Assembly (NCBI RefSeq): GCF_006345805.1
Contig: NW_021833384.1
Location: 1-27,266, forward strand
DNA length: 27,266 bases
DNA from: Octopus sinensis
Taxonomy: Eukaryota
Reading direction: 5' to 3'
The position numbers were made by a program, and so were the translations under genes. The notes beneath the pieces were generated by a model. The model was given only the letters and a program-made list of their open reading frames with translations. It was not told the origin of the DNA and made no database searches. Position 1 is the first letter of the stretch. The number at the start of each line of letters is the position of its first letter. Positions 1-27,266 of this stretch are shown piece by piece.

Positions 1-43
<43 letters not shown>
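1..43. repeat. (TA)n microsatellite
   Basis: Pure TA run at the window start. Confidence 0.98.
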
Positions 44-48
<5 letters not shown>

Positions 49-275
49 AATTTAATAATAAGGGTGAAAAGATGAATATTAATTTGTTGATTAATATCAA
101 TTTAAAAGCAGTGGCCTAGCATATTGAAGAAATCTGAAGATTCAGAAAAATTATATTGCATACATATAAAAGGGATGACCATTATATTAGATGTAGACCC
201 CATAAGAAAAAAGATTGTTCTCATATATGCTAGATCCGAATCGAATTGTTTTTCAACAATAATAATGATTATATA

Positions 276-577
276 TCTATATATATAAAACTGTAGTTGT
301 GTGAGTGTCTGTCCCCTTCGATTTAGATTCCTAACTACTCCCACATTTTGCGGTGCAGTTTAACCAAAACCGGGTATCTTATAGTCGTGATTCATATCGA
401 GCCCTTCTGGGTATTAGCGCGCGTCTACGATGAGTCTACGATTTAAAAAAAAATTTACCATAATTTTTTTTTCCATTTTTAATGTATTTTTTTGCTATTT
501 TTTGGCTATAACTCTCTAAAAATGGTTATATAGTTATTTCCCTTACAAACCCGAGCAACGCCGGGCGATACTGCTAG
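276..577 (+). mobile_element. Non-autonomous Helitron (H1)
   Basis: Starts TC after A (275|276), ends CTAG followed by T (574-577|578), with subterminal GC hairpin CCCGAGCAACGCCGGG (550-565) and no TSD. The 5' part recurs at 18697 onward; the 3' part recurs inverted at 22280 onward. Confidence 0.88.
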
Positions 578-608
<31 letters not shown>

Positions 609-879
609 AAATAATCTGAGTCTTATATATTATCTTATCTTGTGTTTTCCAAAGCTTGTCTTCGAGTATCCACTACAGACGGACTTTGCTGAAATCAGAG
701 GATGAAATCCGCCAACAATTTCAACGGTCTGTAATGACATTTCTTCTATCCATCTTCTCGTATCAAAGTTATGTAGCTATACATAATAAATATATACTTA
801 GCTACATCGATACATCGATGTATATATATATATATATATATATATACCCCATACACCAGACATGTCTGTGTATATCTTC

Positions 880-1162
880 TGGTCTTTTCGTTTTCTCTTT
901 CTTTCTCTTTCTTTCGCTTCTCTTTATTTCTTTACCTTCCTTTTCTTTGTTTCGTCTGTTTCTCTCTCTCTTTCTTGCTCTCTCTCTTTCCGACACTCTG
1001 TATGTCTCTCTCTCTCTTTCCCCACACTCTTTATGTCTCTCAGTCTCTTTCTTGCTCTCTGTCTTTCTTACACTCTTTATGTCTCTCTCTTTCTTTTTCT
1101 TGCTCTATCTCTCTCAGTCTCTCTCCATCTCTCCATCTCTCTCACTCTCTTTCTCAATCTCC
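880..1162. repeat. CT-rich low-complexity tract (followed by (GCG)5 and a GA-rich tract to ~1500)
   Basis: Composition seen directly. Confidence 0.9.
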
Positions 1163-1520
1163 TGCAGCGGCGGCGGCGGCGGCCAAAAATTGTCGTCTGC
1201 TCAATGAATGCGGCGGCTGGGTTTTGTGTCGTCTGCTTCTTTTCTTGCCAGGTGGAGAAATAAAAAGTGAAGGGGAGGTAGGCGAGTAATAAGAGGTGAC
1301 TGTGGTAGGAAGGTGGTAAGAGGAGGAGAGGTGGTAAGGATGACGAGAGAGAAAGAGGAGAAGGATGAGACTGTTATAAAGAGTAAGAAAGAAATGCAGA
1401 AGAGAGAGAGAGAGAAGGGAGAACAAAGAGTTAGAAGCCAGAGTAGGAGGGAGGGAGGGAAAGAAAGGGTGTAAAGATGAGAGACAGAGAGGGAGATAAA
1501 ACAATATGGTTGAAGAAATT

Positions 1521-1822
1521 CTGACTGACTGGCTCTCCGTCGGTTACGACGACGAGTTTTTCAGTTGATCCGATCTACGGAACAGCCAGCTTGTGAAATC
1601 AACGTGCAGGTAGCTGTACACTCCACATGCACGAGTAACCCTTAACGTAGTTTTCAGGGAGATTCAGCGTGACTCAGAATGCTACAAGGTTGGGCTTTTG
1701 AAATGCATATACAACTTAGTTTTGTGAGCTGAGCGGACTGGAGTTACATGAAATAAAGTATCTTGCTCAAGGAGGACACAACACGTCGCCTGGAATCGAA
1801 CTCACCAGCGTAAGACCGTGAG
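1521..1822 (-). mobile_element. Diverged tRNA-derived SINE sharing its 3' part with the SINE at 6222-6602
   Basis: The reverse complement contains GCTGTTCCGTAGATCGGATCAACTG...CTCGTCGTCGTAACCGACGGAG, matching ~6538-6590. A B-box-like GAGTTCGATTCC lies at ~1792-1803 on the minus strand. Confidence 0.75.
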
Positions 1823-1833
1823 AGATAGAGAAA

Positions 1834-2228
1834 TCTCTCTCTCTATAAAGCTGAAGTTGTCTGTGTATGGCAGGTTTGGTAGCCTTCAACCAACACTATC
1901 TCCTCCGAGACCCTGCGGCGCAAGTTGACCAAAATTGAGAGTATGATAGAAGAAGGCTTGCTCTTCCTTCCGTAGAAGAAAAAATTCAAATCGGACCATG
2001 TTAACACCAAAAATTATTTACATAAAAAAGGTGCTTTTTTCTATGAAAATCCCTATTTTTTTTTTACAATTTTTTGACTGTTGTGTCGCCATTTCTCGGT
2101 GTATTTCAATCAGAAAAATGTTCACTTAAAGAGAATAACAAGCTACATAATGCAAAATTTTTACTTTTCAAAAATTCCAATTCTAAAGGTTCGAAACAAA
2201 TCCGTGCAACGCCGGACGATACTGCTAG
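1834..2228 (+). mobile_element. Non-autonomous Helitron (H2)
   Basis: A|TC start, 3' hairpin TCCGTGCAACGCCGGA (2201-2216), then CGATACTGCTAG|T. Same terminal motif as H1 but unrelated internal sequence. Confidence 0.85.
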
Positions 2229-2255
2229 TATATATATATATTATTTTATAGAAGG

Positions 2256-2306
2256 AGCTTCTACAGGACTAGAACTGTTTCATTCAGATGAAATCTTCAG
2301 GAAGCT
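2256..2306 (-). ncRNA. Type I hammerhead ribozyme motif (putative), mirror copy
   Basis: Exact reverse complement of 2338-2388 within the left palindrome arm. Confidence 0.7.
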
Positions 2307-2337
2307 GGCTGTCATACCAGAACTTATTTTGACAGCC

Positions 2338-2388
2338 AGCTTCCTGAAGATTTCATCTGAATGAAACAGTTCTAGTCCTGTAGAAGCT
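2338..2388 (+). ncRNA. Type I hammerhead ribozyme motif (putative)
   Basis: Stem I AGCTTC(2338-43)/GAAGCT(2383-88); core CTGAAGA (2344-50); stem II TTCA/TGAA with a U-U at its base; GAAA (2363-66); stem III CAG/CTG with loop TTCTAGTC; cleavage triplet GUA (cut predicted after 2382). Confidence 0.72.
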
Positions 2389-2470
2389 CCTTCTATAAAA
2401 TAAATTACTTTACTCTGCTATGTATTGAATACCTTATTTACTGTGGTTAACCCCGACTCAACCCGGGACC

Positions 2471-2526
<56 letters not shown>

Positions 2527-2534
2527 TATACGAG

Positions 2535-2728
2535 AACCAATGTGACCTTTACGTGGTAGCTAGACCTGCTAGAAGTAAAAGCGAAAACTCCCTCAAACCA
2601 CATTATTGTCTTCAAACGGATTACATTAAATAATATGGTTTGAGGTATGTCTGCATCAAAATGAGACGGTCACAGCTGCGACGCCTATGAGCATAGGCAA
2701 GCTCATTCAAGTTTGACCTTGGGCTAAA
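2535..2728 (+). mobile_element. Degenerate interspersed repeat (probable SINE 3' remnant)
   Basis: GACCTGCTAGAAGT...CTCCCTCAAACCACA...GACCTTGGGCTAAA followed by an A-rich tail. Resembles an octopus repeat from memory only. Confidence 0.3.
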
Positions 2729-2887
2729 GAAAAGCAAAAAAAAAGACATATCGAGACAATGTAGTCCTCTGTAGCTCTTGAATGGACGGGTTGGCCACGA
2801 CCGGAATGCTTTTGATCAAAGATGACCAGAGGCGGCATTGCATCTTCCTCCAACACTTCGTACTTTCATTCTTTTTATTTCTCTGAA

Positions 2888-2896
2888 TCTCTCTCG

Positions 2897-2968
<72 letters not shown>

Positions 2969-2978
2969 CTCTCTCCTC
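2888..2978. repeat. (CT)n microsatellite with CG interruptions
   Basis: Seen directly. Confidence 0.95.
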
Positions 2979-3255
2979 TGAAATCTTTCTGTCATCCTCT
3001 CTCGTGCAATTTCTCCCACTCCTGTTTCCATTCACACTCCTCTCCCTCTGCCCTTTCCCTTCCTTGCTTTTCACTCCTTCCACCTCCACCATCGGCTGCA
3101 GTCCTTTCAAGTCAACACTTCTCCTGAAATTACCTCCCACCACGTTTTTCCTTCTTGCCTTTCTTTTCAACAACCTCTTACCAACACTCCGCCTTTTGAT
3201 CAACGCTTTCCCTAACTCTCAATTTAATTCTCTCTCTCTCCGTTTCGTTCTCATT

Positions 3256-4265
3256 CTTTCTCTCCCTTTCTCCATCTCTCTTTCTCTCCCTCTCTTTCCA
3301 TTTCTTTCCTACTCTTTCTCTCCCTTTCTCCATCTCTCTTTCTCTCCCTCTCTTTCCATTTCTTTCCTACTCTTTCTCTCCCTTTCTCCATCTCTCTTTC
3401 TCTCCCTCTCTTTCCATTTCTTTCCTACTCTTTCTCTCCCTTTCTCCATCTCTCTTTCTCTCCCTCTCTTTCCATTTCTTTCCTACTCTTTCTCTCCCTT
3501 TCTCCATCTCTCTTTCTCTCCCTCTCTTTCCATTTCTTTCCTACTCTTTGTCTCCCTTTCTCCGCCTCTCTTTCTCTCCCTCCCTTTCCATTTCTTTCCT
3601 ACTCTTTCTCCGCCTCTCTTTCCATTTCTTTCCTACTCTTTCTCTCCCTTTCTCCATCTCTCTTTCTCTCCCTCTCTTTCCATTTCTTTCCTACTCTTTG
3701 TCTCCCTTTCTCCGCCTCTCTTTCTCTCCCTCCCTTTCCATTTCTTTCCTACTCTTTCTCCGCCTCTCTTTCCATTTCTTTCCTACTCTTTCTCCGCCTC
3801 TCTTTCCATTTCTTTCCCACTCTTTCTCTCCTTTTCTCCATCTCTCTTTCTCTCCCTCTCTTTCCATTTCTTTCCTACTCTTTGTCTCCCTTTCTCCGCC
3901 TCTCTTTCTCTCCCTCCCTTTCCATTTCTTTCCTACTCTTTCTCCGCCTCTCTTTCCATTTCTTTCCTACTCTTTCTCTCCCTTTCTCCATCTCTCTTTC
4001 TCTCCCTCTCTTTCCATTTCTTTCCTACTCTTTGTCTCCCTTTCTCCGCCTCTCTTTCTCTCCCTCCCTTTCCATTTCTTTCCTACTCTTTCTCCGCCTC
4101 TCTTTCCATTTCTTTCCTACTCTTTCTCTCCCTTTCTCCATCTCTCTTTCTCTCCCTCTCTTTCCATTTCTTTCCTACTCTTTCTCTCCATTTCTCCATC
4201 TCTCTTTCTCTCCCTCTCTTTCCATTTCTTTCCTACTCCTTCTCTGCCTTTCTCCATCTCTCTCC
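3256..4265. repeat. Polypyrimidine minisatellite, 58-bp basic unit with 150/184-bp higher-order repeats
   Basis: CCATCTC recurs at 3272, 3330, 3388 (58-bp period). The variant TTTGTCTCCC marker G falls at 3550, 3700, 3884, 4034. Confidence 0.93.
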
Positions 4266-4772
4266 CTACTTCTCATCCCCCCTCTCTCTGCTTCTTTTTC
4301 GCTCTTTCTCTCCTTCTCATTATCTCTGCTCCTACCTCTCGCCCATCGCTCTCCGTTTCTTTCTCGTTCTTTTTCTTTCTTCCCTTTTCCTATTCTCTCT
4401 CTCTCCGTTTCTTTCTCACTCTATCTCTTTCTTCATCTTTGCTCTGACCTCTCCCCAACCCTCTCGCTCCGTTTCTTTCTCTCTCTTTCTCTCTCTTTCT
4501 CATTACCTCCTCCTATCTCTCCTCTCCAGCGTTCTCTTCCCTCTCATTACTTGTCTTCCCTTTCCTCCTCTTTCTCCCTCTCCACCTCTTTCACACCTTC
4601 CATCTCATCGTTTCTTTTCTTTCATATTCCCCCCTCCCCCAACACTTTATCTCCAGCTTATCGTCTGCTCTTTCGGTTCCCATTTCCTTCTGCTTAGTCA
4701 ACGTGTATCTCTTAGTATAGCCATCCCCATCTTCTCGCGTTCATGTTCCCATTCACCCCCACTCCGTCTCAC

Positions 4773-5285
4773 TCTCACGTTCTCACGTCCTACGTCCTCA
4801 CGTCATACGCCCTCACGTTCTCACTTCCTCACTTCCTCACGTCCTCACGTCCTCACGTTCTCACGCCCTACGTCCTCACGTCATACGCCCTCACGTCATA
4901 CGTCCTCACGTCATACGTCCTCACGTCCTCACGTTATCACGTCCTACGTTCTCACGTCCTCACGTCACCACGTTCTCACGTCCTACGTCCTCACGTCATA
5001 CATCCTCACGTCCTCGCGTCATCACGTCCTGGCGTCATCACGTCCTCACGTCCTACGTCCTCACGTCCTACGTCCTCACGTCCTACGTCCTCACGTCCTA
5101 CGTCCTCACGTCCTACGTCCTCACGTCATACGTCATCACGTCCTCACGTCATCACGTCCTACGCCCTCACGTTCTCACGTCCTGCGTTCTCACACCCTCA
5201 CGTTCTCACACCCTCACGTTCTCACGTTCTCACGTTCTCACGTCCTCACGTTCTCACTTCCTCACGTCTTCATGTCCTCACGTTC
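4773..5285. repeat. CpG-rich minisatellite of 7-8-bp units (CTCACGTC / CTACGTC / CATACGTC / CTCACGTT)
   Basis: Dozens of ACGT-core units seen directly. Confidence 0.93.
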
Positions 5286-5345
5286 ATTGTTTTTCTTTTT
5301 TACATGTTTTATCCGCTTCTTTGAATTGTTTATTTGAATTGACTA

Positions 5346-5660
5346 TATATGTGTCTGTGTATGTGTGTTTCTGTGTCTGTGTTTATCCTGTCACACCGCT
5401 TGACAAACGGTACTGGTGTTTTTACGTCCCCGTAACATAGCAGTTCGGCAATAGGAACGTTAGAAAAAGTACCAGGCTTAGAAAAAAAAAAGTGAAGTAG
5501 GCGTAGGAGTGGCTGTGTGGTAAGTAGCTTGCTTACCAACTACATAGTTCCAGCTTCAGTCTTCCGGGTTCCTTGGGCAAGTGTCTTCTACTATAGCCTC
5601 GGGCCGACCAAAGCTTTGTGAGTGGATTTGGTAGACGGAAACTGAAAGAAGCCCGTCGTA

Positions 5661-5700
<40 letters not shown>

Positions 5701-6127
5701 TATATATATATTATATATATATATATATATGTATATGTGTGTGTGTGTGTTTGTGTGTCTGTGTTTGTCTTCCCAACATCGCTTGATAACGGATGGCGGT
5801 GTGTTCATGTACCCGTCACTTAGCGGTTCGGCAAAAGAGAGACCACCGATGCTGGTATGTTTACCTCCCCGTAGCCTAGCGGTTCAGAAAGAGAGACCAA
5901 TAGAATAAGTGCAAGGCTTCCAAAGAATAAGTCCTGGGGGGGGATTTGCTCGACCAAAAAAAGGCGGTGCTCCAGCATGGCCGCGGTCAAATGACTGAAA
6001 CGAGTAAAAGAGTAAAAAGGAGTCAGTCCTAGGGTCGATTCGTTCGACTAAAAATCCCCCCAAGGAGGTGCCCCAGCATGGGCGGCAGTCTAACGACCGA
6101 AACAGGTGAATGACGAAAGATAAAAGA
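5346..6127 (+). mobile_element. Older SINE 3' half, split (5346-~5495 and ~6024-6127) by a younger related SINE
   Basis: The left piece ends ...AAGTACCAGGCTTAGAAAA and the right piece resumes AGTCCTAGGGTCGATTCGTTCGAC...CCAGCATGG...GAAAC, colinear with the intact tails at 20265-20528 and 21625-21855. Confidence 0.7.
5500..6021 (+). mobile_element. tRNA-derived SINE, full length, with internal (TA)n(TG)n tract
   Basis: Head GGCGTAGGAGTGGCTGTGTGGTAAG (A-box-like), conserved body, (GTAAAAGA)n-type tail. Homologous to 21268-21855. Carries a ~55-bp internal duplication near 5790-5898. Confidence 0.88.
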
Positions 6128-6221
6128 CGCTTAAGTTCAACAAAACGTTCAAGACTGAGATCTTTTGCTCAAAACGCCATTTGTAAAAAACATAGCGTTT
6201 TATTATTATTATTTACATTTG

Positions 6222-6602
6222 GTGGAGGCGCAATGGCCCAGTGGTTACGGCAGCGGACTCGCGGTCATAGGATCGCGGTTTCGATTCCCAGACCGGGCGT
6301 TGTGAGTGTTTATTGAGCGAAAAACACCTAAAAGCTCCACGAGGCTCCGGCAGGTTGATGGTGGTGATCCCTGCTGTACTCTTTCACCACAACTTTCTCT
6401 CACTCTTACTTCCTGTTTCTGTTGTACCTGTATTTCAAAGGGGCCGGCCTTGTCACTCTCTGTGTCACGCTGAATATCCCCAAGGGTACACGTGTCTGTG
6501 TAGTGCTCAGCCACTTACACGTTAATTTCACGAGCAGGCTGTTCCGTTGATTCGGATCAACCGGAACCCTCGTCGTCGTAATCGACGGAGTGCTTCCATC
6601 CC
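6222..6602 (+). mobile_element. tRNA-derived SINE, full length, with 11-bp TSD
   Basis: A box TGGCCCAGTGG, B box GTTTCGATTCC, flanking direct repeat ATTTACATTTG at 6211-6221 and 6603-6613. Confidence 0.9.
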
Positions 6603-6687
6603 ATTTACATTTGACATACTACACTGTTGCTGTTGTTGTCATCGCAGTCGAAAGTCTTGTCTTTTATGCTGTATCATTCTATTAGAG

Positions 6688-6713
6688 TATTATTATTATT
6701 ATTATTATTATTA

Positions 6714-6749
<36 letters not shown>

Positions 6750-6763
6750 CATTATTATTATTA
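6688..6763. repeat. (TTA)n array (others at 7547-7615, 8134-8178, 8605-8653; (TAA)n at 8980-9020, 9159-9213, 9340-9381)
   Basis: Seen directly; the arrays abut the LINE fragments. Confidence 0.97.
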
Positions 6764-7546
6764 CTTTTTTTTCTTCTTTCAAATTTGCTTCCATTTCTTG
6801 CCGAGTGTCTTGTCGACTCCTAGGGCAAAGAAACTCATAGTATACATTGGTAGGCCATTAAACCAAACTCAATAGTTCGTTCATTTTTTAAATTTTTTTA
6901 GGTTAAATTAAAATACATGAGCAGCAACAGTTCTCACATCGACAATGCTCTTCTCAATACATGTGATGTACCAGTTAAGACAATCTTTTGCACTTCTTGC
7001 AGGGATGGTAAGCCAGGGATCATTCTCATATAATTTTCGGTTCCCTTCTTGATCATTCCTAGTGCTCCTACGATCACTGGTATTGTAACCGCCTTGAGAT
7101 GCCACATTTTCTCAATTTCAATGAGTAGGTCTTTATATTTTCTGAGCTTGTCAAACTCTTTCGCTGAGATATTATGATCACAGGGGATGCTCATGTCGAT
7201 CAATAAGCAAACTTTATTGTTTTGGTCTTTCACAACAATATCTGGTTTATTGGCCTTGATGGTTCGGTCTGTATGTACTGGAAAGTCCCACAGAATGGTT
7301 ACATTTTCTCCTTCAGTTACAGCCTCAGGGTGGTGATTATACCACTTATCGGCAGTTTTGATATTGTAATGCCGACTTATTAGCCAGTGGAGATATTGGC
7401 CAACTCTGTCATGTCTTAATTTATACTCCACTGGTGCTAAGACTTTACATACAGAGATTAGGTGGTCCACTGTTTCAATCATGTCGTTGCAGAATCGGCA
7501 TTTTGGGTCTGCTCCATTTTTCATCACATTGGCCTGGTAGTTCCGG
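6764..7546 (-). mobile_element. 5'-truncated R4/Dong-like RLE non-LTR retrotransposon, family A copy 1
   Basis: Encodes CCHC knuckle and restriction-like endonuclease, followed by a ~170-bp 3' UTR; (TAA)n on both sides. Confidence 0.9.
6934..7546 (-). pseudogene. C-terminal fragment of non-LTR retrotransposon ORF (CCHC zinc knuckle + RLE endonuclease)
   Basis: CRFC...ETVDHLISVC, RHD, ILWDFPVHTDR, KPDIVV...LIDMSIP...KLRKYKDL, PVIVGALG. Frame is open from the truncation point to the stop at 6934; no RT domain. Confidence 0.92.
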
Positions 7547-7615
<69 letters not shown>

Positions 7616-8131
7616 GTTCAGTAGTATATTTTTTATATCGTGCTTTCACTTCACTACCGAGCGCAGCTCTGTGTGCCTTGGGTATGTGCTGTGATTTGTT
7701 GTGATGCTCTGATGGTTATTGTATGGAAAGTGTTCTGCGTAGGATGTGTGCAGTGCCTAGTAGTGCAATTTTCTGTATGTTATATGTGTTTGTAAGTCCT
7801 GGTGTTTTTGGTATGTATTTGTCTGAATATATTTTTATCATGCCTAATGCACCTACTATGATAGGAATGGTTTCTGTTTTTAGGTCCCACATTCTGGTTA
7901 CCTCTATTTCCAGGTCTTTGTATTTTGAAAGTTTCTCCATTTCTTTTAGAGACACGTTGTCATCTGCCGGTATTGATACATCAATTAGAAAGCATTTTTT
8001 TCCTTCATGATCTCTGACAACTATATCTGGGCTGTTGGCCTTAATTTCTCTATCCGTGTGTATCGGCATATCCCAGAGTATGGTTGCTTTCTCGTTTTCT
8101 GTGACCTTTTCTGGTGTGTGCCTATACCATC

Positions 8132-8134
<3 letters not shown>
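7616..8134 (-). mobile_element. 5'-truncated R4/Dong-like element, family B (RLE fragment 7716-8134)
   Basis: WYRHTPEKVTENEKATILWDMPIHTDREIKANSPDIVV...LIDVSIP...KLSKYKDL...PIIVGALG; 3' UTR differs from family A. The N-terminal poly-Asn of the listed ORF is just the flanking array. Confidence 0.9.
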
Positions 8135-8178
<44 letters not shown>

Positions 8179-8179
<1 letters not shown>

Positions 8180-8601
8180 TTTTTTTTTCTTCTTTCAAAT
8201 TTGCTTCCATTTCTTGCCGAGTGTCTTCCCGACTCCCAGGGTAAAGAAACTCATAGTATACATTGGTAGGCCATTAAACCAAACTCAATAGTTCGTTCAT
8301 TTAAAAAAAAAAAATTTATATTTTATTTTTAATTTAAATTAAAATACATGAGCAGCAACGGTTCTCACATCGACAATGCTCTTCTCAATACGTGTGATGT
8401 ACCAGTTAAGACAATCTTTTGCACTTCTTGCAGGGATGGTAAGCCAGGGATCATTCTCATATAATTTTCGGTTCCCTTCTTGATCATTCCTAGTGCTCCT
8501 ACGATCACTGGTATTGTAACCGCCTTGAGATGCCACATTTTCTCAATTTCAATGAGTAGGTCTTTATATTTTCTGAGCTTGTCAAACTCTTTCGCTGAGA
8601 T
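8179..8601 (-). mobile_element. 5'-truncated R4/Dong-like element, family A copy 2
   Basis: The peptide ISAKEFDK...RRALSM (8365-8601) is identical to the end of copy 1, with the same 3' UTR. Confidence 0.92.
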
Positions 8602-8616
8602 CATATAATATTATAA

Positions 8617-8653
<37 letters not shown>

Positions 8654-9034
8654 GTTTCCAATTTTCTGCTATTCTGCTATTTGTGAGCTCATTTATAATT
8701 TGTCTGTTTTTTTTTCCACATCTTATTTTCTTGTTGGGTGATGTTTTTTTTCTCTACTAATAATTTTGCTAAAGCACGGATCAGAGGAAAGCGGAAACCA
8801 TGTTGTTTTTTTTCCCCCCTTTTTGCCATAAACTTAGACGATAAAACAAAAATTGAGGTATTTTCTTGAGAAACAATCAGGCTGGCTTACCCCTTGTGAC
8901 GGGTATTATACCTTTCAAAATGTTCAATTAAGAAATAATGCAGAAGAATTTAAGCACGTCTTAAGAGATGCCTGTGGTAAATAATAATAATAATAATAAT
9001 GATAATAATAATAATAATAAAAAAAAAATAAATA

Positions 9035-9157
9035 AAAAATGAACGAACTATTGAGTTTGGTTTAATGGCCTACCAATGTATACTATGAGTTTCTTTGCCC
9101 TACGAGTCGGGAAGACACTCGGCAAGAAATGGAAGCAAATGTGAAAGAAGAAAAAAA

Positions 9158-9158
<1 letters not shown>
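9035..9158 (+). mobile_element. Family A 3' UTR-only copy, opposite orientation
   Basis: Reverse complement of ~6764-6890 with few substitutions; followed by (TAA)n on the plus strand. Confidence 0.88.
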
Positions 9159-9197
<39 letters not shown>

Positions 9198-9345
9198 TAA
9201 TAATAATAATAATGATGGATGACTAAATTACAACAGGTATATACCTCATTGTCTATATTATAGTGCATTGTTGTACCATTCAAAACTATTTATTCTTTAC
9301 AGCAATTCACAATGCTTCAAGCGAACTGCAATACTCTCGTAATAA

Positions 9346-9382
<37 letters not shown>

Positions 9383-9439
9383 TATGTTCGTACACATATA
9401 TATATATACAAACGCACAACCAACACCAGCTCCACCGGT

Positions 9440-9473
9440 AATGATGATGATGACGATGATAATGACGATGATG

Positions 9474-9512
<39 letters not shown>

Positions 9513-9657
9513 GCGACGATGATGATGGCAACGACGATGATGATGGCGACGACGATGGTAATGACGATGATGACAATGATGACGATGATGACGATGATGA
9601 TGATAGTGATGATGATGATGATGATGATAGTGATAGTGATGATGATGACGACGACGA
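9440..9657. repeat. (GAT/GAC)n degenerate trinucleotide repeat
   Basis: Seen directly. Confidence 0.95.
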
Positions 9658-9711
9658 AGGAAAAGAAGAGAGAAAGGCAAAGTTAGAACAATGGATGAGA
9701 GAAAACGAAGA

Positions 9712-10122
9712 CAAAAATACAAAAAGACGACAAAAAGACCTCTTCACCACCCCTCCCTCCTCCTACTTCACCCCCACCACGACCACCAACATCAAAAAAA
9801 AAATAAATAAAAATAAAAATAAAAACACGAAAACAAGGCATAAACAACATAAAAAACAAAAAGACGACAAAAAGACCTCTTCACCACCCCTCCCTCCTAC
9901 TTCACCCCCACCACGACCACCACCATCAAAAAAAAATAAAATAAAAATAAAAACACGAAAACAAGGCATAAACAACATAAAAAACAAAAAGACGACAAAA
10001 AGACCTCTTCACCACCCCTCCCTCCTCCTACTTCACCCCCACCACGACCACCACCATCAAAAAAAAAAAAATTAAAATAAAAATAAAAACACGAAAACAA
10101 GGCATAAAAAACATAAAAAACA
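9712..10122. repeat. Three tandem copies of a ~130-bp A/C-rich unit
   Basis: GACGACAAAAAGACCTCTTCACC starts at 9726, 9863, 9991. Confidence 0.92.
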
Positions 10123-10364
10123 AACAGCTGAAAAGTGTTCTTTAGTAAAAATCAGGAGTTCCATGTTTGTTATGATCGGCAGGTGAAGGTAAGAGGTCAA
10201 AGGACAAAGAGGGAGGAGGAGGAGAGGGATAGAGAGGGAGAGAGAGAGGGAAAGAGGAAGAGGAAGGAGAGGAAGAAGAAGAGAGGGAGGGCGAGGGGAA
10301 AGAGCGAGAGGATGAGGAGTCAGGAGAGGCAGGTGTGGTTGACTAGGATAAAGAGAACGCGGAG

Positions 10365-11195
10365 GTGTTTGTGCGTGTGTGTGAATGTGTGTATGTGTGT
10401 GTACGGGAGTGTGTGTACGGGAGTGTACAGGAGTGTGTATGTGCGTGTGAGTGTGTATGTGTGTGTACAGGAGTGTGTATGTGCGTGTGAGTGTGTATGT
10501 GTGTGTACGGGAGTGTGTGTGGGAAGGTGTGTGTGTGAGTGTGTGTGTGTGTGTATGTGTGTGTATGTGTGTGTACAGGAGTGTGTGTGTGAATGTGTGT
10601 GTATGTGTGTGTACGGGAGTGTGTGTGTGAATGTGTGTGTGTGAGTGTGTGTATGAGTGTGTGTATGTGTGTGTACAGGAGTGTGTGTGGGAATGTGTGT
10701 GTGTGAGTGTGTGTGTGTATGTGTGTGTATGAGTGTGTGTATGTGTGTGTACAGGAGTGTGTGTGAATGTGTGTGTATGAATGTGTGTATGTGTTTGTAC
10801 AAGAGTGTATGTGTGTGTGTGTATATGAATGTGTGTATGTGTGTGTACAGGAGTGTGTGTATGTGTGTGTGCAGAGTGTGTGTAGGAGTGTGTGTGTGTG
10901 AATGTGTGTGTGAGTGTGTGTATGTGTGTCCATGTGTGTGTCCAGGAGTGTGTGTGTGTGAATGTGTGTGTGTGAGTGTGTGTATATGTGTGTGTATGAA
11001 TGTGTGTATGTGTGGGAGTGTGTGCGAATGTGTGTGTGCGTAGGAGTGTGTGTGTGTGAATGTGTGCGTGTGAGTGTGTGTGTGTGTATGAGTGTATTTG
11101 AGTGTGTGTATGTGTGTGAGTGTGTGTTTGTTTGAGCATGTGTGTGTGTACGAGTGAGTGTGTGTGAGTGTGTCTGTGTATGAATGTGTGTGTGT
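10365..11195. repeat. Degenerate (GT)n with recurring GTACAGGAGT/GAAT motifs
   Basis: Seen directly. Confidence 0.93.
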
Positions 11196-11474
11196 TGGTG
11201 GCAGCGGTGGTGGTGGGGTGGTGGGGTGGTGGTGGTGAGTTGAGCGGTTAGGAGAGAAAGGGGTCGTGGAGTGTGAGCAAGAAGAGCAAGGAGGTTTCTA
11301 CGGAGAGCAGCCGGTGGAGCTGGTGTTGGTTGTGCGTTTGCATATGTATGTGTACGTACATATATATATATATATATATATATGTGTGCGGGAGTATGTT
11401 TGTGTATATATGTGTGTTCATTTTTCTATTTATGTATACATACATACATGTGTGTGTATGTTCGTGTGTTTTTC

Positions 11475-12258
11475 TATGTATGTATGTATGTATGTTTGTA
11501 TGTATGTATGTATGTATGTATGTATGTATGTATGTATGAATGTATGTATGTATGTATGTATGTATGTATGTATGTATGAATGTATGTATGTATGTATGTA
11601 TGTATACATGTATGTATGTATGTATGTATGTATGTATGTATGTATGAATGTATGTATGTATGTATGTATGTATGTATGAATGTATGTATGTATGTATGTA
11701 TGTATGTATGTATTATGTATGTATGTATACATGTATGTATGTATGTATGTATGTATGTATGTATGTATGTATGAATGTATGTATGTATGTATGTATGTAT
11801 GTATGTATGTATGTATGTATTATGTATGTATGTATGTATGTATGTATGTATGTTTGTTTGTATTATGTATGTATGAATGTATGCATGCATGTATGTATGC
11901 ATGTATGTATGTATGTATGTAGTATGTATGTATGTATGTATGTATGTATGTATGTATGTATGTATGTATGTATGTATGTATATATGTATGTATATATGTA
12001 TGTATGTATATATGTATGTATGTATGTATATATGTATGTATGCATGCATGTATGTATGCATGTATGTATGTATGTATGTATGTATGCATGTATGTATGTA
12101 TGTATGTATGCATGCATGTATGTATGCATGTATGTATGTATGTATGTATGTATGTATGTATGTATATATGTATGTATGTATGTATGTATATATGTATGTA
12201 TGCATGTATGTATGTATGTATGTATGTATGTATGTATGTATGTATGTATGCATTTATG

Positions 12259-12290
<32 letters not shown>

Positions 12291-12324
12291 AATGTATGCA
12301 TGTATGTATGTATGTATCTATATG

Positions 12325-12356
<32 letters not shown>

Positions 12357-12626
12357 TGTATGTATGTATGTATGTATGTATGTATGTATGTATGTATGCA
12401 TGTATGTATGTATGTATGTATGTATGTATGTATGTATGTATTATGCATTTATGTATATGTATGTATGTATGTATGTATGTATGAATGATGTATGCATGTA
12501 TGTATTTATGTATCTATGTATGTATGTATGTATGTATTATGTATGTATGTATGTATGTATGTATGTATGATGTATAATGTATGTATGTATGTAGTATGTA
12601 TGTATGTATGTATGTATGCATTTATG

Positions 12627-12660
<34 letters not shown>

Positions 12661-12820
12661 TGAATGTATGCATGTATGTATGTATGTATCTATATGTATG
12701 TATGTATGTATGTGTGTATGTATGTATGTATGTATGTATGTATGTATGTATGTATATATGTATGTATGCATGTATGTATGTATGTATGTATGTATGTATG
12801 TATGTATGTATGCATTTATG

Positions 12821-12854
<34 letters not shown>

Positions 12855-12954
12855 TGAATGTATGCATGTATGTATGTATGTATCTATATGTATGTATGTA
12901 TGTATGTGTGTATGTATGTATGTATGTATGTATGTATGTATGTATGCATTTATG

Positions 12955-12988
<34 letters not shown>

Positions 12989-13225
12989 TGAATGTATGCA
13001 TGTATGTATGTATGTATCTATATGTATGTATGTATGTATGTGTGTATGTATGTTATGTATGTATGTATGTATGTATGTATGTATGTATGTATGAATGTAT
13101 GTATGTATGTATGTATGTATGTATGTATGTATGTATGAATGTATGCATGTATGTATGTATGTATCTATATGTATGAATGTATGTATGTATGTATGTATGT
13201 ATGTATGTATGTATTTATGTATGTA
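11475..13225. repeat. Long (TATG)n tetranucleotide array with repeated variant blocks (second array ~13780-14045)
   Basis: Seen directly; variants TGAA, TGCA, TCTA, CATT recur in order. Confidence 0.97.
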
Positions 13226-13504
13226 TACGTACATGAACGTGTGTGTACATGTGTGTGTGTATGTATGTATACGTACATGTGTGTGTATATGTGTGTTTTT
13301 TTCTATGCATGTATTTATACGTTCATGAATGTGTGTATGTGTGTGTGTTTGTGTATGTATATTCATATGCGTGTGTGTATAAGTGTATGTTTTTGTATTT
13401 ATGTATACGTGCATTTATGTGTGTGTTGTGTGTGTGTGTGTGTATCTGTGTATAAGAGTATGCTTGTGCGTGTGTATATGTGTGTGTGTGAGTGATGGTA
13501 GTGG

Positions 13505-13544
13505 TATTCTTGAGGGAATGTTATGATGGTGGTAGGCGTGTGTA

Positions 13545-13587
<43 letters not shown>

Positions 13588-13588
13588 T

Positions 13589-13641
<53 letters not shown>

Positions 13642-13672
13642 CACGCCTACCACCATCATAACATTCCCTCAA

Positions 13673-13677
<5 letters not shown>
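13505..13677. repeat. Inverted repeat, 36-bp unique arms (13505-13540 / 13642-13677) around a (TA)n centre
   Basis: TATTCTTGAGGGAATGTTATGATGGTGGTAGGCGTG and its exact reverse complement. Confidence 0.95.
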
Positions 13678-13737
<60 letters not shown>

Positions 13738-13796
13738 CATATGTGTGTGTATATATACACATGTGTGTAATACCTATGTAAATGTATGTATGTATG

Positions 13797-13830
<34 letters not shown>

Positions 13831-13876
13831 TGTGTGTATGTAAGTATGTATGTATGAATGTATGTATGTATGTATG

Positions 13877-13910
<34 letters not shown>

Positions 13911-14439
13911 TGCATGTATGTATGTATGTATGTATGTGTGTATGTATGTATGTATGTATGTATGTATGTATGTATGTATGTATGTATGTATTTATGTATG
14001 TATGTATGTATGTATGTATATATGTATGTATGTATGTATGTATGTACGTATGTGTGTTTGCGCTAGCGGTGTGTGTATGTGTTGTGGTCTTAGTGGTGGA
14101 AAGATTAAACAGTCATGACGAGGTGGTGGCGTTGGTGTGTGTTTGTATGTGTGACTGTGTTTGTGCATATGTGCGTGTGTGGTGCTTTTGTGTGCGTAGC
14201 GGTGTTAGTTTTTGTTTGTGGTGGTGTCGTGGCTGTGATGATGTAACGGTAATGGGTTGTGATATTGTGGTGGCAGTGGTGGGTGGTGGTGGAGGGTAGT
14301 GGCTGTGGCAGCGGTGGTGGTGGTGTGGGGGGCGGTGGCGGTCTTGTGGGAATTGGTGGTGGGTCGTGGCCGGAATGGTGACGATCGTGGCGAAGAACTT
14401 GTCATACACCAGAACCACATGACACCAAGGTAAAGAGGA

Positions 14440-15128
14440 AGATGATGATGATGATGATAATAATGATGATGATGGAATAGGAGGAGTAAGAGAGATTAGA
14501 AGTAAGAAATGATGATGATGATAACGATGATGAAGGGGTGAAGGAGGAGGAGGAGGAGGAAGAAAGAAGAGAAGAAAGAAATGATGGTGATGATGATGAT
14601 GATGATGATGATGATAATGATGATGAATAAGAAGAAGTCGCAAAAAGCTCTTCATTTCACAGAAAAAAGATGGAGACAAACGACAGCAGAGAAAACTAGA
14701 ACTAGGAGGAGAGGAGGAGGAAGAGGAGGAAGAGGAGGAGGAAGTAGAGGAGGAAGAGGAGGAGGAAGTAGAGGAGGAAGTAGAGGAGGAAGAAGAAGAG
14801 GAGGTAGAAGTGGAGGAAGAAGAAGAGGAGGTAGAAGAGAGGAAGAAGATTAGGAATAGGTAGAAGAAGTAGGAGAAGCGGAGGGAGGAACAAAAAGAGA
14901 GAAGAGGAGGAAAAAAAGAGGAGGACAGAGGAGAATAAGAGGAGGAAAGGAGGAAGAAGAAGAAAAGATGATGAAGAGGAGGAGGAAGAAGGGGAGGAAG
15001 TGGAGGAGGAAGAGGAGGAAGAAGAGGAGGAAGAAGAGGAGGAGAGGAGGAGGAAGAAGAGGAGGAGAGGAGGAGGGAGAGGAAGAGGAGAGGAGGAGGG
15101 AGAGGAAGAGGAGGAAGAGGAAGAGGGG
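14440..15128. repeat. (GAT)n and (GGA/GAA)n polypurine low-complexity region
   Basis: Seen directly. Confidence 0.92.
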
Positions 15129-15144
15129 AAATTCTCTAAAGACA

Positions 15145-15965
15145 ATAATGGCGATGGTGGTGGCGGAGCTGTTGGTGTTGTCGATGGTATTGGAGGGATT
15201 GGTGGTAGAGGGGATGGCTGTGGCAACAGTATTGGTCTTATTATCGCTTGTGGTGGTGGTGGTGGTAGTTGTGGGGGTAGTAGTTGTAGTAATAGTGGTG
15301 GTGTAGAAGTTGGTGATGCTAGTGGTTGTGATTGTGTGTAGTGGTGGTGGTTATGGTGGTGGTGGTGATGATGGTGGTGGTGGTGGTGGCGGTGGTGTTG
15401 GTGTTGTTGGTGGTGTTAGTGGTGGTAACAATGGCGATGATGGTGGTGGTAGTAGTTGTGGTAATAACAGTGGTGGTGGTGGTGGTGGTGGTGGTGGTGG
15501 TGGTGATGATGGTGGTGGTGGTGGCAATTGGTGGTGGTGATGGTGGTGGTTATGATGGTGGTTGTGATGATGGTAGTGGTGATGGTGGTGGTAATGGTGT
15601 TGGTGTTGATGGTGGTGGTGATGATGGTGATAGCGGTGGTGATGGTATTGGTGGTGGTGGTGATGGTAATGGTGGTGGTGGTGATGGTGGTGGTTATGAT
15701 GGTGGTTGTGGTGGTAATGGTGGTGATGGTGATGGTGGTGGTGGTGATGGTGATGGTGATGGTATTGGTGGTGGTGGTGATGGTAATGGTGGTGGTGATG
15801 GTATTGGTGATGGTAATGGTGGTGGTGGTGGTGATGGTGGTGGTGGTGGTGGCGGTGGCGGTGGTGGCGGTGGCGGTGTTGTTGGTGGTGTTAGTGGTGG
15901 TAACAATGGTGATGATGATGGTGGCAGTTGTGGTATAATAACAGTGGTGGTGGTGGTGGTGGAGG
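15145..15965. repeat. Degenerate (GGT/GAT)n repeat
   Basis: Seen directly. Confidence 0.93.
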
Positions 15966-16247
15966 GTTTATAATGACAGCTGCTATGTCGGATGGTGGGT
16001 GTTGTTGAATCAAAGAGAAAAAAAAAACAAAGAGAAAAATCTCAGGAAAGTCTATTGAACTTCGAATTAACAAAATCGATATTAAATAAGTTTCGGTTAT
16101 CAAATCGATATTAAATAATTTTCAGTTATCTGAAGTATTGAGAAGTTCAAGGTCATGCACTTTTCATTGCGTGGGTGGAAGGGACGGGGACAGCTCGTTT
16201 ACACCGACCTCTTGTTCATGATTCTGATTTTTTAAAAAAATCCTTTA

Positions 16248-16357
16248 TCCGAAATTCCAAAATCCGAAAACCTCCAAAATCCGAAAACCTCCAAAATCCG
16301 AAAACCTCCAAAATCCGAAAATCTCCAAAATCCGAAAACCTCCAAAATCCGAAAACT
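16248..16357 (+). repeat. 17-bp tandem repeat (TCCGAAAACCTCCAAAA), ~5.5 copies; possible pogo/Tigger-like transposon end extending to ~16403
   Basis: TCCGAAAA at 16263, 16280, 16297, 16314, 16331, 16348. The downstream ACTTTTT...GCTGACATGA...TGGAAAATTCCACA recalls Tigger4/Zombi-type subterminal sequence (from memory). Confidence 0.8.
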
Positions 16358-16854
16358 TTTTTCTAATGCTGACATGAAACGCTAGAAATGGAAAATTCCA
16401 CAGAGTGCCAGGAAGGTTCCAGCTGAGCTATATACTATGATTTCTGTCGACTCACTCAGCCCTATTCCCAACAGACACTGCTCCTTGTTCTCTCGGCTCT
16501 AGATATACAAAGATTTGATAAAACTAGTCTATAAATTAAAACTGTGACAAGCAAAATCTGTAACGAGTCTTTCTTCCTGATACCTTAGTAGTTTCTAAGC
16601 TGAAGTGAAGGCAGCATGTTCTTTGTCAAACTTCTTAGCATCTTGGAGATTTTAGATAAAATTATACTAATATGTCCATCTGTTTTAATTAAATTAAATT
16701 CTATGTATTTATGCAGCTGAGGATTGGTCTGCATTTAAATTGATGAAATGGTTGCATTGTTCAATTAAATGGAGTTGCTTGAAACGATCGTACTGCATTA
16801 CCTCTGGATATTTTTGTTGCTTAAAAATTTGACGTAAAAAGGTTGCAGTGAATA

Positions 16855-17240
16855 TTGAAGCACAGTGGCTATTCTGTGATGGTCTGGGGAGAAATTTGGA
16901 GCAATGGTCGATCAGAGATAGGTGGAATGTAGGGAAACATAAACTAAGATAAATATGTGTCCATATTGCAGAAAGGGCGCCTTCCAATCTTCTCTAGTTG
17001 TGATCTTTATTTATAGAAGATGGAATTAAAAAGTCACCAGACATAAGTCCTATTGAACACATCTGAGACATAATGGACAGGACACTTCATAAAAAGAACA
17101 AGAAATCATTCCCAAAGTCAGATCTTTTGAGATTACTGCGTGAAACTTAGCAAGAAATTCCTCAAGAGTACATTCGTCATCTGATCAGTAGCATACCTAA
17201 TAGGGTCTATGCCTTGAAAAAATGCAAAGGGTGTGTCTAA
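16855..17240 (+). pseudogene. Decayed Tc1-family (DD34E) transposase C-terminal fragment
   Basis: Manual translation gives LKHSGYSVMVWGEIWSNG...N*DKYVSILQ (from 16855) and SPDISPIEHI*DIM...ET*QEIPQEYIRHLISSIPNRV (from 17034), matching the Tc1 motifs KHGGGSVMVWG and SPDLNPIEHLW. In-frame stops; the second-Asp segment appears deleted. Confidence 0.85.
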
Positions 17241-17276
17241 TAAATTTAAGATACTCACATTATAACAATATATATA

Positions 17277-17955
17277 TCTCTTATTATAAAAGGCAGATTT
17301 TATCTGCCTCCCTTTGTATCTTATAGAAATCTACAATATAGGATTTCTTCAATTACAATTTACCTAGCATTTTTAAGAGTAGAATGCCTCGGGTCGTGCC
17401 AGGTCCAGTTTTTAAAATTTCAACCCCAATTAAGCAAAATTTAGAGAAAACTCACATTGTGGTGTATGAGTCAAATGCATTTCTTAGTGTGGGTTACAGC
17501 ATTCGCACACACACACACACACAAAAAGGAGCGATCTGATTCACTCACGCTATCACTCTCATTTCTCCCACTTTCTTTTGCAAGTCTACCTACAACACTA
17601 CTCAAAAAAAAGAGCAGCAAACAGAAACAAATAAATACAATAACGATTTACTCCTCACACAATTTTCTTCAATTAGAACTTTACCTATGATTTTTCAAAG
17701 AACTTTCATTGGGTCATGCCATACAAAATTTCTTTCAATTTCACCCCCAATTAAGACAAAATTCGAGAAAACTCAATATTTTAACATTTCACTTTGAAGC
17801 CTTTACTCTGCCTATTACTCCCACTTCCTCTTTAGACACATAGACACGCTAATATATACGACAGTGTCAATTGTTGACAGACATTGTAAGCTAACGTGTG
17901 TGTGTGTGTGTGTGTGTGCGTGTGTGTCTCTGTGTGTGTGTGTGTGTGTGTGAGG

Positions 17956-17988
<33 letters not shown>

Positions 17989-18696
17989 ACAGGGATGACC
18001 CATTCAACTGGTCCTCCTTTTGCTAGAAGATCACCTATGCTACACCACTGGTTTTCAGTTCATATTAATCAAATATATTCACAAGAAGAAGGACTATTCA
18101 TTATAATACATCAGTTCCATCAGACAACTGCACAAACATTTGCCATTTTACACATGTATGTAAACAAATTCCTTTCTTTTAGAATTTCAATTCATTTTCT
18201 TTTTCAATTCATACAAAGTTATTTAGGACGAATATAACATCTAAAGTTATCTCTAAGAAGCAGAAGATCGCCCAAAAGTGTATATAGATATTTAAATGTA
18301 TTTATATATTCATCTATGCACACATGTATGTATAACGTGTGTTATATTTTCCATAGAGGTAACCATTCACTCCGCACAAAGTTTTTTAGGACGAAAATAA
18401 CATCTAAAGTTATCTCTAAGTAGCAGTCGCCCAAAAGTGTATATAGACACACACATGTATGTATAATGTGTGTGTATATATTTCCATAGAGGTACCATTC
18501 ACTCCATACAAAGTTATTTAGGACGAATATAAGATCTAAAGTTATCTCTAAGAAACAGAAAGATCGCCCAAAAGTGTATATAGATATTTAAATGTATTTA
18601 TATATTCATCTATAACACACATGTATGTATAATGTGTGTGTATATATTTCCATAGAGGTAACCATTCACTCCATACAAAGTTTTTTAGGACGAAAA
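17277..18696 (+). mobile_element. Probable Helitron 5' portion (H3) with internal duplications; own 3' end not seen
   Basis: A|TCTCTTATTATAAAAGGCAG start resembles the other Helitron 5' ends. Contains a diverged ~115-bp duplication (17343-17456 vs 17663-17775) and a tandem array, and runs directly into H4. Confidence 0.5.
18210..18696. repeat. Tandem array of 163/132/167-bp related units
   Basis: AGGACGAA at 18225, 18388, 18520, 18687. Confidence 0.92.
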
Positions 18697-19547
18697 TCTT
18701 TATATATAAAAAAAGTTGTGTGTCTGTCTACTCCGATTTAGATTCCTAATACTCCCACATTTGCGATGCAGTTTAACCAAAACCGAGTATCTTATAGTCG
18801 TGATTTATATCGAGCCCTTCTGGGTATTAGCGCGCGTCTACGATGAGTCTATACGATTTTACAAATAATTTACCATCATTTTTTCCCATTTTAATGCATT
18901 TTTTTAAAATTAAGGAGTAACTCTCAAACTTCACACCAATATGCGTGCTCATATGCGACGTAATATCACATCAGCAGCATTTCCTCACACCCTCATTGCA
19001 CTTGGCGAAGGCAAAATACCAGGGGATGAAAATGGTAATATTGCCATCGATTCCATTTGTACCATTGTTAAGACTAAGACGCCTTCTGATCTCAGAGATG
19101 CAGTGTTCCAAGATCTACAAGCTAATTATCAGAATATGGATTGGATTGGCAAAAAGGCTATACTGGCCCCAAGGAATAAAACTGTTCACCATATTAATGA
19201 TGAAATGCTAAAACTCATTCCTGGGGAAGTCTATGTATATCAGTCTATCGATACAACTCCTGACCTACCCAGAGACGTCATCAACTATCCAATAGAGGTA
19301 CTCAATTCCTTTGAGCACCCCGGACTACCACCACACATTCTCAAACTTAAAGTTGGTGCCCCTATAATGCTCATCAGAAATTTGGTTCCCCCAAAACAAT
19401 GCAATGGCACACGTTTGATCGTTAAGTCCTTATCTCCCAGCGTAAACTTATATCAATATTTGCCTGAATAATCATCATCATTCAGTGCAATCATTAACAG
19501 TACTTTCAAGTAATTCAGCCCCGAGCAACGCCGGGCAATTCTGCTAG
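18697..19547 (+). mobile_element. Internally deleted Helitron (H4) carrying a helicase fragment
   Basis: A|TC start, first ~220 bp homologous to H1, 3' hairpin CCCGAGCAACGCCGGG, then CTGCTAG|T at 19547. Confidence 0.92.
18929..19471 (+). pseudogene. PIF1-family (Helitron RepHel) helicase internal fragment
   Basis: Motifs LHTNMR, LGEG, KAILAPRN...IN, GLPPHILKLKVGAPIMLIRNL...CNGTRL. Lacks Walker A/B and the Rep domain; uninterrupted frame. Confidence 0.92.
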
Positions 19548-20240
19548 TATATATATAAACGGCAAAATGTCTGCGTGAGTGTCCTTTATACAAATCCACA
19601 ATTTTTCAGTTAGAGGGCTCGCACTTTCTATGGTCATTCAAAACCATCCAAGGGTGGTCGTGCACATCTTTACATTTCCCCAGTCACCCCGCAAATCTCT
19701 CTCTATATAAACGGCAAAATGTCTGCGTGGGTGTCCTTTATACAAATCCACAATTTTTCAGTTAGAGGGCTCGCACTTTCTATGGTCATTCAAAACCATC
19801 CAAGGGTGGTCGAGCACATCTTTACATTTCCCCAGTCACCCCGCAAAGCCATTAAAAATCAATAGAAGTGACTTTTTTTGTGAATTTTCTATCTAAAACC
19901 CAATCAAAATGCCCGGAACTTGATAACTAATATTACAGGCATCCCCCTCACACACACACTAAATAAACATAGACGCACATAGAGATATAAGCATGCGCAA
20001 ATGAAGACATACAATAGAAATACAAAATGGCTGACGGTTAGTAAGGAGAGACACAAGTAAGTGAGAAAAAAACAAAGGACCACTGATGCGGTCACAGGAG
20101 TGTGACGAAAGAACTTTGGCCGAAATAAGATTAAGATTAATGTAAAAAATAAATATCACTGAAGCAAAATAACACCAAATATATAGTGCGTGTGTTTTTA
20201 TTGGCTAAACTGGCAATATGACCATTCCGAAATATAACAA
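19548..20240 (+). mobile_element. Helitron-like element 5' region (H5) with tandem-duplicated 148-bp head (19548-19695, 19696 onward)
   Basis: The second copy begins A|TCTCTCTCTATATAAACGGCA, the same 5' tip as H6. Homologous sequence is inverted at ~25105-25314. Right boundary is uncertain. Confidence 0.68.
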
Positions 20241-20264
20241 TATATATATATATATATATATATT

Positions 20265-20528
20265 TGTGTGTGTGTGTGTGTGTATGTGTGTGTGTGTGTG
20301 TGTTTGTGTGTCTGTGTTTGTCCCCCTAGCATTGCTTGACAACTGATGCTGGTGTGTTTACGTCCCCGTCACTTAGCGGTTCGGCAAAAAGAGACCGATA
20401 GAATAAGTACTGGGCTTACAAAAAAAGAATAAGTCCCGGGGTCGAATTGCTCGACTAAAAGGTGGTGCTCCAACATGGCCGCAGTCAAAATGACTGAAAC
20501 AAGTAAAAGAGTAAAAGAGTAAAAGAGT
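20265..20528 (+). mobile_element. SINE 3' half (family of 5500-6021)
   Basis: (TG)n, GCTTGACAAC...CCGCAGTCAAAATGACTGAAACAA, (GTAAAAGA)3 tail. Confidence 0.88.
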
Positions 20529-21267
20529 ATATCATTTTCATCCCAGATTTTATAAAGGATTATTCGAAAAACTTTCAAGGGAATAATAGGTCCCTTGAAT
20601 ATAGATTTGGAGATGGGAACCCACATTGATAAATATAAAGAAACTGGCTGTTGGATATCATAAAAGTACACTTTCCACGTAATTTTATCTAGATTTCTTT
20701 CCAGAAAATCTTTCTACGATTAGCAATTATAAGTAGTTACTCCGGAAAAGTTTCTGAATAATACCGAGTCCTTTGCATATAAATGGGGAATTGAGAGCCT
20801 TTATTGATAATTAAAAAGGGATTGGTAGTCAGATGTCATAAAAAAAGTAAACCTTTTAAATCATTTTCATACAGATTTCTTGTCAGAAAATCTTGGTGTG
20901 CTAAGCAATTAGAAGAACGATTTCCATTCGTGCATAGGTAACTCGATTCCAAGGATTTTGAAATGAAGGCATAATATATTGTATCACGACTACCTAGACC
21001 AACATTGGAAGAGATAATTAAAATCATATTTACAAAATATATAAAACAAATTTGCATAATATATATATATTCTTCAAATTACAGGTACATCAATGGTGTA
21101 AAAAGAAAATAAAAAATTTAAGAAAAAAACAGTTACAATTAATTACATTTTAATTAATCAAGTATTGCACTTTGTGCTTCGGTTCAAGCAATAAAGATAT
21201 TTGGTATCAAATGTTATTTGATATACCTTAATTAATGAGAAAATTTAGATAAATAATGTACGTCATA

Positions 21268-21855
21268 GGCGCAGGAGAGTGGCTGTGTGGTAAGTAGCTT
21301 GCTAACCAACCACATGGTTCTGGGTTCAGTCCCACTGCGTGGCATATTGGGCAAGTGTCTTCTGCTATAGCCCCGGGCCGACCAATGCCTTGTGAGTGGA
21401 TTTGGTTGACGGAAACTGAAAGAAGCCCGTCGTATATATGTATATAGGAGTGGCTGTGTGGTAAGTAGCTTGCTAACCAACCACATGGTTCTGGGTTCAG
21501 TCCCACTGCGTGGCATCTTGGGCAAGTGTCTTCTGCTATAGCCCTGGGCTGACCAATGCCTTGTGAGTGGATTTGGTAGACGGAAACTGAAAGAAGCCCG
21601 TCGTATATATGTATATATATATATGTGTGTGTGTATGTGTTTGTGTGTCTGTGTTTGTTCCCCTAGCATTGCTTGACAACCGATGCTGGTGTGTTTACGT
21701 CCCCGTCACTTAGCGGTTTGGCAAAAGAGAGACCGATAGAATAAGAACTGGGCTTACAAAGAAGAATAAGTCCCAGGGTCGATTTGCTCGACTAAAGGCG
21801 GTGCTCCAGCATGGCCGCAGTCAAATGACTGAAACAAGTAAAAGAGTAAAAGAGT
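21268..21855 (+). mobile_element. tRNA-derived SINE with tandemly duplicated head (second head from 21446)
   Basis: Two near-identical A-box/B-box heads (TGGCTGTGTGG ... GGTTCAGTCC) and one tail; possible TSD GTCATA (21262-67 / 21854-59). Confidence 0.9.
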
Positions 21856-22279
21856 CATATTTCAAATAAATAAATAAATAAATAAATAAAATGAATAAAT
21901 AAAAAAATAAATAAATAAACGAGGCGTGGTAGGGGGGAAAAACTCTAAAAACAGAATTGGAATTAATTCGCAGAACGTTAGTTTTTAGAAAATGATAATT
22001 TCATGTCCGGTGAAAAGAATAATATTCTGTGTAACTTTATTAACGCGGATATACAGTAGAAAGACAGGAAACTGCAGGATTCGTCTCGAGAAAGTATTTC
22101 GTATAGACGTGTACTGTTGGTAGAGTACAAAGTCATAGCAGAAGCGGGCGAAAAGTGTCTAGTAGGGGCGGTGGAATTGCTAAACCCAGGTTTCTGCTTG
22201 TTTGGATTTAGCACGTCCACTTCCTTTGCTGGATGCTTTACGTCTGATAATGAAACACGTCTATGCTTTTTAGCAAACA

Positions 22280-22667
22280 CTAGCAGTATCGCCCGGCGTT
22301 GCTCAGGTTTGTAAGTGAAATAACTATAAAGCATTTTTAGAGAGTTATAGTAAAAAAAATAGCAAAAAAATGGAAAAAAAAATGATGGTAAATTTTTTTT
22401 TGAGAGTTAAAAAAGGTCGAGTTGCGTCCCCTAGACAGTCTGTGGTTTGTGTTTCTGATTCTCGATCCCATGTCGAATTTATCGATTTTTTTCAGAACTG
22501 GGGGAACTTTTCAAAATTTTCGATGCGTTAGTTCTGAATTATGACATTGGGCTATGTGTGTGTCAAGTTTCATCAGAATCGGTTGAAAGCCGTGGTCAGG
22601 GTGAGGGTACAACCAAACAGACACACAGAAACACACACAGACAAACTGCCGTTTATATAGAGAGAGA
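22280..22667 (-). mobile_element. Non-autonomous Helitron (H6)
   Basis: On the minus strand: A|TCTCTCTCTATATAAACGGCA ... CCTGAGCAACGCCGGGCGATACTGCTAG|T. Confidence 0.88.
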
Positions 22668-22675
22668 TATATATA

Positions 22676-23140
22676 TGACCTTGGGCAAGTGTCTTCTGCT
22701 ATAGCCTCGGGCCGACCAAAGCTTTGTGAGTGAATTTGGTAGACGGAAACTGAAAGAAGCCCGTCGTATATATGTAATATATATATATATATATATATAT
22801 ATGTGCTCGCTTAGCCAGCGGGGTGGCGTCATTTGAAGGCTAAAACAATGCGAAGCGCATTGTGACCAGCGATATGTAGCAACATCTGATAGCCTGGTCG
22901 GTCACGGTGATCACGGTGATATATATATATGTATGCATGTATGTGTGTATATGTTTGTGTCTGTGTTTGTCCCCCCAGCATCGCTTGACAACCGATGCTG
23001 GTGTGTTTACGTCACCGTAACTTAGCGGTTTGGCAAAAGAGACCGGTAGAATAAGTACTAGGCTTACAAAGAATAAGTCCTGGGGTCGATTTGCTCGACT
23101 AAAGGCGGTGCTCCAATGACTGAAACAATAAAAGAGTAAA
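22676..23140 (+). mobile_element. 5'-truncated SINE (family of 5500-6021) with an insertion in its TA tract
   Basis: Body CCTTGGGCAAGTGTC...GAAGCCCGTCG and tail are colinear with 21268-21855, interrupted at ~22803-22920. Confidence 0.85.
22803..22920 (+). mobile_element. Short inserted fragment ending in (CACGGTGAT)2; probable 3' end of another retroposon
   Basis: Absent from the other copies of the host SINE, flanked by TA runs, with a short tandem tail. Confidence 0.6.
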
Positions 23141-23160
23141 AATATATATATATTCAAAAG

Positions 23161-23427
23161 CATGTGTGTGTGTGTTTGTGTGTCCCCCAACAACGCTTGG
23201 CAGCCGATGCTGGTGTGTTTACGTTCCTGTAACTTAGCGGTTTGGTAAAAGATACCGATAGAATAAGTACTAGTCTTACCAAGAATAAGTCGTGGCTTTA
23301 AAAGAAAAAAAAGAGAAAAAAACAACAAAAAGAAGTACTAGAGTCGATCCGTTCGACTGAAACTCTTGTAAGCGATGCTCCAGCATGTCCGTCGTCTAAT
23401 GGCGGAAACAAGTAAAAGATAAAAGAT
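23161..23427 (+). mobile_element. Older diverged SINE 3' half
   Basis: GATGCTGGTGTGTTTACG...GATAGAATAAGTAC...GCTCCAGCATG...GAAACAAGTAAAAGATAAAAGA. Confidence 0.8.
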
Positions 23428-24171
23428 CGCAGACAGTACTGCATGCAAAAAACCATACTGCTTTACAGACTTGCGTTTGTTTAATGTGGAAAAACCCAAT
23501 TACAGTATCACGACAAGAAACAGTAGTCGTTATGGCGAAAGACATTGATCGTCTGCTTTTTATTCAGTTAATTTTGCGTTCCGTTTGAATAAGAGGAACA
23601 GATTCAACGTGATGTCCACTGCGTGTCTTGATCATATATGTATCAACACCAAAGTATTTTTTTGATATATATCTTTTCTTATGATCCTTTCTGATAGTTT
23701 TTCTCTTACAAACGTAAGAGAAAAATATCTGAGTGATTTTTCACATTCGCCGAGGCATTTCTGATTAAAACATCAAATGCATGAAAAAATAATCTGATAA
23801 AAGAAAAAAAATTGGAAGAAAAGAAAAGAAAATTGGAAGAAAAGGAAACTGCAAGAAAAGAAAGAAAAAATAAGATGTATAAAAGAGTAAATTATGGAGA
23901 GAGAAGGAAAAAAAGACCTCGAAAATTACATCAATAAGAAAAAAAATATGGTTTCATATTTTATGCTAGTATACTGTGAAAATAATGTGATTTACATGTA
24001 CAGAATTATAAATTTTCTTTCTCGAATATGGTGATATATATAGAAATATCTTTGAAACTATCGTGCTACAGAAAAAATGGAAACAAATGAAAGAAGAATC
24101 AAATAAAAAGGAAACAAAAGACCTTCTGATCCATATCAAAGCACCTTTGAACGAAATTCTTTGTTGTGCGT

Positions 24172-24172
24172 T

Positions 24173-24232
<60 letters not shown>

Positions 24233-24331
24233 CTATCTATCTATCTATCTGTCTATCTATCTATTTATCTATATATTTATCTGTCTGTCTATCTATCTAT
24301 CTATCTATCTATCTATATATATATATATATA

Positions 24332-24395
<64 letters not shown>

Positions 24396-24648
24396 AATCT
24401 ATCAATCTGTCTGTCTGTATCTATCTGTCCCTTTATCTTTTAATTGTCTGTCAATTTATCTGTCTGCCTGTCTGTCTGTCTGTTTCTCTATCTCTCTATC
24501 TCTCTATCTATCTATCCCCCTCTCTCTGTCTATCTCTCTTTCCCCCCTCTCTCTCTATCTATTTCTCTATCTGCGCATCTGCCTGCTTGTCCATCTGTCA
24601 TTCTGTCTGTCTGTCTGTCTCTCTATCTTTTAGTTGTCTATCTGTCAG

Positions 24649-24708
<60 letters not shown>

Positions 24709-24710
24709 CC

Positions 24711-24743
<33 letters not shown>

Positions 24744-24745
24744 GG
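24172..24745. repeat. (CTAT)n/(CTGT)n compound microsatellite
   Basis: Seen directly. Confidence 0.96.
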
Positions 24746-25104
24746 CAGTCTCTCTGCTTATCCGTCTGTGTTCCTTTTCAACTATCCGTTTACCTATCTC
24801 TCTGTCTCTCTTTTTCTTCCACCACACAACTACCTCTAGTTACAGAGCCAATACACTCCATGCATTAAGCATACTAACAGTTGCACAACTCATCAAGACT
24901 TGCTGCCCTTTATCTGTTATATTCTGCCTGTATCAGTCATTAGACTAGAGCCATAAAAAATGTTTAGACCACTGAATCGACCACAGAACTTAACTGTTTT
25001 GTTTTAAGACTGTACTTATCCTATCTGTTTCGTGCGCACGTACACGCGAGTATGTGTCCAAATCTCTGACCAGTCACATACAGCTAGCTGGCATTCAATT
25101 GCCG

Positions 25105-25314
25105 TATCAAGTTTCGGGCATTTTGATTGGATTTTGGATAGAAAATTCACAAAAAAGTCACTTCTATTGATTTTTTTTAATGGCTTTGCAGGGTGACTGT
25201 GGAAATGTAAAGATGTGCACGACCACCCTTGGACGGTTTTGAATGACCATAGAAAGTGCGAGCCCTCTAAGAGAAAAATTGTGGATTTGTATAAAGGACA
25301 CACTGACATTTTGC
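25105..25314 (-). mobile_element. Fragment of the H5 Helitron-like family
   Basis: The reverse complement aligns with ~19713-19925 (GCAAAATGTC...AGAGGGCTCGCACTTTCTATGGTCATTCAAAACC...CAAAATGCCCG). May extend further left. Confidence 0.8.
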
Positions 25315-26097
25315 ACAAGGGGCTAAACAAAGAGAGGACAAACAAGGACAGACAAACGGATTAAGTCGATTATATTGACCCTAGTGCGTAACTGGTACTT
25401 ATTTAATCGACCCTGAAAAGATGAAAGGCAAAGTCGACCTCGGCGAAATTTGAACTCAGAACATAGCGGCAGACGAAATACCTGTTTTTTTACTACCCAA
25501 CAAGGGGCTAAACACAGAGAAGACAAACAAGGACAGACAAACGGATTAAGTCGATTATATTGATCCCAGTGCGTAACTGGTACTTATTTAATCGACCTTG
25601 AAAGGATGAAAGGCATTTTTAACCTCGGCGGAATTTAAACTCAGAACGTAACGGCAGACGAAATACCTGTTTCTTTACTACCCACAAGGAGCTAAACGAA
25701 ATACCTATTTCTTTACTACCCGCAAGGAGCTAAACACAGAGATGACAAACAAGGACAGGCAAACGGATTAAGTCGATTATATTGACCCTAGTGCGTAACT
25801 GGTACTTATTTAATCGACCCTGAAAGGATGAAAGGCAAAATCGACCTCGGCGGAATTTGAACTCAGAACGTAACGGCAGACGAAATACCTGTTTCTTTAC
25901 TACCCACAAGGGGCTAAACACAGAGAGGACAAACAAGGACAGACAAACGGATTAAGTCGATTATATTGACCCTAGTGCGTAACTGGTACTTATTTAATCG
26001 ACCCCGAAAGGATGAAAGGCAAAGTCGACCTCGGCGGAATTTAAACTCAGAACGTAACAGCAGATGAAAACACTGCTAAGCATTTCGCTCGGCGAGC
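25314..26097 (-). mobile_element. Tandem array of four ~184-bp SINE-derived units
   Basis: CAAGG(G/A)GCTAAAC at 25316, 25501, 25685/25723, 25907. Each unit has a B-box-like GAGTT(C/T)AAATT(C/T)C on the minus strand; only the rightmost retains further head sequence. Confidence 0.88.
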
Positions 26098-26731
26098 CGA
26101 AATCTGCGATGAGGGATCAGTTTCTGACTGAAGAATGAAGGCTTTGAATGACCCGTTTGTCTTTTTGTTCGTCCCTTCGTGTATTTCACGTTATCTATTT
26201 ATATAAAGGTCTATAATATATGCGTGTATACTTGCGTGCTTGATTGTCTATATATGCGCTTGTGTGTTTGCCTCTGTGTGCGTAAGCGTACGTATAAAGA
26301 ATGGTAAAATAAATAAACATAGAAAGCAAAACACACACACACACAAAAAAAACAAAAAACAAGAGAGTCAAGGTTGTTACAGATATATAAAAAAAAAATA
26401 ACATGGAAGGAGTCAACGGAACTCTCGAACGACAGAACGAGTTTACAAGACACACGTATCAAAAGACATTTGAAGACTCCGTTTTTTTTCTATCTTCCCC
26501 TTCTTGGCCTTGTTTAGGGGGGAGAGAGGGGGGGGAAACGGGGGGGGAAACAGAGGAATGGTGGTGGGGGTGGGTAGGGCGGTGTACTTGTGAATTAAAT
26601 CTTAACAGCTCGGCTTTTATTATTAGCCTTAGTGATCTCTGGTGGGATATTTATATTGGGTATCGGAGGACATGAACGGGGAAAGGGACAGCTAGGGACA
26701 ACCAGTAGGTGGCGCTGGAGTAAGTGTTTCA

Positions 26732-26855
26732 GTGTGTGTGTGTATATGTGAGAGAGAGAGAGAGAAAGACACAGAGAGAGGGGGAGAAGGGGGAGTTAAT
26801 TAAATGAAATGGATGTGGAGGTGGGGAAAATGGAGGTGTGTGTGTGTGTGTGTAT

Positions 26856-26888
<33 letters not shown>

Positions 26889-26947
26889 GGGGAGAAGAGG
26901 GGGGGAGTTAATTAAATGAAATGGATGTGGAGGTGGGGAAAGTGGAG
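26732..26947. repeat. Tandem duplication of a ~105-110-bp (GT)n(GA)n-containing unit
   Basis: GAGTTAATTAAATGAAATGGATGTGGAGGTGGGGAAA occurs twice. Confidence 0.9.
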
Positions 26948-27049
26948 GTGGGAAGTGAGGTTGAGGGTAAATTAGGTAACGGTCGTGGGGCTGGTAGTGG
27001 TGGGTGGTGGGGAGAGGGATGGTGATTGGATGGAGGTGATGTCAGAGTT

Positions 27050-27266
27050 TGTGTTGTTGTTGTTGGTGGCGACGGTGGTGGTGTAGGCGGAGATGGTGGT
27101 GGTGTTGTTTGTTGTTGGTGGCGACGGTGGTGGTGGCGGTGGTGGTGGCGTTGTTTGTTGTTGATGGCGACGGTGGTGGTTGGGTGTGGTGGTGGTTGTG
27201 GTGGTGGTGTGGTGGTGGTGGTGGTGGTGGTGGTTATGGTGGTGGTGGTGGTGGTGGTGGGGTGAT
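27050..27266. repeat. Degenerate (GGT)n repeat running off the window
   Basis: Seen directly. Confidence 0.93.

Follow-up and report, generated by a model that had tools for sequence, protein, structure and literature searches.

The small Octopus sinensis contig NW_021833384.1, all 27,266 nt of which were analysed here and are called the window, contains a perfect palindrome whose arms each look like a hammerhead ribozyme, one on either strand. An earlier note had seen in it a self-silencing ribozyme and a potential Dicer/ADAR substrate. The locus raises the question of whether such an inverted pair is a regulated device in its own right or a by-product of the way in which some mobile element inserts.

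The palindrome and its surroundings

The two arms (2241-2314 and 2330-2403) were recovered exactly as first described: 74 nt each and 100% complementary across a 15-nt spacer (2315-2329), which is the element's own upstream sequence. The feature had originally been drawn from 2241 to 2403; the arms were right, but a 70-nt tail of the same insertion (2404-2473) was omitted, and the complete stump of a Penelope-like element (PLE), lying inside a (TA)n run, is 233 bp long (2241-2473). After (TA)6 comes the inverted arm, which meets the direct copy (from 2315) with 1 nt of microhomology; the 70-nt tail and (AT)n follow. The parts are:

2229..2240, no strand: (TA)6, what remains of the target microsatellite on the left side of the insertion, after the end of another high-copy repeat (from the sequence)
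2241..2314, minus strand: inverted arm, untailed, which runs from 8 nt upstream of stem I to the first 3' end site (copy L149)
2256..2306, minus strand: type I hammerhead motif, predicted cut between 2262 and 2261
2315..2329, plus strand: hairpin loop, upstream sequence of the element present in the direct arm only, with 1-nt microhomology at the junction
2315, plus strand: last base of the family's TATA-like box
2330..2403, plus strand: direct arm (pseudo-LTR end), identical to 40/40 scored genomic candidates
2338..2388, plus strand: type I hammerhead motif, direct copy, predicted cut after A2382
2338, plus strand: A at which the 5' ends of sibling copies pile up, the inferred transcription start
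2370-2377, plus strand: loop III with a CUAG palindrome
2404..2473, plus strand: 70-nt tail with which the element's 5' UTR begins, reaching to the second 3' end site
2474..2520, no strand: (AT)n target microsatellite, right of the insertion

The flanks outside the arms have no mirror symmetry, and the junction at 2314/2315 occurs a single time in the assembly. A genome search for an empty allele returned the window itself only, so that the (TA)n run is a putative target site. Among the listed contig pieces of four sequencing runs none spans 2314/2315, which carries no weight either way.

The remainder of the window is rich in repeats. At 2100-2228, 445-578 and 22279-22401 the end of another high-copy repeat is followed by (TA)n, and both the window stump and the L034 insertion were placed in the TA tail of that repeat. 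Positions 2544-2612 match a ~107-bp tandem repeat that is dense on contigs C27 and C29, and there are tandem duplications of 150-185 bp SINE-like units at 21277-21617, 25314-26069 and 19552-19847. Two ORF fragments on the minus strand (6934-7617 and 7716-8273) resemble the restriction-like endonuclease end of non-LTR retrotransposons. An ORF fragment at 18914-19471 resembles a Helitron/PIF1 helicase. No host gene was seen in the 27-kb window, its long ORFs being simple repeats or transposon fragments.

The hammerhead motif and its predicted folding

All the parts that had been named for the hammerhead are present. In the direct arm, stem I (2338-2343/2383-2388) encloses CUGAAGA (2344-2350), a U-U (2351/2362) that closes a 3-bp stem II, GAA (2363-2365), a 4-bp stem III (2366-2369/2378-2381) whose loop has 8 nt, and the GUA triplet, with a predicted cut after A2382. 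The motif thus has the CUGANGA and GAAA core, the NUH triplet and the three stems in type I order, and a type I descriptor gives exactly two matches in the window, namely the two arms. The Rfam hammerhead models, proposed in the earlier note as a check, gave no match at E<=5 in the window, nor at E<=10 in 2316-2430.

The isolated arm folds no better than its shuffles (z 0.01), and the active monomer, at -6.7 kcal/mol, lies 3 kcal/mol above the minimum free energy (MFE) of -9.8, with a probability of 0.001. For two copies, the predicted dimer MFE (-27.6 kcal/mol) is an intermolecular stem I/III arrangement, owing to the CUAG palindrome in loop III, and the fully active dimer is at -23.4; both active forms are above their MFEs because stem II is weak. 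A recurring T-to-A variant of loop III (L068, L128, L188 and others) lengthens the palindrome from 4 to 6 nt and has a predicted dimer MFE of -30.0. In the subfamily of the window copy, an alternative 5-bp hairpin at 2352-2365 absorbs the GAA core in the dimer MFE, and by these fold predictions the variant in the window may work less well as a ribozyme than those of sibling copies. For metazoan PLE hammerheads in general, poor cleavage or a need for protein has been described (PMC4209133; PMC11167929).

The copies conserve core and stems, as had been anticipated. Among 65 copies read without gaps, subfamily-level changes within the 51-nt motif occur only at N7 and in three loop II columns (two further columns exceed the 8% line, through misaligned rows), as compared with 11 variable columns of 22 in the region directly upstream. 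The stems, being invariant within the family, show no covariation there; the tail is conserved too. The short-loop relatives in the genome, 18 matches, are mostly deletion variants of the family or motifs without stem I, and hence provide no within-genome covariation either.

Outside the family, metagenome loci encoding related proteins have a descriptor match in sense orientation in 55 of 78 and in antisense in 2, compared with 0.2 matches per replicate in the control (78 loci shuffled). In 33 distinct motifs of these related elements there are 3-5 pair types per stem I position and several in stem III, a variety to be read with the fact that the descriptor itself demanded pairing. In the octopus genome itself, flanks of scanned loci also contain two or more further hammerhead-like motifs, unrelated in sequence, that are likely to come from other PLE families there.

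The arm belongs to a Hydra-clade Penelope-like element

The arm has 693 genomic candidates, all 40 of those scored being identical to it, and a 24-place core pattern has 5,653 matches in the genome and none in a reversed control. It lies 3' of an ORF: longer copies have, upstream of the arm, an ORF and a 3' UTR rich in simple repeats. The open frames, of 520-675 residues, contain DKT and the aspartates of the reverse transcriptase (RT), in the form YRDD, as well as a CxCx5C linker and an endonuclease domain whose conserved E and N are flanked by CxxC and CxH; the N-terminus has an RWR motif that is RWK-like. RT and, at the C-terminus, a GIY-YIG-type domain are found in one ORF, linked to the hammerhead end, in L094, L063 and L066, which bears out the suggestion of a Penelope-like type I hammerhead; L094 is flanked by a tailed direct arm and, in inverted orientation, an arm with no tail. 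In L012 and L161 the tail, with which the 5' UTR begins, leads on into the ORF, and the hammerhead of this family lies ~130 nt before the start codon. Tail ends run into a TA/CA-type repeat or AT-rich sequence in 127 of 130 cases.

Pfam gave no RT and no GIY-YIG match for the ORF, and the Pfam and PDB searches returned nothing relevant. Of 8,000 proteins scored in a homologue search, 802 reached E<=1e-20, those listed being for the most part ~40% identical and nameless, and the Atlas neighbours (0.95-0.99) carry HTH_animal, RVT_1 (40-78%) and GIY-YIG (26-31%). Judging from motifs read by eye, the arm is the pseudo-LTR of an endonuclease-positive Penelope-like retrotransposon of the Hydra clade; the clade is known and the family, distinguished by eye from Hydra-1_Obim, is new. 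A second, diverged Hydra-type element with stops lies at L097:580-2993 (minus strand); its RT and endonuclease are separated by a long run rich in asparagine, comparable with the N-rich inserts known from rotifer Penelopes.

With respect to the Hydra clade as published (Craig et al. 2021, PMC8557442), which includes Hydra-1_Obim, the family has in common the RWK-like motif (RWR here), DKT, CxCx5C, CxxC/CxH around E and N and no CCHH, along with the (TA)n target, a type I hammerhead in the pseudo-LTR, the inverted 5'-truncated copy and the one-sided tail. Its stem III ends and cut triplet are those of Penelope-1_NV, Penelope-1_SK and Hydra-1_aMil (PMC8557442). However, its N-terminus and hammerhead differ by eye from those of Hydra-1_Obim, its tail is 70 nt as against the 30-40 bp described for the clade, and the long simple-repeat tract in its 3' UTR is a further difference (PMC8557442). 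Domain III is 16 nt long here, whereas it measures 6-10 nt in 30/30 related families.

Other PLEs offer additional parallels. A hammerhead on each strand is recorded for Penelope-13_HM (PMC8557442 supplement), and opposite-strand PLE hammerhead pairs have been noted at 100-700 bp (PMC4209133). The minimal and dimeric hammerheads that Cervera and de la Pena (2014, PMC4209133) described from metazoan PLEs share with ours the type I motif in the pseudo-LTR and a palindromic loop III predicted to favour dimers, but the 4-bp stem III here can, by prediction, also close as a monomer, and U-U replaces G10.1-C11.1, as it does in 14/30 related families. The non-LTR retrozymes (bioRxiv 10.64898/2026.07.22.740005) are likewise non-coding, with a type I hammerhead and a kinship to PLE pseudo-LTRs; they are head-to-tail tandem arrays, whereas the window has a head-to-head pair. 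Since its junction is unique in the genome, the window palindrome has not spread as a unit, and an identity with these tandemly spreading units was rejected.

Head-to-head pairs are common in the family

Inverted terminal duplication, the PLE habit that the earlier note had mentioned, is indeed frequent: 31 of 66 sampled loci are head-to-head, 16 of them with core gaps <=17 nt, in a sample that was not chosen for inversion (the first 100 matches listed out of 5,653, every one of them on contig C1). Public short-read contigs from two runs contain many more of the family's fold-back junctions. The junctions differ between loci, and many of them pass through the ribozyme.

The tail is nearly always one-sided. 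Among 51 distinct head-to-head loci, including the window, one arm is tailed in 50, neither in 1 and both in none (many were chosen for having a tail, which depletes the 'neither' class only), while independent tails would put at least a third of the loci in the 'both' class. The one call of two tails, at L101, was a false positive on inspection. Either arm, tailed or untailed, can reach further upstream. In arm pairs the loop II type is common to both arms in 15/15 and all four diagnostic sites in 9/15, the sharing of four sites expected for random pairs being 0.19; the templates thus came from one source, two free RNAs and a single tandem RNA or locus being equally likely.

Two special geometries were also observed. 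Four loci are exact AGCT-centred palindromes of 45+45-4 geometry. In 8/30 loci (L223, L225, L229, L232, L234, L238, L241 and L242) a full inverted hammerhead is followed by a tailed arm that starts at the predicted cut, the two being joined through the 6-nt stem I homology; these could be products of cleaved RNA or later deletions between direct repeats.

Where the copies and the RNA start

For 78 arms, from loci picked only by sequence at or after the cut, 30 ends fall 36-45 nt upstream of the cut and just 1 at 46-55. Exactly 45, the first base of stem I, accounts for 12/78, a class inflated by the AGCT-centred palindromes, which give both arms the score 45. Nearly all copies have a TATA-like box (TATAAAT, or CATAAAT/AATAAAT) 22 nt before stem I, with a spacer of variable sequence, and the 5' ends pile up at a distance of 29 nt from a TATA box. 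Related families have TATAWW starting 27-40 nt before stem I in 10/30, compared with 0-5 in six other intervals (the interval was picked post hoc, and one of the 10 matches is a TA run).

A start at the ribozyme cut, considered as a possible rule, was rejected, only 1/78 arms having it. The GUA before the cut is kept in 3,443 matches and differs at the -3 or -1 base in 41 and 42 (changes at -2 were left out of this tally). Of 30 + 30 altered matches inspected, about half are junctions near the cut, the others being point changes or small indels, and hence ~1% of copies start at the predicted cut. From these sequence counts we infer that the templates were mostly uncut RNA.

In subfamilies that naturally have T before +1, there are 603 arms with G or C at that position. 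G is found in 81 of the first 100 of these matches, and none of 30 inspected arms continues into the natural upstream sequence. With respect to the origin of the G in 23 inspected cases, the partner arm cannot explain 8, can supply it in 12 and is ambiguous in 3; a C was unexplained by the partner arm in 1/7. Among 100 listed rows, adjacent pairs have G on both arms in 7 (one probably a duplicate), are mixed in 2 and have C/C in none; at L257/L258 the G precedes +1 on one arm only. In full-length L1 insertions an extra G marks copying to the cap (PMC11702581), and in Penelope and Chlamys-3 transcription is known to start within the pseudo-LTR. The hammerhead is thus likely to be the very start of the element's capped RNA. 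Our search of the literature found no statement of a hammerhead beginning a capped RNA, nor of cap-derived G at PLE junctions, although subscription papers and supplements could hold one.

Origin of the palindrome

We consider it very probable that the palindrome consists of a pair of short copies, placed head-to-head in (TA)n, of the PLE end that bears the hammerhead; it is likely the dead-end product of one insertion. The GIY-YIG endonuclease would cut both strands of the TA run. Primed by each cut end, reverse transcription would copy sense RNA of the element that had not been cleaved, beginning at the end of the tail (2473) in one case and at the A-rich site (2403) in the other; each cDNA would end at the 5' end of the RNA or short of it, and the two would then be joined by microhomology. 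The one-sided tail, the extension of either arm and the shared type fit two such priming events at internal start sites. Most short palindromes would likely be copies of capped RNA starting at the hammerhead. The window arms run 23 and 8 nt beyond the putative RNA start, and are therefore likely to derive from the downstream pseudo-LTR of a longer transcript.

Much of this scheme has precedents. Penelope insertions with an inverted copy, a tail at one side only and (TA)n as target are in print (PMC8557442, PMC3846280), and extension of both strands from two internal start sites on uncut RNA has been obtained in vitro (PMC11167929). That last system, Poseidon of Anolis (PAc; Frangieh et al. 2024), has in common with ours two internal RT start sites that define the tail and an AT-rich target, as well as cutting and extension of both strands with uncut RNA as main template, as proposed here; it belongs to another clade, and its hammerhead overlaps the start codon, as opposed to the ~130 nt found here (PMC11167929). 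Parts 1-2 of 4 of that paper contain no analysis of head-to-head junctions or of cap-derived G.

The same element could also have made the mirror arm through self-priming (a snap-back) with a single template, which may have been antisense RNA, the proposal made for rotifer Penelopes (PMC3846280), or through trimming of longer palindromes after insertion. The recurrence of exact AGCT-centred palindromes (the 4 loci of 45+45-4 geometry) and a subfamily type nearly always common to both arms would suit a snap-back, and the 8/30 loci joined at the stem I homology look as a deletion between short direct repeats would. We nevertheless think this unlikely: the untailed arm often has upstream sequence missing from the tailed one, and vice versa, a pattern not expected of one cDNA simply snapping back; the G before +1 on both arms in 7 pairs, with 2 mixed and no C/C, is what copying to the cap would leave; and trimming provides no reason for a hard edge at +1. 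An assembly artefact, in the form of a fold-back read, has to be considered here, the window being the whole of a small unplaced contig and the arms 100% identical. Yet its flanks are unmirrored beyond the arms, its one-sided tail is that of 49 other loci and the short-read contigs of two public runs hold those many other fold-back junctions, which makes this explanation the most improbable of all.

Is the hairpin a regulated device?

There remains the self-silencing, Dicer- or ADAR-regulated hairpin that the earlier note had favoured. Its geometry was well reasoned: whichever strand is read, the antisense arm precedes the sense one, and the full hairpin (-134.5 kcal/mol, predicted) far outweighs the ribozyme fold (-6.7). 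The 183-nt palindrome region has an MFE of -135.2 kcal/mol (z -22), and 0/200 shuffles are as stable. If the locus were transcribed, a read-through transcript would thus be predicted to form a hairpin that blocks both ribozymes. The arms, moreover, contain 22 and 24 adenosines, Penelope RNA is heavily edited in a lizard and the octopus dsRNA fraction is high (PMC5625713).

A functional device that is transcribed here is nonetheless very doubtful. The palindrome is one of many insertion products whose junctions vary by locus, many of them cutting through the ribozyme; its own junction is unique, no host gene was seen in the window and there is no sign of selection at the locus. Moreover, its direct copy opens with the last base of the TATA-like box; having thus lost that box, the copy is likely to be silent except under read-through. 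Of the listed sequencing runs that contain the sequence, none is on record as RNA. An A>G difference at 2429 in runs guessed to be RNA, considered as RNA editing, is also present in DNA runs and was rejected as a private base of the window copy.

Editing would be expected to strike essential core adenosines, and a ribozyme would therefore more likely be killed than freed by it. A contribution of the family as a whole to edited dsRNA is plausible, but passive only. If about 60% of cores genome-wide are in head-to-head pairs (extrapolated from 62/100), the family could contribute ~1,700 inverted repeats to the potential dsRNA pool of the host. On such family-level edited dsRNA, what we saw of the literature holds nothing specific beyond PMC5625713.

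What the family may reveal

Taken singly, the window palindrome is of little import, the insertion debris of a known class of retrotransposon. The thousands of young copies of its family, on the other hand, record where the RNA starts and how the arms are joined. A bolder reading, which we put forward tentatively and as rather less probable than not, is that the Hydra-clade hammerhead is the first 51 nt of a capped mRNA, so that its cleavage would decap the RNA and act as an off switch, and that the palindromes would be two sense RNAs copied to their caps while held as a loop III hammerhead dimer. Were this true, only capped, uncut RNA would be translated and copied, and both the role of PLE hammerheads and the formation of inverted ends would be accounted for, against the proposal of antisense self-priming. 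Both the role of these hammerheads and the origin of the inverted ends are called unresolved in the literature available to us; the extra G, the TATA spacing and the one-sided tail make both questions testable.
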